Sequence record: OL780484.1
Length of the DNA: 64,000 nt
Reading direction: 5' to 3' (one strand)
From: Escherichia phage vB_EcoM-E33
Part shown: piece by piece, positions 1 through 64,000 of the stretch
How the letters are laid out: every line of letters begins with the position of its first letter
How positions within the stretch are numbered: the first letter of the stretch is position 1
Notes under the pieces: model-generated
Seen by the model: only the letters and a program-made list of their open reading frames with translations
What the model was told of the DNA's origin: nothing
The model's database searches: none
Program-made: the position numbers and the translations under genes

Positions 1-276
1 AAGAAACTATATCAATCCTGCCACATTCTGCAAAAGCAAGGGCTATACTATATCGTCCACTTTAAAGAGATGTTGCGTATGGATGGCCGCCAAGTTGATA
101 TCGATGGTGAAGACTACCAACGTCGTGATTCAATTGCCCAGCTTCTTAAGGAGTGGGGACTGATTGATATAGTAGACGACTCTGAGCTGTTCGAAATCAC
201 TAATAATTTCCGTGTCATTTCCTTTAAGCAGAAAAATGACTGGGAACTACTGTCTAAGTATACCATTGGTAATTAA
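1..276 (+). CDS. regA: Translational repressor RegA, C-terminal part (5' end lies upstream of window)
   Basis: Frame-1 translation from base 1 (…YQSCHILQKQGLYYIVHFKEMLRMDGRQV…FRVISFKQK…KYTIGN) matches remembered T4 RegA C-terminus; lies directly upstream of gene 43 as in T4. Confidence 0.85.
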   Translation, partial: KKLYQSCHILQKQGLYYIVHFKEMLRMDGRQVDIDGEDYQRRDSIAQLLKEWGLIDIVDDSELFEITNNFRVISFKQKNDWELLSKYTIGN

Positions 277-277
277 T

Positions 278-493
278 ATGATTCTTGAAATTGAAACGTG
301 TGAACGTCTTAAAGAGGTATACGGACTTTCTCCAACTCAAACGATTTTTGACCTTTCCGAAGAGCTCCAAATAGAATTTCAAAAGGACCTCCAAAAGTTA
401 CTACATCCTGGCCAGCAAGTCTTCCAGGCTATGATTAAAACTAAAGACGAAGATGGTAATTCAACTATTAAACGTCAGACAATAGAAATTTAA
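278..493 (+). CDS. Hypothetical small protein (71 aa)
   Basis: ATG at 278 overlaps regA stop (TAATATG); ORF track 212..493 in same frame; followed by hairpin terminator. Confidence 0.5.
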   Translation: MILEIETCERLKEVYGLSPTQTIFDLSEELQIEFQKDLQKLLHPGQQVFQAMIKTKDEDGNSTIKRQTIEI

Positions 494-495
494 GC

Positions 496-515
496 AAAGG
501 GACTTCGGTCCCTTT
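496..515 (+). terminator. Stem-loop aaagggac-UUCG-gtcccttt, terminator-like
   Basis: Perfect 8-bp stem with UUCG tetraloop, T-run 3' side, directly after stop at 493. Confidence 0.5.
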
Positions 516-544
516 TGGAGTATAATGATTCATCAACAAACAAA

Positions 545-574
545 AGACAATCACTCGTCTATAAAGGAAATGAA
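545..574 (+). promoter_or_regulatory. Putative gene 43 translational operator (hairpin agac-aatcactc-gtct adjacent to SD AAGGAAA)
   Basis: 4-bp stem/8-nt loop immediately 5' of the gene 43 Shine-Dalgarno; T4 gp43 is known to autoregulate by binding a hairpin+SD operator. Confidence 0.35.
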
Positions 575-3286
575 ATGCAAGAATTCTATTTGACAGTCGA
601 ACAAATCGGTGATAATATTCTCGAACGTTACATCGATAAAAATGGTAACGAACGTAGTCGTGAAGTTCCTTACAAGCCTACAATGTTTATGCATGCTAAT
701 CCAGAGCAAGCCGTAAAATACATTGATATCTATGGTAAGGGTTGTGTTAAGAAAGAATTCGACTCTATGCGTGATGCATCCCAATGGATGAAACGTATGG
801 ACGATATGGGTCTCGAAGCCCTGGGTATGGACGACTATAAATTAGCCTATTTGTCTGATACCTATCGTAAAGAAATCAGATATGATTCTTCTAAGATTCG
901 TATTGCTAACTTCGACATCGAGGTAACATCTCCTGATGGATTCCCTGAACCAGCTCAGGCTAAACATCCTATCGATGCCATTACCCACTACGACTCGATT
1001 GACGATAAATTCTATGTATTCGACCTTTTAGTTTCGCCTTATGGTACTGTCGAAGAGTGGTCGATTAAAATCGCTGAGAAACTCCAAGACGAAGGCGGTG
1101 ACGAAGTTCCACAAGAAATCATTGACAAAATCGTTTATCTTCCGTTTAATTCTGAAGAAGAAATGATGCTTGAGTACTTGAATTTCTGGCAACAGAAAAC
1201 TCCTGTGATTTTGACTGGATGGAACGTTGAGTCGTTTGACGTACCGTACGTTTATAACCGTCTGAAAAATCTGTTCGGTGAGAACACTGCTAAGCGATTA
1301 AGCCCACATCGTAAAACTCGTGTTAAAGTTATTGAGAACATGTACGGGGCTCGTGAAATCATTACATTGTTCGGTATCTCTGTTCTGGATTATATCGACC
1401 TCTATAAAAAATTCAGCTTCACCAACCAGCCTTCTTATTCTCTGGATTATGTTTCTGAATATGAATTGAAAGTAGGTAAGTTGAAATATGATGGCCCAAT
1501 CTCCAAGTTACGTGAGACGAACCACCAACGATATATTTCCTATAACATTATCGACGTATATCGTGTAGTGCAGATTGATATGAAGCGTCAGTTCATTCTT
1601 CTGAGTTTGGACATGGGTTATTATGCCAAGATGCAGATTCAGTCGGTGTTCAGCCCAATTAAGACTTGGGACGCTATTATCTTTAATAGCCTTAAAGAAC
1701 AAGGCAAGGTAATTCCACAAGCTCGCTCACACGTGGTCCAACCTTATCCTGGTGCTTTCGTTAAGGAACCGATTCCTAACGCTTACAAATATGTAATGAG
1801 TTTCGACCTTACATCTCTGTATCCGAGTATCATTCGACAAGTGAATATAAGCCCAGAGACCATCGCAGGGACATTCGCTAACGCACCGATACATGAATAT
1901 ATTGCCGGAACTGCTCAGCGTCCTAGCGACACCTACAGTTGCTCTCCTAACGGCATGATGTACTATAAAGACCGTGAAGGTGTGATTCCGACAGAAATCA
2001 CCAAGGTATTCTTGCAGCGTAAAGAACATAAAGGTTACATGCTTGCAGCTCAACGTAATGGTGAGTTAATTAAAGAAGCATTGGAAAATCCTAATCTCTC
2101 AGTTGATAGTCCACTGGATATCGATTATCGTTTTGACTTCTCTGACGAAATCAAAGCCAAGATTAAAGCACTGTCAGCGCCTTCTTTAAGAGAAATGTTG
2201 AAGAAAGCCGAGCTCACTGAAGTTGCAGGTAACACTGCTCAGATTAACCGTAAGTTGCTTATCAACTCCCTTTATGGTGCACTTGGTAACGTATGGTTCC
2301 GTTACTATGACCTCAGGAACGCAACTGCAATCACATTGTTTGGTCAAATGGCCCTCCAATGGATTGAACGTAAGGTTAACGAATATCTGAATAGCGTGTG
2401 TAAGACTGAAAACCAGAAGTTCGTGCTCTACGGTGATACTGACTCCATTTATGTTAAGGCAGATGCAATCATCAATAAAGTAGGCGAAGATAAATTCCGT
2501 GATACTAACCACTGGGTCGACTTCTTAGATAAATTTGCACGTGAACGTATGGAACCAGCTATTGATGCAGGCTTCCGTGAGATGTGCGAATACATGAACA
2601 ACAAACAACACTTGATGTTCATGGACCGAGAAGCTATCGCAGGTCCTCCACTTGGTTCTAAAGGCCTTGGTGGATTCTGGACAGGCAAGAAACGTTATGC
2701 ACTTAACGTTTGGGACATGGAAGGTACTCGTTATGCTGAACCACACTTGAAAATCATGGGTCTCGAAACTCAGAAATCAAGTACACCTAAAGCAGTTCAG
2801 AAAGCTCTGAAGGAATGTATCCGTCGTATGCTTCAGGAAGGCGAGGCATCTTTGCAAGAATATTTCAAACAGTTTAATAAGGAATTTAACGAACTCGATT
2901 ATGTAAGCATTGCAGCAGTATCCAGTGCTAACAACATCGAGAAATATAATGAAGGTGGATTCCCGGGTTCTAAATGTCCATACCACATCAAAGGTTGCTT
3001 AGCTTACATGCGTGCTTCTGCAGGTGATTTGACTATGCCTCGTATCGTTGATGGTGAAAAGGTATATGTACTGCCACTTAAAGAAGGCAACCCGTTCGGT
3101 GAAGCTTGTATGGCATGGCCGTCAGGTATTGAACTTCCGGTTCAGATTCGTGACCAAGTCCTCCGTTGGATGGACTACAACGTACTGTTCCAAAAGACCT
3201 TTATCAAACCTCTGACCGGTTTTACTGAGTCTGCTAAAATCGACTACGAGAAAAAAGCAACATTATTTGATATGTTCGACTTTTAA
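575..3286 (+). CDS. 43: DNA polymerase gp43 (family B, 3'-5' exonuclease + polymerase)
   Basis: 903-aa product starting MQEFYLTVEQIGDN…; strong similarity by recollection to T4/RB69 gp43 incl. exo motifs (FDIEV) and polymerase motifs (SLYPSII, YGDTDS); SD AAGGAAA 7 nt upstream of ATG 575. Confidence 0.97.
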   Translation: MQEFYLTVEQIGDNILERYIDKNGNERSREVPYKPTMFMHANPEQAVKYIDIYGKGCVKKEFDSMRDASQWMKRMDDMGLEALGMDDYKLAYLSDTYRKEIRYDSSKIRIANFDIEVTSPDGFPEPAQAKHPIDAITHYDSIDDKFYVFDLLVSPYGTVEEWSIKIAEKLQDEGGDEVPQEIIDKIVYLPFNSEEEMMLEYLNFWQQKTPVILTGWNVESFDVPYVYNRLKNLFGENTAKRLSPHRKTRVKVIENMYGAREIITLFGISVLDYIDLYKKFSFTNQPSYSLDYVSEYELKVGKLKYDGPISKLRETNHQRYISYNIIDVYRVVQIDMKRQFILLSLDMGYYAKMQIQSVFSPIKTWDAIIFNSLKEQGKVIPQARSHVVQPYPGAFVKEPIPNAYKYVMSFDLTSLYPSIIRQVNISPETIAGTFANAPIHEYIAGTAQRPSDTYSCSPNGMMYYKDREGVIPTEITKVFLQRKEHKGYMLAAQRNGELIKEALENPNLSVDSPLDIDYRFDFSDEIKAKIKALSAPSLREMLKKAELTEVAGNTAQINRKLLINSLYGALGNVWFRYYDLRNATAITLFGQMALQWIERKVNEYLNSVCKTENQKFVLYGDTDSIYVKADAIINKVGEDKFRDTNHWVDFLDKFARERMEPAIDAGFREMCEYMNNKQHLMFMDREAIAGPPLGSKGLGGFWTGKKRYALNVWDMEGTRYAEPHLKIMGLETQKSSTPKAVQKALKECIRRMLQEGEASLQEYFKQFNKEFNELDYVSIAAVSSANNIEKYNEGGFPGSKCPYHIKGCLAYMRASAGDLTMPRIVDGEKVYVLPLKEGNPFGEACMAWPSGIELPVQIRDQVLRWMDYNVLFQKTFIKPLTGFTESAKIDYEKKATLFDMFDF

Positions 3287-3288
3287 GT

Positions 3289-3318
3289 GTTTACATACCA
3301 CAAGGAACGTGGTAGTAT
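3289..3318 (+). promoter_or_regulatory. T4-type early promoter (GTTTAC -35, TAGTAT -10)
   Basis: GTTTAC at 3289, ~18-nt spacer, TAGTAT, then conserved leader CTATCAACT and SD GAGGAAA before imm. Confidence 0.55.
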
Positions 3319-3348
3319 CCTTCCTATCAACTACATGAGGAAATTACA

Positions 3349-3585
3349 ATGGAAGCTTTAATCGTTAGTGCTGGTGTTTTAGGATTCGGTTCTCTGGTTA
3401 TTATGTTCATCGGTTACTTTTTACCATGGATTCTGGCTCTTCTGCGAGGCACTCGTAGTAATGTAGGAATTTTCTTCCTTAATCTCCTGTTAGGCTGGAC
3501 GATGATTGGTTGGGTAGTGGCTTTAATCTGGGCTATCGTCGCTGAACGTAAATCAAACGCACAAATCATTATTGTTAAACAATGA
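3349..3585 (+). CDS. imm: Immunity to superinfection membrane protein Imm
   Basis: 78-aa highly hydrophobic two-helix protein directly downstream of gene 43, as T4 imm. Confidence 0.8.
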   Translation: MEALIVSAGVLGFGSLVIMFIGYFLPWILALLRGTRSNVGIFFLNLLLGWTMIGWVVALIWAIVAERKSNAQIIIVKQ

Positions 3586-3726
3586 AAATAATTGTTTTAT
3601 TTCTTATAATGGCTGCCTTTACCGTTTATTGGGCAGTGGCAATTCCGCCAATGATTCCGACACTCATCATTGGATGGATTATTCTTATAGCACAAATTAA
3701 GTATAACTGTTTTAATTGAGGATATT

Positions 3727-4227
3727 ATGAAAAAGTTAATTATCGCAATGAGTATGCTCCTATCAGGTTGCGCGGTCCAATATGGTGATACAGTTTCGGC
3801 CGATGAAGTTGGTAAAGCTCGTATCGCAGCTGAACAGAAACAATTCGATGGCGAAATGAAATTCCGTGCAGGTTCTGGACTTGTGTACACCCGAGCTAAT
3901 AATCAATGCGGTAATAACTGTGCAAAATATGCTCAACAAGAAATCGAATTCCAACGTGAACAAGAGTCCAAGCGTGAAGCGGTACTAGCCAAACACCAGG
4001 CAGAAATGAAGCGTCAAGATGATTTGTACAAAAAGCAGAAACTGTATGCGATGTGCGTAAACCATATCAATCTACAGATTTCCATCCACGAGGCTCGTTA
4101 TTACGAAATGCTCGAAACCGAGAGCTTCGGTAAAGCTCGTGATTATAAGAAACAAATCGATAAGCTCAAGACCAAAGTACCGGCGGCAATAGAACAGTGT
4201 ATTGAAATCGGTAAAGATAAGATTTAA
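3727..4227 (+). CDS. Putative lipoprotein (signal peptide with lipobox LLSGC), coiled-coil rich
   Basis: N-terminus MKKLIIAMSMLLSGC; SD TGAGGA upstream. Confidence 0.6.
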   Translation: MKKLIIAMSMLLSGCAVQYGDTVSADEVGKARIAAEQKQFDGEMKFRAGSGLVYTRANNQCGNNCAKYAQQEIEFQREQESKREAVLAKHQAEMKRQDDLYKKQKLYAMCVNHINLQISIHEARYYEMLETESFGKARDYKKQIDKLKTKVPAAIEQCIEIGKDKI

Positions 4228-4287
4228 GCAATACCAATTTATTAAAAATAGTGTATAATGTACCTACATTCACTTGAGGAACAGATA

Positions 4288-5961
4288 ATGAAAAAGGTTG
4301 TTATTTTAGGCGCGGGTCTTGGCTCACGGTTGTATCCAATTACCAACGAAATCCCGAAGGTACTGGTTAACTACAAACAACATACTGTATTAAAACATTT
4401 GTATGATTTGTATAGTAATCAATCAGATGAAATTATTCTGGTTATTCACAGCAAATTTAACGACCTCGTTAAAGGCTATATTAAATCCATTAACATGATT
4501 AATAGTGATAAGCCTAAATTCACTATTCGTAACGTTGATGTTGCCAATGGTTCGGCTCATGCTATCGATTGCATTGCCGAAGATATCATTGGGCACAATG
4601 TCTTGTTTAACTGGTGTGATATTATTCCTGAAGGTCATAAAGTTGAGTGGGATAACGACTACTGTTATACCTATGGGACTGACTGTCGTTTTACATTTGA
4701 AGAACCGTACTTGCGTGAAATTGGTACCGGTGGTGGCGTAGTTGGCTTGTATCAGGTGGCTAATTGGACAGGTTTCGACCGTTCTAATTATGGTGAAGAC
4801 CTTGCTGACAACCTGGATTCAATGGTCCATTTGACTGAACGTAAGTTAGACTTTGTAGTTGATGTTGGTGACAAACTGAAACTGGCTAAGGCGCATGAAG
4901 ATTCTGAAATTAACCGTGAATTTAATAAATTAGAGTTCACCGAGAATCTAGCTATTAAAGTACCAACTAACGAATTGGGTAAAGAAATCCAATCTAAAGA
5001 AATCAATTGGTATAATTCTATTGATTCCGAATTCGTTCCTAGCATTGTAGACTTTGCTCCAGGCGAATTCATTAAAATGGAACGTATCTTTGGTCGAACC
5101 ATGGCAGATGCCTACCGGTTTATGTCTAAAGAAACTAAAGTCCTAATGGTTTATAAGGTTATTAGTGCATTACGTTCGTTCGGTGGAACTATCGATAATC
5201 CGTCCGATGAGCAATGGTATTCTGATGTTAAGAAAGAAGTATTGGACAAGGTCCTTATTCGTAATGCTTCTATTGCCGGATTGATTGAAGGCTTTGCTCC
5301 ACAGGGTATTACCCATGTTAACGACTTCAAGGTAGGCGACCCAGAAAAACTTCTTCGTCACGCCTTAGAAATTCTGTCTGAACATAAAGAACCGTACCAA
5401 CTTATTCATGGCGACCCGCACTACAGTAATATTATGTTGTCGGACGAAGGTAATATTAAAATCATCGACCCACGTGGTTATTTTGGTAATAGTTCTAAAG
5501 GCCCTGCGATTTATGATGAAGCTAAGGTGCTTTATTCTATCGATGGTTATGACAAATTTAACTCTGACCCTCTATGGGGTGGCTTAACTCGTAACGGAAC
5601 TCGTGTATTCGTTGATATTGAAAAGGTTATGCCTTTAGATGATATTCCGATGTGTACATTTAAGCACAAGCTCTGGATTGCTGTTATCTGGATGGCATTG
5701 GCAGGTTACTTTAAAAATAACCCTCTGAAAGCTCTGGGCGCTTATTACAATGGGCTATATCAACTGAGTGTGCTGCTGAAGCGGCATCCTCGTAAGCGTA
5801 AGCTTATCACAGGTGAATTCGTTGATGAAGTTCGCGACCCTATCACGGCTCAAATTATCACTCGTTGTCCTGATAAGTGGGTTTTGCTTGACCAGGAAAC
5901 TGGTGTAAAATATAAACCTACAGGTTCTACCGAACTCCACAAACAATGGAAGAAAATTTAA
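4288..5961 (+). CDS. Bifunctional sugar-1-phosphate nucleotidyltransferase / APH-choline-kinase-like kinase (557 aa)
   Basis: N-term motif ILGAGLGSRLYPIT…PKVLV (canonical G-x-G-x-R-x-P-K of NDP-sugar pyrophosphorylases); C-term catalytic loop LIHGDPHYSNIML…IIDPRGYFG (HGDxxxxN + D motif of APH/ChoK/anomeric sugar kinases); ATG 4288 with SD GAGGAA. Confidence 0.7.
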   Translation: MKKVVILGAGLGSRLYPITNEIPKVLVNYKQHTVLKHLYDLYSNQSDEIILVIHSKFNDLVKGYIKSINMINSDKPKFTIRNVDVANGSAHAIDCIAEDIIGHNVLFNWCDIIPEGHKVEWDNDYCYTYGTDCRFTFEEPYLREIGTGGGVVGLYQVANWTGFDRSNYGEDLADNLDSMVHLTERKLDFVVDVGDKLKLAKAHEDSEINREFNKLEFTENLAIKVPTNELGKEIQSKEINWYNSIDSEFVPSIVDFAPGEFIKMERIFGRTMADAYRFMSKETKVLMVYKVISALRSFGGTIDNPSDEQWYSDVKKEVLDKVLIRNASIAGLIEGFAPQGITHVNDFKVGDPEKLLRHALEILSEHKEPYQLIHGDPHYSNIMLSDEGNIKIIDPRGYFGNSSKGPAIYDEAKVLYSIDGYDKFNSDPLWGGLTRNGTRVFVDIEKVMPLDDIPMCTFKHKLWIAVIWMALAGYFKNNPLKALGAYYNGLYQLSVLLKRHPRKRKLITGEFVDEVRDPITAQIITRCPDKWVLLDQETGVKYKPTGSTELHKQWKKI

Positions 5962-6320
5962 TGCATCTGTGTTTTGATATCGATAATACCATTACTCACT
6001 GGCAAGATGACCGTGATTACGAAAACTTTAAACCGGACACCGAAATGGTGTCCATGATTAATAAGCTTTATGATGAAGGGTACGAGATTACCTTGTTCAC
6101 TGCCCGTGGTATGACTTCATGCGGCCCGGGTCGAATCTTGGTTGAAGTAGTTCCTGCATTAGTTAAGAACCTTGAAAAGATTGGATTGAAATATCACAAT
6201 CTGCTTACACATAAGCCGAGTTATACTTTTATCATCGATGACCGAGCAATCCGTCCTGACCACTTTAAAGAAATGGTTCGTGAAGGAACTCTTGAAACCT
6301 ATAAGGCATATCATCCGTGA
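5946..6320 (+). CDS. Small HAD-superfamily phosphatase-like protein (124 aa)
   Basis: Motif I FDIDNTIT (DxDxT), motif II T in ITLFTARG, motif IV FIIDDR; start overlaps upstream stop. Confidence 0.6.
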   Translation: MEENLMHLCFDIDNTITHWQDDRDYENFKPDTEMVSMINKLYDEGYEITLFTARGMTSCGPGRILVEVVPALVKNLEKIGLKYHNLLTHKPSYTFIIDDRAIRPDHFKEMVREGTLETYKAYHP

Positions 6321-6853
6321 AACCAAAAATCATTGTTATCGACGGCCCGGATAATTCCGGGAAGTCTACTTTAATTGAATCACTTTTATCTGATAAGAAA
6401 TATCGTCTTATTGATTTCCCTAAAAAGATTAATGGCAAATGCATTTCATTAGGGACCGATAATGACAAGGCTTTAGTCGAGACGTTGTATAAGTTTTTAG
6501 ACCCTAATTTCGTTTACATCCTTGACCGTGGTTATCCAAGTAATATTGTTTACTCGGGATTCCTTCGCGGTGAAATGGACCCTTATGTAGAACTGGAAGA
6601 TTGGAAAAGGTTTAAATCTGAATTCAATATTATTGAGGTTATTTTAACCCGTAATCCACTGGATAAAGACTTTGAAGATGACCTTATTAAATTAACCAAA
6701 GATGAGTTCAACCTAACTATCCGCCAATACGAAACATGTTTTGAAAACGTGTTTAAAATCTTAAATCACGACGGCCATAATAACTTGCTTAACGTCGATA
6801 TGGTAGAATTAAAACGTCTGAATGAATATATTGAAAATAAGGTGAATAAATGA
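6317..6853 (+). CDS. P-loop kinase, thymidylate/deoxynucleotide-kinase-like (178 aa)
   Basis: Walker A IVIDGPDNSGKST; LDRGYPSNIVYSG resembles dTMP kinase DRY/S…Y motif; GTG start overlapping upstream stop. Confidence 0.65.
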   Translation: MKPKIIVIDGPDNSGKSTLIESLLSDKKYRLIDFPKKINGKCISLGTDNDKALVETLYKFLDPNFVYILDRGYPSNIVYSGFLRGEMDPYVELEDWKRFKSEFNIIEVILTRNPLDKDFEDDLIKLTKDEFNLTIRQYETCFENVFKILNHDGHNNLLNVDMVELKRLNEYIENKVNK

Positions 6854-7548
6854 AACACATTACCGCTGTTAGTTTTGAAAACGCGTTTAAGCAAATGAAC
6901 GAAGAAATCCTGGAAGCTCCACAGTTTGCAGTTGATTCTCGTATCGGCCGTTGTTATGAAATTGGTTCTGCTTCGGTAGAAGTACTGGATGCAAGCACCT
7001 ATAAATTCACCGACCCTCGTATTAATCGTATCAACTATGATTATGCCGAATCTTTCTGGAAGTTTATGATTTCTGGTGGTACTGACGCCGCCGAAGCATT
7101 TAAGGAATACCCTAATGTTGCTAAGTTCATTGATAAGCCGAAAAGTGACGTATTGCCTGCAAACTTCAACACTTTCTATGGACCTAGAATTGTGGCCCAA
7201 CTCCCAGCCTTACTTAAAGAGCTTAAAGAGAAGCCTAACTCAAGACGAGTTGTGTTCCAAATTCTCCAAGAACAAGACCAAGCCCTCCTTGATTCTGACG
7301 AATCCTTAGAATATCCATGTACTGATTCAGTGACATATTATATTCGTGATGGACGTCTTTATGCACATACCCATATGCGTTCACAGAACTGTGCTATTGT
7401 TATGCAGCTGGATTTCTATCTGCAGGGTAAACTGATGGCCTTTATTGCTGAACAGTGTGGTGTTGGTCTGGGTACGTATTCCCATACTATGGTTAGTGCA
7501 CACGTATTTGAACGTGATTTTGACTACGTTCGAGGATTCCTGAAATGA
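6850..7548 (+). CDS. 42: dCMP hydroxymethylase gp42 (thymidylate-synthase fold)
   Basis: 232 aa; position between imm and uvsX as T4 gene 42; TS-like C-terminal region; start overlaps upstream stop. Confidence 0.8.
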   Translation: MKHITAVSFENAFKQMNEEILEAPQFAVDSRIGRCYEIGSASVEVLDASTYKFTDPRINRINYDYAESFWKFMISGGTDAAEAFKEYPNVAKFIDKPKSDVLPANFNTFYGPRIVAQLPALLKELKEKPNSRRVVFQILQEQDQALLDSDESLEYPCTDSVTYYIRDGRLYAHTHMRSQNCAIVMQLDFYLQGKLMAFIAEQCGVGLGTYSHTMVSAHVFERDFDYVRGFLK

Positions 7549-8438
7549 GTTTGTTTATCGTTCCTATTTTCAGTATGCGTAGTTACGAAACAGGTGAATA
7601 TGCCGTCCTTAAGGACGGTAATTTTCAACTCCATTTAAACCGTGCTTGCCAAGGTGATTATCTGGCTTATCCTAGAAATTCGAGCGATATCAAAGAATGC
7701 ATTGAATTATTTCCTGAACTGAATTTTGTACCTCTTTGGTATAAAGAAAATGCTTATGAAACTCGTAAACATTTTTGGTCTGAAAATGAGTTCGTTGTTG
7801 ATTCGTTAATCGAATACTATGACTGCTCAGGATTGGTAACCGATATCACAGGTTATGATGGCACTCAGACTGTACAATTCAACTTTAACATTACAATGGA
7901 CCCTGAAGTTCCTCGTTATTATATCGACGAGTTTATTGATACCGACGTGTCCTCAGTTGAACGTTCGATTTATACCACAGTCCTGAATCAATGCCAGAAA
8001 GACGTCCTGGTGTCACGAGGTGCGTCCTCTGATAAGATTTTTGTAGACCAAAAGGTAATTAATCCGGCAGTAATTGAGCGTTACTCTGAAGGCCTAGCGC
8101 CTATTAAAATTGATGGTATTTTCCATCCATTCCGTATCTCTGATAAATGTTATCAATTCGAAAGAGTTGTAGACCAAGCTGCGGCTGAAGGTTCTCGCCT
8201 TTATATCACCGATCCGAATGATTCATTTAAGCGTGAAGACTATCGTCCTGATGTAGAGATTATTAAATTCAAACCGAGTAAGGTTGAATATTATCAGATT
8301 CTGAAATCAAGACCTCATATCATTTATCATGAGAATCCCAGTTTAGTATTTCATCCTGGCCTGGCTGAATTCATTTATTTCGGTGCCCACATCCATTCTG
8401 AGCACGAAATGCCAAGTTATGAGGACGTGGTCCTTTAA
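7545..8438 (+). CDS. Hypothetical 297-aa protein occupying the T4 beta-glucosyltransferase locus (candidate DNA-modifying transferase)
   Basis: Located between 42 and uvsX where T4 encodes beta-gt; no resemblance by eye to T4 alpha/beta-gt; start overlaps gene 42 stop (coupled). Confidence 0.6.
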   Translation: MSLFIVPIFSMRSYETGEYAVLKDGNFQLHLNRACQGDYLAYPRNSSDIKECIELFPELNFVPLWYKENAYETRKHFWSENEFVVDSLIEYYDCSGLVTDITGYDGTQTVQFNFNITMDPEVPRYYIDEFIDTDVSSVERSIYTTVLNQCQKDVLVSRGASSDKIFVDQKVINPAVIERYSEGLAPIKIDGIFHPFRISDKCYQFERVVDQAAAEGSRLYITDPNDSFKREDYRPDVEIIKFKPSKVEYYQILKSRPHIIYHENPSLVFHPGLAEFIYFGAHIHSEHEMPSYEDVVL

Positions 8439-8515
8439 CGCTGTAAATGTGAAGTGATATAATTACCCTATCTTAAAACGTGAGTAAAATATAATGATGC
8501 CTATGGAAAAATATA

Positions 8516-9688
8516 ATGTCTGATTTAAAATCCCGTTTGATTAAAGCTTCTACTTCTAAAATGACCGCCGACCTGACCAAATCTAAATTGTTTAATGGTC
8601 GTGACGAAGTTCCTACTCGTATCCCTATGCTGAATATTGCATTAGGCGGTGCGTTGAATGCAGGCTTACAATCAGGTTTGACAATCTTTGCTGCTCCATC
8701 TAAACACTTTAAAACGTTGTTTGGACTTACCATGGTTGCGGCATATATGAAGAAATATCCAGACGCAATTTGTTTGTTCTATGACTCTGAGTTTGGTGCT
8801 TCAGAATCTTATTTCCGTTCGATGGGTGTTGATTTGGAACGTGTGGTTCATACACCAATCCAGTCAGTCGAACAGCTTAAAGTTGATATGACCAACCAGT
8901 TAGAAGAAATTACTCGTGGCGAAAAGGTTATTATCTTTATCGACTCCATTGGTAACACTGCTTCTAAGAAAGAAACCGAAGATGCTTTGAACGAGAAAGT
9001 TGTAGGTGATATGACTCGTGCTAAATCACTGAAATCTCTGTTCCGTATCGTAACACCTTATCTGACCATCAAAGATATCCCTTGTGTAGCAATTAACCAC
9101 ACGGCTATGGAAATTGGTGGAATGTACCCTAAAGAGATTATGGGTGGTGGTACTGGTATTCTGTACTCTGCTTCTACCGTGTTCTTTATCTCTAAACGTC
9201 AGGTTAAAGATGGTACTGAGCTCACTGGTTATGACTTCACACTGAAGGCCGAGAAATCTCGTACGGTTAAAGAGAAATCAACGTTCCCGATTACAGTGAA
9301 CTTCGAAGGTGGTATCGACCCATTCAGTGGATTGCTTGAAATGGCTACTGATATTGGCTTTGTCGTGAAACCTAAAGCTGGCTGGTATAATCGTGCATTC
9401 CTTGACGAAACCACAGGCGAAATGGTTCAAGAAGAAAAAGCATGGCGTGCTAAAGCTACCGATTGTGTCGAGTTCTGGGGACCGCTGTTTAAACATGCCC
9501 CGTTCCGTGAAGCAATCGAGAATAAGTATAAGCTCGGTGCAATTAATTCTATTAAAGAAGTTGACGATGCAGTGAACGACCTTATTAACTCTCGTGTCTC
9601 TAAGAACGTTGCTGTTAAATTAGGTGGTAATGCCCAAAGCGCCGCTGATATCGAAAACGATTTGGAAGAGATGAATTTAGATGACTGA
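8516..9688 (+). CDS. uvsX: Recombinase UvsX (RecA-like)
   Basis: MSDLKSRLIKASTSK… near-identical N-terminus to T4 UvsX; Walker A GPSKHFKT region; 390 aa. Confidence 0.97.
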   Translation: MSDLKSRLIKASTSKMTADLTKSKLFNGRDEVPTRIPMLNIALGGALNAGLQSGLTIFAAPSKHFKTLFGLTMVAAYMKKYPDAICLFYDSEFGASESYFRSMGVDLERVVHTPIQSVEQLKVDMTNQLEEITRGEKVIIFIDSIGNTASKKETEDALNEKVVGDMTRAKSLKSLFRIVTPYLTIKDIPCVAINHTAMEIGGMYPKEIMGGGTGILYSASTVFFISKRQVKDGTELTGYDFTLKAEKSRTVKEKSTFPITVNFEGGIDPFSGLLEMATDIGFVVKPKAGWYNRAFLDETTGEMVQEEKAWRAKATDCVEFWGPLFKHAPFREAIENKYKLGAINSIKEVDDAVNDLINSRVSKNVAVKLGGNAQSAADIENDLEEMNLDD

Positions 9689-10010
9689 TTTATCTGATTT
9701 AGATAATTTCGTTAAAGATACCGAAGAGGGTCCTAGTGACCCTCGTTATTATGAGAAATCATTAGATATAATCCGTAAGTCAATGGGTTCTGTTAAGCAG
9801 GAAATTATGCTTACTTTACCCGATGGCACTGCTCACATCGTTTATGTGATGAATATTGTTATTGAGAAAGATGGAAAAGTGTCGGTTGATTTCGGAACAC
9901 CTTCCGAAGACCGAAAAGAAGAGCTAGCGCTTCATGTAGAAAAATGTGTTACAATGCAAATACAAGAAGAACTGGATAAAATTAAATCTAAGAGGTGGTG
10001 GAAGTGGTAG
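9681..10010 (+). CDS. 40: gp40 head vertex assembly chaperone homolog
   Basis: 109-aa ORF between uvsX and 41 as in T4. Confidence 0.6.
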   Translation: MTDLSDLDNFVKDTEEGPSDPRYYEKSLDIIRKSMGSVKQEIMLTLPDGTAHIVYVMNIVIEKDGKVSVDFGTPSEDRKEELALHVEKCVTMQIQEELDKIKSKRWWKW

Positions 10011-11434
10011 AAACTATTTTGGCTCAACTGCTAGGCAATAGTGATTATTTCACTAAGGTCTGGCCTTATATGAATGATTCTTATTTTGACCAGGGTCCTG
10101 CAAAGACCCTTTTCAAAGAAATTAAAAAACACGTCAATGAATATAATGCAGTGCCTTCTAAGAACGCATTGAGCATTGCATTAGATAACAGTACGCTTTC
10201 AGAAGTTGAACATCAAGGCGCTAAAGAGCTTTTAAGTTCGCTGAACGCCGGGCCTGAAGACCAAGAATGGTTGGTTAAAGAGACGGAGAAATACGTTCAG
10301 AAAGCAGCGATGTATAATGCAACTTCAAAAATCATTGAAATCCAAACTAATGCCGACCTTCCAGTTGAGCAACAAAATAGAAAACTTCCAGGTATTGGTG
10401 CTATTCCAGATATCATGCGTGATGCATTATCGATTTGTTTCGATTCTGAATTAGGTCATGACTGGATGGATGACTATGAAGAACGATTCAAAAGTTATTC
10501 CGATAAAGCACGTAAGGTTCCGTTCCGTCTTAATATTCTGAATAAGATTACCAAAGGTGGTGCTGAGTTTGGTACTGAAAACGTATTGTTGGCAGGAACA
10601 AACGTAGGTAAGTCTCTTGGTCTTTGTTCATTGGCTGCTGATTACCTTCAATCTGGTTACGATGTTCTTTATATCTCCATGGAGATGGCAGAGGAAGTAT
10701 GTGCTAAGCGTATCGATGCCAACCTTCTGGACGTGTCGCTGGATGATATCGATGATGGTCACGTCTCGTGGCCTGAATATAAAGCTAAGATGGATAAATG
10801 GCGTTCAACTGCTACTTTAGGTCGTTTAAAGATTAAACAGTATCCTACTGGCGGTGCTAATGCCGATACATTCCGTGCATTATTAAACGAATACAAGCTC
10901 AAACAAAACTTTGTCCCACAGGTCGTTATCGTTGACTACTTGGCTATCTGTGCATCGTCTCGTACGAAAGTTTTCTCTGAAAACAGTTACGGATTGATTA
11001 AGATGGTTGCTGAAGAACTACGTGGACTTGCAGTAGAGAAGAAATTACTGTTGTGGACTGCAGCCCAGACTACTCGTGGTGCGAACGTTGCAGCCGAAAT
11101 CGATATGGCCGATATTGCTGAATCCTTTGGTATTGCACATACTGCAGACTTCATGTTGGGTGTGGTCGAGACAGAAGAGTTCGCTCAGATGGGTATGCAG
11201 ATGGTTAAGCAGCTTAAATCTCGTTATGGCGATAAGAGCTACTACAACAAATTTAAGATTGGTGTTAAGAAAGGAAATCAACGTTGGTACGAAGTTGAAG
11301 ATGATTCCAACCCAGGCCCAGTGAACACTGTTCGTGAGGCTACAGGTGAGATGAATCGCCAGGCCGAGGTCAATCGACAGACGCGTGTTAATAGAAGTGA
11401 TTTGGACGATTTAGCAGCATCTATCAAATTTTAA
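10004..11434 (+). CDS. 41: Replicative DNA helicase gp41 (DnaB-like)
   Basis: MVETILAQL… matches T4 gp41 MVEIILSHL…; Walker A GTNVGKS; GTG start at 10004 after SD AAGAGG (ORF track starts upstream at 9995). Confidence 0.93.
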   Translation: MVETILAQLLGNSDYFTKVWPYMNDSYFDQGPAKTLFKEIKKHVNEYNAVPSKNALSIALDNSTLSEVEHQGAKELLSSLNAGPEDQEWLVKETEKYVQKAAMYNATSKIIEIQTNADLPVEQQNRKLPGIGAIPDIMRDALSICFDSELGHDWMDDYEERFKSYSDKARKVPFRLNILNKITKGGAEFGTENVLLAGTNVGKSLGLCSLAADYLQSGYDVLYISMEMAEEVCAKRIDANLLDVSLDDIDDGHVSWPEYKAKMDKWRSTATLGRLKIKQYPTGGANADTFRALLNEYKLKQNFVPQVVIVDYLAICASSRTKVFSENSYGLIKMVAEELRGLAVEKKLLLWTAAQTTRGANVAAEIDMADIAESFGIAHTADFMLGVVETEEFAQMGMQMVKQLKSRYGDKSYYNKFKIGVKKGNQRWYEVEDDSNPGPVNTVREATGEMNRQAEVNRQTRVNRSDLDDLAASIKF

Positions 11435-11456
11435 GGAGCTTCGGCTCCTTTTTTGT
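11433..11456 (+). terminator. Rho-independent terminator (aaggagc-UUCG-gctcctt + T tract)
   Basis: Stem-loop followed by TTTTTGTTTT immediately after gene 41 stop. Confidence 0.6.
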
Positions 11457-11463
11457 TTTAAGG

Positions 11464-11492
11464 GTTTACATCTCCTGTAGGCGTGATACTAT
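11464..11492 (+). promoter_or_regulatory. T4-type early promoter
   Basis: GTTTAC, 17 nt, TGaTACTAT, then CTATCAACT leader. Confidence 0.55.
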
Positions 11493-11516
11493 AGACCTAT
11501 CAACTTGGAGAACAAA

Positions 11517-11834
11517 ATGAAAACCATCGACTGTAAAGCAGAATATAAAGTGTATTATCATGGAAGTTGTAGTGTTGCTAATATCGGTAATATGCTTTGT
11601 CCTCCTGAGGAAACAGGAGTTCTGTCTGAAACCAGTCGTAAGAAAAACCTGAATCGTGTGTTCTTTACTGAAGATATCGGTTTGGCTAAGATTTATGCTG
11701 GACGTGCAGCCCGTTCAGTGGGAGGAGAACCTCGTCTTTATCGTGTAATTGCTCCGGTAGATGTGGTTTGTTTAAATGATACTAAAGGCGCTACGGTTTA
11801 TCATGCTGAATGGGCCTTCTGTGAGGAAATCTAA
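11517..11834 (+). CDS. Hypothetical protein with possible Arr/Tpt1-like ADP-ribosyltransferase fold (105 aa)
   Basis: ATG 11517 after SD GGAG; motifs VYYHGS … RVFFTEDIGLAKIYA … RLYRVIAP loosely resemble rifampin ADP-ribosyltransferase (Arr) family as I recall it. Confidence 0.5.
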   Translation: MKTIDCKAEYKVYYHGSCSVANIGNMLCPPEETGVLSETSRKKNLNRVFFTEDIGLAKIYAGRAARSVGGEPRLYRVIAPVDVVCLNDTKGATVYHAEWAFCEEI

Positions 11835-12038
11835 ATGCCTAAATTAGAGAAAGTAGTGTTTATTGGTTGGTTTGAAAATGGTAATATGTTTACCAAAGAA
11901 ACCGTTCTGGATGTTAGTGACCAAAATATGATTGAATGGGTTACAGTGCAGTATGCAGAAGTGAATAATGCGCTGGTGAAAGCCTTTGTTGATGACAATA
12001 AAGTTTTTGAGTGTGATTACCGTTCTAACGAAAAATAA
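11835..12038 (+). CDS. Hypothetical protein (67 aa)
   Basis: ATG with SD GAGGAAA; ORF track. Confidence 0.5.
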   Translation: MPKLEKVVFIGWFENGNMFTKETVLDVSDQNMIEWVTVQYAEVNNALVKAFVDDNKVFECDYRSNEK

Positions 12039-12098
12039 CAGTTTACATCAAAGGGATAATGCAGTATATTATCCCTATCAACTACCGAGGAGAACATT

Positions 12099-12392
12099 AT
12101 GAAAAAGTTATTAATCGCAGCAATTCTTGCCGTAGCATCATGTGGTACAGCCCCAGTTACTGCTGGACTTGATAAAGACCTTTGTGAATGGTCTATGACT
12201 GCAGACCAAGAATCAGTCGAACATCAGATTTATGCTGATATCATGAACATCACTAAACGTGACCGCCCTGATATGGTTAAAGAAGTGTCAGACCAATTGG
12301 CTTCAAGCGGCGTTATGCAGTATAACTATGTTCTGTATTGTGACGCTAATTTCGATAACAAAAACATCGTTAAAGAGGTGACAGGTGAATAA
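12099..12392 (+). CDS. Putative lipoprotein (lipobox VASC)
   Basis: MKKLLIAAILAVASCG… signal peptide; SD GAGGAG. Confidence 0.6.
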   Translation: MKKLLIAAILAVASCGTAPVTAGLDKDLCEWSMTADQESVEHQIYADIMNITKRDRPDMVKEVSDQLASSGVMQYNYVLYCDANFDNKNIVKEVTGE

Positions 12393-12825
12393 GATTAACA
12401 GAAATTTAGTTATCAAAAAACTTCGTTGTAAAAATCCAAATGCACAGGCATACAGGATGTTTTGGAGCGACGACCACCAATACCTAGGTTATTTTCTTGT
12501 TGATAGTGATGATAGAATTACAATGGCTCATAAACTTCTTAACAGAGAATTAAACCATTGGCAAGAACTTATTGCGGTGAGGTCTAAATTATTTTCATGC
12601 AATACAATGCACCAATTGGTTTATTTTTTCGCCGATGGTATTCCTGACAAGGTTGAGTTTGATGGGTTTGAATTTAAAGACATCCTCCCGGACAACGAAT
12701 TGAACGACTGTGTTAATATGGATATCCCTAGCAAGTATATCAAAAACAGTCTGTTGAAAATTCTGGAAGCTCCGGTTTATTCAATTGACGACCAGATTTT
12801 TAATGCCTTTATGAATCGAGGTTAA
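12385..12825 (+). CDS. Hypothetical protein (146 aa)
   Basis: ORF track; GTG start after SD AAGAGG; AT-rich accessory region. Confidence 0.45.
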   Translation: MNKINRNLVIKKLRCKNPNAQAYRMFWSDDHQYLGYFLVDSDDRITMAHKLLNRELNHWQELIAVRSKLFSCNTMHQLVYFFADGIPDKVEFDGFEFKDILPDNELNDCVNMDIPSKYIKNSLLKILEAPVYSIDDQIFNAFMNRG

Positions 12826-12826
12826 T

Positions 12827-13048
12827 ATGTTTGTTTTAACTCAATTCTCTAAAGCGGTATATGGTTACTCCTGCCAGTGGGAAGTCTTTATCGATTCTCC
12901 TTCACCTAAGTACGGTGTTTTTGGACGAGTAACTACTCAAGCTTATGTTGCACGGCCGACTAAGCGCCAGCTTCGTAAACTTAAAAAGGCCCATCGCCAA
13001 CTGATTGAAAGAAGGGAACAATATGAGTGCAATGTGTACGGGCTCTAA
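12827..13048 (+). CDS. Hypothetical protein (73 aa)
   Basis: ATG after SD GAGG. Confidence 0.45.
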   Translation: MFVLTQFSKAVYGYSCQWEVFIDSPSPKYGVFGRVTTQAYVARPTKRQLRKLKKAHRQLIERREQYECNVYGL

Positions 13049-13214
13049 GATTTCTGTATTCGAGTTATTCGAAGAATATGAAATCATATCAAAAGACCAA
13101 GAAGCTATCCATATTATTGCTGATGATGGTGTGACTTGGATTATTCCACTTTACCACGAAGATACCTATGAAGTCACTGATGCAAATGGTGATAAAGCTA
13201 TTTTCGTAATATAA
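13023..13214 (+). CDS. Hypothetical protein (63 aa)
   Basis: ATG 13023 after SD AAGAAGGGAA; ORF track 13005..13214 same frame. Confidence 0.4.
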   Translation: MSAMCTGSKISVFELFEEYEIISKDQEAIHIIADDGVTWIIPLYHEDTYEVTDANGDKAIFVI

Positions 13215-13217
13215 ATA
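13210..13217 (+). promoter_or_regulatory. T4-type late promoter TATAAATA
   Basis: Exact TATAAATA ~14 nt upstream of SD AGGAG of the small ORF at 13231. Confidence 0.4.
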
Positions 13218-13230
13218 AGGCCAGGAGCCT

Positions 13231-13392
13231 ATGAAATCTTTTAAAGAAGTTATGAACGAAGATATGGTCGCAGGCGATGCAGGTGGTAACCCATCTAATA
13301 TTGCCTCCGGAACTACCTCAGGCGCGGTCGTCAACAAAGGGCCTGAACAAATCCCATCTAAAAAGCGTAAAGAAAAATCCGAAAACGAATGA
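13231..13392 (+). CDS. Small hypothetical protein (53 aa, Gly/Ser-rich, basic C-terminus)
   Basis: ATG 13231 with SD AGGAG; below 60-aa ORF-track cutoff; preceded by TATAAATA. Confidence 0.35.
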   Translation: MKSFKEVMNEDMVAGDAGGNPSNIASGTTSGAVVNKGPEQIPSKKRKEKSENE

Positions 13393-13430
13393 TATAATGG
13401 CTCTATTAATTTAGAGCCCAAGGAAAAATA

Positions 13431-14459
13431 ATGTCATATGTCGATAGAGAATTTGCTGTACGTGCCTTGAATTACCAACCTAAATTCAGACAAGTAACCG
13501 GTAGTGATTTTAAATTAAACTGCCGTTGTCGTGTATGTGGCGACTCCCTAAAAGATGAGAACAAAGCTCGTTTTTGGGCCTATCCGGCCAATGACGGCTC
13601 CGTAATGCTGCACTGTTTTAACTGTGACTATTCAGCAGGAATTAAGAAGTATCTATACGAATATGAGCCTGATTTATATCGAGAATATATTCTTGAGAAA
13701 CATAAAGAGCAATCGTTCGGGAGACAAGCTGCACCTAAGGTGGAGATATCAGAAAAGATTAAAGCCAAGATGCCTGTCATCGAAAAGCTTAATTTCTGTG
13801 AACGTCTGGATAGAATGCCAAAGGACCATCCTATTATCAAATATGTAACACTACGTTGCATTCCTGAAAACAAATGGAATCGCTTATGGTTTACTAAAGA
13901 ATGGCCGGCATTGGTGAACTCTGTCAATCCAGGGACCTATTCTAAAGAAATGCCTGAGCCTCGTTTGGTTATTCCAATTTTCAATAAGAATAAACAAATT
14001 GAAAGTTTTCAGGGTCGAGCCTTACGTAAAGATGCTCCACAAAAATATATTACAATAAAAGCTCATGACCAAGCTACAAAAATATATGGAATGGATACAG
14101 TTGACGAACGTCAGTTGGTGTGGGTAATGGAAGGCCCTATTGACTCTTTGTTTGTTCCGAATGCAATAGCAATTACTGGCGGGTCGTTGGACTTGGCTAT
14201 GGTTCCATGTAAAGAAACTCGTGCCTGGGTAATGGACAATGAACCCCGCCATCCTGACACAATTAAGCGTATGCAACGATTAGTTGATGCTGGCGAAAGG
14301 GTTCTATTCTGGGACAAGGCTCCATGGCCTTCTAAAGATATAAATGATATGATTATGAAAGATAAAGCTGATATAAATGATGTACTGGCATATATGAAAG
14401 CTAATATAGCCCAAGGTCTAATGGCTAAAATGAGACTTTCAAAATATTCTAAAATTTAG
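13431..14459 (+). CDS. 61: DNA primase gp61 (zinc-binding + TOPRIM)
   Basis: 342 aa, same length as T4 gp61; Cys4 zinc motif CRCRVCGDS…CFNC near N-terminus. Confidence 0.9.
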   Translation: MSYVDREFAVRALNYQPKFRQVTGSDFKLNCRCRVCGDSLKDENKARFWAYPANDGSVMLHCFNCDYSAGIKKYLYEYEPDLYREYILEKHKEQSFGRQAAPKVEISEKIKAKMPVIEKLNFCERLDRMPKDHPIIKYVTLRCIPENKWNRLWFTKEWPALVNSVNPGTYSKEMPEPRLVIPIFNKNKQIESFQGRALRKDAPQKYITIKAHDQATKIYGMDTVDERQLVWVMEGPIDSLFVPNAIAITGGSLDLAMVPCKETRAWVMDNEPRHPDTIKRMQRLVDAGERVLFWDKAPWPSKDINDMIMKDKADINDVLAYMKANIAQGLMAKMRLSKYSKI

Positions 14460-14656
14460 GCAGGAACTCCGCTAAAGAATCCAATTATGCTTAATACGTG
14501 TTCCATTGTAACCGCTGGTAAAATTATCCCTTGGCTAGCGGCTACAGGGACTACTAGAAGATTCCAAAGGAATACGTCTAGCGCAAGAAAACCTAACATC
14601 ATTTTCTTGTCTTTCTTTTCGGCCAATTTCCAGATTTGGTAAAAAATACTGCCCAT
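14456..14656 (-). CDS. Small hydrophobic membrane protein (66 aa), antisense to early gene block
   Basis: Strong SD AGGAGG 6 nt before ATG; exact late promoter TATAAATA upstream on - strand; convergent with gene 61 stop. Confidence 0.55.
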   Translation of the reverse strand: MGSIFYQIWKLAEKKDKKMMLGFLALDVFLWNLLVVPVAASQGIILPAVTMEHVLSIIGFFSGVPA

Positions 14657-14677
14657 GTTATCCTCCTGTTAAATTAA

Positions 14678-14685
14678 TATTTATA
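14678..14685 (-). promoter_or_regulatory. T4-type late promoter TATAAATA (minus strand)
   Basis: Reverse complement of tatttata at 14678-14685; ~20 nt upstream of the antisense gene SD. Confidence 0.5.
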
Positions 14686-14718
14686 ACTTGCTTTACAAAT
14701 TAATGATACAATTATCCC

Positions 14719-15375
14719 ATGAATTACGAAAAAATATACCAGGAATTAATATCTAAAGGAAAATTAAGAGGTTCTAAGCGGTCTTTATCATATTATACGG
14801 AAGAACACCATGTTATACCTAGATGTATGAATGGTTCTGATGATAAAAACAATTTAGTTGCTTTATTGCCAAGAGAACACTTTGTAGCTCATAGGCTTTT
14901 AACAAAAATATATCCCGAAGTAAAAGGTCTACATTATGCTGTTAATTTAATGAGATATAATAAAGGAGTTAAATTAACTAGTAGAACTATAGCCACGTTA
15001 AGAGAAAATAACGCTAAAGCATTTTCAGGAAAAAATAACCCGATGTTTGGTAAACCTTCCTGGATTAGAGGGATGAAAACTCCTGAAGAAACTAAAGCCA
15101 AAATGCGCCTGGCTCATAAAGATAAAATTATATCTGATGAAGCCAAGGCCAATATGAGTAAAGCTAGAAAAGGAAGATTTAGTGGTAAAGATTCCCCTAG
15201 ATATGGTTTGCCGAATCCTAGGCGTGGAGAAATATGGAATAGTTACGATATGCTTTACGAATTATGGGTTTACAATAATAAACCTAAACGCACCAAATTT
15301 AATAAAATAGCTGTTGATAATGGATATCCTGATATTTGTTATCGACGAATGATAGAAAACTTTAATAGGAAATAA
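14719..15375 (+). CDS. Free-standing HNH homing endonuclease (218 aa)
   Basis: HNH motif EEHHVIPRCMNGSDDKNNLVALLPREHFVAH; C-terminal repeated GKNNPMFGKP / GKDSPRYGLPNP DNA-binding-like modules; AT-rich coding sequence; inserted between 61 and 56. Confidence 0.8.
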   Translation: MNYEKIYQELISKGKLRGSKRSLSYYTEEHHVIPRCMNGSDDKNNLVALLPREHFVAHRLLTKIYPEVKGLHYAVNLMRYNKGVKLTSRTIATLRENNAKAFSGKNNPMFGKPSWIRGMKTPEETKAKMRLAHKDKIISDEAKANMSKARKGRFSGKDSPRYGLPNPRRGEIWNSYDMLYELWVYNNKPKRTKFNKIAVDNGYPDICYRRMIENFNRK

Positions 15376-15379
15376 TATA

Positions 15380-15901
15380 ATGGCATTTTTTAACGAATGT
15401 AGTGGTTTGATTTCTGGTGTTGATAAAGCTGAGGAAGCTTATTTTAATGCTCTGATTCATGAAGATAAAGACCCTCTGCAGGTTATGCTTGATATGCAGA
15501 AATCATTACAGGTCCGTTTGGCTACTGAAAAATCTGAATTTAACTCTAACCCCGATGAACTGGCTACTGCAGGTCAAGTTGTCGATTGGCTTCGCAACCA
15601 GAAAGATTATATTGATGACGAATTCCGTGAACTGTTGACTTCTCTTGGTGGCATGAGTAATGGTGAGAAAGCCGCATCTAGCGTCTGGAAGCCTTGGAAA
15701 GCTCAGCACGGTGAATTCCGTAACCGTCGTATTGACGAACTCTCTCCTGAAGACCAGCTTGAAATTAAATTCGAGATGATTGATATTCTGCACTTTGTTC
15801 TGAATATGTTCCAAGGTCTTGGTCTGTCAGCCGAAGAAATCTTTAAGTTGTATTACCTGAAAAACGCTGAGAACTTTGCTCGTCAAGACCGAGGTTATTA
15901 A
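15380..15901 (+). CDS. 56: dCTP pyrophosphatase gp56 (MazG-like dCTPase/dUTPase)
   Basis: 173 aa vs T4 gp56 171 aa; synteny; all-alpha NTP-PPase-like sequence. Confidence 0.75.
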   Translation: MAFFNECSGLISGVDKAEEAYFNALIHEDKDPLQVMLDMQKSLQVRLATEKSEFNSNPDELATAGQVVDWLRNQKDYIDDEFRELLTSLGGMSNGEKAASSVWKPWKAQHGEFRNRRIDELSPEDQLEIKFEMIDILHFVLNMFQGLGLSAEEIFKLYYLKNAENFARQDRGY

Positions 15902-16041
15902 TGCCTCGTTTAAATAAACGTCAACTAAAAAAGTTGAATAAGAAAAGGGCGAAAGCCTTTACTGCCTTATTACGTAATGAAATAACTAAAGAAATAGACC
16001 AAGAGATTATTGAACAACTTTGGAAAGCCGCCAAATTGTAA
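15901..16041 (+). CDS. Small basic hypothetical protein (46 aa)
   Basis: ATG overlapping gp56 stop (TAATG); Lys/Arg-rich; unverified. Confidence 0.3.
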   Translation: MPRLNKRQLKKLNKKRAKAFTALLRNEITKEIDQEIIEQLWKAAKL

Positions 16042-16043
16042 GT

Positions 16044-16051
16044 TATAAATA
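16044..16051 (+). promoter_or_regulatory. T4-type late promoter TATAAATA (soc)
   Basis: Exact TATAAATA 32 nt upstream of soc ATG; SD AAGGAG between. Confidence 0.6.
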
Positions 16052-16082
16052 CACCTGTAATTAAACAACAAAGGAGTTAATT

Positions 16083-16316
16083 ATGGGTGGTTTCGTTAAT
16101 ATCAAAACCTTTACACATCCAGCTGGTGAAGGTAAAGAAGTTAAAGGTACTGAGGTTTCGGTTCCGTTTGAGATTTATTCAAACGAGCACCGTATTGCAG
16201 ACTCTCATTATCAGACTTTCCCTTCGGCCGTTGCAGCCTATACTACTGTAGTGACTGATGCAGCCGATTGGCGAACTAAGAACGCAGCAATGTTCACGCC
16301 GACCCCAGTAGTTTAA
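16083..16316 (+). CDS. soc: Small outer capsid protein Soc
   Basis: 77 aa; GFVNIKTF…YQTFPS motifs match T4 Soc; late promoter upstream. Confidence 0.85.
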   Translation: MGGFVNIKTFTHPAGEGKEVKGTEVSVPFEIYSNEHRIADSHYQTFPSAVAAYTTVVTDAADWRTKNAAMFTPTPVV

Positions 16317-16320
16317 TTAT

Positions 16321-16345
16321 AAGGAACCTTCGGGTTCCTTTTTTT
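16321..16345 (+). terminator. Rho-independent terminator (aaggaacc-UUCG-ggttcctt + T7)
   Basis: 8-bp stem, UUCG loop, TTTTTTT tail right after soc. Confidence 0.7.
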
Positions 16346-16411
16346 GGTTTTAAGGGTTTACTTTCTAGGAAGGCCGTGTTAAGATGGTCTTATCTTATAG
16401 AGGAGAACACT

Positions 16412-16621
16412 ATGTTAAATCGTTGGATTAAACCAAATAAAACTTTGGATGAAATTATCGCTAATCATGTATTGAAAAAGTACTTTTATACTCCTTGGTA
16501 TACCGAAGTTATTGTCCATTCATTTATGATGCATGAAGACGGTTCTATCGAATTTAATGCTGAAATCCGTCACGAGACTGATGATAACGATAAAGTTGAA
16601 TTTAAACGAGGTTTCCTATGA
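16412..16621 (+). CDS. Hypothetical protein (69 aa)
   Basis: ATG 16412 after SD AGGAG; early promoter upstream. Confidence 0.45.
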   Translation: MLNRWIKPNKTLDEIIANHVLKKYFYTPWYTEVIVHSFMMHEDGSIEFNAEIRHETDDNDKVEFKRGFL

Positions 16622-16953
16622 TTCGTTGGCTTAAGAATTTTTTCAAGATTACCCCTGGCGAAGGGCCGGTTCCTATTAGTCCATCAGACGTTAAGTTAAG
16701 GGAATATGTTTATGTGGGCGATGGTATGATGGAAGAAGTTATCCGTCAACCTGAAAAAGCCGGTAATGTAGGCCCGGGTGCCCTTCCTTTGAATTCTAAA
16801 AAGTTTAAAGAGCATCTAGAAGCTCGTCGCACAAGCCATATTGATACTACTCCTATTATGGTTGCGGCTGCTGTCAGTTCTTGGACTGGTGATTCTTCTT
16901 ATTCGTCTTATGACTCAGGAAGCTGTGACTCATCGTCCGGCTCGTGTGATTAA
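16618..16953 (+). CDS. Hypothetical protein (111 aa, Ser-rich C-terminus)
   Basis: ORF track; start overlaps upstream stop. Confidence 0.45.
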   Translation: MIRWLKNFFKITPGEGPVPISPSDVKLREYVYVGDGMMEEVIRQPEKAGNVGPGALPLNSKKFKEHLEARRTSHIDTTPIMVAAAVSSWTGDSSYSSYDSGSCDSSSGSCD

Positions 16954-17153
16954 TGAAACCTTTATCATGGCTTAAAGATTGGCTGGACCGTCCTGGTGAT
17001 TATCTTGATGACGGGTGGTTGGACCAAGCTAATGCAGAAATGAAACGCGAGTCCGAAGAATGGATTCTTAAAGGTATCCGTGAAGAACGCGAAAAGAAAT
17101 TAGAACGCGAAGCTCTTAGAATTATGCGTGACATCTATGGGGATAAATCATGA
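16953..17153 (+). CDS. Hypothetical protein (66 aa, charged/coiled-coil)
   Basis: ORF track; start overlaps upstream stop. Confidence 0.4.
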
Positions 17154-17317
17154 CTACTGAAGAGGCCGAAAAACAAGCTAAAGAGGCACTGGATTTGCTT
17201 CTTAAAATTGGTAGTAAAATGATGAAAGAAAACGAGAAATACATCCAAGAAAATAAAATTCCGGATGGTCCTTTAGTAGGTAAACTAAGAAGAGGAAATC
17301 ATAATGAAAGTTTATGA
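17150..17317 (+). CDS. Small hypothetical protein (55 aa)
   Basis: ATG overlaps upstream stop; below track cutoff. Confidence 0.3.
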
Positions 17318-17792
17318 ACTAGAATTCCATGTACGTGATTCATCTGGACAGACACGTCCTTATGATGCTACAGTGTGTCTTATCTTTGTCGACAATGGTA
17401 CGAATTCTATAACCCAGTTAGAAACACGATTAAAAGATATTAAGCTTCCAGAAAATATTATGATGAAGGCTTACCATAACAAAAATGTTGATGTTGCTGA
17501 AGATTGTCCTTTTAGCCTGGCTGAAGCATTACATATCAAGGGTTATCGCCATCCGGACCCGTATGGCGAAGGAACAATGGACATTTTCTATAAAGATACC
17601 GATAGAATGTCCAACGAACGTCTTAAAGGTCGTACTTATCTTATTTCCGCTACCGAAGACCTTATTGAAGTTGAACGTCAGATTTGGAAGCACTTTGATA
17701 TTGGATTGCGCTTTACCATGACTGAAGACGCTATTCGTGATGCTAAGGTACGAGCTCGTATGTACGAGTACGGTCCTATCGGTGGTTACTAA
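17304..17792 (+). CDS. Hypothetical protein (162 aa; position of T4 mrh)
   Basis: SD AGAAGAGGAAA; size and position similar to T4 mrh but sequence not recognised. Confidence 0.5.
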
Positions 17793-17980
17793 TGGACTTA
17801 TTTGATATGTTTGTCATTCCGGACCCTGAGCCTGAAACAACTCAGGAGCCGCCTGTTGACCTTGTCAACGAACTTGATATGATTATACAGAAGCATGGTT
17901 TTAAGTTGCCTAAAGATGTTCTTAGTGACCTAGCTTCTTATTACTTAGACCCTCCACCCTGGGCTCCTTGGGTAAAATAA
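17792..17980 (+). CDS. Hypothetical protein (62 aa, acidic, Pro-rich)
   Basis: ORF track; start overlaps upstream stop. Confidence 0.4.
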   Translation: MDLFDMFVIPDPEPETTQEPPVDLVNELDMIIQKHGFKLPKDVLSDLASYYLDPPPWAPWVK

Positions 17981-18035
17981 AGTTTTACACCTCCTCCCTT
18001 CATGTTATAATGACCTCTAAATCACTGGAGGTCAT

Positions 18036-18605
18036 ATGAACATCGAACAAAAATGTCTTTATCAAGACCGAATCAATTCCAAATTCTCAAAACACGAACA
18101 GAATCTTTTAGAAAAATGTCTGGATGCTAAAAAAGACCCTAACTTCCATTACGACCTTGACAAACTGGTTCGCAAGCATGTTACTTCAGCGGTTCCAGTA
18201 GAGTTGTATCGTGGGATTACCACCAGAGAACTTGAGCAATTAGAGCTCCTTTCAGTAGGGTGTCAATGGTCTCCTGGTCGAGTTACTTCTTTTAGTACAC
18301 AATACTCTCAGGCTCGTCAGTTCGCAGGGGCGTGGGAATATGGAACCAAAACCATTTTAAGTCTCAGGAATGCACCGTTCATTTTCGACTACTACAACCA
18401 TGCTATAGACCTTGTTCTTGCAGGGAATGTAGACGCCCTTGAAATTGATGAAACTCGTATTGACCTCTATGATATGGTCGAAACTGAATGTGAGTTCATG
18501 GTCTCTAGCCAATCGCGATTTGAGATTGTTGCAATCGAAACCGTCAAAAGAGACCCGTATGATATCGAGTACAAAACAATTCATTTAAAAATGTTGGATT
18601 TTTAG
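18036..18605 (+). CDS. modB: Mod-family ADP-ribosyltransferase (ModB-like by position)
   Basis: 189 aa; ART triad-like motifs LYRG (Arg), SFSTQ (S-T-S-like), ECEFMV (E-x-E); SD GGAGG. Confidence 0.6.
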   Translation: MNIEQKCLYQDRINSKFSKHEQNLLEKCLDAKKDPNFHYDLDKLVRKHVTSAVPVELYRGITTRELEQLELLSVGCQWSPGRVTSFSTQYSQARQFAGAWEYGTKTILSLRNAPFIFDYYNHAIDLVLAGNVDALEIDETRIDLYDMVETECEFMVSSQSRFEIVAIETVKRDPYDIEYKTIHLKMLDF

Positions 18606-18659
18606 TTTACAGGCAAGGAAGCTTGTGGTACTATCTTTCTACCAACTGAGGAGAATAAT

Positions 18660-19274
18660 ATGTTATACCCTAACCACAGATTATCAGAGTTCTATGACAA
18701 TGTTAAGTGCGATGATTTCCGTGAAAACATTCAGTGTGAAATCGACCAGCAGTATTCTGATTTAGAACAGAGTACCCTCTGGCTGTGTATGGAAAATAAA
18801 CCGGATTGCATCCAAGAAACTCTGAATAAAATTATCCGTAAGAATCTGACTTCTGTAGTGCCTGACAAGCTGTACCGTGGAATTTCTAAGAAAACTTTGA
18901 AATACCTTGAATCGGTAGGATGTGTCGGCGCTACTATTGAATTTGACAGGGTAATGAGCTTCTCTAAAGATTTTAAGATTGCCCGTAATTTTGCTTCATA
19001 TAATTTTTACGGAACTAAAAATATTTTCTGTATTAACGATGCCCCCTTTGCATTTGATTATCAGGAAGCAATCTTTAAAATGATTTGTGGCGCTCCTCCC
19101 GAAGAGTTCAACGGGCCGTATCCTGAAATAACTCGAACTTCAAACTTACAACTAGTGAATGATGAGGATGAGATGATGTTCCCTGCGGGAACTACGCTGC
19201 GCGTAGACTCTATTGAGAAGGTTTATGGATGGCAAGATTATACATTATGGAATCTTTCCGTTCTTTCTTACTGA
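18660..19274 (+). CDS. modA: Mod-family ADP-ribosyltransferase (ModA-like by position), paralog of 18036..18605
   Basis: 204 aa; LYRG … SFSKD … FPAGTT; shared paralogous blocks with upstream gene; SD GAGGAG. Confidence 0.6.
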   Translation: MLYPNHRLSEFYDNVKCDDFRENIQCEIDQQYSDLEQSTLWLCMENKPDCIQETLNKIIRKNLTSVVPDKLYRGISKKTLKYLESVGCVGATIEFDRVMSFSKDFKIARNFASYNFYGTKNIFCINDAPFAFDYQEAIFKMICGAPPEEFNGPYPEITRTSNLQLVNDEDEMMFPAGTTLRVDSIEKVYGWQDYTLWNLSVLSY

Positions 19275-19414
19275 ACCACCCGGTTTAATTGAAAGGCAAA
19301 GTCCTTGATTCATTATACCGTCGAAAATTTAAAGCAAAAAAGTGTTTACTTTATCAAGCAACATGATACTATAGACACCTATCAACTAATCGTCCGTAAG
19401 ATGAGAAAAATACC

Positions 19415-20149
19415 ATGACCCCTGAATTTGAATTAAAGGTTTACAAACGTCGCGAACACACTAAAGCCTCTGCCAAAAAACGTGGTAAGGACTTCAATCT
19501 GTCTAGTAATTATGTTCGTAGACTTCTCGAACAAAAAGTGTGTGCTTATTCAGGCGAACGTTTTGATGAGAATTCAGTTAGTGATAAGATTTCATTTGAA
19601 CGTTTTAATAATGATATTGGTTATATCGAAGGTAATGTAATCCCAGTTAAAGTCAAGTACAATAGCTTACGTGCTGATTTGTCTTTAGATGAATTGAAAC
19701 GTGCACAGACTCGTTTAGCGTCCCGTATTTCAGGTGGTTCTAAAATGCCTAATAGTTTTAAAGTTACCCCAGATAATTATTATAAAATTCGTAAAATAGT
19801 TAAAAATATTAAAGATACCCAAAGAGGTCTTAAAAAGCGTGAAAAACGTCTTAAGGACCTTATTAAATCAGGAGCTACTGATAAGACCCCTTCTGTCATC
19901 GCGGTTAAGGCCCGTATCCATGGTTCTAACGCTTCAATAGGTACTATGGAAAAGGGTCTTAAATCTTTAATTGGTGGGCCTGATTGGCGTGTCAAGTTTA
20001 AATTGTCTGAAGCAGAAACGCGTTACGATATGTATGATAAAATTATTCAAGGTCTGGAGCGTTTAGAACACCTTTCTTTTATTGACAAAATGAAGTTGAA
20101 AAAAGGTCTTCCGCTGAATGCTTCAATTTTTTCACTGATTAGAGGTTAA
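19415..20149 (+). CDS. Hypothetical protein (244 aa; position of T4 srd)
   Basis: ORF track; early promoter upstream; N-terminal basic region; function unrecognised. Confidence 0.5.
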   Translation: MTPEFELKVYKRREHTKASAKKRGKDFNLSSNYVRRLLEQKVCAYSGERFDENSVSDKISFERFNNDIGYIEGNVIPVKVKYNSLRADLSLDELKRAQTRLASRISGGSKMPNSFKVTPDNYYKIRKIVKNIKDTQRGLKKREKRLKDLIKSGATDKTPSVIAVKARIHGSNASIGTMEKGLKSLIGGPDWRVKFKLSEAETRYDMYDKIIQGLERLEHLSFIDKMKLKKGLPLNASIFSLIRG

Positions 20150-20153
20150 CGTG

Positions 20154-20450
20154 ATGTACTATGCATACGTATTAGTTCACAAGGACAAAGACGGGTACGA
20201 AATTCCATTAGAAGAGGCCGGTGAGGTGACTTTGTATTCGACAAAGATTGGAGCCGATACCGCTCTATCCGTTTATGAAATGTCAACAAAAAGATATCTT
20301 CGGCTTGGACGCCTTGAAACGGTGTGCACACCTAGAAAATGGTGGTTTGATAAGTGGGAAACTAAAACAGTATATCCTACCGAAGAACGAGCCCGAGAAC
20401 TTAAATTAGTTTTAGACACTTTATATGTTAAGCGAGTAAAATTGGCATGA
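20154..20450 (+). CDS. Hypothetical protein (98 aa; position of T4 dda.1)
   Basis: ATG 20154 after SD AGAGG. Confidence 0.45.
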   Translation: MYYAYVLVHKDKDGYEIPLEEAGEVTLYSTKIGADTALSVYEMSTKRYLRLGRLETVCTPRKWWFDKWETKTVYPTEERARELKLVLDTLYVKRVKLA

Positions 20451-21778
20451 TTACATTTGAAGACTTGAACATCGGCCAGAGGACGGCCTTTAAAGAAATC
20501 ATTGAAGCTATTAAACGACGTAAGGGCGAATGGATTACATTGAACGGCCCTGCTGGTACGGGTAAAACAACCCTTACCAAATTTATTCTTGACCATCTAG
20601 TCAAGAATGGTGAACTCGGAGTTATTTTGACTGCACCTACCCATGCGGCCAAAAAGGTGTTGTCGAAACTCGCAGGTCAAGAAGCATCAACAATCCATAG
20701 AATCTTAAAGATTAACCCTACTACGTACGAAGACCAGGACATCTTTGAACAACGCGAAGCTCCTGACTTGAGCAAATGTAACGTTCTGGTTGTTGATGAA
20801 GGCTCGATGATTGACGGTAAGCTGTTTAAGATTATCGAATCTTCAGTGCCACCATGGTGTACTGTATTAGGGATTGGCGACAGAGCTCAGCTACAGCCAG
20901 TGGAACCTGGAAGTGATGGTAGTCCACAGTTGTCTCCGTTCTTTACCCATCCAAAAATCAAGCAATTGCATTTGACCGAAGTAATGCGTAGCAATGCTCC
21001 AATCATTGAGGTTGCTACTGAAATCCGTAATGGTGGGTGGTTTAGAGATTGTGTATTCGAAGGACATGGTGTCCATGGTTTTAAATCCCAAACAGCATTA
21101 AAAGATTTTATGATGAATTATTTTTCCATTGTAAAAGATGCTGATGCCCTGTTTGAGAATAGGATGTTTGCTTATACCAATAAATCGGTTGAAAAGCTGA
21201 ATAGCATTATTCGTAAAAAGCTTTATGAAACCGATGCACCTTATATCAAGGGCGAAATCCTAGTGATGCAAGAGCCTTTTATGAAGGAACTTGAATACGA
21301 TGGTAAGAAATTCTCTGAAACCATTTTTAATAATGGACAAATGGTTCGTATTCTGGATGTGAACCATACCTCGTTGTTTTTGTCTGCTAAGGATGTAGGC
21401 ACTCGTCAAATGATTAATTACTGGGACCTGCAAGTAGAATCTGTTGATGAAGACGACGAGTACTATGTAGAGCATTTAAAGGTTATCGATGAGGCTTCAG
21501 TTGAGAAGTTCCATTATTTCTTGGCTAAGGTTGCTACAGAGTACAAAGCCATGCGTGGTAGTGGTAAGAAACCTAAGTGGGCTGATTTCTGGAAAGCCAA
21601 GCGAATGTTCAGTAAGGTTCGAGCTCTTCCTGTGAGCACTGTTCATAAATCCCAAGGACTTACAGTCCAAAACAGTTTCATCTATACTCCATGCATGCAT
21701 ATGGCTGATGCGAATTTAGCTTCACAGCTGGCTTATGTTAGTATTACTCGTGCTCGTACTGACGCCTACTACGTTTGA
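20447..21778 (+). CDS. dda: Dda DNA helicase (SF1B)
   Basis: 443 aa; INGPAGTGKTTLTKFI Walker A and overall strong match to remembered T4 Dda. Confidence 0.95.
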   Translation: MITFEDLNIGQRTAFKEIIEAIKRRKGEWITLNGPAGTGKTTLTKFILDHLVKNGELGVILTAPTHAAKKVLSKLAGQEASTIHRILKINPTTYEDQDIFEQREAPDLSKCNVLVVDEGSMIDGKLFKIIESSVPPWCTVLGIGDRAQLQPVEPGSDGSPQLSPFFTHPKIKQLHLTEVMRSNAPIIEVATEIRNGGWFRDCVFEGHGVHGFKSQTALKDFMMNYFSIVKDADALFENRMFAYTNKSVEKLNSIIRKKLYETDAPYIKGEILVMQEPFMKELEYDGKKFSETIFNNGQMVRILDVNHTSLFLSAKDVGTRQMINYWDLQVESVDEDDEYYVEHLKVIDEASVEKFHYFLAKVATEYKAMRGSGKKPKWADFWKAKRMFSKVRALPVSTVHKSQGLTVQNSFIYTPCMHMADANLASQLAYVSITRARTDAYYV

Positions 21779-21785
21779 GGAAAAT

Positions 21786-22025
21786 ATGATTAAAGTAACT
21801 AAAGACCAATTTTATAAGTTGAAATTCGAAACCGAACATATTATTAAAGTCAACCAAAATAATATCAGCATTAGGCAAAAGGCCCATACTGTCCTGAACT
21901 CTCTTAAAGAGATTGAAAGTGATTTTATTGCAGTACAAAATCTGATGGACGACAATATCTCTTCGGTTTATATTGAAGACTACACTGTTGGCCAAATCCG
22001 AGACCTTATGAGGTACGTTAAATGA
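21786..22025 (+). CDS. Hypothetical protein (80 aa)
   Basis: ATG 21786 after SD GAGGAAA. Confidence 0.45.
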   Translation: MIKVTKDQFYKLKFETEHIIKVNQNNISIRQKAHTVLNSLKEIESDFIAVQNLMDDNISSVYIEDYTVGQIRDLMRYVK

Positions 22026-22696
22026 AAGATATAATTATTGACTTTGAAACCTTTGCCACTACTCAAAATGCAGCGGTTATCGACCTAGCCGTAATTGCTT
22101 ACGACCCTAATCCAGAGGTTGTAGAAACGTTTGAAGAGCTTACTCAACGAGGCCTTCGTATTAAATTTGACCTCGCTTCTCAACGTGATAAACGACTGTT
22201 TTCTAAAAGCACGTTGCAGTGGTGGAAAGAGCAAGGGCCTGAAGCGCGTAAAAACCTGGCTCCATCTGAAATTGATGTGTCCACTTCTATTGGTCTCGGT
22301 AATTTCCTGGAATACTGCCGTAAAAACGAAGTGGACCAATGGAAATCTCAGATGTGGTGCCGTGGAATGTCCTTTGACTTTCCTATCTTAGTAGACCTAA
22401 TCCGTGATGCTTATCGTTCTGAAGGTGTTCCTGAGAATGAAATTGATACCAGTAAATTAGAACCGGTTAAATTCTGGAACCAACGTGACATCCGTACAGC
22501 TATTGAAGCATATTCACTAACTCGTGGATTGAGCATGTGTCCTCTGCCTAACGGAACATTGAATGGCTTTGTTGCTCATGACTCCATCCATGACTGTGCT
22601 AAGGATATCTTGATGCTTAAATATGCCCAACGATACGCCTTGGGTCTGGAAGATGTCCCTGAGAATCCTGACCCATTAAGTATAAAAAATCGATAA
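22022..22696 (+). CDS. dexA: Exonuclease A DexA (DnaQ-like 3'-5' exonuclease)
   Basis: 224 aa; IIIDFETF exo I motif; synteny after dda. Confidence 0.85.
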   Translation: MKDIIIDFETFATTQNAAVIDLAVIAYDPNPEVVETFEELTQRGLRIKFDLASQRDKRLFSKSTLQWWKEQGPEARKNLAPSEIDVSTSIGLGNFLEYCRKNEVDQWKSQMWCRGMSFDFPILVDLIRDAYRSEGVPENEIDTSKLEPVKFWNQRDIRTAIEAYSLTRGLSMCPLPNGTLNGFVAHDSIHDCAKDILMLKYAQRYALGLEDVPENPDPLSIKNR

Positions 22697-22700
22697 AAGT

Positions 22701-22729
22701 GTTTACTTCTCCTCATGACATGATATTAT
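22701..22729 (+). promoter_or_regulatory. T4-type early promoter
   Basis: GTTTAC, 17 nt, TGaTATTAT, CTATCAAC leader, SD GAGGAGAA. Confidence 0.55.
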
Positions 22730-22756
22730 CTACCCTATCAACATGAGGAGAACAAA

Positions 22757-23266
22757 ATGAAAATTTATCGAGTGGAGTCATCGTTCAGTATCTTAGATAA
22801 CAGCGATGTTATAGCAATCACTCACCAACAGTGCCGCCAATTAACACCGTATAGAGGCTCGTTTGATGAATGGAGCGAAGGTTGGTTATTAGAAGTAGGT
22901 TTCGACAAACCTAATTTTAGACACCACCATACCAATAATAAAAATATTCCACTACCAGGTCAAGACAAGTTGTTGGTGGAAAATTCTAATAAAACCATTC
23001 GAACTAAGTGGAACCAGCCTGATTATGAAGGCTGTGATGATTATATTCCAGGTTGGTTTGTTAATCTCTACCATTTTGCTTTTGCCAGTGAGTATGATAT
23101 GATGCGCTGGTTCACTCGTGAAGAGCGTGAAGAATTATCTTCTAAAGGATTCTATCTTGCCGTTTACGAAATCCCTGAAGATGAGGTTGTCATTGGTGGC
23201 CACCAAGTAATGTTCCGCAAATCCCATGCTGAACTCGTAGATTTTATTGAATTGAGAACAATATGA
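22757..23266 (+). CDS. Hypothetical protein (169 aa)
   Basis: ORF track; early promoter and SD. Confidence 0.5.
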   Translation: MKIYRVESSFSILDNSDVIAITHQQCRQLTPYRGSFDEWSEGWLLEVGFDKPNFRHHHTNNKNIPLPGQDKLLVENSNKTIRTKWNQPDYEGCDDYIPGWFVNLYHFAFASEYDMMRWFTREEREELSSKGFYLAVYEIPEDEVVIGGHQVMFRKSHAELVDFIELRTI

Positions 23267-23811
23267 AATTTAATTACAACCCTAAATACACCCCGAATCC
23301 GGCAGCTAAACTGATTGATTTTGATGTTTTAAGCACTTATGTATGCCCTGTTAAACCACTGGAAATTAAGGAACCTGCTATGAATACTCAGACTATCGAA
23401 ATCGGCAAAACCTACAAACTGGTTGAACCTGAAATTAAAACTAAGGCCTTGATTTCTGGCCATAAAACTCTGACTGAGGTTTTTGGCGAAGGCGAATTTA
23501 TTGTTGAAGAATTTACCAAAAGTGACTGGTTTACTAAATCTTACGTCATCCACGGCCGTCGATTAGATAATAACAAAATAGAGAAAATCTTGGTTTATGA
23601 AGATGAGTTCATCCTGTTCCAAGAAGTTGAAGAACAAGAACCTACCGACCTTCTGTGTGCTGCTGTGTCTATCCGTCGTCCTTTTGATAATCCTATCTGT
23701 GGTTGGGTAACAGACCAGTGGGTTGAAGACGGTGTTGAGCTGCTGAACGTTGTACATGCTGGTGATTTTAGCGTAGTACCTCGTAGTGCAGTGGTTAATG
23801 TATTGAATTAG
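23263..23811 (+). CDS. Hypothetical protein (182 aa), paralog A
   Basis: C-terminal block TDQWVEDGVELLNVVHAGDFSVVPRS shared with next gene. Confidence 0.5.
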   Translation: MKFNYNPKYTPNPAAKLIDFDVLSTYVCPVKPLEIKEPAMNTQTIEIGKTYKLVEPEIKTKALISGHKTLTEVFGEGEFIVEEFTKSDWFTKSYVIHGRRLDNNKIEKILVYEDEFILFQEVEEQEPTDLLCAAVSIRRPFDNPICGWVTDQWVEDGVELLNVVHAGDFSVVPRSAVVNVLN

Positions 23812-23884
23812 TAGTTTACTTTATCGAGAGCCATGTTATAATGGCTCTCATGGAGAATAAACTTATTAACCAAGAGAGAAAATT

Positions 23885-24436
23885 ATGATTACTATCGGTG
23901 AAATTGTTCGTGTATCCAAAGAATCTCGCTCAAAAGCCGCGGGTCGTTTTGTTGAAGTTGCTGGTATTCGTACTAATTTAGTAGGTGGAATTAAAGAAGT
24001 TAAAGTGCGTATTATTCCTAAAAATGGCCAGACTGAAACTCAATTCGCTTATGTGCATCCTAAATTCCTGGAATCAACTGAATTCACTGGACACATCGCT
24101 CCTGTAGTTGAAGAAGTTGAATCCCATGATGGGTATGTATGTGAAAGCAATGATATCCGTGGCGTAGTAGCTCAAGACGTTGAAACTATTGACCAATCTC
24201 ATGTTGGTGTTGATTTCAAATGGAAATTAGGTAAAGGTGTCTTTTTCGTTTCACCTAAACCGTTTGAATACAATTGCAAGTATGGTCCGACTTATGAAAC
24301 CACTAGTATGTCCGGTTACATCACAGACCAATGGGTTGAAGAAGGTGTTAAGCTGTATAACATCGTGTTCCTTGGCACCTTTAAAGTAGTTCCTGAAAGT
24401 TTTATTGTTGAGTACGCTGATATTCATTTTGCATAA
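23885..24436 (+). CDS. Hypothetical protein (183 aa), paralog B
   Basis: C-terminal block TDQWVEEGVKLYNIVFLGTFKVVPES; own early-type promoter (GTTTAC…TGtTATAAT). Confidence 0.5.
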   Translation: MITIGEIVRVSKESRSKAAGRFVEVAGIRTNLVGGIKEVKVRIIPKNGQTETQFAYVHPKFLESTEFTGHIAPVVEEVESHDGYVCESNDIRGVVAQDVETIDQSHVGVDFKWKLGKGVFFVSPKPFEYNCKYGPTYETTSMSGYITDQWVEEGVKLYNIVFLGTFKVVPESFIVEYADIHFA

Positions 24437-24508
24437 AGTTTAAAAACAGTATACAACAGGGTAGTAGTGTGATACTATTACCCTATCAACAAATGAGAGG
24501 AAAATAAA

Positions 24509-24727
24509 ATGGCTAAAGTTACTGTGAACTCGACTCGTGAAGAATTTGAAGATGTTCTGTTCAACCCTGATTTAATCGTGGTTCAAAAGGAACATTCTGA
24601 TACGTTTTCTCATTTATCGTCGGTTTATGTATACGAAAACCAAGGTGATGAAAACCCTATCTATGCGGTGTTCCGTGAAATCACTGCTGAAGGCACCGAC
24701 TTCTGGAAGGAAACTTATAATGCTTAA
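24509..24727 (+). CDS. Hypothetical protein (72 aa)
   Basis: ORF track; SD GAGAGGAAAA. Confidence 0.45.
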   Translation: MAKVTVNSTREEFEDVLFNPDLIVVQKEHSDTFSHLSSVYVYENQGDENPIYAVFREITAEGTDFWKETYNA

Positions 24728-25157
24728 TCAAGAACTTGAATTTGAAAAAGGTAAATGGTACTATTTTAAAGATGATGCGGCAGAAGCTGAATTCCGTAAG
24801 CTGAATTCCCATAATATTAGGAATCCTAATAATTCTTCTATAGCAGATATCATTGTCAATTCTGAAGGTTTTTGCCCTGTTAGATTAGCGGCAGGTTATG
24901 TGATGAACGTGGACTTGGCTTATGGTGATAACACTGATATGGTTTTATATCCAAGCGAGCGTAAATTCTTTACGGAAATGGTTGTAGTTGACAGTGAAGA
25001 CGAATGGGCCGAAGATGGTTTCTCTGAAGACGAAGACACGTCTGAAGATGCAGCTCCATTCGAACCGAGTGATTTTCCTTTAACTAAAATCACTATCTCT
25101 AATAATTCTGAAGCCTGGTCAGTTTTCCAGATGTTGAAAGCTCACTTTAAGGAATAA
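24720..25157 (+). CDS. Hypothetical protein with strongly acidic C-terminal region (145 aa)
   Basis: ATG 24720 overlapping upstream stop; DSEDEWAEDGFSEDEDTSEDAAPFEPSDF. Confidence 0.4.
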   Translation: MLNQELEFEKGKWYYFKDDAAEAEFRKLNSHNIRNPNNSSIADIIVNSEGFCPVRLAAGYVMNVDLAYGDNTDMVLYPSERKFFTEMVVVDSEDEWAEDGFSEDEDTSEDAAPFEPSDFPLTKITISNNSEAWSVFQMLKAHFKE

Positions 25158-25158
25158 T

Positions 25159-25335
25159 ATGCCACTTTATGATTACAAATGCCAATCTGAAGACTGTGCA
25201 AAAGAATACGAAAAAATCAAGAAAATCTCTGAAAGAGATAATGATGTTTGTCCTGATTGCCATCGGCTGGCTGTTCGGTTAGTCTCGGCTCCTAAACATG
25301 TTAATGGCGGTTTTTACGACCTGCTGACTAAGTGA
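25159..25335 (+). CDS. Zinc-ribbon protein, FmdB-like (58 aa)
   Basis: MPLYDYKCQSEDC…CPDCH: two CxxC pairs; SD AAGGAA 5 nt upstream. Confidence 0.45.
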   Translation: MPLYDYKCQSEDCAKEYEKIKKISERDNDVCPDCHRLAVRLVSAPKHVNGGFYDLLTK

Positions 25336-25341
25336 GAAATT

Positions 25342-25602
25342 ATGAAATATATTAATCGTTCTATTGCAGCTCTCGTATTAGCAGTTTCTTTGGTTGGATG
25401 TACTGATGCCGATAATGCTACCCGTGTATTGGATGCAAATGGCTACGAACAAATCCAAATCACAGGATACAACCTATTTGGCTGCTCTGAAGATGATTTC
25501 CAACGTACAGGCTTTATTGCTGTGGGTCCGACAGGTAAAAGGGTTGAAGGAACTGTTTGTTCTGGATTATTCTTTAAAAAGTCGACCATTCGATTTGATT
25601 AA
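25342..25602 (+). CDS. Putative lipoprotein (lipobox LVGC)
   Basis: MKYINRSIAALVLAVSLVGCTD…. Confidence 0.55.
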   Translation: MKYINRSIAALVLAVSLVGCTDADNATRVLDANGYEQIQITGYNLFGCSEDDFQRTGFIAVGPTGKRVEGTVCSGLFFKKSTIRFD

Positions 25603-25620
25603 GGGCTTCGGCCCTTTTAT
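25601..25620 (+). terminator. Terminator-like hairpin (aagggc-UUCG-gccctt + TTTTAT)
   Basis: Stem-loop overlapping stop of lipoprotein gene. Confidence 0.5.
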
Positions 25621-25644
25621 GCTTTAAGTGAAATGGGATAATAT
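25620..25644 (+). promoter_or_regulatory. Possible MotA-dependent middle promoter (TGCTTTA box + TAATAT -10)
   Basis: TGCTTTA at 25620-25626, 12-nt spacer, TAATAT; upstream of gene 39. Confidence 0.35.
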
Positions 25645-25668
25645 TCTCCTACTACATGAGGAAATAAC

Positions 25669-27486
25669 ATGATTAAGAATGAAATTAAAGTACTGTCCGA
25701 CATTGAACATATCAAAAAACGTAGTGGGATGTATATTGGCTCAAGTGCTAATGAAGCTCACGGTCGATTCCTGTTTGGTAATTTTACACAGGTAAACTAT
25801 GTTCCTGGACTGGTTAAATTAATTGATGAAATCATTGATAACTCTGTCGATGAAGCTATTCGTACCAATTTTAAATTCGCAAATAAAATTGATGTTCAAA
25901 TTAAGAATAACCAGGTTTCAGTTTCTGATAATGGTCGTGGTATTCCACAAGCAATGGTCACCGACCAAAATGGTGAACAGATTCCAGGTCCTGTAGCTGC
26001 ATGGACTATTCCAAAGGCAGGTGGTAACTTTGGAGATGACGCTGAGCGTAAGACAGGCGGCATGAATGGTGTCGGTAGTAGTTTAACTAATATCTTCTCT
26101 GTTTTGTTCACAGGCATCACCTCTGATGGTGAGAATGAGATTACTGTTAACTGTTCAAACGGAATGGAAAACAAAGGTTGGTCTACTAAGAAATCTAAAG
26201 GTAAGGGTACTTCGGTTATATTCACCCCAGACTTTAATCATTTCGAAGAAAATAGCCTGTCACAAATTTATCTGGATATTACATTAGACCGATTGCAAAC
26301 TCTGGCCGTAGTTTATCCTGATATTCAATTTACTTTTAATGGTAAAAAAGTAGATGGCAACTTTAAAAAGTATGCTAAGCAATTTGGTGAAGACTTTGTA
26401 ATCCAAGAAACCGATAATGTTTCGATGGCGTTCACTCCTTCTCCGGATGGATTCCGTCAACTGACTTATGTAAACAATATCCACACCAAGAATGGTGGCC
26501 ACCACGTTGAATGTGTATTCGATGATATTTGTGAACACCTTCTGCCAGGCATTAAAAAGAAATACCGTGGAATTGAAGTAACTAAAGCTCGTGTTAAAGA
26601 ATGCCTTACGATGGTGATGTTCATTCGTGATATGAGCAACATGCGTTTTGATTCACAGACTAAAGAACGTTTGACCTCTCCTTTTGGTGAGATTCGCAAT
26701 CATATCCAAATTGATGCTAAAAAAATTGCTCAAGCCATTCTTAAAGTTGATGGGTTGATTATGCCTATCGTTGAAGCTGCTTTAGCACGTAAATTAGCAG
26801 CTGAAAAGGCTGCCGAAACTAAAGCCGCTAAGAAAGCTTCTAAAGCCAAGGTCCATAAGCATATTAAAGCTAACCTATACGGCAAAGATGCTGATACAAC
26901 CCTGTTCCTAACCGAAGGTGATTCCGCTATGGGTCCTTTCATTGAAGTCCGTAATAAAGACCTTCAAGGTGGCTATCCATTACGTGGTAAGGTTATGAAT
27001 ACCTGGGGAATGACAGCAACAGATATCATGAAGAACAAGGAACTATTTGATATCTGTGCAATCACTGGATTGGTTATTGGTGAACCCGCAGAGAAAACCA
27101 ACTATCGTAATATTGCTATTATGACCGATGCCGATGTGGATGGTACTGGTTCGATTTATCCATCATTGCTAGCCTTCTTTAGTCAATGGCCTGAATTGTT
27201 CGAACAAGGCCGAGTACGTTTCTGTAAAACTCCGGTAATTATTGCCCAGGTTGGTAAAGAACAGGAATGGTTCTATGATGTGCCTAGTTATACCAAAGCT
27301 AAGGATTCTCTACCAAAACATTCTATTCGTTATATCAAAGGACTAGGTTCTCTTGAGAAAGCTGAATACCGTCGAATGATTCAAGACCCTAAATTTGATG
27401 TGGTTCAATTACCTGAAGATTGGAAAGAACAGTTCGAAATGCTCCTTGGTAATGACCCTCAACTCCGTAAGGCCTGGATGTCGTAA
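25669..27486 (+). CDS. 39: DNA topoisomerase II large subunit gp39 (GyrB-like ATPase + TOPRIM), contiguous 39+60 equivalent
   Basis: 605 aa; GHKL ATPase and TOPRIM-like regions; single uninterrupted ORF. Confidence 0.92.
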   Translation: MIKNEIKVLSDIEHIKKRSGMYIGSSANEAHGRFLFGNFTQVNYVPGLVKLIDEIIDNSVDEAIRTNFKFANKIDVQIKNNQVSVSDNGRGIPQAMVTDQNGEQIPGPVAAWTIPKAGGNFGDDAERKTGGMNGVGSSLTNIFSVLFTGITSDGENEITVNCSNGMENKGWSTKKSKGKGTSVIFTPDFNHFEENSLSQIYLDITLDRLQTLAVVYPDIQFTFNGKKVDGNFKKYAKQFGEDFVIQETDNVSMAFTPSPDGFRQLTYVNNIHTKNGGHHVECVFDDICEHLLPGIKKKYRGIEVTKARVKECLTMVMFIRDMSNMRFDSQTKERLTSPFGEIRNHIQIDAKKIAQAILKVDGLIMPIVEAALARKLAAEKAAETKAAKKASKAKVHKHIKANLYGKDADTTLFLTEGDSAMGPFIEVRNKDLQGGYPLRGKVMNTWGMTATDIMKNKELFDICAITGLVIGEPAEKTNYRNIAIMTDADVDGTGSIYPSLLAFFSQWPELFEQGRVRFCKTPVIIAQVGKEQEWFYDVPSYTKAKDSLPKHSIRYIKGLGSLEKAEYRRMIQDPKFDVVQLPEDWKEQFEMLLGNDPQLRKAWMS

Positions 27487-27530
27487 TAAATATGTATGGT
27501 ACTAATTGGTGCCATACAAAAGGAGACTTT

Positions 27531-27692
27531 ATGAGAAAGTACTGGGTTACGCTCGTCACCGGTGAATACGGTTATATCTGGACTGATACTAGACCTCAGT
27601 TTGCAGAATACGTGACTATTACAGTCGAGACATGGGACGGCGAAGTTTACCAAACCCGCGGACAAGTCTATAAGGTCGATTCAAGTAACTAA
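27531..27692 (+). CDS. Small hypothetical protein (53 aa)
   Basis: ATG 27531 after SD AGGAG; ORF track 27492..27692. Confidence 0.4.
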   Translation: MRKYWVTLVTGEYGYIWTDTRPQFAEYVTITVETWDGEVYQTRGQVYKVDSSN

Positions 27693-27700
27693 ACTAATAA

Positions 27701-27719
27701 GGGCCTTCGGGCCCTTTTC
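27701..27719 (+). terminator. Terminator-like hairpin (gggcc-UUCG-ggccc + TTTT)
   Basis: Stem-loop after stop at 27692. Confidence 0.5.
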
Positions 27720-27769
27720 GGGGTTTACAAAGACCTGTGGTTATGATAGGATTATCTAGAGGTGAGAAT

Positions 27770-28093
27770 ATGATTATGCAAGATAACAGTATAGTGAACA
27801 CTGACAATCTAGCTTTATCCTTTATGGAAACGGCCATTCGTAACTGTAAAGATGAAGGAGTAGTGACTACAAGCGGTAAGGGACTTGAATACCTTAAGGC
27901 TGTAAAATCTATTGCCTTAAAGATTAAAGATAACCAGGCGCTCTCTCCTGTGGTCCAGGAAAAGGTTTTAGAGATAATGTATCGCCACAGAGAGCACAAA
28001 AGTACAATGGGTTCTATGAGAAGAATTCTGGCTGAACTAGGTTCTACCAGAGAATATGTTCAACATGAGGTAGTTAAAAATGACAAACTTTAA
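27770..28093 (+). CDS. Hypothetical protein (107 aa)
   Basis: ATG 27770 after SD GAGGTGAG; early promoter upstream. Confidence 0.45.
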   Translation: MIMQDNSIVNTDNLALSFMETAIRNCKDEGVVTTSGKGLEYLKAVKSIALKIKDNQALSPVVQEKVLEIMYRHREHKSTMGSMRRILAELGSTREYVQHEVVKNDKL

Positions 28094-28283
28094 AGTGAAT
28101 ATTGATTTGTTCGATAAAGCCGTCCATAAAGAATTCCGGTTAATCCAACGATTTTTTGATATCAATGCGGCTGAGGATTTTAAAGAACGCTTTAAAGAAA
28201 TCAGATATAAAATACTCAACGACATCGCTACTAAGGACGAGCTCCTTGAAGTGGCAGACATTTTTAAACGTAACCTGAATTGA
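28080..28283 (+). CDS. Hypothetical protein (67 aa)
   Basis: ORF track. Confidence 0.4.
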   Translation: MTNFKVNIDLFDKAVHKEFRLIQRFFDINAAEDFKERFKEIRYKILNDIATKDELLEVADIFKRNLN

Positions 28284-28290
28284 GAAAAAT

Positions 28291-30501
28291 ATGATTATTG
28301 AAACCGAAAAAGAACAAATCATTGGTAATGGTGCTAAGTCCACAGGCTTTACTATTCAGGCATCGCCTAAGGTCTTTAAAATTTTGTCATCAGACCTTTA
28401 TAGTAATAAAGTACGTGCCGTAGTTCGTGAACTAATTACCAACATGATTGATGCCCATATTCTAAATGGTAATAAAGAACGTTGGAAAGTACAGGTTCCT
28501 GGTAAACTAGACCCTCGCTTTGTATGTCGTGATTTCGGTCCGGGTATGAGTGATTTCCAAATTCGTGGTGATGAAAACGAAACAGGTTTGTATAACTCTT
28601 ATTTCGCGTCGTCCAAAACCGCTTCTAACGATTTCATCGGCGGCTTTGGCCTTGGTTCAAAATCTCCGTTCAGTTATACCGAAACGTTTAATATTACCTC
28701 ATGGCACAATGGCGAAGTTCGCGGTTATGTAGCATATATGGATGGTGATGGCCCGCAGATTAAACCTACTTTCGTAGAACCTATGCAGCCAGGTGATAAA
28801 ACAGGTATCGAAATCACGGTTCCTGTTGATGAAGAAGATTTCCGTAAGTTTGAAACTGAAGTTCGTTATATCATGCGGCCTTTCATTGGTCTTGGTGATG
28901 TAGACGGTGTTGAAGTTGATTATTTCCCTGAATTTGACGATTACCATCCTGTAACCACTACAAATTATGGCAGCTTCGAACGTTCAGGACTTTATGCAGT
29001 TTATGGTGGTATTGTTTATCCATTGGATTCTGCCTATAATAAAGGCACATGGATGCGTACTCGCCATGATGTAGTTTATATTAAGTTCCCTATGGGTTCA
29101 CTGGATATTGCTCCGTCTCGTGAAGTGTTGTCTCTTGATAAACGTACGATGGAAAATATTGCAACCCGTATCGAAGCACTGGATGCAGTGGTCTTTAAAA
29201 ACGATACACAGGAATGGGTTGAATCTGATAATCCACGCCATGTTTATCGTGACCTTTCTAACCTTGGTTACAGTGCTCGTGACTATCTTACCAAAAAAGG
29301 TGGAACTAGCCTGTTTACTACAGAAAAATTGACATATGAGAAATTATACCAGCGTTATACCCTTCAAAACGACCTTATTAATTTAGGTGTGGTTTACGAA
29401 GTCGTTTCAGACCCACGTTTGAAACGAATTAAGTCAAGTGGTAATACTTCTTCGGTAGCAGGACTTAGTAATTTATTAGGCATTAATAAGAAAGAAATCC
29501 ATGTTGTTTATGATGATGAAAAAGGTCGTGTGCCATTAGTTCGAGGTCTTTGGGCTCTGGCAATGGACAACAGTGCTTCGGCTAAGAAAATTGTTAAAGA
29601 GAACAATATTCCTAAATACGGAACTGACCTTATTTTTGTCGACCCAAATTCAATGTTGCAAATGCAACAACTTGAAAAGGTTAAAGAACTTTTTAAAGGT
29701 GACACAATTCATTTTTATAAAGTCTCTGAACTGAATAAAATTGTTAAGCCATGGATTCCGGTTACTGTCCGTTCATCAGAACCGCGTCCTAAAACACCGA
29801 GTGCTTATCGTTGGTTCATTAAAGACGGGCGCTGGCAACAAGAGACCATGTATTTGACTGCTGCCGAAGCAGAAGAAATTACAGGTTATGTTCTGTTTGG
29901 CAGTCGTTCTGATATTATGGGAATGGATGAAGCTTATGGTATCTTTGACATCAATACCACTACCATGTGTCGTATGGCTAATTTGATTGGTGCTACCGAA
30001 TTCCATATCATTCGCCCTCAGATTGCCAAAAAGATTAAAAAGTTAGGCCAATGCGAATGCTTGATGGAAGCTACATTAGAAGCTTATGCTGAAGCCTTAG
30101 ACGCGGTAGATGTTGATGACTACCTTGGTAGCAATACTCGAGCTCGGTATTACCTTGAAATCATTGCTAAGTTCCCTCAGCTTAATTTCATGACCAAGTA
30201 TTTCAGTGATAAGCCGGTGACTGAAGCATATACTCGTCTGAGTAATTTCTATGATATATTCCGTTATATGAATTTCGGCGGATATATCACTGATGATAAG
30301 CTTTCCGTTATCAAGAAAATTTGTAACAATACTTTTTTTAAGTTGACTGATAATGCTTCAAGCAACAATGATAAAATGACTGTACAGTTTGAATCTGATT
30401 ACCATTTAGTTTCAGACTACATGTATCGTCGTGGAACATCCATTACCGAGGCTTCTGTAGCTCAAATTGTTAAATTCATGAAAGCCGTGGAAGCGGCTTA
30501 A
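28291..30501 (+). CDS. rIIA: rIIA protein (membrane-associated, GHKL-like N-terminal domain)
   Basis: 736 aa; MIIETEKEQIIGNGAKS… matches T4 rIIA N-terminus as recalled; synteny 39-rIIA-rIIB. Confidence 0.92.
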   Translation: MIIETEKEQIIGNGAKSTGFTIQASPKVFKILSSDLYSNKVRAVVRELITNMIDAHILNGNKERWKVQVPGKLDPRFVCRDFGPGMSDFQIRGDENETGLYNSYFASSKTASNDFIGGFGLGSKSPFSYTETFNITSWHNGEVRGYVAYMDGDGPQIKPTFVEPMQPGDKTGIEITVPVDEEDFRKFETEVRYIMRPFIGLGDVDGVEVDYFPEFDDYHPVTTTNYGSFERSGLYAVYGGIVYPLDSAYNKGTWMRTRHDVVYIKFPMGSLDIAPSREVLSLDKRTMENIATRIEALDAVVFKNDTQEWVESDNPRHVYRDLSNLGYSARDYLTKKGGTSLFTTEKLTYEKLYQRYTLQNDLINLGVVYEVVSDPRLKRIKSSGNTSSVAGLSNLLGINKKEIHVVYDDEKGRVPLVRGLWALAMDNSASAKKIVKENNIPKYGTDLIFVDPNSMLQMQQLEKVKELFKGDTIHFYKVSELNKIVKPWIPVTVRSSEPRPKTPSAYRWFIKDGRWQQETMYLTAAEAEEITGYVLFGSRSDIMGMDEAYGIFDINTTTMCRMANLIGATEFHIIRPQIAKKIKKLGQCECLMEATLEAYAEALDAVDVDDYLGSNTRARYYLEIIAKFPQLNFMTKYFSDKPVTEAYTRLSNFYDIFRYMNFGGYITDDKLSVIKKICNNTFFKLTDNASSNNDKMTVQFESDYHLVSDYMYRRGTSITEASVAQIVKFMKAVEAA

Positions 30502-30515
30502 TCTAAGGAAATATT

Positions 30516-31484
30516 ATGTACAATATTAAGTGTTTGACCTCCGCTGAGCAAGTTGAAATCGCTAAGTTATATATTTCTGGTAATTATACTCAGAATGAGT
30601 TGGCTGACTGGTACAGTGTATCAGTTGATACAATCCGTAAAGTCCTGAAAAATGCTAAAGGAGCTGGACAGGCCCAGGTAGTTATTACCGGAAATATCAA
30701 AGTAACAGTTCCTAACGAGCCTCGTGAAGTTCCCGTTGAAGTTACTATTGGCGGCTCTCGCCCTGAAATTATCTGGAACGCGAGTTCTAAATTCGTATCC
30801 ATCACTGAAGGTCGTACAGTATGGAACACCACTAATAAGAACAAACATTTTGATGCCATCGTACAGGCTCTTAAAGAATCTCGTTTCGATGACGCGATTA
30901 AACTGATTTCCATTAAAGAAGCCGTTAAGGCCTTTGTTAAAGGCAACGTTCGTATTGAAGGTGGACGTCTGGTTTACCAAGGCATTGAATTGCGTTCAGG
31001 GTTGATTGACCGTATTATCACTTCAATGGAAAACGGTGAAGACTTCGAATTCTACCTGCCGTTCCTTGAGAACCTGTTAGAAAACCCAAGCGAAAAAGCT
31101 GTACAACGTTTGTTCGACTTCTTGGTGGCAAACGACATCAAAATTACTGAAGATGGTCACTTTATTACGTGGAAGGTGGTTAACTCCGATTACACCGACT
31201 GCCGTACCGGTACGTTTGATAACTCACCAGGCAAACCGGTTAAAATGCCTCGTTCTCGTGTAAATGACGATGATGAAGTAACCTGTTCAAGTGGTCTGCA
31301 CGTTTGCTCTCGTAGTTATATCAGTCATTTTGGTAACTCAAGCTGTAAAGTGGTTTCATGTAAAGTTAACCCACGTGATGTTGTTAGTATTCCGGTCGAT
31401 TACGGTGATGCTAAAATGCGTGTATGTTATTATGAAGTTCTAGAAGACGTCACCGAACAGTTCGCAAACGAATACAAATACTAA
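30516..31484 (+). CDS. rIIB: rIIB protein
   Basis: 322 aa (T4 312 aa); immediately downstream of rIIA; SD AAGGAAA. Confidence 0.88.
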   Translation: MYNIKCLTSAEQVEIAKLYISGNYTQNELADWYSVSVDTIRKVLKNAKGAGQAQVVITGNIKVTVPNEPREVPVEVTIGGSRPEIIWNASSKFVSITEGRTVWNTTNKNKHFDAIVQALKESRFDDAIKLISIKEAVKAFVKGNVRIEGGRLVYQGIELRSGLIDRIITSMENGEDFEFYLPFLENLLENPSEKAVQRLFDFLVANDIKITEDGHFITWKVVNSDYTDCRTGTFDNSPGKPVKMPRSRVNDDDEVTCSSGLHVCSRSYISHFGNSSCKVVSCKVNPRDVVSIPVDYGDAKMRVCYYEVLEDVTEQFANEYKY

Positions 31485-31521
31485 ATCAATAACGGAGGCT
31501 TCGGCCTCCTAATGAGGAATT

Positions 31522-31719
31522 ATGTTAGGTTACCAAGCACGTGTAGTTGAAGAATACGACCAGTTGGTTCTTAAAATTAACGCACTAGAAACCTTTATTG
31601 AAGGTGGTGTTTTTGAAACTCTTGATATCCGTCAACAAGGGTTACTGATTGCACAACTGGATGCGATGGGCGCTTATGCTCATTGTTTAGAGGTTCGTAT
31701 TTCTTATTTCGGTGAGTAA
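31522..31719 (+). CDS. Hypothetical protein (65 aa)
   Basis: SD GAGGAA; preceded by UUCG hairpin. Confidence 0.45.
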   Translation: MLGYQARVVEEYDQLVLKINALETFIEGGVFETLDIRQQGLLIAQLDAMGAYAHCLEVRISYFGE

Positions 31720-31720
31720 A

Positions 31721-32020
31721 ATGATTAATTACCTGAATGTCGGTGAACGTGGTATCAAGATTTCTAATTTGCGTGGATTCCATAAAGCAGGTACTGTTTA
31801 TTGTGCTAAGCTCGTTAAACACCCGGGTGATGTTCATTACGCTTTTCTAGAATGCGATGAGGTGGTCGAAGGCGAATTTCCTTTAGCAGATTCTGATACT
31901 TTAGAACCCGACGACCGAATTTATTACGGTGAACTTCATATTCGAGGCATTTATGGTGAAGACGAACCCGGGACTACTCCGATTGGCAGCGATGCCGACA
32001 TTTACCCTGAAGACATCTGA
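31721..32020 (+). CDS. Hypothetical acidic protein (99 aa)
   Basis: ATG 31721; ORF track 31712..32020. Confidence 0.45.
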   Translation: MINYLNVGERGIKISNLRGFHKAGTVYCAKLVKHPGDVHYAFLECDEVVEGEFPLADSDTLEPDDRIYYGELHIRGIYGEDEPGTTPIGSDADIYPEDI

Positions 32021-32033
32021 TTTAACAGGCGAA

Positions 32034-32510
32034 ATGAAGGTCAAGATTAAGGATACCGTATTGTATTCCTTAAGCCAAGACCCGTCCCAAGATAAGAAAG
32101 AAGTATTGACTCGGTGTGTCATTGCAACGTATGCCGAGTACATGGTTGCTGATTGGTTGAAAGGATATGTTAACAGTGGTCTGGAAGACCATGACGACCC
32201 TTATACCTATGCATGGGATGTTTTAGCTCATCCTATGTATTGTGGACTACGTGTAGAGGTCAAGACCCATCAGTCGGATTCTAAGTGGATTTCCTGCACT
32301 ACAGGATACTCCGGTGACTTCCCTTATGGAACAGGGATTAACCTGGGCCCGCTCTTGAATCATAAAGTTGCAGATTGTATAATTATATTCGACACTTCGG
32401 TAAATGAGGCAGGCGATGTCCTGTTCACTCCTAAGTTCTCTGGTGACAGAGAAGCCATCACAAAGCTAGTCCGTAAGAGCAATTACAACGGCTGGTATCT
32501 CGCCTTATAA
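32034..32510 (+). CDS. Hypothetical protein (158 aa; possibly denB-region gene)
   Basis: First ATG after upstream stop in frame of ORF-track 31929..32510; start uncertain. Confidence 0.4.
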   Translation: MKVKIKDTVLYSLSQDPSQDKKEVLTRCVIATYAEYMVADWLKGYVNSGLEDHDDPYTYAWDVLAHPMYCGLRVEVKTHQSDSKWISCTTGYSGDFPYGTGINLGPLLNHKVADCIIIFDTSVNEAGDVLFTPKFSGDREAITKLVRKSNYNGWYLAL

Positions 32511-32583
32511 ATTTTTTAAATAAGTGTTTACATACACCAAGGATGGTGTTACTATCTTCCTATCAACTTGAGAGGAAAACAAA

Positions 32584-32841
32584 ATGAAATTCTATTACGC
32601 CAAACATAAAATTACCCGTGAGTTTGTATCGTTTTCAACCTTTTCAGATGAAGAAGACTTTTGCATCACTGGTCTGGATTTATCTAAATATGAAACCGAC
32701 CAGCCTTATTTGACCACTCATGACGAGATTCAACGTTTGGTGAACGGTGAGCTAAATAATTCTTACTGCACTCAAATTTACCCTGCTTTGAAAAAAGCTA
32801 TCAATGCTAATCAGATTGAAATCATTGAGGTGGAATTGTGA
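32584..32841 (+). CDS. Hypothetical protein (85 aa), tandem paralog 1
   Basis: MKFYYAKHKIT… ; SD GAGAGGAAAA; early promoter. Confidence 0.5.
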   Translation: MKFYYAKHKITREFVSFSTFSDEEDFCITGLDLSKYETDQPYLTTHDEIQRLVNGELNNSYCTQIYPALKKAINANQIEIIEVEL

Positions 32842-33104
32842 ATATCAAATTATATTACGCTAAACACAAAGTTACGGGTACGGTTGTTGCCGCCATGTAT
32901 GACGCGTCAGGTGAAGGTGATGATGTTACTACAGAGTTATCTCTTTCTGATTGTAAATTTCTCCGTCCCTTAATCGCATCAAAGGAAGATTTAGAAAAGC
33001 TTATTGATGGAAAACTGGATAATGTTGACGGCATAGATATTCTTTATGACCTCCGCACGGCATTGTACAGGGGATTGATTGAGATAAAAGAGGTGGTGTT
33101 TTGA
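32838..33104 (+). CDS. Hypothetical protein (88 aa), tandem paralog 2
   Basis: MNIKLYYAKHKVT… shares N- and C-terminal blocks (…IEIIEVEL / …IEIKEVVF) with upstream gene. Confidence 0.5.
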   Translation: MNIKLYYAKHKVTGTVVAAMYDASGEGDDVTTELSLSDCKFLRPLIASKEDLEKLIDGKLDNVDGIDILYDLRTALYRGLIEIKEVVF

Positions 33105-33249
33105 GTAGCAAAACGTGGTGCCTTATTTGGATGGCCTGTATCCCAGTGATTTGCGTGTGTTTTAGTTTATTGTTGTGGAAATTGGCATAAATCAGTATAC
33201 ATCTCCATTAATCATGATATTATAGACCTATCAACTAATGGAGATGATT

Positions 33250-33360
33250 ATGAAAAACTTACTTAAAGCAATTTGGAACATGTTTGTGTTGTTAATGGTA
33301 TTGAGCATTTTCCCAATCGTTTTTATGATTGACCATGTACGTGTATTCTTTAACTTCTGA
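33250..33360 (+). CDS. Small hydrophobic peptide (36 aa)
   Basis: ATG after SD GGAGATGA; single TM-like segment; unverified. Confidence 0.3.
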   Translation: MKNLLKAIWNMFVLLMVLSIFPIVFMIDHVRVFFNF

Positions 33361-33370
33361 GGAAAATATT

Positions 33371-33583
33371 ATGAAACTTTTTAAAGATGTGGTAGTCGGC
33401 GAGAGCTTTGTATTGCATAATGGCCAACAACTGATTCGCATTTCTCCTTTGCAAGTTGGGACCGAATTACAACCTGTTAATGCTACAGACCTTTATGATT
33501 CAACTAAGCGTTTTTGTGTAGGCCCTAGTGTGCAATGCCTTACTGTTGATGAGTTGATGGCTATTTCTGTTGACGCTGAATAA
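33371..33583 (+). CDS. Hypothetical protein (70 aa)
   Basis: ATG 33371 after SD GAGGAAA. Confidence 0.45.
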   Translation: MKLFKDVVVGESFVLHNGQQLIRISPLQVGTELQPVNATDLYDSTKRFCVGPSVQCLTVDELMAISVDAE

Positions 33584-33593
33584 GGAAAATATT

Positions 33594-33938
33594 ATGTCTA
33601 AATTATTTTTTGGTAATCGCAACATTATGTTCTTTGAGCAACTCAGTCTTAAAGAGGCATTGAAGGCCTTCAATCAAGAACTGGTTACTGGGCTAGATTC
33701 AAAAACTATGGCAAGTGCGGATTTCGTTTTCGTTCAAGACCCGGATACAGGTTTTTATCGATTCATCAAATTCCGTATGAGCATGGACCCTGACTATCGT
33801 AGTGCTTACTACGTGAGTTATGAAAACGTTATCAAAGAATTACGTGATACCTATGGACGCGCTTTGAACCCACTGAACAAGGTTTATAATGCTTCTTTTT
33901 ATACGAGCGGATTTATTTTAGAACAGCTACAAAAATAG
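33594..33938 (+). CDS. Hypothetical protein (114 aa)
   Basis: ATG 33594 after SD AAGGAAA. Confidence 0.45.
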   Translation: MSKLFFGNRNIMFFEQLSLKEALKAFNQELVTGLDSKTMASADFVFVQDPDTGFYRFIKFRMSMDPDYRSAYYVSYENVIKELRDTYGRALNPLNKVYNASFYTSGFILEQLQK

Positions 33939-34015
33939 TTTACAACCTCGAGAATCATGTTATAATGGTTCTCGTTGACTGGATAACAAAACATTAATCT
34001 ACTGAGGAAATTGAT

Positions 34016-34465
34016 ATGAATACTTATATGACTCGCCGTAACGTTCTGTCTGCTGGTGCTACTACTGTTGCTTATGTTAAGAACGGTGAATACCAAAATG
34101 GCAAACCTTCTAAAGAAATCTCTGCTCAGCCAGGCTTCTACTTCTTTGTTAAAGGTGAAGCGGATTCTCGTGTCGTAGCTGCACGCTTTTATGTCGGTAA
34201 TCAACGTTCGGCTCAAGGTCTCGATGGTATCGTGGCTAACATTCGTAAGAAACGTTCTCAATCAGCCCGCACTATGGCAGTGAACGGTGTTGTGTATGAA
34301 GTTCTTTATGTACCAGCTTCTAAGATGAAACCTCTGACTACAGGTTTTGGTAAGGGTCAAATTGCAATGGCTTTCACTCGTAATCATAGTTCCGACCTCC
34401 AGACACTGGAAGAAATGAACCGTATGTTGGCTGATAACTTTAAATTCATCCTGCAGGCTTACTAA
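34016..34465 (+). CDS. Hypothetical protein (149 aa)
   Basis: Early-type promoter (GTTTAC…TGtTATAAT) and SD GAGGAAA. Confidence 0.5.
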
Positions 34466-34552
34466 TGAGTAATTTCCATAACGAGCATGTGATGCAGTTC
34501 TATCGTAACAATCTTAAAACTAAAGGCGTCTTCGGACGCTAATGAGGAAAAT

Positions 34553-34714
34553 ATGGTTATCCTAGTTTTTATTGAACTTATTATGGCTATAGTCTGTTCA
34601 GTTTGCTTCTTTTTAGGAGTGTGGGCCCCTGGTCCGATATTCTTAAGTTTTCTGCTTATTGGTTGGGTTCTTTCTACTTTTGTCGGTTTACTTAAGACGA
34701 TTAAAAATGATTAA
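34553..34714 (+). CDS. Small membrane protein (53 aa)
   Basis: ATG after SD GAGGAAAA; two hydrophobic segments. Confidence 0.4.
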   Translation: MVILVFIELIMAIVCSVCFFLGVWAPGPIFLSFLLIGWVLSTFVGLLKTIKND

Positions 34715-34847
34715 TAAAATCCTGGGCTACTCGTTAGCCCTTGCTGCTTTATTAGTAGCGCTGTATTACGGAGTAATGTTCGGACTTATCCAAGTTGTGC
34801 TTTTTATTTCCGATGTTATTATGGCTATTCATTCACTAGTATGGTAA
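34707..34847 (+). CDS. Small membrane protein (46 aa)
   Basis: ATG overlapping upstream stop; hydrophobic; ORF track 34659..34847. Confidence 0.35.
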   Translation: MINKILGYSLALAALLVALYYGVMFGLIQVVLFISDVIMAIHSLVW

Positions 34848-34851
34848 AATT

Positions 34852-36231
34852 ATGGCTGATGTAATTGATACCCTTTTTAAACAGGCTTTAGATGTTTACG
34901 ATGATTCTTTCACTCGTCGTGACTTAAAAAGTATTATCGACAACGAAGCATTGGCTTATGCAATGTATACTGTCGAAAACCGAGCCATTCCAAATATGAT
35001 TGATGGCTTTAAACCTGTACAACGTTTTGTAGTGGCTCGTTGTCTTGATATGGCTCGTGGTAATAAAGAAAAATTCCACAAACTGGCTTCTATCGCTGGT
35101 GGTGTAGCCGACCTCGGATATCACCACGGTGAAGGTTCTGCTCAGGAAGCAGGGGCTTTGATGGCTAACACATGGAACAACAACTATCCATTGTTAGACG
35201 GTCAAGGTAACTTCGGTTCTCGATTGGTTCAAAAGGCTGCAGCCTCTCGTTATATTTTTGCTCGTATCGGAAGTAACTTTGCAAAAGTTTATAAGGACAC
35301 AGAATATGCTCCGGTTCATGCGGATGTCGAACATAAGCCACCGGCTTTTTATCTGCCTATTATTCCTACTGTTCTTCTTAATGGCGTTTCCGGTATTGCA
35401 ACTGGTTATGCAACTAATATTCTTCCTCATAGTTTTGATTCTGTTAAGAAAGCTGTACTGCAAGTTCTTCAGGAAAAACGAGTAACCAAACCCAAAGTGG
35501 CTTATCCTGAATTCCGTGGTGAAGTTGTTGAGATTGAACCTGGTAGTTATGAGATTCGTGGAACGTATAAGTTCACATCTCGAACCCAAATGCATATCAC
35601 GGAAATCCCATACAAATACGACCGTGAAACATATGTGGCTAAGGTATTAGACCCTCTGGAAGACAAAGGGTATATCACATATGATGATGACTGTGACGAG
35701 AACGGTTTTGGCTTCAAGGTTAAGATTCGTAAAGAATACGAATTGCCTACTGATGAAAACAAGAAGCATGAAAAAATCATGAAGGACTTCGGGTTAATCG
35801 AACGTCGTTCACAAAACCTGACTGTCATTAATGAAAAAGGTAAACTTAAGGTTTACGAAGATGCAGTTGAACTGATTCGTGATTTCGTTGAGGTCCGTAA
35901 GACCTTTGTACAGAAACGTATTGATGGTAAAATCATCGAAACTGAAGAAGCTTTCAAACTGGCATTGGCTAAAGCCACATTTATCAAAGATGTTATTGAT
36001 GGTGTAGTGGTTATCCAAGGTAAGACCCGTAAGGTTTTAACCGAAGAATTGACCGGTAATAAAGTCTATGGCGAATATGCCGATAAACTAGTGGCCATGA
36101 ACATTTTCCATATCACTTCTGACGAAGCCAAGAAACTGGCCCTCGAAGCCAAGGCTAAGAAAGAAGAGCATCAATATTGGAAAACCACTGATGTTGTAAC
36201 TGAGTATGTTAAAGATTTGGAGGCTCTATGA
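34852..36231 (+). CDS. 52: DNA topoisomerase II medium subunit gp52 (GyrA-like)
   Basis: 459 aa; GFKPVQRFV and catalytic-Tyr region typical of type IIA topo A subunit. Confidence 0.9.
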   Translation: MADVIDTLFKQALDVYDDSFTRRDLKSIIDNEALAYAMYTVENRAIPNMIDGFKPVQRFVVARCLDMARGNKEKFHKLASIAGGVADLGYHHGEGSAQEAGALMANTWNNNYPLLDGQGNFGSRLVQKAAASRYIFARIGSNFAKVYKDTEYAPVHADVEHKPPAFYLPIIPTVLLNGVSGIATGYATNILPHSFDSVKKAVLQVLQEKRVTKPKVAYPEFRGEVVEIEPGSYEIRGTYKFTSRTQMHITEIPYKYDRETYVAKVLDPLEDKGYITYDDDCDENGFGFKVKIRKEYELPTDENKKHEKIMKDFGLIERRSQNLTVINEKGKLKVYEDAVELIRDFVEVRKTFVQKRIDGKIIETEEAFKLALAKATFIKDVIDGVVVIQGKTRKVLTEELTGNKVYGEYADKLVAMNIFHITSDEAKKLALEAKAKKEEHQYWKTTDVVTEYVKDLEAL

Positions 36232-36332
36232 GCCTTGGAGTCGAGTTCTTGTTACTCTGTATCTTTGCTGTTATCCTAGGCCTGGCGACAGGCTTAGCTA
36301 TAGGTTTAATAGCAGCCCACTTTAAAAAGTAA
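36228..36332 (+). CDS. Small hydrophobic peptide (34 aa)
   Basis: ATG overlapping gp52 stop; unverified. Confidence 0.25.
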   Translation: MSLGVEFLLLCIFAVILGLATGLAIGLIAAHFKK

Positions 36333-36356
36333 GGAACCTTCGGGTTCCTTTTTTGG
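36331..36356 (+). terminator. Rho-independent terminator (aaggaacc-UUCG-ggttcctt + T tract)
   Basis: Same hairpin sequence as at 16321; TTTTTTGGGTTT tail. Confidence 0.7.
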
Positions 36357-36373
36357 GTTTAGTGCAAAAAAGT

Positions 36374-36402
36374 GTTTACATCTGCTTTAAACATGATACT
36401 AT
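36374..36402 (+). promoter_or_regulatory. T4-type early promoter (motA)
   Basis: GTTTAC, 17 nt, TGaTACTAT, CTATCAAAT leader. Confidence 0.55.
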
Positions 36403-36440
36403 AGACCTATCAAATAAATGAACTGAAACGGAGATACAAA

Positions 36441-37073
36441 ATGTCTAAAATTACTTATATCATCAAAGCTTCTGAAGACGTCCTGAATGAAAAAACTGCT
36501 TCGATCTTAGTACATATCATCAAGCATAACTTCATCACTTCAGGCGAAGTCCGTGAAGCCCTGAGTGAGCATTTTAGTGCTGCGGTAGTTAACTCTAACA
36601 TCGGTGTATTGATTAAGAAAGGATTCATCGAAAAATCTGGTGACGGTTTAGTGGCTACAGGTGAAGCAATGGACCTAGTTCAAAAAGCCGCCGACCTGTT
36701 CGCTTCTGAAAATGCTCCAGAGATGTTGGAAAAACGTAAAACACGTAGCTCACGTGGTGTTACTCCTGAAATGGTAACCATGGCCGATGAAGTTAAAGCT
36801 TTATTAGAAGATCGTATCGAGATTCGTGAAATTGCTGAAAACCGTAGCAACCTTGAAGTTCGATTCGCCAAACGTACCAATGGTATTCGTCAAATTGAAG
36901 TCCGTCGTGACGGAATGATGCGTATCTTCGGTTATAATATGACTGATAAAGAAAAACAAGTGTTTACTTCCTTGAATCTTGATGTTAAGATTAAGACTGG
37001 TGGTAAGAATACTTATATCGACTTCCAAAATGTATCATCTGAAGTTATCAAAACCGTAACCAACGCAATTTAA
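36441..37073 (+). CDS. motA: Middle-transcription activator MotA
   Basis: 210 aa; MSKITYIIKASEDVLNEKTASIL… close to T4 MotA as recalled. Confidence 0.92.
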   Translation: MSKITYIIKASEDVLNEKTASILVHIIKHNFITSGEVREALSEHFSAAVVNSNIGVLIKKGFIEKSGDGLVATGEAMDLVQKAADLFASENAPEMLEKRKTRSSRGVTPEMVTMADEVKALLEDRIEIREIAENRSNLEVRFAKRTNGIRQIEVRRDGMMRIFGYNMTDKEKQVFTSLNLDVKIKTGGKNTYIDFQNVSSEVIKTVTNAI

Positions 37074-37091
37074 CTGACTGAGGAAATTATT

Positions 37092-37421
37092 ATGAACAAG
37101 CTTAATATTGTTAATGAACTTCGTCGTTGTGCAGAACCTACTCAAGAAGGTTGGGACATTTGGTACCACGGTGCTTATCTCGGCACTATTGTTAAGATTA
37201 AAGCAGGTAAATACTTAATCATCCGTGGTGGTTCTGAAGCTTCTATGGGAATTCGCAAAAACTTTATGGCAGCAATCAGCACCTTTGTTCCGGCGGCCTA
37301 CGAAGTTTATAAAGCGGACTACAAAGAATACCAGGAATCACAGCCGGTTATTCGTTCAATTGGTGTTAATAAAGCTCAACAGAAAACTTTATGGCAACGT
37401 GTTAAAGGATGGTTCAAATGA
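37092..37421 (+). CDS. Hypothetical protein (109 aa)
   Basis: SD GAGGAAA. Confidence 0.45.
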   Translation: MNKLNIVNELRRCAEPTQEGWDIWYHGAYLGTIVKIKAGKYLIIRGGSEASMGIRKNFMAAISTFVPAAYEVYKADYKEYQESQPVIRSIGVNKAQQKTLWQRVKGWFK

Positions 37422-37756
37422 TTCCGATGGAACTTGACTGGGACGGCGAAGGCCATTCCCTTAAATTAATCGAAGAGCAGCGTAATGATTGGGACGAGCG
37501 TGTAGCTCTGGTAAACGGTATTAAGAAAATTTATCAACTCAATCTCCAGATTGATAACGTTCATCTTGAATTTGGTATGCAGTTATTACGATTTCTTGAG
37601 ATTATTTTTATTGAAAAGGTAAATATAACTTCGTATGGCGAGGGCCAAACAGTTGATATTAAATTATCATCCTATTATAAAGGTGATTTAATTGAAACTG
37701 CCACCAAAATTCAAGAATTTGCTAAAGATAATGGCCATAAGGTGATTTTCAAATGA
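37418..37756 (+). CDS. Hypothetical protein (112 aa)
   Basis: ATG 37418 overlapping upstream stop. Confidence 0.45.
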
Positions 37757-38241
37757 ACCCATTAAAAGGTAAAGAATTATCCTTTAAAGACCGTATGGCC
37801 TTGTTGGATAAAGCTCTTTCTCGCGAGACTCCTGAAAGTCTAGCAGCTAAATTACAGGCCTATGGTGATTACACCGAATATACAGAAGAGGATGTTTTAG
37901 AAGAGGTTCCTGAAATCTGTTGGCAAGTGGCCCATTGGTGTGAAGACCAAAAATTCCAGCGTCGAATTGTGTGTGCTGCAAACCGTTTTAAGTTAAAAGA
38001 TGGTGGAACTCTGGTTATTCCTGCGACACGTCATTACTCTAAAGATATGGGTGCGGTTATCAAGGCAGTTGAAGATAAATTGGTAACACGATTTGTCTGT
38101 GATGATGACCAAGGCTTTGTCGACCAATATGGTAATTATTGGACTCGTGAAGAAGCAATGATAATTGCAACATATGCTAATCAGGTTCGTATTGAACGTG
38201 GTGGTAGTGAAAAAGAACTTTACTCTGAGGACCTTTACTAA
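37753..38241 (+). CDS. Hypothetical protein (162 aa)
   Basis: ORF track; coupled start. Confidence 0.45.
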
Positions 38242-38522
38242 TGAATCTTAAACAACTTCAAATCGATGCAATCGAAACCCATATTAATCATGTTAAACGA
38301 CTGAATGTCATGCTGGAAGACAACTGGGGAACTTATGTCAACCAACCGGCTTGGGATGCTTTAGACCACGAATATATAAAGAATATTAGTTCTAAGACAA
38401 TCCACGGGAATATGGAAGGTTTGAAGCCGTTCCTACGTGATATGTATATTGCAACTAATAAAGAAATTATCAGCTCTCTTGAATATCAATTAAGGAAATT
38501 ACGTGAACAATCTGGTAGCTAA
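38241..38522 (+). CDS. Hypothetical protein (93 aa)
   Basis: ORF track; coupled start. Confidence 0.4.
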   Translation: MNLKQLQIDAIETHINHVKRLNVMLEDNWGTYVNQPAWDALDHEYIKNISSKTIHGNMEGLKPFLRDMYIATNKEIISSLEYQLRKLREQSGS

Positions 38523-38755
38523 GCACGATTTCAATAAGGCTTCTGTCCATAAGGACAAGAAGAAAAATCTTAAAGAGTCTAAACGTAAACAGAAACATAA
38601 GGGTAAAGGCTATGAGTCATAACTTAGAGAATACCGTAACAGGCATGCGTACGCGTGAGCAGGAGTGCTTTGAGGAATTCCTGGGAGCTGATTTTAAGTT
38701 CCAGGAACCAATAGAAGAGATGTATCAGGAATATGTTAAAAAGAACGAAGAACAT

Positions 38756-38784
38756 GTTTACAATCCCTAAGGATATGTTAGTAT
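38756..38784 (+). promoter_or_regulatory. T4-type early promoter (asiA)
   Basis: GTTTAC, 17 nt, TGtTAGTAT, CTATCAGAT leader. Confidence 0.5.
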
Positions 38785-38825
38785 AGCCCTATCAGATAAT
38801 GACGTACTGAATTGAAGAGAATATT

Positions 38826-39101
38826 ATGACTAAAATTGAAATTGTTTCCGAAATTGCTACTATTGTTTCCATTTTGATTAAAACGGATTGTGAAGACATC
38901 ATGCAACGTCGTGATGAGTTTATTGCCTTTTTGAATGAGTTGGGTATTCGTAATGAACATGGAAAGGAACTTAATGGTTTGTCTTATAACAAATTATTTA
39001 AGTCATTAACTGAAGATGAACGTGACACTCTTATTGAGCAATTTAATGAAGGGTATGAAGATATACACCGTTACTTAATGATGTATACCTCCAATTTCTA
39101 A
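38826..39101 (+). CDS. asiA: Anti-sigma70 factor AsiA
   Basis: 91 aa; …IAFLNELGI…LIEQFNEGYEDIHRYLMMYTS matches T4 AsiA. Confidence 0.92.
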   Translation: MTKIEIVSEIATIVSILIKTDCEDIMQRRDEFIAFLNELGIRNEHGKELNGLSYNKLFKSLTEDERDTLIEQFNEGYEDIHRYLMMYTSNF

Positions 39102-39751
39102 CGTGTTCGACCTAATGTCCTCCCAGCCTGACCGCACATAGACGAAAGTCTAGGAAATCCTAAATCCGGTTTGATATCATACCAGTACAACGATATCGAG
39201 CCGGCGTAGACGTTATCCAAATTAAAAAACGGGCACGAAAACATATACGTGAATTGTGTTTTCTTCTTTGTAGGAAGGAACACAGTTTCGGTACTTGATT
39301 CAAAATAGTTCCCGTTAACTCCCGCCATATATTCTACTGACGTTTTGTCAATTGGAAACCCTCCCGTGTTTTTTGCGTCTACCGTTTCCGGTAATTTACC
39401 CTCGTAAGCCACCATATCCACAAAATAATTCATGTTGGTCGGTCTAAAAGAATATATTGCTGTGAAGTCTGCGCCTGAAGAAGAATGCACTATTCGGAGC
39501 TGCTCGATAGCCGCAATTTTAAATCTATTGTCCTGGTCTTGTCTAATCATTTCAGTATAAGAGGCATAAGTAGTCTCTTTATAAAAGTTTAGAATATACT
39601 CGCCTTTATACCAAACCAATGCCATAAAGAACAATAATATTACGACTAGGACCCGGGAAAAAACTACTTTCCCGGAAGAAGTATCTTTAAAAATTCTATC
39701 AAGAAGTCCAAAAAGTAGGTCTGATAATGATATTCCTACTTTTGGTTCCAT
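39098..39751 (-). CDS. t: Holin T
   Basis: 217 aa; …LSDLLFGLLDRIFKD…VWYKG…NYFVDMVAYEGKLP… matches T4 holin; SD AAGGAG; late promoter upstream. Confidence 0.95.
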   Translation of the reverse strand: MEPKVGISLSDLLFGLLDRIFKDTSSGKVVFSRVLVVILLFFMALVWYKGEYILNFYKETTYASYTEMIRQDQDNRFKIAAIEQLRIVHSSSGADFTAIYSFRPTNMNYFVDMVAYEGKLPETVDAKNTGGFPIDKTSVEYMAGVNGNYFESSTETVFLPTKKKTQFTYMFSCPFFNLDNVYAGSISLYWYDIKPDLGFPRLSSMCGQAGRTLGRTR

Positions 39752-39769
39752 ACTTTTCTCCTTTAAAGA

Positions 39770-39777
39770 TATTTATA
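39770..39777 (-). promoter_or_regulatory. T4-type late promoter TATAAATA (holin t)
   Basis: Reverse complement of tatttata, ~19 nt upstream of t start. Confidence 0.6.
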
Positions 39778-39788
39778 GAGCTTATGCA

Positions 39789-40595
39789 CTATAGCCAGGA
39801 ACCGTAGATAACACCTGTATTATGCCAAGTAGGAGAACTTCCAGCAACAGCAGCTCCTGCGCCGCCGCCAGCGCCGACTTTTAGAACTTTACCACCATCA
39901 TTCCATGCGTTCTGGCCTGCGGCGCCAGCATCACCGCCATGACCTGAGTGGGCGTTACCATAATTGTATCCACCGCCAGGGCTTTCATAAGAAGCACCAC
40001 CGCCAGAGTATCCACCGCCGCCACCAGGGCCAAATGGACGTCCACCACCACCACCGATATCTTGCCAGTTAGCACCTGAGTGAGGACGATACGCAATGCC
40101 GCCACCGCCGCCGCCACCGCCACAGATAACCCCACCATTATTAATTCTTAAACGACCACCAATATCATTTACAATACAAGTTCCACCCCATTGGCCGTTG
40201 CCATCGCCACCCGAGTGGGTCCAACCACCTTGACCACCTCGGCCCCATATATGAACCCCACCACCAATATTCAATTGAACATATTCGTTTGGAGTATCCC
40301 CATACATAAAGAACAATGGAACATCACGGGTATAAGATACTAATGTACCTGTAAGATTAAACACAATAGGCGCACTACCAGCTTCAAAGCAACGGTCGCG
40401 GAACCACTGCCCATTAAAGTTATGGTCCCCACCTAAAGTATGAATAACTTCAACAGACCGGCCGTTCATATTACTCATCCAAAATGGGACACCCATTCTT
40501 AATCTTACAGCGGCTCCTGCCATCCAAGGGTCTCCTGTCTGCGCCCTTGCAGAAGTTCCTATCCACGGTCCTGCTACTGCCATATAAACCTCCAA
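39789..40595 (-). CDS. 38: gp38 tail-fiber tip adhesin (T2-type, Gly-rich motifs)
   Basis: 268 aa with multiple polyglycine stretches (GGGGGGGG, GGGGG) separating short variable segments; directly downstream of gene 37. Confidence 0.85.
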
Positions 40596-40609
40596 GGGGC
40601 CGAAGCCCC
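40596..40609 (-). other. ggggc-UUCG-gcccc hairpin between gene 37 stop and gene 38 SD
   Basis: Read on - strand: …GAGGGGCUUCGGCCCCUUGGAGGUUUAUAUG. Confidence 0.5.
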
Positions 40610-40614
40610 TCTTA

Positions 40615-43600
40615 TTATTTTAACAATGATTTAATTAATGCTTTAAGTTCTTCAATCTCTGATTTCAATTCTGCTATTTCTGCAGTGTGCTCATTGATTG
40701 CAGCTGTATTTAAACCAATTACACCGTTATAGTTCAAACGAAGTAAAGCTTCACCATCAGGGTCACCTTCAACTAATTCTGGTAAAATAGCTTGAACTTC
40801 TTGAGCTATCAAACCGGCGTTAGGTTCCCATTTCTGATTGCCTTCTTCATCTAGGCCTCGCTTCTGCATATAAGTGTAACCATTAATTTTAGAAAGTGTT
40901 TGTGAAGCATTTTCAAATTTAACGAGGTCTTTTTTAACGCGAATATCAGAACGGACATAAACATCACGGACAAACGTTGAATAGGCATCACCCTGTTGGA
41001 CTAAATGACCATGAGAAACAATTGCTTTACCGACTTCTGTCCAAAAAGCACCGGATGAATCCCATAACCCCTCATGTGCCAGACGTTGAGATCCCCATGA
41101 CGCAATATGAACACTATCGGCAAACATGTTAATACGGCCGTCACCGCCCCAGACTAAACCAGTATCATTATCACCAATAACAAGACACGGCCCGGGCCAT
41201 GCAGGGTCTCCACCACCAGCTGATAATCTTGCTCCAGTTTTAACCATATTAGGAACATACAGAACTCCATTGTGATGGAATTCATAGATAGCTTGTGGGT
41301 CTTGACCATTTTCCTGGTTACCTACACGAATAATACCTTGCGCCCAAGTATTAGTAATGCGTCGCATACCAAAATCTACACCCGATATGTATCCTTCGTT
41401 AGTAATACCAGATTTTCCTTTGATAATCGGGTAATAACTATCATTACCAACATTACCAAAATCTACAAACACCGGAGCTTCTTGTCGCCATTGATTACCC
41501 CAATCGCCAGCTTGGTGTGCAGCCCATTGTGAACCCTTTATATAAAGACGGTCCCTATTAAAATAAAAAGTATCCGCCCCTTGAGGAGCTAAACCAACTT
41601 CTCCACTATTATGAATATTAACGCCTGAATTAGTTTGGAAACTATAAAACGATAAGTTGTTATCAGCGCCGCCATTACCAACATACCAGTTATTAACGCC
41701 TGCTTTTTGTCCTTTCACATAACCAGATTCGGTTGCAGCACTGTTAATAACAATAGCATCCGAGTTTGCATTGATAGTTAAGCGGCCGGTCATCGTGTCG
41801 CCTTCTTTAGCCACACGGGAGGCAATAGCATCATGAATGTTAGTTATATCACCAGCAGAGGTAAATACGTTCCAAATGTTGGAGAAGATATTACCATTTC
41901 GAGCAATAGTAGCTTCACCGCCGCCAACCTGTACGTTATCCGGGAAATTAACTGTACCATCAGCATTAAATCTTGATGTATGACCTTGGGTCCCGTCTTC
42001 TTTGTAATGATGCAAAACAAAAGTCCCGGAATTAATTTCAGTACCTAAAGACCAAACAGCTTTTCCTTGTAAGAATTTCTGCTTAACAATAGGATAATAT
42101 TTACTTACCGCGTCATCATCAATTTCTTGGAAAACAGGAGCTGCTTGTGCATATTGAATATCGTAACCGCCTGCACCTGCACCATGTCCACCGAATTTAA
42201 TATAACCGTTTGCTGCAAAAAAAGCATAACTCAAATCTAGGTCAGGAATAACAACCTTACCGGTATCCAATGCCAAACTAAATGGACGAAGTGGTCCGAT
42301 ATCACCATTTTTACCTTCACCGTAAGCAGTTGGAATAATATGAAGACTTCCTTCTGAACGTCTAAAAATGGCACCGTAATCATTGTTCCAAATACGAAGA
42401 CCATTTACAGCATTTGTCGCGATTTCACCGGCTGCGCTGATTGTACCGTCAAATGTAGCATTTTTTACTACAGTCAAGTTTTCATTAACAATCTGGGTGC
42501 CATTTAGAACCGATTCGACTTTACCAGCAGTTGTTCGTTGAATATATTGCATCCAGCTAGTAGCATCAGATATTTCCATTACGTTTTTACGGTCGCCATC
42601 AACATTAGTAAAGGTATTACCCCAAACGCTGATAGTCATATTATCAACTGAACTACTTCCTGTAGTATTTCCTCTGAACATTAGTGTAGAAGCATTGTTG
42701 TGGCCATCAATATTAACCGAACCACCAACAACATCAATATTACCAGGAGTAACTAACAAACCACCAGCGGTGTTAACGTTTGTAGTACCCTTACCACGGA
42801 AATAGTGGTGATAATTGCCACCTTGATAATAACCTAAAAGAGTTTGACCGTCGCCATACGCGTTATTATCATGATAAGTGACAACCGTCGCCAAAGCATA
42901 GTTTTCCGACGGAGGAGTGGTTAAATCGGTACCGTTTACAGAATAACCCATAACCATTTTTCTAAGACTGGTGGTTTCTGCAGGGCCGTACAGGAAAGTT
43001 CTCGTGCCGTTATTAACGCTGAAATAATATCCATCCTGATGCCATTTTAACCCGGTGTCATTATCGCCAAGAGCAATTGAAGCCGTTCCTAATTCAGAAT
43101 ATCCTTTAGAGTTACCTGGGGTGCCTACAGAAATAGAATGGCCTGCTTTCAATCCACCGGACCAGGTAAATGACCAAAGATAAGCTTCTAAGCCGTCGCC
43201 GGCATACCAGGTTATTCCGTCATTATCTTTAACTTCATGGAAAATGCTCGAACTAACGGCATTTCGCATAACACGAAGGTGGTTAATAGCTGTTTCACTT
43301 TCTGCCAATGGGGTATTATCGGCCATTGAATAGATATCATAATCACCTTTAACCTTTTTATTAGTAATAACTTTATTGGTATAAATTACCGGAGTTGATA
43401 CAGATTTCCATCCAAAAACTTCAGGGGAAGAAAACACACCATTGCCTGAAAACGCGTAGGTGCTTTCGCCACTTGTCGCATAATCTTGTACGCGAATATT
43501 AACTACCTGAGTGGTCGCTCCAGCATTATTTGGCGAAAAGATAATGCCACGTTCGCGGGATGCGCCGTCAAAAAATCTCAAATGGGACGTCGATGCACTC

Positions 43601-43941
43601 TTAGAAATAAGCTCGCCACCTTCGGTCATTATCTGGCCAGCGGCAATAATGTCACGAGTTACACGAGCAATACCGGTTAAATTAAAATCACCTGTTTGGG
43701 TAAAGGTACCATTTAGGGTGTAATCGCCAGTCTGGTTGTAGTTACCGGTATGAATAACATTGCCGTCAATATTACCACCTTTAGCAAAGCCAAGGTCGAT
43801 AATCGCTCCAGTATCGTCTTTAGTAAAAAGTAAACGGTCCTTTAAGTTAATAGCCAGTTCGCCTTCAGCCAACTGGGCCGGTGCTGGACGTACACCGGCT
43901 ACTTTACTTCTTTTAAATTGGATTTGCTTTAAAGTAGCCAT
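40615..43941 (-). CDS. 37: Long tail fiber distal subunit gp37 with C-terminal intramolecular-chaperone (S74-like) domain
   Basis: 1108 aa; C-terminus …SDIRVKKDL…GYTY…[15 protein letters not shown]… + coiled coil. Confidence 0.93.
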
Positions 43942-43949
43942 AATGCCTC

Positions 43950-44597
43950 TTAATAATAACCAAAATCTTGAATAGAATCTTTAATAACAATCTGGTCAAA
44001 ACGAGGAACGTGTCCTGCGTCAGAGGCCGGATTCAGCGAAATAAAGTTAGGAGCAGCAAGTACCCCGGTCATTGTTTGCATGTTAGTATTATTTATTTGG
44101 ACTTGTTTTGCGTTATCTACTAACGATAATCCTACTTGAGCTTTAGTAGGGGTGTTGCCTGGGCTGAATACACGACCTGATTCGTCATAAACTTGACGGG
44201 ATAATGAATCACCCATTACTGTGAGGCGTTTAGCACCCACTACTGTACTTGGGTCAAATATAACGAACGGTGTACCGTCTTCCGTTTCATATCCAAAAGC
44301 ACCTTTAATACGGAAAGAAGCCGTGAACGGGGCCCCGCCAGTTCTTGCTCCTAATTTAATACCATATCCATTGGTATCATTAAAGGTCAGGCCTTTTTCA
44401 AAATACACGTTATTCTTATAATTACCACCATTTGCTTTTGAAACAAAGTCGTTATCAGCGGCTTGTGGTTTATTATATTCGGTGTAAACTTTATACGTTT
44501 TGTAAAGAAGGTCATTTGATACAGGCGTTAAGGGGAAATTACCTTGGTGCCATAATACTGAACCTCCTGCTGTAGAACCTAATTTTAAATCTGCCAT
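43950..44597 (-). CDS. 36: Long tail fiber hinge connector gp36
   Basis: 215 aa (T4 221 aa); synteny 35-36-37. Confidence 0.85.
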   Translation of the reverse strand: MADLKLGSTAGGSVLWHQGNFPLTPVSNDLLYKTYKVYTEYNKPQAADNDFVSKANGGNYKNNVYFEKGLTFNDTNGYGIKLGARTGGAPFTASFRIKGAFGYETEDGTPFVIFDPSTVVGAKRLTVMGDSLSRQVYDESGRVFSPGNTPTKAQVGLSLVDNAKQVQINNTNMQTMTGVLAAPNFISLNPASDAGHVPRFDQIVIKDSIQDFGYY

Positions 44598-44630
44598 TTG
44601 AGTTTCCTTTGGGAGTTATAGCCTTTTATA

Positions 44631-44638
44631 TATTTATG
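44631..44638 (-). promoter_or_regulatory. Late-promoter-like element CATAAATA (7/8 match) upstream of gene 36
   Basis: ~34 nt upstream of gp36 ATG, same spacing as gene 34 late promoter. Confidence 0.3.
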
Positions 44639-44640
44639 GC

Positions 44641-44674
44641 CGTAGAAAACGAAAAAGGAACCCGAAGGTTCCTT
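44641..44674 (-). terminator. Rho-independent terminator after gene 35 (aaggaacc-UUCG-ggttcctt + T-rich)
   Basis: Hairpin overlaps gp35 stop; followed on - strand by TTTCGTTTTC. Confidence 0.55.
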
Positions 44675-45794
44675 AATATTTTTCTCTAAATTCAGCGACC
44701 CAAACCTGACCAGGTTTAGTGCCTGTTTTATCATATAGCTGGGCTATGGTAGTACCCATATTTTTAGTTTCTGTACCAAAGTTCATACGAATACCGTTAA
44801 CACCAAATTCAGCGGGTTTTGGCTGAGGTTCTGATTCAGATATCTCACCGAACATAACATTTCGAACTCCACCTTGTCCGGCCGAAGCTGTTTTTCTGGC
44901 ATAAAGGGTAAAGTCTGTAGTACCTTCAGGAACCATTACTACCCGTTCAAATGTCATCCATGCACCAGCAGGAACGTTGGAAGGAACGTCCATATTAACT
45001 GTCCCGGTTAAAGCACCTGAGGCATTAAAAAATCTAACAGACATCTGAGAGGTCCCGACGTCTTTTAAAGCTTGGTCGCGCATTAATTGAAACTTAAGGT
45101 AAAAGAATTCACCTGGTTTCATATTATAATCTGTTAATGGGGTTGTAGGAGATTCGGTAGGAAATCGCTTAATTTCATCTCCATCATTGCTTAGATAAGT
45201 GCTTTCGTCTTCAACAATTCTGACAGGATATCCTGTACCACCAACGTCGCTGATATCATCAAATACCACTTCTAATGGGGTAGAAACATCTTCGACCAAT
45301 ACCCCATCATTATAAAGCACATGTTCCATTACTATAGCATTCCTTCCTGAAACATAAAATGCCGAATAAGACGGCTCGAAGCGGTCTATTAGCCATTTAG
45401 ATGGAAATGCGGTACTTCCTGCTGCACGGAACCAATCGATAAGTTTTTGTGAAGCATTTAATCTACCAGAAGATACTAAACAAACTATTCTATTAGCCGG
45501 TATAGAATTTATATACGTTATAAAAGCTTCAGAAATAACATCAAAATCTTTTGTAAAACTATAAGTTTTGTTAGCCACTATTTTGGGTTCAGCACTAACA
45601 TCGATTTCTATAAGGTTTAATCCATTTTGAAAATTCTGGGAACCGAAGTTCCCATCTTGAAATTTAACATATGCTTTTGTGGTAGACTTAGTACAACTAC
45701 CAGCTATACTAAGTTTATACCTCACAGCATTGTTTTCAGATAATGTAGGAACCTGGACATATCCTTGTCCAAATTCTGCCATAAATCTTTCCAT
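44673..45794 (-). CDS. 35: Long tail fiber hinge protein gp35
   Basis: 373 aa (T4 372 aa); synteny. Confidence 0.85.
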   Translation of the reverse strand: MERFMAEFGQGYVQVPTLSENNAVRYKLSIAGSCTKSTTKAYVKFQDGNFGSQNFQNGLNLIEIDVSAEPKIVANKTYSFTKDFDVISEAFITYINSIPANRIVCLVSSGRLNASQKLIDWFRAAGSTAFPSKWLIDRFEPSYSAFYVSGRNAIVMEHVLYNDGVLVEDVSTPLEVVFDDISDVGGTGYPVRIVEDESTYLSNDGDEIKRFPTESPTTPLTDYNMKPGEFFYLKFQLMRDQALKDVGTSQMSVRFFNASGALTGTVNMDVPSNVPAGAWMTFERVVMVPEGTTDFTLYARKTASAGQGGVRNVMFGEISESEPQPKPAEFGVNGIRMNFGTETKNMGTTIAQLYDKTGTKPGQVWVAEFREKY

Positions 45795-45802
45795 AATACC
45801 TC

Positions 45803-48800
45803 TTATTCAATCCACTCAAACTTAACGGATTTAGTGACCGGGTCAGGAATAATACGAACGTTACCAATACGTAACCAATCAAGGATTGTAATGTTACCCA
45901 TTGTAGCGTTATCAGCAGGCAATGCACCAACCTCTTCAGCAGAAGGAGGGTTATCTGCCGTATAGACCATAGAGAACGTAGTCCATGCGTTTTTATTTTT
46001 CTGCCAGGTACGTGTATAACGAATAGTACCACCATTCAGTCCTGTAGGATAGCACACCCAATCCTGATAACATGAATCCAATGTATTACCAAACTGAGTT
46101 AACGTACCAGGATATTTAACTTCCTTATCACGAACAGAATAATCAAACCAAGTACCACGTAATTTCTGACCTGATGTACCGAGAACCTCGTCACCAAAAC
46201 TACCGTCTTCGTTACGATAACGAATAGCCGGAGAACTAAATGCACCTGTTTCTGTTAACCAACCAGAAGCATTCCATATCTCGTCAGAAACACCGGCAGG
46301 TTTAGTTTGGACCGTATCAATATTAACCTGACGTTTAGTTTTCATCGTCCAATAACCAGGGAACAGGTTAAATGTAGCCGAATCATCGATATCGACAGAC
46401 CAGAAGCCAACGGTTTCTGCAGTAGGGGCCTGGGATGCTAATGTAGGTTTAACACCAACAGAACGGACGTATTTTTGAGCAACCAAACCATTATTTGCCG
46501 ATACCTGCCCGGTGGAAACGATAGTACCTGAAGTAGTTACGTTTTGCAACGAAGACAGAGCAGAAGCATTTAGTGTGGTTGTAGAAACACCGTTAGAAGT
46601 GGTTATACCTGTGATATTAGCATTCTTAGAAATACTAATGGAACCACTATTAACAGCAAAGTCACCAGTCGTATTAAAGGTCCAGTAGAAAGATTCTAAA
46701 GAACCCGGCGATGGAAGATAATGTATTTTAAAATCACGAGTTCCGTCGTTTACAGTGCCTAAAGAGAATGTACCTTGCCCTAAACGTTGTTTAACAATAG
46801 GATGGAACTTGGCATCCGGGGTCGAATTTATCTCGGCAAAAATCGGAGCTAAAGTATCACCTTGAGAGTTCCAAGTACCTGCACCAGATTGGGGTCCTAC
46901 AAATTTAATAGATTTACCTGAGCTAACAGATACATCATTTTTAAAAGTAGAATTTCCAGTTACTTCTAGAGAACCTAAAATAGTGTTGCCGGTAATATTA
47001 GCCGTACTAGAAGACACCAGAGGAGCGGCCAGGTTCAATTGTTTTGTCAACGTTAAAGAACCATTAACCGTTTGGTCAACGTCTCTACGAATGAACTGGA
47101 GTGAATCTAGGCCATCCAATTTCTCGGAGTTCACAGCCGTAGCATTTATAGGTAAAAAGTTCTGTAAAGTTTTATTCATCTCGTAAGATGAAACAGCATA
47201 ACCTGTTTTAGGGTAGTTAGCTGCGTTCAGAACAGTATCGTCATTCTCATAAAGGCCTGTACCTGAGTTAAATTTAACACCAGAACCAGTAACTTTATTT
47301 CCTGAATAGGTTAAAGCACCTTCGGTTAGTTTAACAAATCCACGACGAAGTGCAGTAGCTTCCCAAGTGGTTTCAGTTTGTACTACATATTTTAAACCAG
47401 AAGGGCTTACAGCCAGAACTTTAGAAGTTCCTGCGGTTGTTTCGGTATTCGTTGCAACACGAATAATACCTTCAGAACTTTCAGTAGATTTTTTATAATG
47501 CAATTTCAAAGGAGTGATGATAGTTTTATCATCGGTACCAACGTTGACTTCGGTCTGGGTCGCCAGGCGAGCAGTACCACGTTGTGTCTCATTTGCTTCT
47601 CTAATATCTAGTGTATAATGGTTCCATAAGGTTCCTGATTCAATCAAACCACTGGCTGCTGAGACAGAAGTTCTAGCAGTATCATTAAATCTTGTTTTAA
47701 CTTTCAACGGAGTTGAAATAACATTATCTAACGTACCAGCATCAAATTCTACCTGTGTTGCAATTCTAGCAATACCAGTCAATCCTTCCGTAGCTTTCCT
47801 ATCATTTAACGTCTTAGGCGTTACCGCACGAGTATAATCTGTTCCAGTATCAGTTTCCTGTTGCGTAGCAATTTCAATTAACCCTGTACGAGTATCAAGG
47901 GCCACACGAGCATGTAATGTTTCCGGAGAAACAGCACTGTTGGCAAATCCACTTGCAGTTTGACCTGCGTTAACTTCAGATTGGTTAGAAAGATATACTG
48001 TACCCTGTTGAACTTGGGTAGCTTTATACTGGTCGAGAGCTTTAGGAGAAATAACCAAATTGCCTACGTTCTTATTATAAACGTTAGTACCTACAGTGTC
48101 TCTAGCAGTCGCAGGAGTGGTTCCTACAGTAGAGGTATATGTTACAATACCTGAAAGACTTTCCGAACCCTGGCGTGCTTGTAGCTTCTTAGGAGTGATG
48201 ATTGTAGTATCATCTGTACCCGTGTTAGTTTCAACTTGCGTAGCAATTTCAGCAACACCACGGCGAGTTTCGGTTGCAGTACGTTCGTTTAATTTCTTAG
48301 GAGAAATAATCAAATCGTCCTGGAATGCGAAGGTTGTGTCCTGGTTCACCTGAGCAGTAGTAGCAATACGAGCAATACCACGACGAGATTCAGTCGCTAC
48401 ACGATTAGCTAAAGTCTGTGGAGTAATTGCAAGTTCTTTCTCAGGGTTATTTTCATGGTCAACGTTTGCCTGAGTCTGCGACGCAAGGGCAATAACACCT
48501 AAACGAGCACGAGTTAAATCATCTTTAGAATCTACACGTTCTATAGTAGGAACGTTCTGAGCAACAACCCAATATTTGCCACCTGTAGTGGTGTCTTCGA
48601 TATAACTCAGTTCAATAACCGGAGTATAACTTATATTGCCATTAAAGGTCAGTACGTCATTCAATACCCATTCGGTTTCTGGTGGATATTCTGAACGTTT
48701 AGGGAATTGAAGCAACTGGACGGATGAAGCAATCTTATCTCCTACGGCAGCCTTAATATTTACTGTCTGAGCTTTACGGAGATAGTTCAGAGCAATCTTA

Positions 48801-49852
48801 ACGACATCACCCTGGGCCACACCGGTAGGTAATGTGATATTAATTGTCTGGGGTGTCGTGTTATTAGGACCAAAAACAATAACACTTTCGTTAGCCAAGA
48901 GTTCAACATCGTCACGAATTACACGTAAACGAGTTTGTCGGTCGCCGTCCCAAACATACCATAATTTTTCGGTAGAGTTATAAACAAAGAATCCATCACC
49001 TGAAGTACGGAATTCCATGCTATGCTGGCCAGGCTTACCTAATGAAGATGACGCATCAAATGTTTCAACGATTAAGTGGAATTTACTTCCTAAACCATCG
49101 ATATCAACGGTTTTAATAATATCACCTTGGTTCGCATACTTAGGAAGAGTAAACTTAATTACTGCACCTGAAGTATAACGACGTAAAACGTTATCACCCG
49201 CTTGTGATTGGAACTGGGCGGTGTTCGGTTCTACACGAATACCACGTTCTTCATTAGCTGCTTCCCAGAAATGCCATAAACGGTTGGCAAAGATAATCAT
49301 ATTATAGGAAAAAGGCTTCGTAATTAAGGTCTCAGTGAACTGGTTACCGAAACGGACAATTTTCTGATTACCACCACCTGGAGCAGAACTAGACTGGAGC
49401 TTAATTTCATTATAACCTACACGGCCACCAATATCCTTGATTACGATGGTATCACCATCAGTAGGGTTAGGAGGCAGGGTAAACGTAGTAAAGCTAGCAG
49501 CAGAATCCACAGCAATATATTCACCGGAAGCCAGCTGGCGTGTAGGAGATGCTACGGTAATCCATTTAGGGTCAGTACGGGTAGCAGTCCAATAACCTGG
49601 TACAAAGGCTCCTGCCGGAGCATCGATATCACGTTGAGCAACCCAGATACGTTGGTCATGGATTACGGCAAACCCTTTCTTATATCCGCGCGTCTCGTCG
49701 TACGCCTGGATGGTGTTCTCATCTATAAAGAATTCAACGTTGACGCCGTCGTCTAATACATTGTAATCGGCTTTGGCAACATTGATAACTTTCTCGCCTG
49801 CAGCATCGAGTCCGGATGTAGCACGGAAGGCAGGTTTTAAAATATCGGCCAT
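45803..49852 (-). CDS. 34: Long tail fiber proximal subunit gp34
   Basis: 1349 aa; internal repeated …TRRG.A.IAT…ITP.KL… motifs typical of gp34; SD AAGGAAA; late promoter. Confidence 0.93.
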   Translation of the reverse strand: MADILKPAFRATSGLDAAGEKVINVAKADYNVLDDGVNVEFFIDENTIQAYDETRGYKKGFAVIHDQRIWVAQRDIDAPAGAFVPGYWTATRTDPKWITVASPTRQLASGEYIAVDSAASFTTFTLPPNPTDGDTIVIKDIGGRVGYNEIKLQSSSAPGGGNQKIVRFGNQFTETLITKPFSYNMIIFANRLWHFWEAANEERGIRVEPNTAQFQSQAGDNVLRRYTSGAVIKFTLPKYANQGDIIKTVDIDGLGSKFHLIVETFDASSSLGKPGQHSMEFRTSGDGFFVYNSTEKLWYVWDGDRQTRLRVIRDDVELLANESVIVFGPNNTTPQTINITLPTGVAQGDVVKIALNYLRKAQTVNIKAAVGDKIASSVQLLQFPKRSEYPPETEWVLNDVLTFNGNISYTPVIELSYIEDTTTGGKYWVVAQNVPTIERVDSKDDLTRARLGVIALASQTQANVDHENNPEKELAITPQTLANRVATESRRGIARIATTAQVNQDTTFAFQDDLIISPKKLNERTATETRRGVAEIATQVETNTGTDDTTIITPKKLQARQGSESLSGIVTYTSTVGTTPATARDTVGTNVYNKNVGNLVISPKALDQYKATQVQQGTVYLSNQSEVNAGQTASGFANSAVSPETLHARVALDTRTGLIEIATQQETDTGTDYTRAVTPKTLNDRKATEGLTGIARIATQVEFDAGTLDNVISTPLKVKTRFNDTARTSVSAASGLIESGTLWNHYTLDIREANETQRGTARLATQTEVNVGTDDKTIITPLKLHYKKSTESSEGIIRVATNTETTAGTSKVLAVSPSGLKYVVQTETTWEATALRRGFVKLTEGALTYSGNKVTGSGVKFNSGTGLYENDDTVLNAANYPKTGYAVSSYEMNKTLQNFLPINATAVNSEKLDGLDSLQFIRRDVDQTVNGSLTLTKQLNLAAPLVSSSTANITGNTILGSLEVTGNSTFKNDVSVSSGKSIKFVGPQSGAGTWNSQGDTLAPIFAEINSTPDAKFHPIVKQRLGQGTFSLGTVNDGTRDFKIHYLPSPGSLESFYWTFNTTGDFAVNSGSISISKNANITGITTSNGVSTTTLNASALSSLQNVTTSGTIVSTGQVSANNGLVAQKYVRSVGVKPTLASQAPTAETVGFWSVDIDDSATFNLFPGYWTMKTKRQVNIDTVQTKPAGVSDEIWNASGWLTETGAFSSPAIRYRNEDGSFGDEVLGTSGQKLRGTWFDYSVRDKEVKYPGTLTQFGNTLDSCYQDWVCYPTGLNGGTIRYTRTWQKNKNAWTTFSMVYTADNPPSAEEVGALPADNATMGNITILDWLRIGNVRIIPDPVTKSVKFEWIE

Positions 49853-49884
49853 TTTATTTCCTTTTCGTTTTCAGGGTATAGAAC

Positions 49885-49892
49885 TATTTATA
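49885..49892 (-). promoter_or_regulatory. T4-type late promoter TATAAATA (gene 34)
   Basis: Reverse complement of tatttata, ~33 nt upstream of gp34 ATG. Confidence 0.6.
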
Positions 49893-49899
49893 GCAAAGT

Positions 49900-49928
49900 G
49901 TTTACTTCTTCTAGGGTCGTGATATAAT
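49900..49928 (+). promoter_or_regulatory. T4-type early promoter (rnh), divergent from gene 34 late promoter
   Basis: GTTTAC, 17 nt, TGaTATAAT. Confidence 0.55.
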
Positions 49929-49959
49929 GAACCTCTACACTAATTGGACAGAGGTTCAT

Positions 49960-50907
49960 ATGAACGATTTAGATTTTTTACTTCCTGAAGAAGACCAACA
50001 AAAAGATGGATTTTTACTCCTAGATTTCAGCCAAATCATTATGGCTGCAGCTTTCCAAGAGTTTGGTGAGAATGCTGGATTTCCTAAAGTAACTACAGCA
50101 ATGCTTCGACACCTCGTGTTGAATTCAATTAAGAAAAATATTAAAGACTTTAAAAAACAGGGGTACAACCAACTGGTTATTTGTGTTGATAACTCTAAAT
50201 CAGGTTATTGGCGTCGTCGCTATTCACCTTATTATAAGAAAAACCGTGCTAAGGCACGTGACGAATCACCATTTGATTGGGAAGGTTTATTCACAGCAAT
50301 GCATATTATTGTTGATGAACTGGAACAAAACATGCCTTATATTGTTATGAATATCGATACAATCGAAGCTGATGACCATATTGCTGTTTTAACCCGAATC
50401 CTCACGGCTTTAGGCCATCCAGTTATGATTGGTTCTTCGGATGGCGACTTTACTCAACTCCATAAATTCCCTGGGGTAAAACAATGGTCTCCAATGCAGA
50501 AAAAATTCGTCAAAACAAAATCTGGCGATTCATTATTAGATTGTGTAACTAAGGTTGTTAAAGGCGACCGCAAGGATAACGTCGCGAGTATTAAAGTTCG
50601 TGGTGATTACTGGTTGACGATGGTTGAAGGCGAACGTACTCCTAGCACTCGTGCCAAGGAACTTGAAGCAATTGCTCTGAATTATTACGACCATGATATA
50701 ATTAAAACACTTCTTACTGAAGAACAATATGAACGTTTCTGTGAAAACCAAATCTTAATTGATATGGACTTTATTCCAGATGATATTGTTGCTTTAATTA
50801 CTGAAAGATATAATACGTATAACAAACCTTCGAAATCTAAAGTTTATCCTTATTTCGTTAAATCTGGTTTGTCTAAACTAACTGCTACAGTAGCTGATTT
50901 TTATTAA
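49960..50907 (+). CDS. rnh: RNase H (5'-3' exonuclease / flap endonuclease)
   Basis: …DGFLLLDFSQI…YWRRRYSPYYKKNRAKARDES…EADDHIAVL…SSDGDFTQLHK… matches T4 RNase H; ATG 49960 chosen by alignment to T4 N-terminus (track start 49927). Confidence 0.92.
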   Translation: MNDLDFLLPEEDQQKDGFLLLDFSQIIMAAAFQEFGENAGFPKVTTAMLRHLVLNSIKKNIKDFKKQGYNQLVICVDNSKSGYWRRRYSPYYKKNRAKARDESPFDWEGLFTAMHIIVDELEQNMPYIVMNIDTIEADDHIAVLTRILTALGHPVMIGSSDGDFTQLHKFPGVKQWSPMQKKFVKTKSGDSLLDCVTKVVKGDRKDNVASIKVRGDYWLTMVEGERTPSTRAKELEAIALNYYDHDIIKTLLTEEQYERFCENQILIDMDFIPDDIVALITERYNTYNKPSKSKVYPYFVKSGLSKLTATVADFY

Positions 50908-50917
50908 GGTGAATATA

Positions 50918-51187
50918 ATGGCTAAAGAAAAAGTGAAAGTTGAATTCAATCAAGAAGAACATGGTAACACATTGGCACAACTGATTAAGTCTGCTTCCGA
51001 TACTAAATTAAAAATGGAAGCTTACGGTGACGAAATTAAAGATATCAAAGACCGTGCTAAGACTGAACTTGGTGTAGACGGTAAAATGTTTAACCAACTG
51101 TTCTCTCTGTACCATAAAGGCACCCGTGAACGTTTCGAAGACGAAAAAACTGAAGTGGTAGAACTGTATGACACAATCTTTGAATGA
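50918..51187 (+). CDS. dsbA: dsDNA-binding late transcription enhancer DsbA
   Basis: 89 aa; MAKEKVKVEF…ELGVDGKMFNQL…VVELYDTIFE matches T4 DsbA. Confidence 0.88.
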   Translation: MAKEKVKVEFNQEEHGNTLAQLIKSASDTKLKMEAYGDEIKDIKDRAKTELGVDGKMFNQLFSLYHKGTRERFEDEKTEVVELYDTIFE

Positions 51188-51470
51188 TTTTGATGGAGCG
51201 GTTAATACCGCTTCCGAACCTGTCCATGTGCTCGTAAACAAACAACAGAATGGCCTTGATATTGAGGCCTTTGTTGAAGCTGAAGGTTGTAGTTACCTCG
51301 AAGCGGCTACCGCATGGTTGGAAGAGAACAGCATCCCTGAAGGTAACTTTGCTCGTTATTTGCCTGCAGGAATTATTGATAAAATTATGAACGAAGCCAT
51401 TGATGATAACTTGCTTCGACCTTCAATGGCTCGAACGCAAAAAACTAATACTCTGGATTTCTTGTTATGA
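51168..51470 (+). CDS. 33: Late transcription co-activator gp33
   Basis: 100 aa; C-terminus …LRPSMARTQKTNTLDFLL matches T4 gp33 tail. Confidence 0.85.
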   Translation: MTQSLNDFDGAVNTASEPVHVLVNKQQNGLDIEAFVEAEGCSYLEAATAWLEENSIPEGNFARYLPAGIIDKIMNEAIDDNLLRPSMARTQKTNTLDFLL

Positions 51471-52120
51471 TTAAGATTCGCATGCCACCAAACAATAACC
51501 GTATGGTGAATGGTAAGAGCGTATATTCACTATACTTAATGCTCAAACATCACTTCAATGCCAAATACGACGTTATAAAATATAACTGGGTCATGCGAAT
51601 CTCTGATACGGCTTATCAAAAACGTCGTGACAAATATTTCTTTGAGAAATTGAGTGATAAATACACTTTGAAAGAGCTTGCTCTTATCTTCATGAGTAAC
51701 TTGGTGGCTAACCAAGACGCATGGATTGGCGACATCAGTGATGCTGACGCCTTAGTCTTTTACCGAGAATATATCGGTAGACTTAAAAGAATAAAACAAG
51801 TTTTTGAGGATGATATCAAAAACATTTATTATTTTAGTAAGAAAGTGGAAGTTCAAGCGCTTTCTGAAATTTTTGATTATAATAAAAAAGTTAACTCGAG
51901 CTATATTTTTAAGCTCCTTCAATCGAATGTGATTTCATTCGAAACGTTTATTTTGCTTGATTCATTTATGGATATAATAAATAAACATGATGAACAGACC
52001 AACGATTTAGTATGGTCTAAGTATTCGACTAAATTAAATGCTTATAAGAAAATTCTTATAATCGATAATTTAGAAGCTCGTAAATGGTTCATTGAAACTA
52101 TCAAATCTTGTAAGTTTTAA
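51467..52120 (+). CDS. 59: Helicase loader gp59
   Basis: 217 aa; near-identical to T4 gp59 (MIKIRMP…DVIKYNWVMRISDTAYQKRRDKYFF…). Confidence 0.95.
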   Translation: MIKIRMPPNNNRMVNGKSVYSLYLMLKHHFNAKYDVIKYNWVMRISDTAYQKRRDKYFFEKLSDKYTLKELALIFMSNLVANQDAWIGDISDADALVFYREYIGRLKRIKQVFEDDIKNIYYFSKKVEVQALSEIFDYNKKVNSSYIFKLLQSNVISFETFILLDSFMDIINKHDEQTNDLVWSKYSTKLNAYKKILIIDNLEARKWFIETIKSCKF

Positions 52121-52209
52121 TGCTTCAAACCAACTGTGTTAATATACTAACTCAATCTGTTAAAAACTGTTAATAAAATATAACTGCTAAATCTGCTAAG
52201 GTAAATAAT
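52121..52209 (+). promoter_or_regulatory. Putative gene 32 autoregulatory translational operator (AU-rich unstructured leader with UAA-containing repeats)
   Basis: Leader contains repeated ctgttaa/ctgctaa/ttaataaaata elements before SD; T4 gp32 is known to repress its own mRNA via such a leader. Confidence 0.4.
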
Positions 52210-53115
52210 ATGTTTAAACGTAAAGACCCTTCCCAACTGGCTGCTCAACTGTCTGCAATGAAAGGTGGTTCTTCTTTCTCTTCCGATGATAAAGCTGAAT
52301 GGAAATTGAAAGATGACAATGGCGTTGGTACTGCGGTAATTCGTTTCCTACCTTCGAAAAACGAAGAAAATCCATCTCCATTCATTAAGCTCGTTAACCA
52401 CGGCTTTAAGAAAAATGGTCAATGGTACATTGAAAACTGTACGTCTACACACGGTGATTTCGATTCATGTCCTGTATGTAAATACATGAACCAGAATGAT
52501 ACCTTTAATACTAATAATGCCGAATACAAACTGATGAAACGTAAAACTTCCTTCTGGGCTAACATCCTTGTTATTAAGGATAGTGCAGTGCCTGCTAACG
52601 AAGGTAAAGTGTTTAAATTCCGTTTCGGTCAGAAAATTATGGATAAAATCAACCAGATGGTTGAAGTTGATACCGATATTGGTGAAGTGCCGGTTGACGT
52701 AACATGTCCGTTTGATGGTGCGAACTTCGTACTGAAATCTAAGAAAGTTGGCGACTTCAAGAACTATGACGATTCCAAATTCATGGGTCAGTCTGAAATT
52801 CCTAACATCAATGATGAAGCTTACCAAGCTAAATTGATGGAAGAAATGCACGACCTTTCTAAACTGCTCGATTTCAAATCATTCGAAACTAACGAAGCCA
52901 AGTTTAAGAAAGTTGTTGGTACAGCTGCTCTTGGTGGTGCTGCCGCTAAAGCTTCTGCAGCCGCTGATAAGATTGGTGATGACCTGGACGCATTCAGTGC
53001 AGACCTTGATGCATATGATTCTAAACCATCTACACCGACTCGTTCCACTACTCCTGAGCCGTCAGTAAGTCCTTCTGATGACGATGGTCTGGACGACCTG
53101 TTAGCTGGTCTATAA
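52210..53115 (+). CDS. 32: ssDNA-binding protein gp32
   Basis: 301 aa, same as T4; [13 protein letters not shown]…[10 protein letters not shown]… zinc site C…H…C…C region. Confidence 0.95.
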
Positions 53116-53131
53116 GTTATTGATTTATAAT

Positions 53132-53157
53132 GGGAAGACTTCGGTCTTCCCTTTTTG
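53132..53157 (+). terminator. Rho-independent terminator (gggaagac-UUCG-gtcttccc + T5)
   Basis: 8-bp stem, UUCG loop, TTTTTGG after gene 32. Confidence 0.7.
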
Positions 53158-53167
53158 GCATTTAATG

Positions 53168-53196
53168 GTTTACAACGCCTTTAAACGTGATACTAT
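53168..53196 (+). promoter_or_regulatory. T4-type early promoter
   Basis: GTTTAC, 17 nt, TGaTACTAT, CTATCAACT. Confidence 0.55.
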
Positions 53197-53224
53197 AGAC
53201 CTATCAACTACATGAGGAAATAAA

Positions 53225-53614
53225 ATGGAAATCGGTAAAACTTATGAACTTCGTCCTGAATGCATTAAAGACTTTATTGAAATGGACGAATATGAAAATA
53301 ATAAAAGCATGGTCGACCTTATCCAAGACAACGGAGGTTGGTTTGAAGTAAAGGATATGTTGACTATGGATGGCGACAAATTTGTGACTGAAATCGAATG
53401 TGCAAATGGCGAGATTTATAATGCATTTGGGTTGGTGCCAAATTATTTTGAGTTGCATGAAGATGAGTTCTATTGCTTCTGTGAATATGTTGTGGAAGAT
53501 AAAGAAATCGATGAGCCTATTGCTAAGGCCGGTGTGACTCAAATCCATTGCATTGTCACCGAACAGAACGTTGACCAAATCATTGAACTTTTGCAAAAAA
53601 CTTTTAAGGCCTAA
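53225..53614 (+). CDS. Hypothetical acidic protein (129 aa)
   Basis: SD GAGGAAA. Confidence 0.5.
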   Translation: MEIGKTYELRPECIKDFIEMDEYENNKSMVDLIQDNGGWFEVKDMLTMDGDKFVTEIECANGEIYNAFGLVPNYFELHEDEFYCFCEYVVEDKEIDEPIAKAGVTQIHCIVTEQNVDQIIELLQKTFKA

Positions 53615-53615
53615 T

Positions 53616-53876
53616 ATGACTAAAGATGATTTCCTGGATGCAGTAGAAAAAGCCAGTGAGAAATTTGAAGTGATGGGTGTACGAGTTCATAAAGACCGAA
53701 ATTACGGGCTCGATATCCAAACTTATTCATTATGGCTTGTAGGTGAACATAGTCTTGTAACCACCTTAGTTATGGGTGTTGATGCCCAACCTTTACTGGT
53801 TAAATTTAGAAGTATGGAAAAAGCTACCAAAGAAATGATTAAGCTTGGTAAATGGCTTGATAAAATTCAAAAATAA
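53616..53876 (+). CDS. Hypothetical protein (86 aa)
   Basis: ATG 53616; ORF track 53553..53876. Confidence 0.4.
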   Translation: MTKDDFLDAVEKASEKFEVMGVRVHKDRNYGLDIQTYSLWLVGEHSLVTTLVMGVDAQPLLVKFRSMEKATKEMIKLGKWLDKIQK

Positions 53877-53878
53877 GT

Positions 53879-53907
53879 GTTTACAATGCCTTTAAACATG
53901 ATACTAT
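53879..53907 (+). promoter_or_regulatory. T4-type early promoter
   Basis: GTTTAC, 17 nt, TGaTACTAT, CTATCAACT. Confidence 0.55.
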
Positions 53908-53939
53908 AGACCTATCAACTAATGAGTGAGGAAAATAAA

Positions 53940-54167
53940 ATGGCTAAGGTTAATATTGATATCGTTGATTTTGAATACACTTACGAAGTTATCCGTAATC
54001 GTTATCCTTCTTTAGTTATGACCCATATTAAAGATACCCAATTCTGTAGTATGCAAATTGAAGTCCAAGGTCCTCTTGAAGACCTTACCCGCTTTATGGC
54101 TGACGAGTATTGTGACGGTATGCACCTGGAAGACGCTAAATTTTATATGGGCCTAATTCAAAAATAA
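53940..54167 (+). CDS. Hypothetical protein (75 aa)
   Basis: ATG 53940 after SD GAGGAAAA. Confidence 0.45.
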
Positions 54168-54222
54168 GTTTACACCAGGCTATGGTAGTGATACTATAGC
54201 CTTATCAACTAAGGAGAATAAA

Positions 54223-55905
<1,683 letters not shown>

Positions 55906-55966
55906 AAATTCAAATAATCTGTACTCTGTTTTTGGTTATTATGGTTGGGCTGAATTTGGTGCTATA

Positions 55967-56260
55967 ATGAGAGTTTGCAGAGTTGTTAACAAGTATAAAG
56001 AAGACTTTGATGTCAATATCCAACGTGGAACTATGTGGGGTAATCCATTTAAAGATGGAACCCGCGAGGAAAACATCAAGAACTTTAAAGAATACTTTAT
56101 TGCTAAAATAAAATCGGGCGAAATTAAAAGAGAACATCTTGAAACCCTTAGAGGTATGCGTATAGCGTGTACCTGTAAACCTAAGGACTGTCATGGGGAT
56201 GTGATAGCCCTGGTTGTTAACAAACTTTTCAAAGACACGTTCTCATTAGAAGACCTATAA
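55967..56260 (+). CDS. Hypothetical protein, DUF4326-like (97 aa)
   Basis: …RGTMWGNPF…CTCKPKDCHGDV… pattern. Confidence 0.45.
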   Translation: MRVCRVVNKYKEDFDVNIQRGTMWGNPFKDGTREENIKNFKEYFIAKIKSGEIKREHLETLRGMRIACTCKPKDCHGDVIALVVNKLFKDTFSLEDL

Positions 56261-56326
56261 ATATCAGTCCATGCTTAACAGGTTCTATGATAGAATAATT
56301 ATAGAACCTAACATATTGAGGAAATT

Positions 56327-58582
56327 ATGCAAGTACAAAAAAGTAGTGGTGTATCCCAAGATTTTGACGCACAAAAAATTATTAAAGTTCTGACTTGGGG
56401 CTGTGAAGGAACCCAAATCGACCCCTATGAATTATACGAAGAAATCAAATCCCATCTTCGTGACGGTATGACTACCAAAGATATCCAAAATCTGACTGTT
56501 AAGGTAGCAGCCAACCTTATCTCGGTTGAAGAGCCTGATTACCAATATGTTGCTGCAAAAGAATTGATGTTTGCACTGCGTAAAGAAGTTTATGGGCAGT
56601 TCGAACCACGTAGCTTTATCGACCATATTTCCTATTGTGTTAACGAAGGTAAATATGACCCTGAATTGTTGTCTCGATATTCTGCAGAAGAAATTACTTT
56701 CTTAGAATCTCATATAAAGCATGAACGCGATTTCGAATTGACTTATGCTGGTGCGATGCAGCTTAAAGAGAAATATCTGGTTAAAGATAAAACAACCGGT
56801 AAAATCTACGAAACCCCTCAGTTCGCTATCATGTGTATTGGTATGGCCTTACACCAAGACGAGCCGGGTAATCGTTTAGCACATATTATTCGTTTTTATG
56901 ATGCTGTAAGTACCCGTCAGGTTTCATTACCAACTCCTATTATGGCTGGAGCACGTACACCAACCCGTCAATTTAGTTCTTGTGTGGTTATTGAAGCAGG
57001 CGACTCACTGAAATCTATTAACAAAACTGCTAACTCAATAATTGAATACATTTCTAAACGTGCCGGTATTGGTATCAACGTTGGTATGATTCGTGCTGAA
57101 GGTTCTCGTATTGGCATGGGCGAAGTCAAGCATACCGGTGTTATTCCATTCTGGAAACATTTCCAGACTGCTGTTAAATCATGTTCACAAGGTGGAATCC
57201 GTGGCGGCGCTGCTACTGCTTATTATCCTATTTGGCATTTGGAAGTTGAAAATCTGCTCGTTCTGAAAAACAACAAGGGTGTCGATGAGAACCGTATTCG
57301 TCATATGGACTATGGAATCCAGTTGAACGACCTGATGATGGAACGTTTCGGTAAGAATGATTACATTACTCTGTTTAGTCCTCATGAAATGGGTGGTGAG
57401 CTTTACTATTCTTATTTCGAAGACCAAGACCGTTTCCGTGAATTGTATGAAGCCGCAGAAAAAGACCCTAGTATTCGTAAGAAACGTATTAAGGCACGTG
57501 ACCTCTTTGAATTGTTCATGACTGAACGTTCAGGCACTGCACGAATTTATCCTCAATTCGTTGATAACACTAACAACTTCACACCATTTATTCGTGAGAA
57601 AGCTCCTATTCGCCAGAGCAACTTGTGTTGTGAAATTGCTATCCCGACTACTGACGTGAATAGTCCTGACGCTGAAATTGGTTTGTGTACGTTGTCTGCA
57701 TTCGTATTGGATAACTTCGATTGGCAGGACCAAGACAAAATCAACGAGCTGGCTGAAGTACAAGTACGTGCACTTGATAACCTGTTGGACTATCAAGATT
57801 ATCCTGTTCCTGAAGCTCTGAAGGCTAAGAAACGTCGTAACCTGGGTGTTGGTGTTACGAACTACGCCGCTTGGTTAGCAAGCAACTTTGCTTCTTATGA
57901 AGACGCTAACGATTTAACTCATGAATTGTTTGAGAGATTACAATATGGACTTATCCGAGCATCCATCAAGCTGGCCGAAGAAAAAGGACATTGCGAGTAT
58001 TATTCAGACACTAAATGGTCTCGAGGCGAATTACCTATCGACTGGTACAATAAAAAGATTGACCAAATCGCAGCCCCTAACTATGTTTGTGACTGGACGT
58101 CGTTGCGGGAAGACTTGGCTAAACATGGCATCCGTAATAGCACATTATCAGCACTTATGCCGTGTGAATCAAGCAGCCAGGTTTCCAACTCTACAAACGG
58201 TATCGAACCTCCACGTGGTCCGGTAAGTATTAAAGAATCTAAAGAAGGTAACTTCCGTCAGGTAGTTCCTAATGTAGAACATAACCAAGGACTCTACGAT
58301 TACGCTTGGACCCTTGCTAAGAAAGGTAATAAACCTTATCTTACCCAAGTGGCAATAGCGTTGAAATGGGTGTGTCAATCAGCATCAGCGAATACATATT
58401 ACGACCCACAGATTTTCCCAAAAGGAAAAGTTCCGATGTCGGTAATGCTTGATGACCTGCTGTATTTCTGGTACTACGGCGGTAAGAACCTTTACTATCA
58501 TAACACCCGTGATGGCTCTGGTACTGATGACTACGAAATCGAAACTCCTAAAGCCGACGATTGTGCAGCTTGTAAGCTTTAA
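56327..58582 (+). CDS. nrdA: Aerobic ribonucleotide reductase large subunit NrdA
   Basis: 751 aa; ATP-cone N-terminus and class I RNR catalytic region. Confidence 0.93.
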   Translation: MQVQKSSGVSQDFDAQKIIKVLTWGCEGTQIDPYELYEEIKSHLRDGMTTKDIQNLTVKVAANLISVEEPDYQYVAAKELMFALRKEVYGQFEPRSFIDHISYCVNEGKYDPELLSRYSAEEITFLESHIKHERDFELTYAGAMQLKEKYLVKDKTTGKIYETPQFAIMCIGMALHQDEPGNRLAHIIRFYDAVSTRQVSLPTPIMAGARTPTRQFSSCVVIEAGDSLKSINKTANSIIEYISKRAGIGINVGMIRAEGSRIGMGEVKHTGVIPFWKHFQTAVKSCSQGGIRGGAATAYYPIWHLEVENLLVLKNNKGVDENRIRHMDYGIQLNDLMMERFGKNDYITLFSPHEMGGELYYSYFEDQDRFRELYEAAEKDPSIRKKRIKARDLFELFMTERSGTARIYPQFVDNTNNFTPFIREKAPIRQSNLCCEIAIPTTDVNSPDAEIGLCTLSAFVLDNFDWQDQDKINELAEVQVRALDNLLDYQDYPVPEALKAKKRRNLGVGVTNYAAWLASNFASYEDANDLTHELFERLQYGLIRASIKLAEEKGHCEYYSDTKWSRGELPIDWYNKKIDQIAAPNYVCDWTSLREDLAKHGIRNSTLSALMPCESSSQVSNSTNGIEPPRGPVSIKESKEGNFRQVVPNVEHNQGLYDYAWTLAKKGNKPYLTQVAIALKWVCQSASANTYYDPQIFPKGKVPMSVMLDDLLYFWYYGGKNLYYHNTRDGSGTDDYEIETPKADDCAACKL

Positions 58583-58635
58583 TAAAATCTGATTATAATT
58601 GACTCATGGATGAGTCACTAACAAATGAGAATAAC

Positions 58636-59814
58636 ATGTCTACAGTTTTTAATACCACCCCAGTTGATGTTTTAGTCGAACCGATGTTCTTTGGTTCAGG
58701 ATTGGGTATTGCTCGTTATGATATCCAACGCCATAAAGTATTCGAAGAGCTTTGTGAGAAGCAGTTGAGTTTTTTCTGGCGTCCAGAGGAAGTTAACTTG
58801 ATGATGGATGCTGCCCAGTTTAATAAGCTTCCACAATTCCAGCAAAATATTTTTACCAATAATCTGAAGTATCAATCACTTCTGGATAGTATCCAAGGAC
58901 GTGCTCCTTCTGCTGCACTTCAAGCCTTGATTTCAGACCCTAGCCTTGATACATGGGTGGCTACATGGACCTTTAGTGAGACTATTCACTCTCGTTCATA
59001 TACCCATATCATGCGTAACCTCTATACAGACCCGTCAAAGGTATTTGATGAAATTCTGTTAGATGACGCTATTATGAAACGTGCTGAATCTATTGGTCGT
59101 TATTACGACGACGTTATTGAGAAAACTCGCTATTGGCAGAATGCTAAAGCTGATATCGAATACCAAAAAGAAATTAATGCAGACGAAGACGATATTGAAG
59201 ATGCTATTGAGCATGAGATGTATTGGAAGCGTGAGCTAATGAAATCCCTTTACCTTTGCCTTCATGTAATCAACGCATTGGAAGCTATTCGTTTTTATGT
59301 ATCTTTCGCATGCACCTTTAACTTCCATAAAAACATGGAAATCATGGAAGGTAATGCTAAGATTATGAAGTTCATTGCACGTGATGAACAGCTTCACCTT
59401 AAAGGTACTCAGTACATTATTCGTCAACTCCAACTTGGTACTGACGGTGACGAATGGGTTAAAATTGCTCAAGAGTGTGAACAAGAAGCAGTTGATATTT
59501 TCATGGAAGTTAACCGTCAAGAAAAAGAATGGGCTGCTCACCTGTTCAAAGATGGTACTTGCCCTGGATTAAATACTCAGAACATGGGTGCTTTTGTCGA
59601 TTACCTGACAGTTTCTCGTATGAAGCAATGTGGCTTACCGTGTCCTATTACTGATGCTCCTGCCCGCCATCCTTATCCTTGGATTCGCGAATACCTGAAC
59701 TCTGATGCTGTACAGGCTGCTCCTCAGGAAGTGGAAATAAGTTCTTACCTTGTAGCACAAATTGATAACGATGTCGATGAAAAAGTAATGGCATCGTACA
59801 AGAAATATTTTTAA
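58636..59814 (+). CDS. nrdB: Ribonucleotide reductase small subunit NrdB (uninterrupted, no intron)
   Basis: MSTVFNTTPVDVLVEPMFFGSGLGIARYDIQRH… matches T4 NrdB; start at ATG 58636 by homology (ORF track begins 58606). Confidence 0.9.
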   Translation: MSTVFNTTPVDVLVEPMFFGSGLGIARYDIQRHKVFEELCEKQLSFFWRPEEVNLMMDAAQFNKLPQFQQNIFTNNLKYQSLLDSIQGRAPSAALQALISDPSLDTWVATWTFSETIHSRSYTHIMRNLYTDPSKVFDEILLDDAIMKRAESIGRYYDDVIEKTRYWQNAKADIEYQKEINADEDDIEDAIEHEMYWKRELMKSLYLCLHVINALEAIRFYVSFACTFNFHKNMEIMEGNAKIMKFIARDEQLHLKGTQYIIRQLQLGTDGDEWVKIAQECEQEAVDIFMEVNRQEKEWAAHLFKDGTCPGLNTQNMGAFVDYLTVSRMKQCGLPCPITDAPARHPYPWIREYLNSDAVQAAPQEVEISSYLVAQIDNDVDEKVMASYKKYF

Positions 59815-59819
59815 GGAAT

Positions 59820-59833
59820 GGGGCTTCGGCCCC
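59820..59833 (+). other. ggggc-UUCG-gcccc hairpin between SD-like AAGGA and denA start codon
   Basis: Hairpin lies between AAGGA (59814-59818) and ATG 59842; folding would shorten the effective SD-AUG spacing. Confidence 0.4.
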
Positions 59834-59841
59834 TTATTGCT

Positions 59842-60255
59842 ATGAAAGAAATCGCAGACGAATTTAGCTTTATCAAGTACGTCACCCTAGAACTCCAAGA
59901 TGACGCCACCATAGCTCCACTCACAGTACCAAATAAACAAAATGTCATATATGCTATAGCGGTTGATGATATACTAGTCTACGTCGGGAAGACTAAAAAT
60001 CTTCGTAAGCGCATCAACTACTACCGAACCGCTATTAATCGTAAGGACCAAACGTCGGATTCGACTAAGTCCATTCTGATTCATGAAGCATTAATGGCAG
60101 GTAAAAAGGTGGAGTTCTATGCACGGCAGTGCTTTAATCTGTCGATGACTAACGAACTTGGAACTATGTCAGTTGAGACCATGTCTCTTGAAGAGCCAAT
60201 GTTCATAAAGAAATTTAATCCACCTTGGAATACCCAACATAGGATAAAGCAATGA
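59842..60255 (+). CDS. denA: Endonuclease II DenA (GIY-YIG family)
   Basis: MKEIADEFSFIKY…VIYAIAVDDILVYVGKTKNLRKRINYYRTAINRK… matches T4 EndoII; GIY…YIG-like motif. Confidence 0.85.
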   Translation: MKEIADEFSFIKYVTLELQDDATIAPLTVPNKQNVIYAIAVDDILVYVGKTKNLRKRINYYRTAINRKDQTSDSTKSILIHEALMAGKKVEFYARQCFNLSMTNELGTMSVETMSLEEPMFIKKFNPPWNTQHRIKQ

Positions 60256-61400
60256 TTGAATTATATGATAACTTGATGGCCCTGGTTAAAAACTCGACTA
60301 AATCTAAGTTCTTCTTTAAAGACTTTCAGAGTGCTCTAGGAGTCAACTATCGCATCTTTAGTTATAACTACGCATCATACAGTGATTGGTTGGAAGACGG
60401 CGCACTAGAGTGCCGAGGCATTATGTTTGAAATGGACGAGAAAGGTCCTGTACGTATTGCCGCTCGTCCTATGCAAAAGTTCTTTAACCTCGACGAAAAC
60501 CCTATGACTATCGGTCTGGATTTGTCGCCAGAAAATATCGACCTCGTAATGGCTAAGGAAGATGGTTCTCTGATTTCTACATTCATGGACCGACAGTATC
60601 TTTCTGTTAAATCTAAAGGCTCTATCCATTCATCAATGGTGCATGATTCTTTACGGTTCCTTCGTCTCCCTGAGAACGAGGCTTTTGCCGCACGTCTAGA
60701 AGAAATCACCAAAGCTGGGTATACCTGCAACCTTGAATATGTTGCACCTACCAACCGTATCGTGCTGGCTTACCAAGAAACAAATCTCATCCTGTTGAAC
60801 GTTCGTAATAATGAAACCGGTGAATATATTCCATATGCGGAATTGTTTAAGGACGGCGCACTGCGTAAGCATTTGGTTGAAAGCTATGAGCTCGCTGAGG
60901 GCGATTTCGTAGAAAACATCCGTAAGCAGGAAGGCATTGAAGGTTTCATCTTTGTACTGAAAGATGGTACGTTCTTTAAACTCAAAACCGCCTGGTACAG
61001 TGCACTGCATCATACCAAAGATTCCATTAACAACAACGAACGTTTGTTTGAAGTTGTAGTGGCTGGTGGAACTGATGACCTTCGTGGTCTGTTCAGTACA
61101 GATTCCTTTGCTATCGAGAAAATCGATGCCTTTGAACGCATCCATTTAGATTACCTAGAACAATCATTAGCCTTGTTAGAAGCAGCTTACTCTCAACTCA
61201 AAGGTCGCGACCGTAAAGACTATGCCGTTACTGGACAGCTAATCCTTAAGGACTTCCCAGGGTTGTTCTCTATTCTTATGCAGGCGTACGTAGGCGGTAT
61301 TAATTATGATACGGTCATGGACCAGATTAACTCTGTGTTCTTGAAAAATCATAAGGCCCAAATCCCTGAAAAATATTTGAAAGAAATTGTGGTAGAGTAG
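60252..61400 (+). CDS. 63: RNA ligase 1 / tail fiber attachment protein gp63
   Basis: 382 aa; …YRIFSYNYASYSDWL…ALECRGIMFEMDE…LTKEDGSL… matches T4 Rnl1 incl. ligase motif I K-x-D-G. Confidence 0.93.
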   Translation: MIELYDNLMALVKNSTKSKFFFKDFQSALGVNYRIFSYNYASYSDWLEDGALECRGIMFEMDEKGPVRIAARPMQKFFNLDENPMTIGLDLSPENIDLVMAKEDGSLISTFMDRQYLSVKSKGSIHSSMVHDSLRFLRLPENEAFAARLEEITKAGYTCNLEYVAPTNRIVLAYQETNLILLNVRNNETGEYIPYAELFKDGALRKHLVESYELAEGDFVENIRKQEGIEGFIFVLKDGTFFKLKTAWYSALHHTKDSINNNERLFEVVVAGGTDDLRGLFSTDSFAIEKIDAFERIHLDYLEQSLALLEAAYSQLKGRDRKDYAVTGQLILKDFPGLFSILMQAYVGGINYDTVMDQINSVFLKNHKAQIPEKYLKEIVVE

Positions 61401-61458
61401 TTTACATCTCCTCATGACGTGTTAGTATAGACTTACCAACTAATGAGGAGAAAACAAA

Positions 61459-61959
61459 ATGAATATGCAAATGATTACTAACGAAATGGTTGTTAAGGCT
61501 TTTGGTGACTCTACTGACGGCATCCAAGTTTTTAAAGGTTCTCGTGCAGTAGGTTACCTGACCGATCTTCGTGTCACTTTAGCTAAAAATGCTAAAAAGA
61601 AAATCAAGCAAAAAGAATACTCTACCCGTTATGCAGAAGAAAAGCGTGAAGCAATGCCTCAAGCTGTTAACTCTATGGTCGAGTTTCTCCAAAACAACCT
61701 TTCCAAATACGATGCCGAGGTGTTTATTAATATTAGCCAACCTAATGTTAAAATCTCAGGCATCACGTTCTATTTGATTTGCGACCCATTAAGCGACAAG
61801 TTTAATCGCCTTGGCATTTCAAGTCCTTACCATACCGCTGAAGAATTGTGTTTTATGTTCGAAACGTACAAAATTCAGTGTGAAAATCCTAAAACAGTTC
61901 TTATTAATTCCCTGTCACGTGATGACATCATCGAGATTATTACCAAATGTCTAAATTAA
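61459..61959 (+). CDS. alc: Alc-like host transcription shutoff protein
   Basis: 166 aa (T4 Alc 167 aa); position between 63 and spanins as in T4; sequence not independently recognised. Confidence 0.55.
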   Translation: MNMQMITNEMVVKAFGDSTDGIQVFKGSRAVGYLTDLRVTLAKNAKKKIKQKEYSTRYAEEKREAMPQAVNSMVEFLQNNLSKYDAEVFINISQPNVKISGITFYLICDPLSDKFNRLGISSPYHTAEELCFMFETYKIQCENPKTVLINSLSRDDIIEIITKCLN

Positions 61960-62300
61960 GTATTTACCTTTTAGCTGGAGCCATTGCAGTAGGTGCTTAC
62001 GGTTTTATTTCGTATCAATCAAGTCGTATTGATACCCTTACTGAAGAACTGAAAACTACCCAGCAAACGGCCAAACAGAATGCCGAAGCCGTAGAGGACC
62101 TACGTGGCCAATACTCGGATATTGAATTCCGTACTACTGAAATGAATGCCCGAATGGATAAAATTAAGGTAGAAAATGAAAAGCTCCGTAAAGATTCGAA
62201 GAAGGCGCACGTGGTGGCAAGTAAGCCAGGATTGGTCGAAAAACAAATCAACAAGTCCTTCGATTCCTTTACAGAAGACTTCAGGAGCATTACAGAATGA
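61947..62300 (+). CDS. i-spanin (Rz-like; T4 PseT.3 equivalent)
   Basis: N-terminal TM segment (IYLLAGAIAVGAYGFISY) followed by coiled-coil periplasmic domain. Confidence 0.7.
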   Translation: MSKLSIYLLAGAIAVGAYGFISYQSSRIDTLTEELKTTQQTAKQNAEAVEDLRGQYSDIEFRTTEMNARMDKIKVENEKLRKDSKKAHVVASKPGLVEKQINKSFDSFTEDFRSITE

Positions 62301-62587
62301 TTAAATTATCTGTGGTAGTATTATCTATTGGCTTGTTAGTTGGATGTGCCCAGGACATCCCTGTAGTGCCTAAGCAACAACTACATCCTTCATGGCCACA
62401 ACCTATTGCCAAACATAATGTTAAATGGCAGGTTAAGGTAATCGATGGTAAAGCTTGGGTTGGAATGCCATTTGAAGATTCCCAAGAACATCGTATTTGG
62501 TTGAATGACGTAAAAAGATATGTACAAGACCAGAAATCTATGTTATGTTATTATCGTTCTGGACTAAAAGAGGGGAAGTGCAAATGA
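62297..62587 (+). CDS. o-spanin lipoprotein (Rz1-like; T4 PseT.2 equivalent)
   Basis: Lipobox LLVGC, Pro-rich mature region, C-terminal Cys; start overlaps i-spanin stop. Confidence 0.7.
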   Translation: MIKLSVVVLSIGLLVGCAQDIPVVPKQQLHPSWPQPIAKHNVKWQVKVIDGKAWVGMPFEDSQEHRIWLNDVKRYVQDQKSMLCYYRSGLKEGKCK

Positions 62588-62754
62588 TTGAGACATGCGT
62601 TTGCGGTTGGGATGCCGTTAGATTTGGCGCTGCATTCTTTTGTTTTGGGATTGTGTTCAGCATGTGTATGCATGGTCTTTTCGGAAAGTAGTTTACAAAC
62701 TCTTGGGAGCAGAGTATAATGCTCCTACGGATTATAAAAATTGAGGAAATTATT

Positions 62755-63958
<1,204 letters not shown>

Positions 63959-63959
<1 letters not shown>

Positions 63960-64000
63960 TGAATAATATCGAAAAGATTTTTCGTACAATCGAAGAAATT
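63959..64000 (+). CDS. 5' end of hypothetical gene (truncated by window end)
   Basis: ATG overlapping pseT stop, open to window end. Confidence 0.3.

What the first reader, a model, noticed from the sequence alone, without database searches (positions are those of the whole stretch)
32584..33104. Second tandem paralog pair (85 and 88 aa) beginning M(N)…YYAKHK
Adjacent small genes with shared N-terminal (FYYAKHK/LYYAKHK) and C-terminal (IEIIEVEL/IEIKEVVF) blocks; the second uses a GTG start overlapping the first gene's stop. Small duplicated early proteins are candidate host-takeover factors.
Basis: seen in the sequence. Interest (0 to 1): 0.35.

Follow-up and report, generated by a model that had tools for sequence, protein, structure and literature searches.

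The report
Two divergent copies of T-even accessory gene
Two adjacent small genes of a T4-like coliphage are real but very old relatives (35% identical) from an uncharacterised phage-only family; one was brought in recently by recombination exactly at the other's start codon, and their function is still unknown.

Summary
ORFs 32584-32841 (A, 85 aa) and 32838-33104 (B, 88 aa, GTG start in a GTGA overlap) are homologous over their full length (35% identity, E 1e-13). Both match PHROG 2390 end to end and have the same predicted β-β-β-α-β-α-β fold.

The window is a Dhakavirus (T4-like). The pair lies in the early rIIB-denB-ndd-gene 52 accessory region. It is not a recent local duplication. B is the resident Dhakavirus/Gaprivervirus form. 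A resembles Tequatrovirus homologues more (about 55%) and occurs in only two GenBank phages (LHE83, FB) plus one metagenomic relative. Single-copy relatives lack exactly the A ORF, so the junction sits on B's start codon.

A 410-nt tract holding the promoter and A is 100% identical among the three carriers, while the flanks differ by 1-9%. That indicates recent recombinational spread. Both copies are under purifying selection (dN/dS 0.05-0.14).

A, B and a T4 Ndd.6-like 29-aa membrane peptide are linked by NTGA overlaps behind one early-type promoter.

No Pfam, NCBIfam, PADLOC or solved-structure relative exists. The function is inferred only: probably a small acidic early protein that binds a host or defence target. 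T4 lacks the gene. This is an ordinary accessory-gene polymorphism of moderate-to-low interest.

The parts
32527..32555 (+). Early-type promoter (TTTACA, 17-nt spacer, TACTAT, with TG upstream of the -10). The spacer contains the hairpin ACACCA-AGGA-TGGTGT (32534-32549).
   Evidence: Consensus scan. It fits the T4/PST PeSL promoter consensus TTTACW-N17-TAYWAT (PMC4122927). The promoter is conserved in LHE83, FB, IME08, L006, L007 and L029. Activity was not measured.
32570..32576 (+). Shine-Dalgarno-like GAGAGGA, 8 nt upstream of A's ATG
   Evidence: Read from the sequence.
32584..32841 (+). Gene A: 85 aa, pI 4.7, PHROG 2390 family, the 'A type' that is closest to Tequatrovirus homologues.
   Evidence: It is 100% identical in LHE83 and FB only. 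It is 84% and 74% identical to the metagenomic proteins P0001 and P0002. dN/dS is 0.06-0.11. AF2 pLDDT is 92.7.
32827..32833 (+). GAGGTGG, a Shine-Dalgarno sequence for B that is encoded inside A's last codons (E-V-E)
   Evidence: Sequence. In the A-only relative L006 the same element precedes the Ndd.6-like ORF.
32838..33104 (+). Gene B: 88 aa, pI 4.7, PHROG 2390 family. It is the resident Dhakavirus/Gaprivervirus type. Its GTG start overlaps A's stop as GTGA.
   Evidence: It is at least 80% identical in 62 phage records, for example Bp7 at 97.7% and IME08 at 95.5%. dN/dS is 0.05-0.14. AF2 pLDDT is 89.4 with the same fold order as A.
33101..33190 (+). 29-aa hydrophobic peptide MSSKTWCLIWMACIPVICVCFSLLLWKLA, the orthologue of T4 Ndd.6. 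Its TTG start overlaps B's stop as TTGA.
   Evidence: Translation. It matches phrog_8851 at E 2.6e-16, the same family as T4 Ndd.6. The NTGA overlap with the family gene is present in all 12 loci displayed and in the junction sequence of every E. coli T-even-type locus listed.
32486..32895 (+). Tract that is 100% identical in the window, LHE83 and FB: the 3' end of denB, the promoter, gene A and the first 57 nt of B. It is interpreted as the recently exchanged segment.
   Evidence: 0 differences here, against 13-16 differences per 266 nt in B (window versus either carrier) and divergence of 1-9% in the flanking segments. The carriers share derived variants across 32511-32894 relative to all B-only Dhakaviruses.

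Best explanation
A and B are two anciently diverged versions of one accessory gene family of T-even-type phages (PHROG 2390, the RB69 ORF270c type). The family is always the first gene behind the early promoter downstream of denB.

Shown:
- B is the version normally found at this position in Dhakavirus and Gaprivervirus.
- A is a different version that sits exactly in front of B's start codon. A has therefore taken over B's promoter, ribosome-binding site and ATG.
- B now starts at a GTG (an ATG in the metagenomic relative L007) that overlaps A's TGA. It is preceded by a Shine-Dalgarno sequence encoded in A's last codons.
- B's stop in turn overlaps the start of an Ndd.6-like 29-aa membrane peptide.

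Inferred from the anatomy: the three ORFs form one early transcript and are translated by coupling.

Inferred from comparison:
- The A-B arrangement is old. It is shared with a relative whose DNA is about 77% identical, and both copies are under purifying selection.
- In Dhakaviruses it is a recent import. It is spreading by homologous recombination through the 3' end of denB and the 5' end of B.

Function, which is inference only: each protein is a small, soluble, acidic single-domain protein made immediately after infection. It most likely binds a host or host-defence component. The conserved terminal strands would form the core, and the variable β2-β3 region and second helix would form the specificity surface. 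Carrying both versions would then widen the range of targets or host variants covered.
For: Homology and family:
-.

Genomic setting:
- Dhakavirus identity and the rIIA/rIIB/denB/ndd/gene 52 context.

Precise junction at B's ATG:
- IME08 reads ...ACAAAATGGATATC, whereas the window reads ...ACAAAATG[A]...GAATTGTGAATATC.

Distribution:
- A occurs only in LHE83 and FB among 50,697 phage records.
- B is at least 80% identical in 62 records.
- An A-B pair with an ATGA overlap occurs in L007, and A alone in L006.
- No further A-B junctions were found in IMG/VR or the JGI metagenomes.

Selection:
- dN/dS is 0.05-0.14 within each type.
- A and B of the window versus L007 have similar dS, 0.84 and 0.70.

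Recent spread:
- 0 differences in 410 nt among the carriers, against 1-9% in the flanking segments. The carriers share one haplotype across 32511-32894.

Expression signals:
- Promoter: with the consensus from PMC4122927.
- NTGA overlaps and the embedded GAGGTGG.
- Ndd.6 orthology.

Accessory status:
- The gene is absent from T4 and is a pseudogene in L013.

Neighbourhood rich in host-interaction and counter-defence genes:
- A Sequestin/DenB.1 homologue lies at 31522-31719 (function from bioRxiv 10.1101/2025.07.12.664507).
- A Dmd-like gene is coupled downstream of the family gene in distant relatives.
- DenB is a retron trigger (PMC12405507).

Conservation profile:
- The terminal strands are conserved and the middle is variable.
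Against: - No experiment or annotated homologue supports any biochemical function.
- There is no Pfam, NCBIfam or PADLOC hit.
- The argument from neighbouring genes is weak, because the region also holds genes unrelated to defence.
- Promoter activity, the GTG start and translational coupling are all read from sequence and were not measured.
- The identical tract is short. Mosaic T4-like genomes contain other near-identical segments, for example 34466-34851, which is 99.5% identical between the window and LHE83.
- The origin of the first A-B pair cannot be decided from the data: either juxtaposition of two alleles, or an in-register duplication followed by divergence and loss.
Confidence: 0.5

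Rival explanations
1. A recent in-situ tandem duplication in this phage, with the two copies still redundant.
For: The two genes are adjacent, share a family and orientation, and have overlapping stop and start codons.
Against: The copies share only 35% amino-acid identity and their synonymous sites are saturated (pS 0.77). A is closer to Tequatrovirus proteins (53-55%) than to B. B-only relatives that are 95-97% identical in their flanks lack A precisely. The same diverged pair exists in L007, whose DNA is only about 77% identical.
Confidence: 0.03
2. The origin was an ancient in-register tandem duplication. Unequal recombination occurred between the ATGA at the gene's start and the ATGA at its stop, where the Ndd.6 start overlaps. 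The downstream copy (B) then evolved fast, and lineages lost one copy or the other: A in most Dhaka/Gapriverviruses, B in the L006 lineage. This rival concerns origin only and is compatible with the rest of the best explanation.
For: In the A-only locus L006 both gene boundaries carry ATGA (AAAATGAAATTT... and ...GAGCTATGAGCAGC), so a 4-nt microhomology would give exactly the observed ATGA-overlapped pair. B's first codons (ATG AAT ATC AAA TTA TAT TAC) are collinear with A's (ATG AAA TTT AAA TTC TAT TAT). A and B of the window versus L007 have similar dS.
Against: It needs several independent and precise losses. All B-only phages have Asp2 (GAT) whereas pair-borne B has Asn2 (AAT), which fits a junction-created change equally well. 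Within Dhakavirus, the identical tract and the shared haplotype argue for import rather than retention.
Confidence: 0.35
3. The family protein works together with the translationally coupled Ndd.6-like membrane peptide, for example as a cytoplasmic partner of a small inner-membrane complex affecting the envelope, exclusion or lipid metabolism. A and B would then be alternative partners.
For: The NTGA overlap with the Ndd.6-like ORF is conserved in every E. coli T-even-type locus examined. The peptide is conserved (phrog_8851). The T4 deletion saΔ9, which covers 52.1 to denB, abolishes the stimulation of phospholipid synthesis by an unknown gene (PMC6071114).
Against: T4 keeps ndd.6 without the family gene. 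In more distant T4-like phages the coupled downstream gene is Dmd-like or is ndd itself, and no peptide is present. The peptide is nearly the same behind A-type and B-type genes, so the A/B divergence is not explained by co-evolution with it.
Confidence: 0.15
4. The protein modulates the neighbouring endonuclease DenB, or masks its side-effects, for example by preventing DenB-triggered retron defence. Alternatively it is a small-molecule 'sponge' like Sequestin, Tad or Acb.
For: The gene is invariably the first one after denB across diverged T4-like phages. DenB triggers Retron-Eco2 (PMC12405507). The protein is under 100 aa, is made early and lies two genes from a Sequestin sponge. Conserved Lys/His/Tyr residues sit on strand 1.
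Confidence: 0.1

Closest known systems
PHROG 2390 / RB69 ORF270c-type hypothetical proteins of Tevenvirinae (T6 EcT6_00269, IME08 gp249, LHE83 WEY10200/WEY10201)
   Same: Both A and B match the family profile over its full length. They occupy the same position immediately downstream of denB and have the same size (81-88 aa).
   Different: Nearly all phages carry a single copy. Here two versions that are 35% identical sit in tandem, which was seen otherwise only in LHE83, FB and one metagenomic contig. No member of the family has a known function.
PeSL-mediated modular shuffling in the hyperplastic regions of T4-like phages (Arbiol et al. 2010, PMC2839356; Comeau et al. 2014, PMC4122927)
   Same: This is a small non-essential ORF behind an early promoter of the TTTACW-N17-TAYWAT type, in a plastic region. 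It is present or absent between close relatives and shows signs of recombinational exchange.
   Different: Only the left boundary lies in a promoter cassette. The right boundary is the start codon of the resident homologue (an NTGA overlap), not a second PeSL. The recent spread appears to use ordinary homologous flanks (the 3' end of denB and the 5' end of B).
Small early counter-defence proteins of T-even phages in the same region (Sequestin/DenB.1; Dmd)
   Same: Early expression, fewer than 100 aa, accessory status and patchy distribution. The family gene is two genes away from a Sequestin homologue, and in distant relatives it is translationally coupled to a Dmd-like gene.
   Different: There is no sequence or structural similarity to either protein, and no functional test. 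The resemblance rests on context only.

Membership tests
PHROG 2390 (uncharacterised T-even accessory protein) | Significant full-length match to the family profile | tested here: met
   A matches at E 2e-31 (residues 1-85 against profile positions 3-87 of 87). B matches at E 2.1e-36 (residues 1-88 against positions 1-87 of 87).
PHROG 2390 (uncharacterised T-even accessory protein) | Conserved genomic position: the first gene after denB, behind an early-type promoter | tested here: met
   Seen in the window, LHE83, FB, IME08, T6, L005-L007, L026 and L029.
Recent tandem duplicate pair | The two copies are each other's closest relatives and show low synonymous divergence | tested here: not met
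   A and B are 33-35% identical with pS 0.77, which is saturated. A is 53-55% identical to Tequatrovirus proteins and 74-84% to P0002 and P0001. B is 80-98% identical to single-copy Dhaka/Gaprivervirus genes.
T4 early (σ70-dependent) transcription unit / PeSL cassette | A promoter matching TTTACW-N17-TAYWAT directly upstream, with no terminator between the ORFs | tested here: met
   TTTACA-17-TACTAT with TG lies at 32527-32555. The scan reported no terminator-like site between 32555 and 33190. The consensus comes from PMC4122927. The scan is consensus-only, and promoter-like sites are not enriched over shuffles in this AT-rich region (11 found against 9.9 expected).
T4 early (σ70-dependent) transcription unit / PeSL cassette | Transcript present within the first minutes of infection | not testable with these tools
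   This needs RNA-seq or primer extension.
Known anti-CRISPR or immune-signal sponge families (AcrIC8; Tad1/Tad2/Acb2/Sequestin) | Sequence or fold similarity to a characterised member | tested here: not met
Known anti-CRISPR or immune-signal sponge families (AcrIC8; Tad1/Tad2/Acb2/Sequestin) | A homo-oligomer with ligand pockets at its interfaces | not testable with these tools
   No multimer or ligand modelling was available.
Anti-phage defence system component | Match to PADLOC models | tested here: not met
   No hits at E <= 1.

The most novel reading that the evidence does not exclude
PHROG 2390 is an unrecognised family of immediate-early counter-defence or host-targeting proteins with a fold not yet represented among solved structures. 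It would exist as strongly diverged 'specificity alleles' (A type, B type, Tequatrovirus type, Mosigvirus type). The promoter-plus-A cassette would currently be sweeping through Dhakaviruses because stacking two alleles extends the range of host immune variants, or of DenB-triggered systems such as retrons, that the phage can overcome.
Probability: 0.15. Interest if true: 0.6.

Novelty: new member of a known kind. Interest (0 to 1): 0.3.

Why it matters
As it stands, this is a well-documented small case of how T4-like phages remodel their accessory early regions. A homologous but diverged gene has been slotted in exactly at a start codon, so the promoter, ribosome-binding sites and translational coupling all remain intact. 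The new segment is now spreading among close relatives by recombination.

The practical value is a clean natural experiment. Near-isogenic phages exist with B only, with A+B, with A only, and with neither (T4). This makes the family an easy target for plating tests on E. coli diversity panels or defence-system libraries. If a phenotype appears, it would assign a function to a family present in more than 650 sequenced T-even-type phages, many of which are used for phage therapy.

Tried and rejected
- Pfam, NCBIfam and PADLOC scans of A and B gave no meaningful hit. The only match was HscB at E 0.17.
- The profile search against PDB sequences returned only DARPin or compositional matches with no domain passing threshold.
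- Foldseek against BFVD found only uncharacterised T4-like phage proteins. The afdb50 library was unavailable.
- The exhaustive HMMER search of 1.84 billion representatives found 21 hits. All were small phage proteins, apart from four long repeat proteins (two inspected) that match through LVNGxL-like repeats and are spurious.
- A second iteration with a broader profile found 24 proteins, all named 'hypothetical' and with no domain fusions.
- Literature searches for RB69ORF270c, DUF5376 and phrog_2390 returned nothing. Searches for ndd.6, LHE83 and vB_EcoM_FB found no functional information on this family.
- A degenerate pattern for the A-B junction found no match in IMG/VR or the JGI metagenomes.
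- The RNA hairpin over A's Shine-Dalgarno sequence is weak (ΔG -5.9 kcal/mol, z = -1.9) and is not claimed.
- Recent duplication was rejected on divergence. Pseudogenisation of B because of its GTG start was rejected on dN/dS 0.08-0.14 between pair-bearing phages.

Full report
**1. What is there**

The window is a T4-like coliphage of the genus Dhakavirus. A 2.6-kb stretch around the finding is 96-97% identical to Escherichia phages vB_EcoM_FB and LHE83, and 91-96% identical (over the 91% it shares) to IME08, AnYang, MX01 and others.

Gene order around the finding:

| Feature | Coordinates | Evidence |
|---|---|---|
| rIIA | 28291-30501 | |
| rIIB | 30516-31484 | |
| DenB.1/Sequestin homologue | 31522-31719 | PF21825, E 8e-20 |
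| DUF7418 gene | 31712-32020 | |
| denB | to 32510 | phrog_1360, E 3e-89 |
| The pair (A, B) | 32584-33104 | this finding |
| Several small ORFs | 33105-34015 | |
| ndd | 34016-34465 | PF06591, E 5e-69 |
| Gene 52 | from 34852 | |

This is the classical early, non-essential rIIB-denB-ndd-52 region of T4 (T4 annotation).

**2.

- ORF A is 32584-32841 (ATG, 85 aa). ORF B is 32838-33104 (88 aa).
- B's frame has a stop at 32826-32828, so GTG 32838 is the only canonical start ahead of the conserved N-terminus. It overlaps A's TGA as GTGA.
- BLASTP gives 35% identity over 84 residues at E 1e-13.
- The alignment score lies 19 SD above shuffles. With both conserved termini removed it is still 8.6 SD above.
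- Both proteins match phrog_2390 end to end.
- Both are acidic (pI 4.7) with no hydrophobic segment.
- AlphaFold2 models are confident (pLDDT 92.7 and 89.4) and share the element order β-β-β-α-β-α-β.

**3. It is not a local duplication**

- B is the normal occupant of this position in Dhakavirus and Gaprivervirus. It is at least 80% identical in 62 GenBank phages (Bp7 97.7%, IME08 95.5%, VR-type phages).
- A is found at 100% identity only in LHE83 and FB among 50,697 phage records. The next best matches are Tequatrovirus proteins (T6 and many others) at 44-58%.
- The big protein collection holds two closer relatives from metagenomes: P0001 (84%) and P0002 (74%).
- T4 has no member. Its denB is followed directly by ndd.6.
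- In the alignment with IME08, the single-copy phage lacks exactly the A ORF. IME08 reads ...GAGAACAAAATGGATATCAAA. The window reads ...GGAAAACAAAATG-[A]-GAATTGTGAATATCAAA.
- A has therefore taken over B's promoter, ribosome-binding site and ATG. B's first codon became GTG, and its second changed from GAT to AAT. That A is the last base of A's TGA.
- All single-copy B genes start MDIK. Only pair-borne B genes start MNIK.

**4. The arrangement is old but rare**

- The contig carrying P0001 (L007, about 77% DNA identity to the window) has the same A-B pair. It is joined by an ATGA overlap and followed by the same small peptide gene.
- The contig carrying P0002 (L006, 173 kb) has A alone.
- A profile search of all fetched loci found two copies only in the window, LHE83 and L007. 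FB, fetched afterwards, carries the same pair.
- A degenerate pattern for the junction found nothing in IMG/VR or the JGI metagenomes.
- Between the window and L007, A has dN/dS 0.09 (dS 0.84) and B has dN/dS 0.14 (dS 0.70). Within each type all comparisons give 0.05-0.14. Both copies are therefore maintained by selection, including where they coexist.
- A versus B is saturated at synonymous sites.

**5. Recent movement within Dhakavirus**

- Among the window, LHE83 and FB, the segment 32486-32895 has no differences at all. It covers the last 25 nt of denB, the intergenic promoter, all of A and the first 57 nt of B.
- By contrast the rest of B, denB, rIIB and the downstream genes differ by 1-9%. 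For example, B has 13-16 differences per 266 nt between the window and either other carrier.
- The three carriers also share a set of derived variants across 32511-32894 relative to every B-only Dhakavirus examined.
- Their flanks are mosaic in conflicting ways. The window is nearest to FB in rIIB, whereas LHE83 is nearest to FB in B.
- I read this as a recent import of a tract of about 0.4 kb from an A-B-bearing relative, passed on by homologous recombination through the 3' end of denB and the 5' end of B.
- How the first A-B pair arose cannot be settled. One possibility is illegitimate joining of an A-type and a B-type locus at ATG(A/G). The other is an ancient in-register duplication between the ATGA at the gene's start and the ATGA at its stop, followed by rapid divergence of B and differential loss.

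**6. Expression logic (inferred from sequence)**

- Directly upstream lies TTTACA-N17-TACTAT with a TG extension (32527-32555). This matches the promoter consensus reported for PeSL cassettes of the T4/PST group, TTTACW-N17-TAYWAT (PMC4122927).
- Similar promoters follow at 33196-33223 and 33939-33966. The pair is therefore the promoter-proximal part of a short early unit.
- A has its own Shine-Dalgarno sequence (GAGAGGA).
- A's last codons (GAG GTG GAA) encode GAGGTGG seven bases ahead of B's GTG. B's last codons encode the same element ahead of a TTG that overlaps B's TGA.
- That TTG opens a 29-aa hydrophobic ORF (33101-33190, MSSKTWCLIWMACIPVICVCFSLLLWKLA). It is the orthologue of T4 Ndd.6 (phrog_8851; E 2.6e-16 for the window peptide, 1.6e-17 for T4 Ndd.6).
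- The NTGA overlap between the family gene and the next ORF is present in every locus whose junction was examined.
- In the A-only phage L006 the ORF behind A's GAGGTGG...ATGA is the Ndd.6-like gene. In the pair, B therefore occupies exactly the translational slot that the peptide gene has elsewhere. This explains why the junction is expression-competent.
It forms the last β-strand and also carries the downstream Shine-Dalgarno sequence.

**7. Function**

Nothing known matches.

- Pfam, NCBIfam and PADLOC give no hits.
- An exhaustive HMMER search of 1.84 billion representatives gave 21 hits, all small proteins except four long repeat proteins; the two of these that were inspected are spurious.
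- A wider profile found only 'hypothetical' proteins of Escherichia, Klebsiella and Enterobacter T4-like phages, with no fusions.
- BFVD returned only uncharacterised proteins of T4-like phages, including Citrobacter Merlin, Aeromonas 44RR2.8t and Serratia PS2.
- No paper mentions the family.

What can be said from context:

- The gene is accessory. It is absent from T4 and is a pseudogene in L013.
- It is always the first gene behind the promoter after denB, even in distant relatives.
- It sits among host-interaction genes. These include the Sequestin/DenB.1 anti-Thoeris sponge (bioRxiv 10.1101/2025.07.12.664507), DenB, which triggers Retron-Eco2 (PMC12405507), and ndd. In distant relatives a Dmd-like gene lies directly downstream, ATGA-coupled in L026.
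- Conservation is concentrated in the terminal strands, Pro41 and the Gly55/Asn59 turn. The β2-β3 region and helix 2 vary between types.

My best guess, stated as inference, is a small early binding protein aimed at a variable host or defence target, with A and B as different specificity versions.

The alternatives are a partner of the Ndd.6-like peptide, a DenB modulator, or a nucleotide sponge. They are less likely for these reasons:

- T4 keeps ndd.6 and denB without this gene.
- The downstream partner changes in distant phages.
- No fold similarity to known sponges was found.

**8. Verdict**

The 'tandem paralogue' description is right in the sense of homology. The implied local duplication is wrong, and the host-takeover idea remains an untested possibility.

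The feature is a rare copy-number and allele variant of a widespread, uncharacterised T-even accessory family. It has a tidy recombination history, is of moderate-to-low interest, and is easy to test experimentally.

Noticed in passing
window 31522-31719 (+): This 65-aa ORF matches PF21825 (crAss001_48/'Sequestin') at E 8e-20. It is the homologue of T4 DenB.1/Y16O, which was recently shown to be a 3'cADPR sponge that blocks Thoeris (bioRxiv 10.1101/2025.07.12.664507).
   Followed up: partly
window 31712-32020 and 31929-32510 (+): The DUF7418 gene overlaps the 5' end of the denB ORF by tens of bases in another frame: about 70 nt if denB starts at the ATG at 31953. The same overlap is called in the metagenomic relatives L005, L007 and L026. 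GenBank annotations of the denB start disagree, at 158-200 aa.
   Followed up: no
window 32534-32549 (+): A perfect 6-bp hairpin, ACACCA-AGGA-TGGTGT, lies inside the 17-nt spacer of the early-type promoter upstream of gene A. B-only Dhakaviruses have one loop change (AGGA to TGGA).
   Followed up: no
window 32584-32600 (+): Gene A of the window, LHE83 and FB lacks two codons (MKF-YY against MKFKFYY) relative to P0001, P0002 and all Tequatrovirus-type members. This looks like a 6-nt slippage deletion in an AAATTY repeat.
   Followed up: no
window 33101-33190 (+): This unlisted 29-aa ORF (TTG start, TTGA overlap with B) is the orthologue of T4 Ndd.6 (phrog_8851). PHROG and GenBank call it 'outer membrane protein', but it looks like a single Cys/Trp-rich transmembrane helix.
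   Followed up: partly
L013 2468-2752 (IMGVR_UViG_3300029310_000125): The family gene is split by an in-frame stop codon at 2603-2605, so this metagenomic T4-like contig apparently carries a pseudogene.
   Followed up: no
L026 2746-2940; L028 282-485: In more distant T4-like phages the gene following the family gene is Dmd-like (PF17587, the antitoxin against RnlA/LsoA) instead of Ndd.6-like. It is ATGA-coupled in L026.
   Followed up: partly
phage collection: tblastn reports 7 records (query A) and 5 records (query B) with two separate matching places. Only LHE83 and FB were identified. The others could be further tandem pairs or terminal redundancy of the record.
   Followed up: no
window 33196-33223 and 33203-33244 (+): The next early-type promoter (TATACA-N16-TATTAT) lies within a 9-bp inverted repeat, TCTCCATTA...TAATGGAGA. 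The repeat also covers the Shine-Dalgarno sequence of the following 40-aa membrane ORF (33238-33360, phrog_3098).
   Followed up: no

Follow-up and report, generated by a model that had tools for sequence, protein, structure and literature searches.

Very small hydrophobic open reading frames around gene 52 are conserved genes for predicted membrane proteins in a T4-like phage

Several very small hydrophobic open reading frames (ORFs) lie around gene 52 in the 64-kb stretch of phage DNA that we analyzed (hereafter, the window), and another follows the o-spanin gene. Such ORFs raise the question of whether they are genes at all and, if they are, what their products might do. A preliminary description of the window had listed five of them, here called ORF1 to ORF5, and all five are indeed present where it placed them. 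We find that those around gene 52 are not artifacts but conserved genes for small membrane proteins in a T4-like (Dhakavirus) phage. In our judgment, it is very probable that they are genuine genes for very small inner-membrane peptides and that they belong to the T4-like accessory early region around gene 52. Because these peptide genes are already present in public phage annotations, where no function is assigned to them, the finding is correct but ordinary. All features given below are on the + strand.

To judge by its sequence, the window comes from a JS98/JS10-like Dhakavirus, i.e., a T4-like phage; Dhakavirus genomes of matching gene order are 95-96% identical to it at the nucleotide level. 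The part from 33.1 to 36.4 kb is the denB-ndd-stp-ac-52.1-52-motA.1-motA region of T4. Its anchor is gene 52 (34852..36231), which encodes the topoisomerase II medium subunit (81% identical to T4 gp52) and stands between coupled peptide genes. Upstream, the order is a denB-like gene, an Ndd.6-like ORF, ORF1, an Ndd.1 homolog (33371..33583) and ndd. The preliminary description had proposed the ORFs as candidates for modulators of the kind of the tiny membrane proteins of T-even phages, with Ac and Stp as examples. The general attribution stands, since the ORFs are of the rIIB/denB-motA kind and include homologs of ndd.4 (phrog_3098) and 52.1 (PF24129), but the two comparators were poorly chosen, as explained below.

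ORF1 (33250..33360) encodes 36 aa with a single hydrophobic span. It matches phrog_3098 (E 5.2e-21), the PHROG into which T4 Ndd.4 also falls, and a tblastn search with T4 Ndd.4 recovers it at 59% identity (E 3.7e-13). As in T4, denB lies on one side of it and ndd.1/ndd on the other, all on one strand. Thus, T4 Ndd.4 (NP_049884, annotated as “hypothetical predicted inner membrane”) shares homology, position and the one hydrophobic span with ORF1, although ORF1 is slightly shorter (36 versus 42 aa). The likely start is the third ATG, at 33250; an alternative ATG at 33238 would give a peptide of 40 aa. Just upstream lies the Ndd.6-like ORF (33101..33190), which was absent from the preliminary list. 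It encodes a hydrophobic peptide of 29 aa from a TTG start, matches phrog_8851 (E 2.6e-16) and T4 Ndd.6 (tblastn, E 4.7e-7), and is annotated in JS10.

Stp was also missing from that list, even though it had been cited there as an example of a tiny membrane protein. It has its own ORF of 25 aa (34465..34542), which matches PF08133 (72 bits versus a cut-off of 25), called the anticodon nuclease activator family in Pfam, and all 25 residues are identical to T4 Stp. When PF08133 was sought among the five listed ORFs, none matched. T4 Stp (26 aa) is a very small early peptide of the same cluster; however, Stp is hydrophilic (GRAVY -0.94 in the window) and not a membrane protein, unlike the five ORFs.

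ORF2 (34553..34714) comes after the end of stp (34542) and shares 8 nt with the start of 52.1, an overlap also seen with T4 ac. Its 53-aa product is a predicted two-helix membrane hairpin with the turn motif G-[VA]-W-x-P, and AlphaFold2 models helices at residues 2-24 and 28-52 (pLDDT 76). It belongs to phrog_9347, which we call family B. Full-length versions of ORF2 are present in 89 phage records, with identities falling to 31-55% in T4-like phages of Enterobacter, Edwardsiella, Kosakonia and Serratia.

ORF3 (34707..34847) encodes gp52.1, a 46-aa protein of DUF7396 (PF24129, 78 bits versus a cut-off of 27, residues 1-46 of 46). T4 gp52.1 (NP_049876, 46 aa, phrog_3595) is equal in length, position and overlap with the preceding gene, is identical at 44 of 46 residues (95.7%), and differs in no notable way. 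AlphaFold2 renders the protein as one continuous helix. The stop of ORF3 (34847) lies 4 nt before the ATG of gene 52 (34852), and the same is true of T4 and most related loci.

On the other side of gene 52, the ATG of ORF4 (36228..36332; 34 aa, a single span with a KK end, phrog_16377) overlaps the gene 52 stop (ATGA, 36228-36231). ORF4 occurs in 54 records at an identity of at least 94%. Members of its family occur only in Dhakavirus and Gaprivervirus-type phages, and in Gaprivervirus-type loci the N-terminus is related to that of ORF4. T4 MotA.1 (NP_049874, 49 aa, phrog_3487) shares with ORF4 the slot, the 4-nt overlap with gene 52, strong hydrophobicity and, downstream, a terminator followed by the motA promoter. 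However, ORF4 is unlike MotA.1 in its unrelated sequence, its 34-aa length, its one span and its KK tail. We rejected ORF4 as a MotA.1 homolog: the BLASTP match to T4 MotA.1 spans 18 residues at E 0.18, the PHROGs are distinct, and the two fall into separate clusters in an all-against-all BLASTP comparison. A hydrophobic ORF coupled to the stop of gene 52 is retained in many T4-like genera, with sequences in about 8-9 unrelated groups.

ORF5 (62584..62691; 35 aa, phrog_23289) encodes a cysteine-rich single-span peptide. Its ATG overlaps the stop (ATGA) of the gene of an o-spanin lipoprotein, a PseT.2 homolog (62297..62587); ORF5 is found in 86 phage records at 57-100% identity, and has no counterpart in T4.

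Given these features, we asked whether the ORFs might be chance open frames in A+T-rich intergenic DNA that make no functional product. The ORFs are very short, hydrophobic residues can arise by chance from T-rich codons, and some of the ORFs are unannotated in several related records. However, these frames are conserved to T4 or across genera, are intact in all distinct relatives sampled, and accumulate mostly synonymous substitutions among related phages, as for ORF4, with 20 synonymous and 3 nonsynonymous differences (variable sites 4/0/11 by codon position). The NG86 dN/dS values, which pool non-independent comparisons over few sites, are 0.14 for ORF1, 0.12 for ORF3 (within the genus), 0.045 for ORF4 and 0.17 for ORF5, compared with 0.13-0.14 for gp52, ndd and motA; they are 0.14 for the Ndd.6-like ORF, 0.08 for Stp and 0.60 for ORF2 within the genus. 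On these figures, purifying selection is as strong on four of the five ORFs as on neighboring genes, with ORF2 being the exception. Within the genus, constraint on ORF2 is weak (variable sites 8/5/5 by codon position, intact in 8 of 8 distinct sequences), and yet it is conserved across genera all the same. Conservation in related phages, proposed in the preliminary description as a check, is thus found for all five.

Further observations also speak against chance. Each ORF matches a PHROG family (E 1e-15 to 1e-26) and has one long hydrophobic stretch in a 15-aa window scan (GRAVY 1.15-1.80), which, together with the two helices modeled for the 53-aa product, agrees with the single or double TM-like segments initially described. 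Such ORFs are scarce outside long genes: there are only 8 in 64 kb, four of which belong to the listed set. Starts and stops are coupled, and the SD sequences attributed to the ORFs are present for all but one: GGAG 6 nt upstream of ORF1, GAGGA about 5 nt upstream of ORF2, GGAGG upstream of ORF4 and a GAGGGG-rich stretch upstream of ORF5. ORF3 lacks a strong SD, and its ATG lies inside the end of the previous ORF. We therefore regard chance frames as extremely improbable. A literature search for ribosome profiling of small T4 proteins yielded no such study, nor did it yield ribosome-profiling or proteomic data on these peptides.

The peptide genes form part of + strand units, at whose borders there are T4-type early-promoter-like sites and a terminator. 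An early-promoter-like site (33196..33223; TATACA-16-TATTAT with TG) starts the unit headed by the Ndd.4 homolog; the motif TGATAYTATAGACCTATCAA, which includes this site, occurs 5 times in the window against 0 expected. A second promoter-like site upstream of ndd (33939..33966; TTTACA-16-TATAAT, 11/12) is the probable start of an ndd-stp-ORF2-52.1-52-ORF4 unit. At the ORF4 stop codon there begins an intrinsic-terminator-like hairpin (36331..36350; 8-bp stem and T run), followed by an early-promoter-like site for motA (36375..36402), an arrangement that resembles a PeSL cassette, a concept that we take from PMC2839356. Directly after ORF5 is another promoter-like site (62692..62720; TTTACA-17-TATAAT, 11/12). 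With an 8-nt overlap, a 4-nt gap and an ATGA overlap, ORF2, 52.1, gene 52 and ORF4 are packed for translational coupling.

By analogy with Ac, we consider the most likely role to be modulation of the host envelope by inner-membrane peptides that are made early. The peptides would be made within minutes of infection and then inserted into the host cytoplasmic membrane. ORF2 would have both termini in the cytoplasm and its GVWxPGP turn in the periplasm, and the C-terminal KK of ORF4 would be cytoplasmic. To this end, the peptides might bind membrane components of the host or of the phage; the modulator idea comes from Ac alone. Candidate targets would be transporters or efflux pumps (the proposal made for T4 Ac), lipid synthesis, and exclusion or defense-related targets. 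A bacterial small membrane-protein regulator of this general kind is AcrZ, which has 49 aa and binds AcrB. The comparison is an analogy only, in which a single-span or hairpin peptide of less than 60 aa that binds a larger membrane protein serves as a working model for Ac and, by extension, may serve for these peptides. There is no significant similarity: an AcrZ query gave a best E of 0.25 against the window, and the Pfam search produced no AcrZ hit.

Such functions are probably dispensable, host-dependent accessories, and the corresponding T4 interval is deletable. The viable T4 deletion saΔ9 takes out 52.1, ac, stp, ndd, ndd.1-6 and denB, reduces phage yield to 50% of wild type and leaves phospholipid synthesis no longer stimulated by the phage (PMC6071114). 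The peptides are therefore candidates for the latter phenotype.

More specific roles can be weighed against envelope modulation. The peptides could be counter-defense or exclusion factors, or triggers of host defenses like Stp. Differences between hosts would then keep them in variable slots, and their cassette-like replacement would be accounted for. They adjoin Stp in an accessory region that can be deleted, and the contents of a slot change while its flanks are conserved: stp and 52.1 match T4 at 97% and 88% of nucleotides, respectively, but enclose an unrelated gene. In addition, JS98 has a stp'-ac'-52.1' cassette inserted, and the known exclusion protein Imm is another small membrane protein in the window. 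However, the peptides resemble no characterized anti-defense or exclusion protein, and ORF4 and 52.1 hardly vary across the genus, unlike typical arms-race genes, so that we view this role as unlikely, though worth keeping in mind. For ORF2 in particular, a functional equivalent of Ac might be proposed. T4 Ac, when expressed alone, makes E. coli sensitive to acriflavine, and its proposed action is a block of AcrAB-TolC (bioRxiv 10.1101/2025.06.30.662393); ORF2 would likewise block this efflux or otherwise raise acridine accumulation. T4 Ac (NP_049877, phrog_2501) occupies the same slot between stp and 52.1, has a similar size (51 versus 53 aa), the same 8-nt overlap and the same C-terminal ND, and its two-helix architecture in a reported ESMfold model resembles that predicted for ORF2; moreover, a search for an Ac-family gene in the window that could supply the function found none. 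Yet there is no detectable homology between the two, and we rejected ORF2 as a member of the Ac family (family A): BLASTP against Ac yields no alignment at E <= 100, ORF2 is assigned to phrog_9347 with no match to phrog_2501, and family B aligned with the Ac family by hhalign has a probability of 1.1%. The common ND arises because the conserved 52.1 start at 34707 lies inside the last codons of ORF2 (ATGATTAA). Nor can ORF2 be regarded as an Ac ortholog, as families A and B are not mutually exclusive among related genomes. Both are present in loci L007-L009, L048 and L014 and in the JS98-type loci L006 and L017, and they adjoin in Enterobacter/Edwardsiella-type loci, EcS1-type loci and JS98. 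Their presence side by side in other phages argues for non-redundant roles, and we think it rather doubtful that ORF2 stands in for Ac.

Two further proposals concern the genes to which the peptides are coupled. Gp52.1 and ORF4 might be co-translated membrane anchors that tether gp52, together with the phage topoisomerase and replication complex, to the inner membrane. Coupling is tight on both sides of gene 52, and gene 52 is the only one of 60 long + strand ORFs in the window with a stop-coupled ORF of GRAVY >= 1.2. Such a stop-coupled hydrophobic ORF is found in most loci whose gp52 is at least 65% identical, in several genera, and 52.1 is far more conserved than its neighbors (versus T4, dN 0.03 and dS 0.56, compared with a dN of 0.14 for gp52). 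Fractionation studies of the 1970s reportedly recovered the products of T4 genes 39 and 52 with the membranes, which we count in favor of anchoring; a literature search on membrane association of T4 topoisomerase gave nothing relevant. On the other hand, T4 retains half of the wild-type yield without 52.1, which falls inside saΔ9 (PMC6071114), the roughly 8-9 unrelated downstream groups are hard to square with a specific interface on a conserved gp52, and EcS1-type loci and several others at 61-68% identity have no downstream ORF. Anchoring is thus a tentative idea that we do not expect to hold. ORF5, in turn, might be a lysis accessory: made together with the spanins, this small membrane peptide would tune the action of spanin or holin. 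Its ATG on the o-spanin stop, its conservation under low dN/dS and the presence of another hydrophobic peptide, of 32 aa, at that position in more distant T4-like loci (L063, L065-L068) are consistent with this role. However, T4-type phages couple the hydrophilic PseT.1 there, yet lyse normally, and ORF5 resembles no known lysis protein; we consider this role improbable.

Envelope modulation thus remains our preferred role, and the finding mainly confirms correct gene calling. The small ORFs merit annotation, as the 34-aa, 35-aa or 53-aa ORF is omitted from several public Dhakavirus records. For phage biology, the value is modest: the Ac family is told apart from another hairpin family found in the ac slot, a distinction relevant to the use of acriflavine sensitivity, or of efflux inhibition, as a trait in T4-like therapeutic phages. 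The analysis also singles out gene 52 as flanked by coupled membrane micro-proteins. It is conceivable, although we would not bet on it, that gene 52 of T4-like phages has a conserved slot on either side for hydrophobic micro-proteins that are translationally coupled. In the upstream one, a variable array with up to three other hairpin families (Ac, B and C) may precede gp52.1, which is nearly invariant. The downstream one may start on the gene 52 stop; its occupants belong to sequence groups that are mutually dissimilar across genera, yet a hydrophobic peptide is present there in nearly every case. As a corollary, Ac-less Dhakaviruses such as this one should be naturally acridine-resistant, unless family B substitutes. 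If the two-slot idea is true, selection would favor some membrane peptide that is co-made with the topoisomerase subunit, e.g., for membrane tethering of the replication/topoisomerase complex. Alternatively, the stop-coupled position would be a privileged landing site for host-specific membrane effectors.

The segment at 32500-37500 was matched by 766 phage records in a megablast search, and the best matches, to the Dhakavirus phages LHE83, vB_EcoM_FB, IME08 and JS10, extend across the whole query at 93-96% identity. Based on Dhakavirus annotation and the T4 reference map, 31-37.5 kb of the window corresponds to the T4 block rIIB-denB-ndd.x-ndd-stp-ac-52.1-52-motA.1-motA-arn, which lies on the + strand here, the reverse of the T4 map. 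Around gene 52 (topoisomerase II medium subunit; 34852..36231, +), and again after the o-spanin gene, a preliminary description had proposed tiny hydrophobic peptide genes with Shine-Dalgarno (SD) sequences as candidate modulators like T4 Ac and Stp. All five ORFs are present on the + strand and were translated: ORF1 (33250..33360; MKNLLKAIWNMFVLLMVLSIFPIVFMIDHVRVFFNF), ORF2 (34553..34714; MVILVFIELIMAIVCSVCFFLGVWAPGPIFLSFLLIGWVLSTFVGLLKTIKND), ORF3 (34707..34847; MINKILGYSLALAALLVALYYGVMFGLIQVVLFISDVIMAIHSLVW), ORF4 (36228..36332; MSLGVEFLLLCIFAVILGLATGLAIGLIAAHFKK) and ORF5 (62584..62691; MIETCVCGWDAVRFGAAFFCFGIVFSMCMHGLFGK). Their hydrophobic nature is borne out by GRAVY values of 1.15-1.80. 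SD-like stretches precede four of them, namely GGAG 6 nt 5' of 33250, GAGGA 5' of 34553, GGAGG 5' of 36228, where the ATG is shared with the gene 52 stop (ATGA), and a GAGGGG-rich stretch 5' of 62584, where the ATG overlaps the o-spanin stop. The ATG at 34707 instead lies inside the final codons of ORF2 (ATGATTAA). Across the whole window, eight hydrophobic ORFs lie largely outside long ORFs (ATG start, 22-80 aa, GRAVY of at least 1.2), and these include four from the preliminary description. Among 60 long + strand ORFs in the window, gene 52 is the only one with a stop-coupled ORF of such hydrophobicity.

From IMG/VR we took 48 gene 52 loci and 19 pseT loci, and counted substitutions between each locus and the window by the Nei-Gojobori method. 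The counts are small and pooled from pairwise, non-independent comparisons, but the direction of the bias is clear: dN/dS is 0.14 for ORF1, 0.12 for ORF3, 0.045 for ORF4 (20 synonymous versus 3 nonsynonymous changes; 4/0/11 variable sites by codon position) and 0.17 for ORF5, and 0.14, 0.135 and 0.13 for the reference genes gp52, ndd and motA. The value for ORF2 is 0.60, based on few changes, all of which are conservative hydrophobic swaps. The ORFs are also conserved in related phages. ORF2 is intact in all distinct sequences and full length in 89 phage records (tblastn), the 54 records of ORF4 are all at least 94% identical, and ORF5 (phrog_23289) has 86 records at 57-100% identity. The substitution pattern and conservation rule out chance ORFs; the five are conserved genes that encode very hydrophobic peptides. 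A literature search found no relevant ribosome profiling of T4 small proteins. An Rfam search of the whole window gave no matches, and hence no RNA element to explain the region.

All five ORFs are already known in sequence and kind, since they are identical or nearly so to deposited "putative membrane protein" or "hypothetical protein" entries, each is assigned to an existing PHROG family, and two are homologs of long-annotated T4 genes. ORF1 is identified by similarity as a homolog of T4 Ndd.4 (both phrog_3098; 59% identity, E 3.7e-13); we favour its start at 33250 over 33238 because of the PHROG profile and the SD sequence. ORF3 is likewise identified as gp52.1, scoring 78 bits on Pfam DUF7396 (cut-off 27) with 95.7% identity to the T4 protein. 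AlphaFold2 models it as a single continuous helix (pLDDT 96), which makes its topology ambiguous. Two members of the cluster had been overlooked: Stp at 34465..34542 (PF08133; 25 of 25 residues as in T4; dN/dS 0.08) and an Ndd.6-like ORF at 33101..33190 with a TTG start (phrog_8851; dN/dS 0.14). Pfam matches among the peptides were limited to DUF7396 and the Stp family, and an NCBIfam search of the peptides gave none. With tblastn, no significant match in the window was found to genes for the Ac family, family C (described below), MotA.1 or Ndd.2/2a/3/5. The suggested likeness to Ac and Stp holds insofar as these are very hydrophobic, conserved small genes of the T4 region, but ORF2 is not Ac, and Stp is a separate, hydrophilic peptide.

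It might seem that ORF2, lying between stp and 52.1 where T4 has ac, would be an Ac homolog. However, this was ruled out by BLASTP, which gave no alignment with T4 Ac; by PHROG scans, which place T4 Ac and its RB69-, JS98-, EcS1- and other-type relatives in phrog_2501 and ORF2 and its relatives in phrog_9347; and by hhalign of the family alignments, which gave a probability of 1.1% between the ORF2 family (family B, 14 sequences) and the Ac family (family A, 13 sequences). What decides the matter is the co-occurrence of the two families: Enterobacter/Edwardsiella-type loci (L007-L009, L048; L numbers denote the related-phage loci compared) are arranged C-B-A-52.1, an EcS1-type locus (L014) is arranged C-A-B-52.1, and A and B are both present in JS98-type loci (L006, L017). 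Judged on these comparisons, family B is a distinct family rather than a diverged Ac ortholog. In a large protein database ORF2 matched only four clusters, all Dhakavirus "putative membrane protein"; distant relatives at 31-55% identity occur in Enterobacter, Edwardsiella, Kosakonia and Serratia T4-like phages. The AlphaFold2 model of ORF2 (pLDDT 76) has helices at 2-24 and 28-52 with a break at A25-P26-G27, and we predict with moderate confidence a two-helix hairpin, whose termini would both be cytoplasmic by the positive-inside rule. As a separate observation, a vB_EcoM_005-type locus (L033) has a family B ORF fused or extended to 70 aa, with 52.1 largely deleted and the gp52 match truncated, and is a natural variant without intact 52.1.

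In the gene 52 loci compared, the interval from ndd/stp to gene 52 contains as many as four families of hydrophobic peptides of 43-61 aa: the Ac family (A); the ORF2 family (B), in which G and P are invariant in the turn G-[VA]-W-x-P; family C, hydrophobic and probably two-helix peptides of 57-61 aa ending in ..FER..CGV[YI]K; and gp52.1 (D). All four may take a hairpin form, although two helices were modelled for ORF2 alone, and the 52.1 model is one continuous helix. Family C is absent from the window, but occurs in many T4-like phages, some Dhakaviruses included, between ndd and gene 52 and upstream of stp/ac (L034, L004, L007-L009, L018, L026-L032, L045-L046). Downstream, most loci whose gp52 is at least 65% identical have a very hydrophobic ORF whose start precedes the gene 52 end by 3 or 9 nt, and these peptides (23-77 aa) form about 8-9 unrelated groups in all-against-all BLASTP. 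ORF4, in this position, was rejected as a MotA.1 homolog (phrog_16377 versus phrog_3487; BLASTP E 0.18). Between the ORF4 terminator/promoter and motA, the related Dhakavirus loci L001 (JS10), L034, L004 and L006 (JS98) carry a 71-79 aa ORF of at least three different sequences; in the window (36333..36440) motA follows directly, without an extra ORF.

Between T4 (L003) and the window, stp has 97% nucleotide identity (dS 0.17) and 52.1 has 88% (dS 0.56, dN 0.03), whereas the flanks are far less alike (dS 1.3 for ndd and about 2.1 for gene 52). Because stp and 52.1 are close to T4 and enclose an unrelated gene, the pattern over 34465..34847 points to exchange of a cassette within conserved flanks, or else to unusually strong constraint. 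JS98 (L006, 3147..3609) provides an example of such an event: at the exact ndd/stp junction (34466/34467 in the window) it has an insertion of 463 bp, which contains a stp that is diverged but intact, an Ac-family gene and a 75-nt fragment from the 5' end of 52.1; the microhomology GAGTAAT links this fragment to another copy of stp, which is frameshifted and lacks a start. The gp52 N-terminus is also dimorphic within Dhakavirus (window 34852..34940; L005, L006, L034), being long (MADVIDTLFKQALDVYDD..RRDLKSIID) in the window, JS10 and VR5-type phages and short (MELTSRGLKSIID) in JS98, QL01 and IME341-type phages; this difference implies that the 5' end of gene 52 contains a recombination joint.

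The genes ndd, stp, ORF2, 52.1, 52 and ORF4 are consecutive, with no gap above about 10 nt. On the + strand, a T4-type early-promoter-like site lies 5' of ORF1 (33196-33223) and a strong promoter-like site (11/12) 5' of ndd (33939-33966). The stop codon of ORF4 is also the start of a hairpin terminator (36331-36350), which the motA promoter (36375-36402) follows; this arrangement (36331-36402) is reminiscent of PeSL, the promoter/stem-loop cassettes to which modular shuffling in T4-type phages has been attributed (PMC2839356). Five copies of the extended early-promoter motif TGATAYTATAGACCTATCAA lie on the + strand of the window (11481, 33212, 36391, 53185, 53896), versus zero expected by chance. 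Another promoter-like site (62692-62720) is directly 3' of ORF5. The T4 locus differs from that of ORF5 in that a 75-aa pseT.1 overlaps the o-spanin stop and a counterpart of ORF5 is absent; the pseT.1 product of T4-type loci is hydrophilic, unlike ORF5. In distant T4-like loci (L063, L065-L068), a different 32-aa hydrophobic peptide, MRKMTLGAKLFCIGLFVAGVACAVSLGIVITM, lies directly 3' of the o-spanin gene, as ORF5 does, and may be distantly related to it via a common FC[FI]G[IL] core. Far from gene 52, two more small membrane genes form a pair: one encodes a 78-aa homolog of the superinfection-immunity protein Imm (3349..3585, +; PF14373, 65 bits), and the other is a 45-aa very hydrophobic ORF (3582..3719, +; GRAVY 1.64) with a start codon that overlaps the stop of the Imm gene.

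The peptide genes sit 3' of sites that resemble early promoters, and their close packing with ndd, stp and gene 52 is suited to translational coupling. Their products would be inserted early into the host inner membrane and would act by binding larger membrane components; by the positive-inside rule, the KK tail of ORF4 would be cytoplasmic. T4 Ac is the sole experimentally studied relative in kind: expressed alone, it makes E. coli sensitive to acriflavine, and a block of AcrAB-TolC has been proposed (bioRxiv 10.1101/2025.06.30.662393; echoed in PMC13250531). That ORF2 is a functional analog of Ac is improbable. The peptides were also rejected as relatives of E. coli AcrZ: the best E-values for ORF4 and the other peptides were 0.25-1.3, and Pfam gave no AcrZ match for the peptides.

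In T4, the interval with 52.1, ac, stp, ndd, ndd.1-6 and denB can be deleted (saΔ9) with phage yield still at 50% of wild type; when it is lost, the phage no longer stimulates phospholipid synthesis (PMC6071114). Since the T4 interval that carries these genes is needed for the stimulation, the peptides are candidates for this effect. A role as membrane tethers of topoisomerase might be imagined for 52.1 and ORF4, which adjoin gene 52; a literature search turned up no relevant work on whether T4 topoisomerase associates with membranes, and we consider tethering unlikely. We give similarly little weight to counter-defence or exclusion by the peptides, and to ORF5 being a lysis accessory, as its place at the o-spanin gene might invite.

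Beyond the exact identities of the five ORFs and the overlooked Stp and Ndd.6-like genes, what is added here is the non-homologous replacement in the ac and motA.1 slots (the latter being the ATGA overlap with the gene 52 stop) and the slot pattern around gene 52. There is a slim chance that this pattern reflects a selected need to co-translate a membrane micro-protein with gp52, or else a site where genes for host-specific membrane effectors preferentially land.

Follow-up and report, generated by a model that had tools for sequence, protein, structure and literature searches.

A gene 37–38 module of a Dhakavirus-like phage that probably forms the receptor-recognition tip of a long tail fibre of the T2/T6/S16 type

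Which of the known long tail fibre architectures does the gene 37–38 module of this phage follow, and which receptor is its tip likely to recognise? Judged by sequence, the source of the window (the whole 64-kb stretch of DNA analysed here) is a Dhakavirus-like T-even phage; the backbone matches Dhakavirus phages at 95–97% nucleotide identity, and the gene order at the locus is 34-35-36-37-38-t. We consider it probable, at roughly 90%, that the module specifies the distal, receptor-recognising end of a long tail fibre of the T2/T6/S16 type, including cleavage of gp37 followed by its capping with gp38. Host range in this phage is determined mainly by this module. Cleavage of the chaperone domain, capping by gp38 and the polyglycine-II fold of the adhesin are already established for T2, T6, S16 and PP01; nothing about them is new here, and the module raises no new biological question. 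For T2, gp37 cleavage with subsequent gp38 capping has been on record since 1986, the year in which Drexler, Riede and Henning reportedly described gp37 processing.

Gene layout and the 37–38 junction

Gene 38 lies directly 3' of gene 37 and is followed by the holin gene t, a layout found in all three of the annotated relatives compared.

40615..43941, minus strand: gene 37, long tail fibre distal subunit precursor (1108 aa, 119.4 kDa; open reading frame)
39789..40583, minus strand: gene 38, tail-fibre tip adhesin (264 aa, 26.6 kDa; Pfam, PHROG, PDB, AF2 and Foldseek)
40589..40593, minus strand: GGAGG Shine-Dalgarno sequence of gene 38, 5 nt upstream of ATG 40583 (read from the sequence)
40594..40611, minus strand: hairpin (7-bp stem, UUCG loop) that separates the stop codon of gp37 from the ribosome-binding site of gp38

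Both genes of the initial annotation are confirmed, on the minus strand; a start of gp38 at TTG 40595 is not. This start, which came from a mechanical open reading frame call (39789–40595), was rejected on two grounds: the TTG is embedded in the 3' hairpin arm and the Shine-Dalgarno sequence, and the homologues all begin MAV... at the ATG. This leaves ATG 40583 as the real start. The hairpin forms the core stem of a 56-nt junction fold (−17.8 kcal/mol) and is kept in three related phages, one of which carries changes on both arms. Matches to the T4 late-promoter consensus, TATAAATA, were no more frequent in the window than expected (6 against 6.5), and none fell inside the 37–38 module, so that a separate gene 38 promoter cannot be claimed. 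An Rfam scan of the entire window gave no match.

The C-terminal chaperone domain of gp37 and its predicted removal

Analysis of gp37 revealed both a general likeness to distal fibre subunits and a distinct C-terminal domain. PHROG 1699 ('long tail fiber protein distal subunit') covers residues 1–1107 (E 0), and the Pfam domains present are Gp34_trimer, gp37_trimer and Peptidase_S74. The last of these (PF13884; residues 998–1057, E 9.3e-12, 45.5 bits against a cut-off of 22) sits at the extreme C-terminus of the 1108-aa protein; the match to S16 gp37 runs across the chaperone domain (E 1e-34), and more than 15 PHROG tail-fibre families match gp37 through this domain alone.

40618..40950, minus strand: Peptidase_S74 chaperone domain, aa 998–1108 (111 aa, 12.3 kDa; Pfam, S16 alignment, AF2 and Foldseek)
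40948..40950, minus strand: codon of Ser998, the predicted nucleophile, with which the chaperone domain begins (first Pfam S74 position)
40933..40935, minus strand: codon of Lys1003, which is predicted to act as general base in the Ser-Lys dyad (alignment A3)
40618..40731, minus strand: C-terminal helix with heptad repeat (coiled coil), aa 1071–1108 (AlphaFold model and heptad pattern)
40951..43941, minus strand: predicted mature gp37, aa 1–997, 107.2 kDa, ending ...FVRDVYVR (alignment with the S16 cleavage site)
40951..41190, minus strand: gp37 distal tip, aa 918–997, predicted gp38 docking surface (S16 gp37 alignment)

The initial annotation had assigned an S74-type intramolecular chaperone domain to this end of gp37, naming an SDIRVK motif followed by a coiled coil, and both elements are present. 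The SDIRVK motif begins at residue 998, and a second motif noted there (15 letters) begins at residue 1043. Ser998 and Lys1003 lie five residues apart in the pattern S-D-x-R-x-K and, together with Asp999 and a G-x-IAQEV motif, are invariant in 16 of 16 homologues, down to 25% identity (alignment A3). A word-indexed protein search with the last 209 residues of gp37 returned 15 proteins, mostly gene fragments; the alignment was shallow, and the set sufficed for the test of dyad conservation. Residues 1071–1107 form one helix in the AlphaFold model, and the last ~34 residues carry a heptad pattern with Ile at all a-positions (1075, 1082, 1089, 1096 and 1103) and with Asn (1078) and His or Leu (1085, 1092, 1099 and 1106) at the d-positions.

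The modelled chaperone domain (AF2 pLDDT 81–96) matched the MyRF ICA (7DC3; E 1.7e-5, probability 1.00) and the endosialidase chaperone (3GW6, S74; E 7.6e-3, probability 0.97) in Foldseek. Both share with gp37 the Ser-Lys dyad motif, the fold and a C-terminal trimerising helix, but sequence similarity is remote (E 0.03 for MyRF), and here the released surface is predicted to serve as the docking site of a separate adhesin.

Comparison with S16 places the predicted cut. According to PMC7917993, S16 gp37 removes its own C-terminal 113 residues by a cut at DLNVS^SDRRIKK, which uncovers the surface on which gp38 docks. The S16 SDRRIKK stands opposite SDIRVKK of gp37 in the alignment, and we predict cleavage at DVYVR^SDIRVKK. 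The two phages share the two-gene layout and a gp37 chaperone domain with the S-D-x-R-x-K-K motif, but differ in the tip that precedes it, which is divergent, and in the residue before the site, which is Arg here and Ser in S16.

This substitution, and the fact that cleavage of gp37 is here a prediction, would fit a different arrangement, in which the S74 domain has become a relic that does not cleave and the virion contains full-length gp37, with gp38 bound elsewhere or only transiently. However, the dyad and its neighbouring motif are invariant, the S74 score is far over the Pfam cut-off, and an R^S junction is also the predicted site in fPS phages (DVYIR^SDGRLKI; PMC7917993), with IR^SD or VR^SD common to all close gp37 homologues. 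In addition, the fold search found no part of the chaperone domain in 6F45, as would be expected if the domain had been removed from the S16 complex that was crystallised. A relic domain is thus very improbable in our judgement.

By homology with these systems, we propose that gp37 would be synthesised as a 119-kDa precursor whose last 111 residues act as the S74 chaperone domain, the coiled coil setting three chains in register and templating the folding of the trimeric tip. Once the trimer has folded, Ser998, activated by Lys1003, would cut the Arg997-Ser998 bond and the chaperone domain would depart, exposing a flat trimeric tip that ends ...DVYVR. The N-terminal domain of one gp38 (Trp7, Trp20 and Trp35) would then dock on this tip, and gp38, as part of the virion, would display the hypervariable loops of its C-terminal polyglycine-II sandwich to an outer-membrane protein, most probably OmpA of E. 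coli, thereby setting host range. The same order, cleavage and then docking of gp38, has been reported for S16 (PMC7917993) and for T2/T6 (PMC3157838), and, as summarised in PMC7917993 and PMC12892980, gp37 cleavage and gp38 capping were shown structurally for S16 by Dunne et al. (2018).

The tip itself (residues 918–997) is the most divergent part of gp37, with 52–74% identity to the nearest Dhakavirus gp37 proteins; a tip query (residues 840–1000) found up to 91% identity to the gp37 tips of PD112 and IME537. Residues 918–1108 aligned to the S16 gp37 chain 6F45_A (E 2e-45). Residues 900–995 had a pLDDT below 50 in the monomer AlphaFold model, the trimeric tip and the gp37-gp38 interface being beyond monomer prediction, and this part of the model, unreliable because of the shallow alignment, was left uninterpreted.

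gp38 as a glycine-rich tip adhesin

The identity of gp38 decides between the T2/T6/S16 arrangement and that of T4, in which gp38 serves only in assembly, as a chaperone that particles lack, and the receptor is bound by the tip of gp37. Some database records do label homologues 'distal long tail fiber assembly catalyst', but this label was carried over from T4 annotation. Pfam assigned residues 45–264 to GP38 (PF05268; E 7.5e-63, 212.7 bits, cut-off 25) and residues 1–39 to Gp38_N (PF21721; E 6.3e-19, 68.1 bits, cut-off 25), and PHROG 2056 ('tail fiber protein; host specificity') matched at E 9e-103. Two solved adhesin structures matched along the full length, PP01 gp38 (9V85; E 3e-71) and S16 gp38 (6F45_D; E 5e-49), and these were also the only Foldseek matches in the PDB to the gp38 model (AF2 pLDDT 86.8). 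A PDB sequence search with gp37 returned only S16 gp37 and T4 gp34 modules, with no match to the T4 gp37 needle tip. With adhesin families alone matched by gp38, and no T4 needle tip matched by gp37 in that search, we rejected a role for gp38 as a T4-type chaperone (T4/lambda Tfa-like), and a T4-type arrangement of the module is exceedingly unlikely. None of the gp37 and gp38 domain matches can be due to chance.

40467..40583, minus strand: gp38 N-terminal attachment domain, aa 1–39, with Trp7/Trp20/Trp35 (Pfam Gp38_N)
39792..40253, minus strand: gp38 specificity domain, aa 111–264 (Gly content, adhesin alignment, PP01/S16 receptor-binding fold match)

The attachment domain contains Trp7, Trp20 and Trp35, which are invariant in a 13-sequence alignment that includes S16 (alignment A1); conserved N-terminal Trp residues of gp38 have been described as prongs that insert into gp37 (PMC7917993). 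In the specificity domain, Gly-rich motifs build a polyglycine-II core, and the hypervariable receptor loops lie between these motifs. Residues 111–264 are 37% Gly, compared with 14% in residues 1–110, and include runs of eight, five and five Gly; across 80 homologues, invariant Gly blocks alternate with variable stretches. These results bear out the earlier description of gp38 as a T2-type adhesin with polyglycine stretches. A tblastn search with gp38 against phage records reached residues 1–176 only, because the low-complexity filter masks the Gly-rich part, and a protein-cluster search and explicit alignments were used instead.

Known adhesins of this type resemble gp38 to different degrees. 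S16 gp38, whose receptor is Salmonella OmpC (PMC7917993, PMC12892980), has the same three N-terminal Trp residues and polyglycine-II sandwich (Foldseek E 5e-26), but its overall identity to the present gp38 is about 49%, and 47% within the specificity domain. PP01 gp38 has the same fold (Foldseek E 9e-30, TM 0.87 on the target) and a highly similar beta-helix body but different loops, of which D and E bind O157 OmpC (PMC12892980). In T2/T6, a gp38 of about 260 aa caps gp37 after C-terminal cleavage of the latter, and Trojet et al. (2011) described five glycine-rich motifs and four hypervariable segments in this gp38 (the GRM/HVS model); the receptor of T6 is Tsx (PMC3157838). The module shares with T2/T6 the glycine-rich gp38 and, by prediction, its capping of a C-terminally processed gp37, but identity is 57–59% over the part of gp38 compared.

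Receptor loops and the probable receptor

Alignment of the gp38 variable segments with characterised adhesins, the check proposed in the initial annotation, placed gp38 nearest to those of the OmpA-dependent phages AV111, AV119 and FL08. These 'type 1' gp38 proteins are 84–88% identical to it overall, with near-identical receptor loops, but come from other backbones (AV119 and FL08, Tequatrovirus; AV111, Mosigvirus; here, Dhakavirus). All three phages lose infectivity on ompA mutants (PMC10844046; PMC12032242).

40056..40097, minus strand: gp38 receptor loop, aa 163–176 (14 letters), with Arg166/Ser169/Gly170/Ala171 (alignment with OmpA-dependent adhesins)

This loop is identical to that of AV111 and differs from those of AV119 and FL08 by one and two substitutions, respectively. 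Its residues Arg166, Ser169, Gly170 and Ala171 correspond to R165, S168, G169 and A170 of AV119 gp38, reported as OmpA contacts (PMC12032242). Six of the seven AV119 contact residues are kept (R165, S168, G169, A170, R181 and D217); the seventh, R262, is replaced by W263, a position that is also Trp in OmpA-dependent AV111. Across the specificity domain, identity is 89% to AV111, 86% to AV119 and 85% to FL08, and 44–50% to Bp7, M1, T6 and S16. Since the closest tested relatives depend on OmpA and six of seven contacts are kept, we propose, with moderate confidence, that the receptor of gp38 is most probably OmpA.

A different receptor (Tsx, OmpC, OmpF, FadL or OmpW), or an LPS co-receptor, with the same architecture and assembly, is less probable but deserves serious consideration. 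A single residue of a hypervariable segment can switch the receptor, as in RB68, where Q206L changed it from OmpF to OmpW (bioRxiv 10.64898/2026.04.02.716166), and T6-like gp38 segments acquired the use of OmpA by three changes (PMC3157838). The specificity domain differs from those of the tested OmpA binders by about 17–23 substitutions (11–15% of positions), and its C-terminus reads SWL rather than the PRV of that set, from which AV111 (PWL), PSD2002 and PSD9 also depart; AV111, moreover, needs LPS besides OmpA (PMC10844046). Against this, the three nearest tested relatives all use OmpA, with the loops and contacts described above, and the binders of Tsx and OmpC and the OmpA binders of another type (T6, S16 and M1) are only 47–50% identical in the specificity domain. 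Use of OmpA thus remains our preferred reading, and assignment to the OmpA-binding 'type 1' group helps in choosing or engineering phages, for example for multi-receptor cocktails.

The only sequence-specific feature of the locus is the usual mosaicism. The module combines a gp37 tip closest to those of PD112 and IME537, a gp38 attachment domain of the S16 subtype and a specificity domain of the OmpA 'type 1' group that carries about 20 substitutions and ends in SWL. We suggest, tentatively and as an unlikely outcome, that this combination could shift host range or the preference of the receptor loops away from that of the tested OmpA binders; if so, the phage might use another set of OmpA variants, the OmpA of Shigella or Salmonella, or an additional second receptor.

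Organization and mosaicism of the tail-fiber locus

Analysis of the window revealed a piece of a T-even phage genome, with its first 20 kb showing 95–97% DNA identity to Dhakavirus IME08, QL01, WG01, LQ5, PSD9 and ABTNLS3. Gene order was the same in all three of the closest records, each classed as Dhakavirus. The tail-fiber locus and its neighbors are as follows.

45803-49852, minus strand, gene 34
44673-45794, minus strand, gene 35
43950-44597, minus strand, gene 36
40615-43941, minus strand, gene 37 (1108-aa ORF)
39789-40583, minus strand, gene 38 (~264-aa ORF)
39098-39751, minus strand, T holin gene t
upstream, plus strand, early genes for topoisomerase gp52, motA and asiA

The genes flanking 37-38 were 96–100% identical to Dhakavirus relatives, and identity across genes 37-38 (bins within 39601-43800) was patchy: individual 300-nt bins lay anywhere between 46% and 100%, with different segments nearest to different phages. 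At the protein level, gp37 was 92% identical to that of FB, 87% to PSD2002 and 81% to ABTNLS3; its most divergent part was aa 851-1000 (28–88% per 50-residue bin), and its tip was up to 91% identical to PD112 and IME537 and 86% to Tequatrovirus AR1. This patchwork is an instance of the modular shuffling for which the 37-38 locus has long been known (PMC3157838).

Several other features of the region were observed. Two early-region bins, 33601-33900 and 37201-37500, were only 64–82% identical to PSD2002 and ABTNLS3, the former being 98% identical to FB. The 3′ ends of the convergent asiA (plus strand, ending at 39101) and t (minus strand, ending at 39098) overlap by 4 bases (39098-39101). Residues 57-130 of the hinge protein gp35 matched Pfam ILEI (interleukin-like EMT inducer/FAM3-type; E 2.3e-6) with a score barely over the curated cut-off (28.4 versus 27 bits). 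No Rfam family reached its gathering score on either strand of positions 1-64000.

The gp37 C-terminal chaperone domain

The initial annotation, which read gp37 as ending in an S74-type chaperone domain with an SDIRVK motif followed by a coiled coil, was borne out on both points. SDIRVK starts at residue 998 and the second motif quoted there (15 residues) at residue 1043; the last 34 residues form a heptad pattern with Ile at each 'a' and His or Leu at 'd' positions, and aa 1071-1107 were modeled by AlphaFold as a single long helix. Pfam Peptidase_S74 ('chaperone of endosialidase') scored 45.5 bits over aa 998-1057, where the cut-off is 22. The monomer model was confident for this domain only (pLDDT 81–96), and the modeled domain matched 7DC3, the MyRF ICA domain, at E 1.7e-5 with a probability of 1.00, as well as 3GW6, the endosialidase 'Intramolecular Chaperone', with a probability of 0.97. 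More than 15 PHROG tail-fiber and baseplate families matched gp37 through aa ~990-1107 only, indicating the usual modular use of this domain.

In phage S16, the last 113 residues of gp37 are reported to be an intramolecular chaperone that, after trimerization, cuts itself off at DLNVS^SDRRIKK and so uncovers the surface where gp38 docks, and cleavage in Yersinia fPS phages has been predicted at a DVYIR^SD junction (PMC7917993). Residues 918-1108 aligned with the crystallized S16 gp37 fragment 6F45_A (E 2e-45), and in this alignment the S16 stretch RDLNVSSDRRIKKD stands opposite the predicted cleavage-site segment, placing the predicted scissile bond at Arg997^Ser998. Such a cut would leave 997 aa (107.2 kDa) in mature gp37 and set free a 111-aa domain of 12.3 kDa. 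Ser998, Asp999, Lys1003 and a G-x-IAQEV motif were invariant among 16 proteins sharing the gp37 C-terminus, with identity down to 25%; this is what one would expect of a protease with a Ser-Lys dyad.

Upstream of this domain, gp37 holds a module homologous to the C-terminal trimerization region of the proximal fiber gp34 (Pfam Gp34_trimer at aa 447-554, 42280-42603, E 2e-8; PDB 4UXE/5NXF at aa 418-566, E ~3e-13), so the two half-fibers have building blocks in common.

The gp38 adhesin and its receptor

The identification of gp38 as a Gly-rich T2-type adhesin likewise held. Glycine accounts for 27% of the whole protein and for 37% of its residues 111-264, including uninterrupted stretches of eight, five and five glycines, and an alignment of 80 gp38 sequences showed variable stretches between invariant glycine blocks. 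gp38 matched Pfam GP38 (E 7.5e-63) and Gp38_N (E 6.3e-19), PHROG 2056 'tail fiber protein; host specificity' (E 9e-103) and, in a PDB sequence search, the gp38 proteins of PP01 (9V85, E 3e-71) and S16 (6F45_D, E 5e-49, full length). These two were also the only PDB fold matches of the AlphaFold model (mean pLDDT 86.8; E 9e-30 for PP01 and 5e-26 for S16), the next having E above 1. The modeled fold is that of the S16 and PP01 adhesins, a polyglycine-II sandwich from which loops protrude (PMC12892980). Trp7, Trp20 and Trp35 were invariant in the homologue alignment; conserved N-terminal tryptophans of gp38 have been described as prongs inserting into gp37 (PMC7917993).

The nearest gp38 sequences were those of Dhakavirus PSD2002 (93%) and PSD9 (92%), followed at 84–89% identity by a group including KIT03, wV7, AV111, AV119 and FL08. 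AV111 requires OmpA, and LPS too (PMC10844046), and AV119 and FL08 are 'type 1' OmpA binders of broad host range (PMC12032242). Aligning the variable segments with characterized adhesins, as had been proposed, gave these OmpA binders as the nearest tested: identity in the specificity domain (aa 111-264) was 89% to AV111, 86% to AV119 and 85% to FL08, but only 44–50% to Bp7, M1, T6 (Tsx) and S16 (OmpC). The receptor loop (aa 163-176) was identical in AV111. Six of the seven OmpA contact residues reported for AV119 gp38 (R165, S168, G169, A170, R181, D217 and R262; PMC12032242) were kept, the exception being R262, which is Trp here and likewise in OmpA-dependent AV111. Because of this close identity, shared loop and kept contacts, OmpA is the most likely receptor, with a probability of roughly 0.65–0.75. 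We hold the estimate to this range because one hypervariable-segment substitution can switch receptor, as in RB68 Q206L (bioRxiv 10.64898/2026.04.02.716166), with T6/PST a second example of switching by hypervariable-segment substitution (PMC3157838).

In sum, the reading of gp37-gp38 as a host-range module is supported, with gp37 cleavage, gp38 presence in virions and the receptor being predictions. Each defining feature of the two families (T2-type gp38 and Peptidase S74) that could be tested was present; a T4-type arrangement was rejected, as the PDB sequence search with gp37 gave no match to the T4 gp37 tip. The module is an ordinary allele of an established system whose biology is already known: gp37 C-terminal processing followed by gp38 capping dates for T2 from 1986 (Drexler et al., as cited in PMC3157838), the gp38 design of glycine-rich motifs and hypervariable segments was described in 1987–2011 (PMC3157838), and the accounts in PMC7917993 and PMC12892980 place the S16 structure and chaperone-domain autocleavage in 2018.

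The gene 37-38 junction and public-record annotation

The junction reads TAA TAA G-AGGGGC-UUCG-GCCCCU-U-GGAGG-UUUAU-AUG. The GGAGG ribosome-binding site ahead of the ATG at 40583 sets the gene 38 start there; the TTG at 40595 chosen by the ORF lister was rejected given this ATG behind GGAGG and homologues that all begin MAV. Between the gene 37 double stop and the gene 38 Shine-Dalgarno lies a hairpin of 7 bp whose tetraloop is UUCG (GAGGGGC-UUCG-GCCCCUU; 40594-40611, minus strand), and the 56-nt junction had a fold energy of −17.8 kcal/mol (z = −2.3). The hairpin was also present in PSD2002 and FB, with a UUAG loop, and in ABTNLS3 with changes in both arms (AGGGCC-UUCG-GGCCCU). It may stabilize mRNA or tune gene 38 translation.

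The exact T4 late-promoter consensus, TATAAATA, occurred on the minus strand just upstream of t (39770-39777) and of gene 34 (49885-49892), and none was found inside genes 35-38; across the window the motif was not above chance (6 versus 6.5 expected).

Likely annotation artefacts were seen in database proteins P0089, P0061 and P0111-P0117. A 303-aa 'E. coli' protein carrying Peptidase_S74 and GP38 domains together is likely an artefactual fusion of the gp37 end to gp38. Further likely artefacts are pieces of the gp37 C-terminus annotated as genes of their own on 165–167 kb 'E. coli' contigs and one gp38 cluster labeled Bacillus cereus. Some homologues still bear the names 'distal long tail fiber assembly catalyst' and 'tail protein and peptidase'.

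What the first reader, a model, noticed from the sequence alone, without database searches (positions are those of the whole stretch)
59814..59844. Stable hairpin inserted between the Shine-Dalgarno-like sequence and the denA start codon
AAGGA (59814-59818) is 23 nt from the homology-supported ATG at 59842, but the intervening ggggcUUCGgcccc hairpin would bring them within functional distance if folded. This is the same trick known for T4 genes 38 and 25. Alternatively ATG 59818 is used, adding 8 residues.
Basis: partly seen in the sequence, partly recalled or inferred. Interest (0 to 1): 0.4.

Follow-up and report, generated by a model that had tools for sequence, protein, structure and literature searches.

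The report
Hairpin-split ribosome binding site of denA
The start of the phage nuclease gene denA is separated from its ribosome-docking sequence by a very stable RNA hairpin. This layout is conserved across many T4-like phages and matches two known T4 cases, so it is a probable third example of a known trick and suggests the reference annotation starts the gene eight codons too early.

Summary
The window is a Dhakavirus, a T4-type phage 99.9% identical to QL01. The nrdB stop is UAA at 59812-14. An AAGGA Shine-Dalgarno (SD) sequence at 59813-17 overlaps it. A GGGGC-UUCG-GCCCC hairpin follows at 59820-33, then an 8-nt U-rich tail with no SD, then the denA AUG at 59842.

- **Conservation.** The same layout occurs in 27 distinct nrdB-denA junctions from several genera. 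Four of the six stem pairs show compensatory changes.
- **Start codon.** The upstream in-frame start (ATG 59818) exists in only three lineages. Spacer lengths often break the reading frame, so AUG 59842 is the conserved start.
- **Spacing.** With the hairpin looped out, the SD-to-AUG spacing returns to the range of ordinary genes in this phage.
- **Genome scan.** A scan for this layout in the whole T4 genome finds three real gene starts: gene 38, gene 25 (the two known split sites) and denA.

Best reading (about 0.6): a hairpin-bridged SD of the gene 38/25 type. The hairpin possibly also attenuates transcription or stabilises nrdB mRNA. Nothing has been tested experimentally. I class it as a new member of a known kind, of moderate interest. 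It also implies that the T4 RefSeq, JS10 and QL01 denA starts are 8 codons too long.

The parts
59812..59814 (+). nrdB stop codon UAA
   Evidence: ORF 58606..59814. nrdB is annotated here in QL01 and JS10.
59813..59817 (+). Shine-Dalgarno sequence AAGGA, overlapping the nrdB stop codon
   Evidence: Duplex with the 16S 3' end is -6.1 kcal/mol, the median for genes of this phage. An AGG core lies 0-4 nt 5' of the hairpin in 25 of 27 distinct junctions. UAAGGAA serves as a normal SD at other genes of this phage.
59818..59820 (+). Upstream in-frame ATG, the long-form start used in the JS10 and QL01 annotations; probably not used
   Evidence: There is zero spacing to the SD, and its G is the first stem base. 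An in-frame start at -24 occurs only in Dhakavirus (ATG), Tequatrovirus (GTG) and L040 (GTG). It is absent elsewhere, and L011 has an in-frame TGA.
59820..59833 (+). Hairpin GGGGC-UUCG-GCCCC: 5 G-C pairs with an extra-stable cUUCGg tetraloop
   Evidence: Free energy -9.6 kcal/mol. Pair probabilities 0.97-1.0. Covariation: 95.5% of cells paired, 4 of 6 pairs with double changes, 0 of 500 shuffles as high. RNAalifold predicts the same helix with no extension.
59834..59841 (+). U-rich, SD-free tail UUAUUGCU between the hairpin and the AUG
   Evidence: No anti-SD pairing (+2.2 kcal/mol). Tail length is 6-10 nt in all lineages with the split layout. 5 of its 8 bases are U, which is why the terminator scan flags the hairpin.
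59842..60255 (+). denA (endonuclease II, GIY-YIG family), short form of 137 aa starting MKEIADEF
   Evidence: Matches T4 EndoII in PDB 2WSH at E = 2e-66; the alignment starts at this Met. The N-terminus is conserved across 11 lineages. Literature residue numbers G49, R57 and E118 fit the short form.
60252..61400 (+). rnlA (RNA ligase 1). Its start overlaps the denA stop as ATGA, so it depends on transcription reading through the hairpin
   Evidence: No late-promoter motif TATAAATA and no good sigma-70-type site lie between the nrdB start and the rnlA end on the + strand.

Best explanation
denA is translated from AUG 59842 through a split, hairpin-bridged ribosome binding site.

The SD AAGGA (59813-17) overlaps the nrdB stop codon and lies 24 nt from the AUG. 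That is too far to work on a linear mRNA. The cUUCGg hairpin (59820-33) folds essentially always and loops out. This leaves 2 + 8 unpaired nucleotides between the SD and the AUG. A 30S subunit held on the SD can then place the AUG in the P site. The subunit may be newly bound or may remain after terminating on nrdB.

The hairpin also blocks the nearby ATG 59818. It probably has a second job for the upstream gene, as a weak transcription attenuator or a 3' stabiliser of nrdAB mRNA. The split arrangement would be how the phage accommodates such a hairpin in a tight gene junction.

Shown here: the anatomy, the stability, the conservation and covariation, the uniqueness of the layout, and the identity of the conserved start codon. 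Inferred: that the SD is used, that folding is needed for initiation, and the second job.
For: 1. **Anatomy and stability.**
2. **Conservation.** 51 loci give 27 distinct junctions. All show UAA-GG(A), a 5-7 bp tetraloop hairpin, a 6-10 nt SD-free tail and AUG. The named records include Dhakavirus, Tequatrovirus, Gaprivervirus, Moonvirus, Jiaodavirus and Yersinia phage TG1.
3. **Covariation.** 4 of 6 stem pairs have double changes, 95.5% of cells are paired, and no shuffle of 500 scores as high. Sliding the partners collapses the score. RNAalifold finds the same helix and nothing else.
4. **Spacing.** The hairpin-excluded AGG-to-AUG distance is 6-14 nt (mostly 8-11; 11 in the window). Among 48 ordinary genes of the same phage the mode is 8 and the range 4-11 for all but one of the 35 with a detectable AGG.
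5. **Contrast within the window.** Four other hairpins that sit just 5' of a gene all have a normal SD after the hairpin. denA has none.
6. **Annotators found no site.** Two genomes that annotate ribosome binding sites (Metamorpho, Moon) list one for the next gene but none for denA.
7. **Scan with positive controls.** In the whole T4 genome the layout scan returns 5 hits. The three at real gene starts are gene 38, gene 25 and denA. The earlier, slightly stricter version of the scan finds only denA in the 64-kb window.
8. **Side-by-side geometry.**
   - T4 gene 25: AGG, 1 nt, 7 bp stem with 4-nt loop, 8 nt, AUG.
   - T4 gene 38: UAAGGAGAGGGGCUUCGGCCCUUCUAAAUAUG.
   - T4 denA: AGG, 2 nt, 6 bp stem with 4-nt loop, 7 nt, AUG.
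   - Window denA: AGG, 3 nt, 5 bp stem with 4-nt loop, 8 nt, AUG.
9. **Literature.** The Uzan and Miller review states that genes 38 and 25 work this way and that destabilising mutations lower initiation (PMC3014915).
10. **Read-through is required.** No promoter candidate lies between nrdB and rnlA, so the hairpin cannot be an efficient terminator.
Against: - There is no experimental datum for denA: no N-terminal sequence, ribosome profiling or reporter data were found.
- The hairpin plus U-rich tail is flagged as terminator-like. One Tequatrovirus record annotates it as a terminator.
- Many terminators of this phage begin with AAGG, so a purine-rich 5' flank is not unusual here.
- In T4, SP18-like phages and L044, weak G-U and A-U pairs could extend the helix into the SD.
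- In short contexts the predicted fold of the window pairs the SD region with the AUG region; the SD is unpaired with probability only 0.23-0.34.
- About one in five annotated genes of this phage has no good SD at all, so SD-independent or coupled initiation is possible.
- Yersinia phage fHe-Yen9-01 does without the hairpin, using an ATGA overlap.
- The lineage L042/43 has only a weak upstream SD.
Confidence: 0.6

Rival explanations
1. The hairpin exists for the upstream gene. It would be an intrinsic terminator or attenuator, or a 3' stabiliser, at the end of the nrdA-nrdB message. AAGGA would be incidental. denA would be translated at a low level without an SD, or by ribosomes that terminate at the nrdB UAA and reinitiate 27 nt downstream.
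For: - The scan flags it as terminator-like, and the G9062 record annotates it as a terminator.
- cUUCGg hairpins with U-runs are the standard terminator form in this window.
- The tail is U-rich in most lineages, with 4-7 U in 8 nt.
- Krischvirus phages have a terminator-like hairpin upstream of denA followed by an ordinary SD.
- fHe-Yen9-01 couples denA to nrdB through an ATGA overlap with no SD.
- A weak terminator inside the same T4 nrd region is documented for mobE (PMC2790892).
- About 20% of genes in this phage lack a good SD.
Against: - The window's stem is the shortest of the 13 UUCG hairpins, and only two U directly follow it.
- L011/12 and L042/43 have poor U-tracts yet keep the layout.
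- denA and rnlA have no promoter of their own, so read-through must be common.
- This reading does not explain why the AGG core sits 0-4 nt before the helix in 25 of 27 junctions, or why the tail stays 6-10 nt and SD-free.
- It does not explain why the same scan picks out exactly the two proven split sites in T4.
- It is compatible with a dual role, so it excludes the best explanation only in its strict form.
Confidence: 0.27
2. denA starts at ATG 59818 (GTG in T4), as annotated in T4 RefSeq, JS10 and QL01. This would give a protein 8 residues longer, with the hairpin lying inside the coding sequence.
For: - The reading frame is open from 59818.
- T4 NC_000866.4 annotates denA 137517..137951, starting at GTG.
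- JS10 and QL01 annotate the long form.
- An in-frame start at -24 exists in three lineages.
Against: - No in-frame start exists in most lineages.
- Spacer length is not a multiple of 3 in 10 of 27 junctions, and L011 has an in-frame TGA.
- The 8 extra residues differ between the lineages that have them (MGLRPLIA in the window against VGRKAHFI read from the T4 GTG).
- The SD abuts the ATG with zero spacing, and a -9.6 kcal/mol hairpin begins within the start codon.
- EndoII biochemistry and crystal structure 2WSH use MHHHHHH plus the short form, and published residue numbers fit it.
- G9062, SP18, Metamorpho and Moon annotate the short form.
Confidence: 0.05
3. The helix extends into the SD and AUG regions and represses denA translation. 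It would open only when a ribosome terminating on nrdB melts it, a classic coupling by unmasking.
For: - The predicted fold of 61-101 nt contexts pairs UUUUUAAGG.AAU with AUU.GC.AUGAAAG around the core hairpin.
- T4 can form GGAG:UUUU wobble pairs.
- EndoII is a host-DNA nuclease, so low expression is plausible.
Against: - The extension is not conserved. RNAalifold on 22 junctions keeps only the 6-pair core.
- The extra pairs are weak A-U and G-U pairs, and they change with the context folded.
- The whole-region z-score is only -1.8.
Confidence: 0.08

Closest known systems
Phage T4 gene 38 split ribosome binding site (gene 37-38 junction)
   Same: The layout matches element for element. The SD overlaps the stop codon of the upstream gene (gcaUAAGGAG). 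A G+C-rich C(UUCG)G hairpin follows, then a short A/U-rich tail without an SD, then AUG (read directly). According to the review, the linear spacing of 22 nt is reduced to 5 nt by folding (PMC3014915). The same scan detects both sites.
   Different: - The junction and the genes differ (tail-fibre genes, late expression).
- The gene 38 helix can reach 8 pairs and take in part of the SD; its tail is 4-6 nt against 8 nt here.
- The hairpin-excluded spacing is about 10 nt here against 5 nt there.
- In the window phage itself, the 37-38 junction is not split: its SD follows the hairpin.
Phage T4 gene 25 split ribosome binding site (gene 26-25 junction; Nivinskas 1999; Malys and Nivinskas 2009)
   Same: The geometry is almost identical: AGG, 1 nt, 7 bp stem with 4-nt loop, 8 nt, AUG. 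The window denA has AGG, 3 nt, 5 bp stem with 4-nt loop, 8 nt, AUG. The review gives 27 nt reduced to 11 nt, against 24 nt reduced to 10 nt here. In both cases the arrangement is conserved among close T-even relatives and absent in distant ones.
   Different: - The gene 25 hairpin is A/U-rich (-6.4 kcal/mol, AGUU loop) and lies inside the gene 26 coding sequence, with a UAAUG stop/start overlap.
- The denA hairpin is all G-C (-9.6 kcal/mol), has a UUCG loop, and lies in a non-coding spacer after the upstream stop.
- Gene 25 has mutational and DMS-probing support. denA has none.
Rho-independent terminators and cUUCGg intercistronic hairpins of T4-type phages (Tuerk et al. 1988, as recalled in PMC4371310)
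   Same: It shares the G+C-rich stem, the UUCG loop with a C-G closing pair and a U-rich 3' side. It is one of 13 such hairpins in the window and is flagged by the terminator scan.
   Different: - It has the shortest stem and no run of 3 or more U.
- It is followed after 8 nt by a start codon, with no promoter and no SD in between.
- The other hairpins are followed either by U-runs and early-promoter-like boxes or by an ordinary SD.

Membership tests
Hairpin-bridged (split) Shine-Dalgarno site, T4 gene 38/25 type | An SD complementary to the 16S rRNA 3' end lies too far upstream of the start codon to act on linear mRNA (more than about 15 nt) | tested here: met
   AAGGA at 59813-17 has a duplex energy of -6.1 kcal/mol, and 24 nt separate it from AUG 59842. 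The canonical AGG-to-AUG distance in this phage is 4-11 nt in all but one case.
Hairpin-bridged (split) Shine-Dalgarno site, T4 gene 38/25 type | A stable local stem-loop lies wholly between the SD and the start codon | tested here: met
   The hairpin spans 59820-59833, has a free energy of -9.6 kcal/mol and pair probabilities of 0.97-1.0.
Hairpin-bridged (split) Shine-Dalgarno site, T4 gene 38/25 type | With the hairpin looped out, the spacing falls in the functional range (5-11 nt in the known cases) | tested here: met
   2 + 8 = 10 nt from AAGGA, or 11 nt from the AGG core. Across lineages the value is 6-14 nt, mostly 8-11. The review gives 5 and 11 nt for genes 38 and 25.
Hairpin-bridged (split) Shine-Dalgarno site, T4 gene 38/25 type | No alternative SD lies at normal distance from the start codon | tested here: met
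   Tail duplex energy is +2.2 kcal/mol in the window and -0.1 or weaker in all split-layout junctions. Metamorpho and Moon annotate no ribosome binding site for denA.
Hairpin-bridged (split) Shine-Dalgarno site, T4 gene 38/25 type | The structure is conserved among relatives, with compensatory base changes | tested here: met
   22 aligned junctions: 95.5% of cells paired, 4 of 6 pairs with double changes, 0 of 500 shuffles as high. RNAalifold gives the same helix.
Hairpin-bridged (split) Shine-Dalgarno site, T4 gene 38/25 type | The distal AUG is the codon actually used for initiation | tested here: inconclusive
   The evidence is indirect only. The AUG and the MK(E/D)IA N-terminus are conserved. 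The upstream start is not conserved and frames are broken. Biochemistry uses the short form. No native N-terminal data were found.
Hairpin-bridged (split) Shine-Dalgarno site, T4 gene 38/25 type | Stem-destabilising mutations lower translation and compensatory mutations restore it | not testable with these tools
   This needs reporter fusions or toeprinting. It was done for gene 25 but not for denA in any paper found.
Rho-independent (intrinsic) transcription terminator | A G+C-rich stem-loop is followed directly by a U-tract | tested here: inconclusive
   The stem criterion is met. The tail UUAUUGCU has 5 U in 8 nt but only 2 adjacent to the stem. The simple scan flags it. The U-tract is poor in L011/12 and L042/43.
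Rho-independent (intrinsic) transcription terminator | Downstream genes are served by their own promoter, so the transcription unit ends here | tested here: not met
   No TATAAATA motif and no good sigma-70-type site lie between the nrdB start and the rnlA end on the + strand. Only 8 nt separate the hairpin from the denA AUG. MotA-dependent middle promoters were not modelled.
Rho-independent (intrinsic) transcription terminator | Transcript 3' ends map to the U-tract | not testable with these tools
   No 3'-end data were available.
Translational coupling by overlapping stop and start codons (ATGA or TAATG) | The stop of the upstream gene overlaps or abuts the start of the downstream gene | tested here: not met
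   27 nt separate the UAA from the AUG in the window. An ATGA overlap occurs only in Yersinia phage fHe-Yen9-01.

The most novel reading that the evidence does not exclude
The unit 'UAAGGA(G), cUUCGg hairpin, short U-rich tail, AUG' may be a bifunctional and possibly portable intercistronic cassette. It occurs with near-identical sequence at two unrelated junctions: gene 37-38 in T4 and nrdB-denA in other genera. It would end or stabilise the upstream message. At the same time it would make downstream initiation depend on the hairpin being folded. Every ribosome terminating on the upstream gene melts the hairpin and stretches the SD-AUG distance to 24 nt. Downstream translation would then be inversely coupled to upstream translation, and also sensitive to temperature or helicases.
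Probability: 0.12. Interest if true: 0.55.

Novelty: new member of a known kind. Interest (0 to 1): 0.4.

Why it matters
- **A third case.** It would add a third, widely conserved example to the split Shine-Dalgarno sites. The only review held here lists gene 38 and gene 25. The new case sits in an early or middle gene, at a junction that many genera share. That gives a natural series of stem variants for testing how a 30S subunit accommodates a looped-out helix.
- **Annotation.** It argues that denA in T4 RefSeq, JS10, QL01 and similar records starts 8 codons too early. Gene callers that use a linear SD model will systematically pick the wrong start at such junctions.
- **Expression level.** It suggests how a host-DNA nuclease is kept at a set level relative to the abundant ribonucleotide reductase encoded just upstream.

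Tried and rejected
- **Rfam.** A search of 59600-60000 at E up to 10 gave one meaningless sub-threshold hit (SCARNA4, 19 bits against a gathering score of 60).
- **Larger structure.** I looked for a conserved structure including the SD and AUG. The single-sequence fold suggests one, but RNAalifold on 22 junctions does not keep it, so I rejected it as conserved.
- **Literature on denA.** Searches for a described denA split site, denA N-terminus, T4 ribosome profiling or T4 3'-end maps found nothing relevant in the held library.
- **Papers not held.** The T4 genome review (PMC150520) and Tseng et al. 1990 (PMC526816) are not held. An older mention of this hairpin cannot be excluded.
- **Aeromonas phages.** Their denA loci have a different upstream gene and no hairpin, so they say nothing about the junction.
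- **Linear versus hairpin-excluded spacing.** I tried to separate the two models by comparing them. Both distances are nearly constant across lineages, so this does not discriminate.
- **Other split sites in the window.** None were found.
Full report
**What the window is.** The region matches Escherichia phage QL01 at 99.9% and other Dhakavirus phages (JS10, IME08, WG01) at 95-99%. The local gene order is nrdA, nrdB (ORF ending at 59814), denA and rnlA (60252-61400), all on the + strand. The denA product matches T4 endonuclease II (PDB 2WSH) at E = 2e-66.

**The observation.** The sequence reads UUU-UAA-GGAAU-GGGGC-UUCG-GCCCC-UUAUUGCU-AUG. The features are:
- nrdB stop: 59812-14
- in-frame ATG: 59818-20
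- stem arms: 59820-24 and 59829-33
- loop UUCG: 59825-28
- 8-nt tail: 59834-41
- AUG: 59842

24 nt separate AAGGA from the AUG. The hairpin has a free energy of -9.6 kcal/mol. It forms with probability 0.97-1.0 in 61-, 101- and 181-nt contexts. Folding the whole 71-nt region is unremarkable (z = -1.8). G+C-flanked CUUCGG occurs 6 times in the window against 0.47 expected. The window holds 13 UUCG-loop hairpins with at least 5 perfect pairs. So the hairpin is real and belongs to a class that this phage uses on purpose.

**Comparative evidence.** Two scans of IMG/VR with DenA, plus GenBank records, gave 51 loci with 27 distinct junctions over -40 to +12.

Almost all share the same layout: nrdB stop, GG(A), a 5-7 bp tetraloop hairpin, a 6-10 nt tail without an SD, then AUG. 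The hairpins differ in sequence:
- GGGGC/GCCCC in the window
- UGGGCC-GCAA-GGCCCA in T4
- AGGGC/GCCCU in SP18-like phages
- GGGAGAC/GUCUCCC in L014
- GGGAG-CUUGA-CUCCC in Yersinia phage TG1

On an alignment of 22 junctions, 95.5% of cells form standard pairs. Four of the six pairs show changes on both sides, with 23 such cells against 7.1 expected. No shuffle of 500 reaches the observed score, and sliding the partners collapses it. RNAalifold independently predicts exactly this helix and no extension into the SD or AUG.

There are two exceptions:
- Yersinia phage fHe-Yen9-01 has nrdB and denA overlapping as ATGA, with no hairpin. Its homology to its relatives begins exactly at the denA ATG.
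- Krischvirus phages have a terminator-like hairpin followed by an ordinary SD (GAGGAAAGGA) and a different upstream gene.

Aeromonas phages have a different upstream gene and no hairpin.

**Which start codon.** Several lines favour AUG 59842.
- An in-frame start 24 nt upstream exists only in Dhakavirus (ATG), Tequatrovirus (GTG) and one other lineage (GTG).
- The stop-to-AUG distance is not a multiple of three in 10 of 27 junctions, and L011 has an in-frame TGA.
- The DenA N-terminus MK(E/D)IA-E(F/Y)SFIKY is conserved from the downstream AUG.
- ATG 59818 abuts the SD with zero spacing, and its G is the first base of the stem.
- EndoII biochemistry uses MHHHHHH fused to the short form (PMC2764454). 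The 143-residue PDB chain aligns from its residue 8. Published residue numbers G49, R57 and E118 coincide with invariant columns in short-form numbering.

AUG 59842 is therefore the conserved start. T4 RefSeq NC_000866.4 annotates denA from the GTG (137517..137951), and JS10 and QL01 annotate the long form. G9062, SP18, Metamorpho and Moon annotate the short form.

**Is AAGGA the ribosome binding site?**
- Its duplex with the 16S 3' end is -6.1 kcal/mol, exactly the median of 49 annotated genes of QL01. UAAGGAA is used as an ordinary SD elsewhere in this phage.
- The tail has no anti-SD complementarity (+2.2 kcal/mol).
- An AGG core lies 0-4 nt before the helix in 25 of 27 junctions.
- With the hairpin excluded, the AGG-to-AUG distance is 6-14 nt (mostly 8-11; 11 in the window). 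Of 48 ordinary genes, 35 have a detectable AGG; their mode is 8 nt, and all but one fall within 4-11 nt.
- Four other hairpins in the window that sit just 5' of a gene all have the SD after the hairpin. One of them is this phage's own 37-38 junction.
- Genomes that annotate ribosome binding sites list none for denA.

**Comparison with the known cases.** The Uzan and Miller review states that T4 genes 38 and 25 have an SD brought to functional distance by an intervening structure. The spacing goes from 22 to 5 nt for gene 38 and from 27 to 11 nt for gene 25, and destabilising mutations lower initiation. The review names only these two genes (PMC3014915).

I read both junctions directly:
- Gene 25: AAGAGG-C-[CUCAAAG-AGUU-CUUUGAG]-UUACUAUA-AUG.
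- Gene 38: gcaUAAGGAGAGGGGCUUCGGCCCUUCUAAAUAUG. This has the same layout as denA, including the SD overlapping the upstream stop and the cUUCGg loop.

I then ran a scan with these criteria: an SD within 8 nt 5' of a hairpin of -4 kcal/mol or better, an SD-free tail of 3-11 nt, and an ATG or GTG opening an ORF of at least 40 codons. Over the complete T4 genome, both strands, it returns five hits. Three are real gene starts: gene 38, gene 25 and denA. The other two are artefacts. One is a hairpin followed by the true SD of frd.2, and the other is an ATG internal to nrdC.6 (checked). An earlier, slightly stricter version of the scan (hairpin at -6 kcal/mol or better, ORF of at least 50 codons) finds only denA in the 64-kb window.

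**The terminator question.** The simple scan flags the hairpin as terminator-like, and one Tequatrovirus record annotates it so.

Several points argue against an efficient terminator:
- The window's stem is the shortest of its class, and only two U follow it directly.
- U-tracts are poor in some lineages that keep the layout.
- No late-promoter motif TATAAATA and no good sigma-70-type site lie between the nrdB start and the end of rnlA. The denA and rnlA genes overlap as ATGA.

Transcription must therefore read through the hairpin often. A partial attenuator or mRNA-stabiliser role is compatible with the split site and may be the reason the hairpin is there. A weak terminator elsewhere in the T4 nrd region is documented (PMC2790892).

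**Verdict.** The most likely mechanism (about 0.6) is a hairpin-bridged SD driving initiation at AUG 59842, with a probable second role for the hairpin. The rivals are:
- the hairpin serves only the upstream gene, with SD-independent or reinitiation-based denA translation (about 0.27);
- a repressive extended helix opened by nrdB termination (about 0.08);
- the long-form start (about 0.05).

No paper in the held library describes this for denA. The main T4 genome review and older nrdB papers are not held, so prior notice cannot be excluded. I class it as a new member of a known kind, of moderate interest. It gives a concrete annotation correction and a clean set of experiments.

Noticed in passing
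L005 2428-2452 (T4 NC_000866.4 137927-137951); L001 and L004 position 619: T4 RefSeq annotates denA from a GTG three bases after the nrdB stop, 8 codons longer than the form used in EndoII biochemistry. JS10 and QL01 likewise use the upstream ATG. G9062, SP18, Metamorpho and Moon use the short form. The comparative data favour the short form.
   Followed up: yes
window 40581-40610, - strand: This phage's own gene 37-38 junction (T2-type adhesin gp38) has an AGGGGC-UUCG-GCCCCU hairpin followed by a normal SD (UGGAGGUUUAU-AUG). It is not split, unlike the gene 38 junction of T4.
   Followed up: partly
T4 159618-159651 (L056 2619-2652) compared with L025 569-603: The T4 37-38 junction TAAGGAGAGGGGCTTCGGCCCTTCTAAATATG and the nrdB-denA junction of the L025 group, TAAGGAGAGGGCCTTCGGGCCCTTCTGTTATG, are nearly identical over about 32 nt although the flanking genes are unrelated. 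This could be convergence under the same constraints or a shared cassette.
   Followed up: no
L028 560-610 (Yersinia phage fHe-Yen9-01): nrdB and denA overlap as ATGA with no spacer, SD or hairpin. Similarity to the related phages TG1 and phiR1-RT begins exactly at the denA ATG, and the nrdB 3' end resembles Dhakavirus-like sequences. This looks like a recombination joint at the gene boundary.
   Followed up: partly
window 496, 11433, 16321, 25601, 27699, 31494, 34526, 36331, 53132 (+ strand); 40610, 44674, 45654 (- strand): There are twelve further cUUCGg-loop hairpins. About eight have stems beginning AAGG, run into U-tracts and are followed by GTTTAC-type early-promoter-like boxes (terminator-promoter pairs). 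Four sit directly 5' of a normal SD and start codon.
   Followed up: partly
window 58606 versus 58636: The longest nrdB ORF starts at 58606 (402 aa). QL01 annotates the start 30 nt downstream (392 aa, MSTVFN...). The SD at the annotated start is weak (-2.7 kcal/mol).
   Followed up: no
T4 146544 (- strand), upstream of frd.2: The layout scan hit a hairpin, AGGGGCU-AUCA-AGCCCCU, followed by AUUAAA-AUGAGGAAA. This ATG lies 15 nt upstream of the annotated frd.2 start, and the GAGGAAA after it is the SD of that start. I treated it as a false positive, but the upstream ATG is in frame.
   Followed up: partly
T4 denA junction (L005 2453-2456) and the L025, L044 and L045 junctions: In T4 and some other lineages the split SD reads GGAG, the motif cut by the T4 RegB endoribonuclease according to the T4 regB annotation. 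The window phage has GGAA instead. Whether RegB inactivates denA mRNA in T4 was not examined.
   Followed up: no
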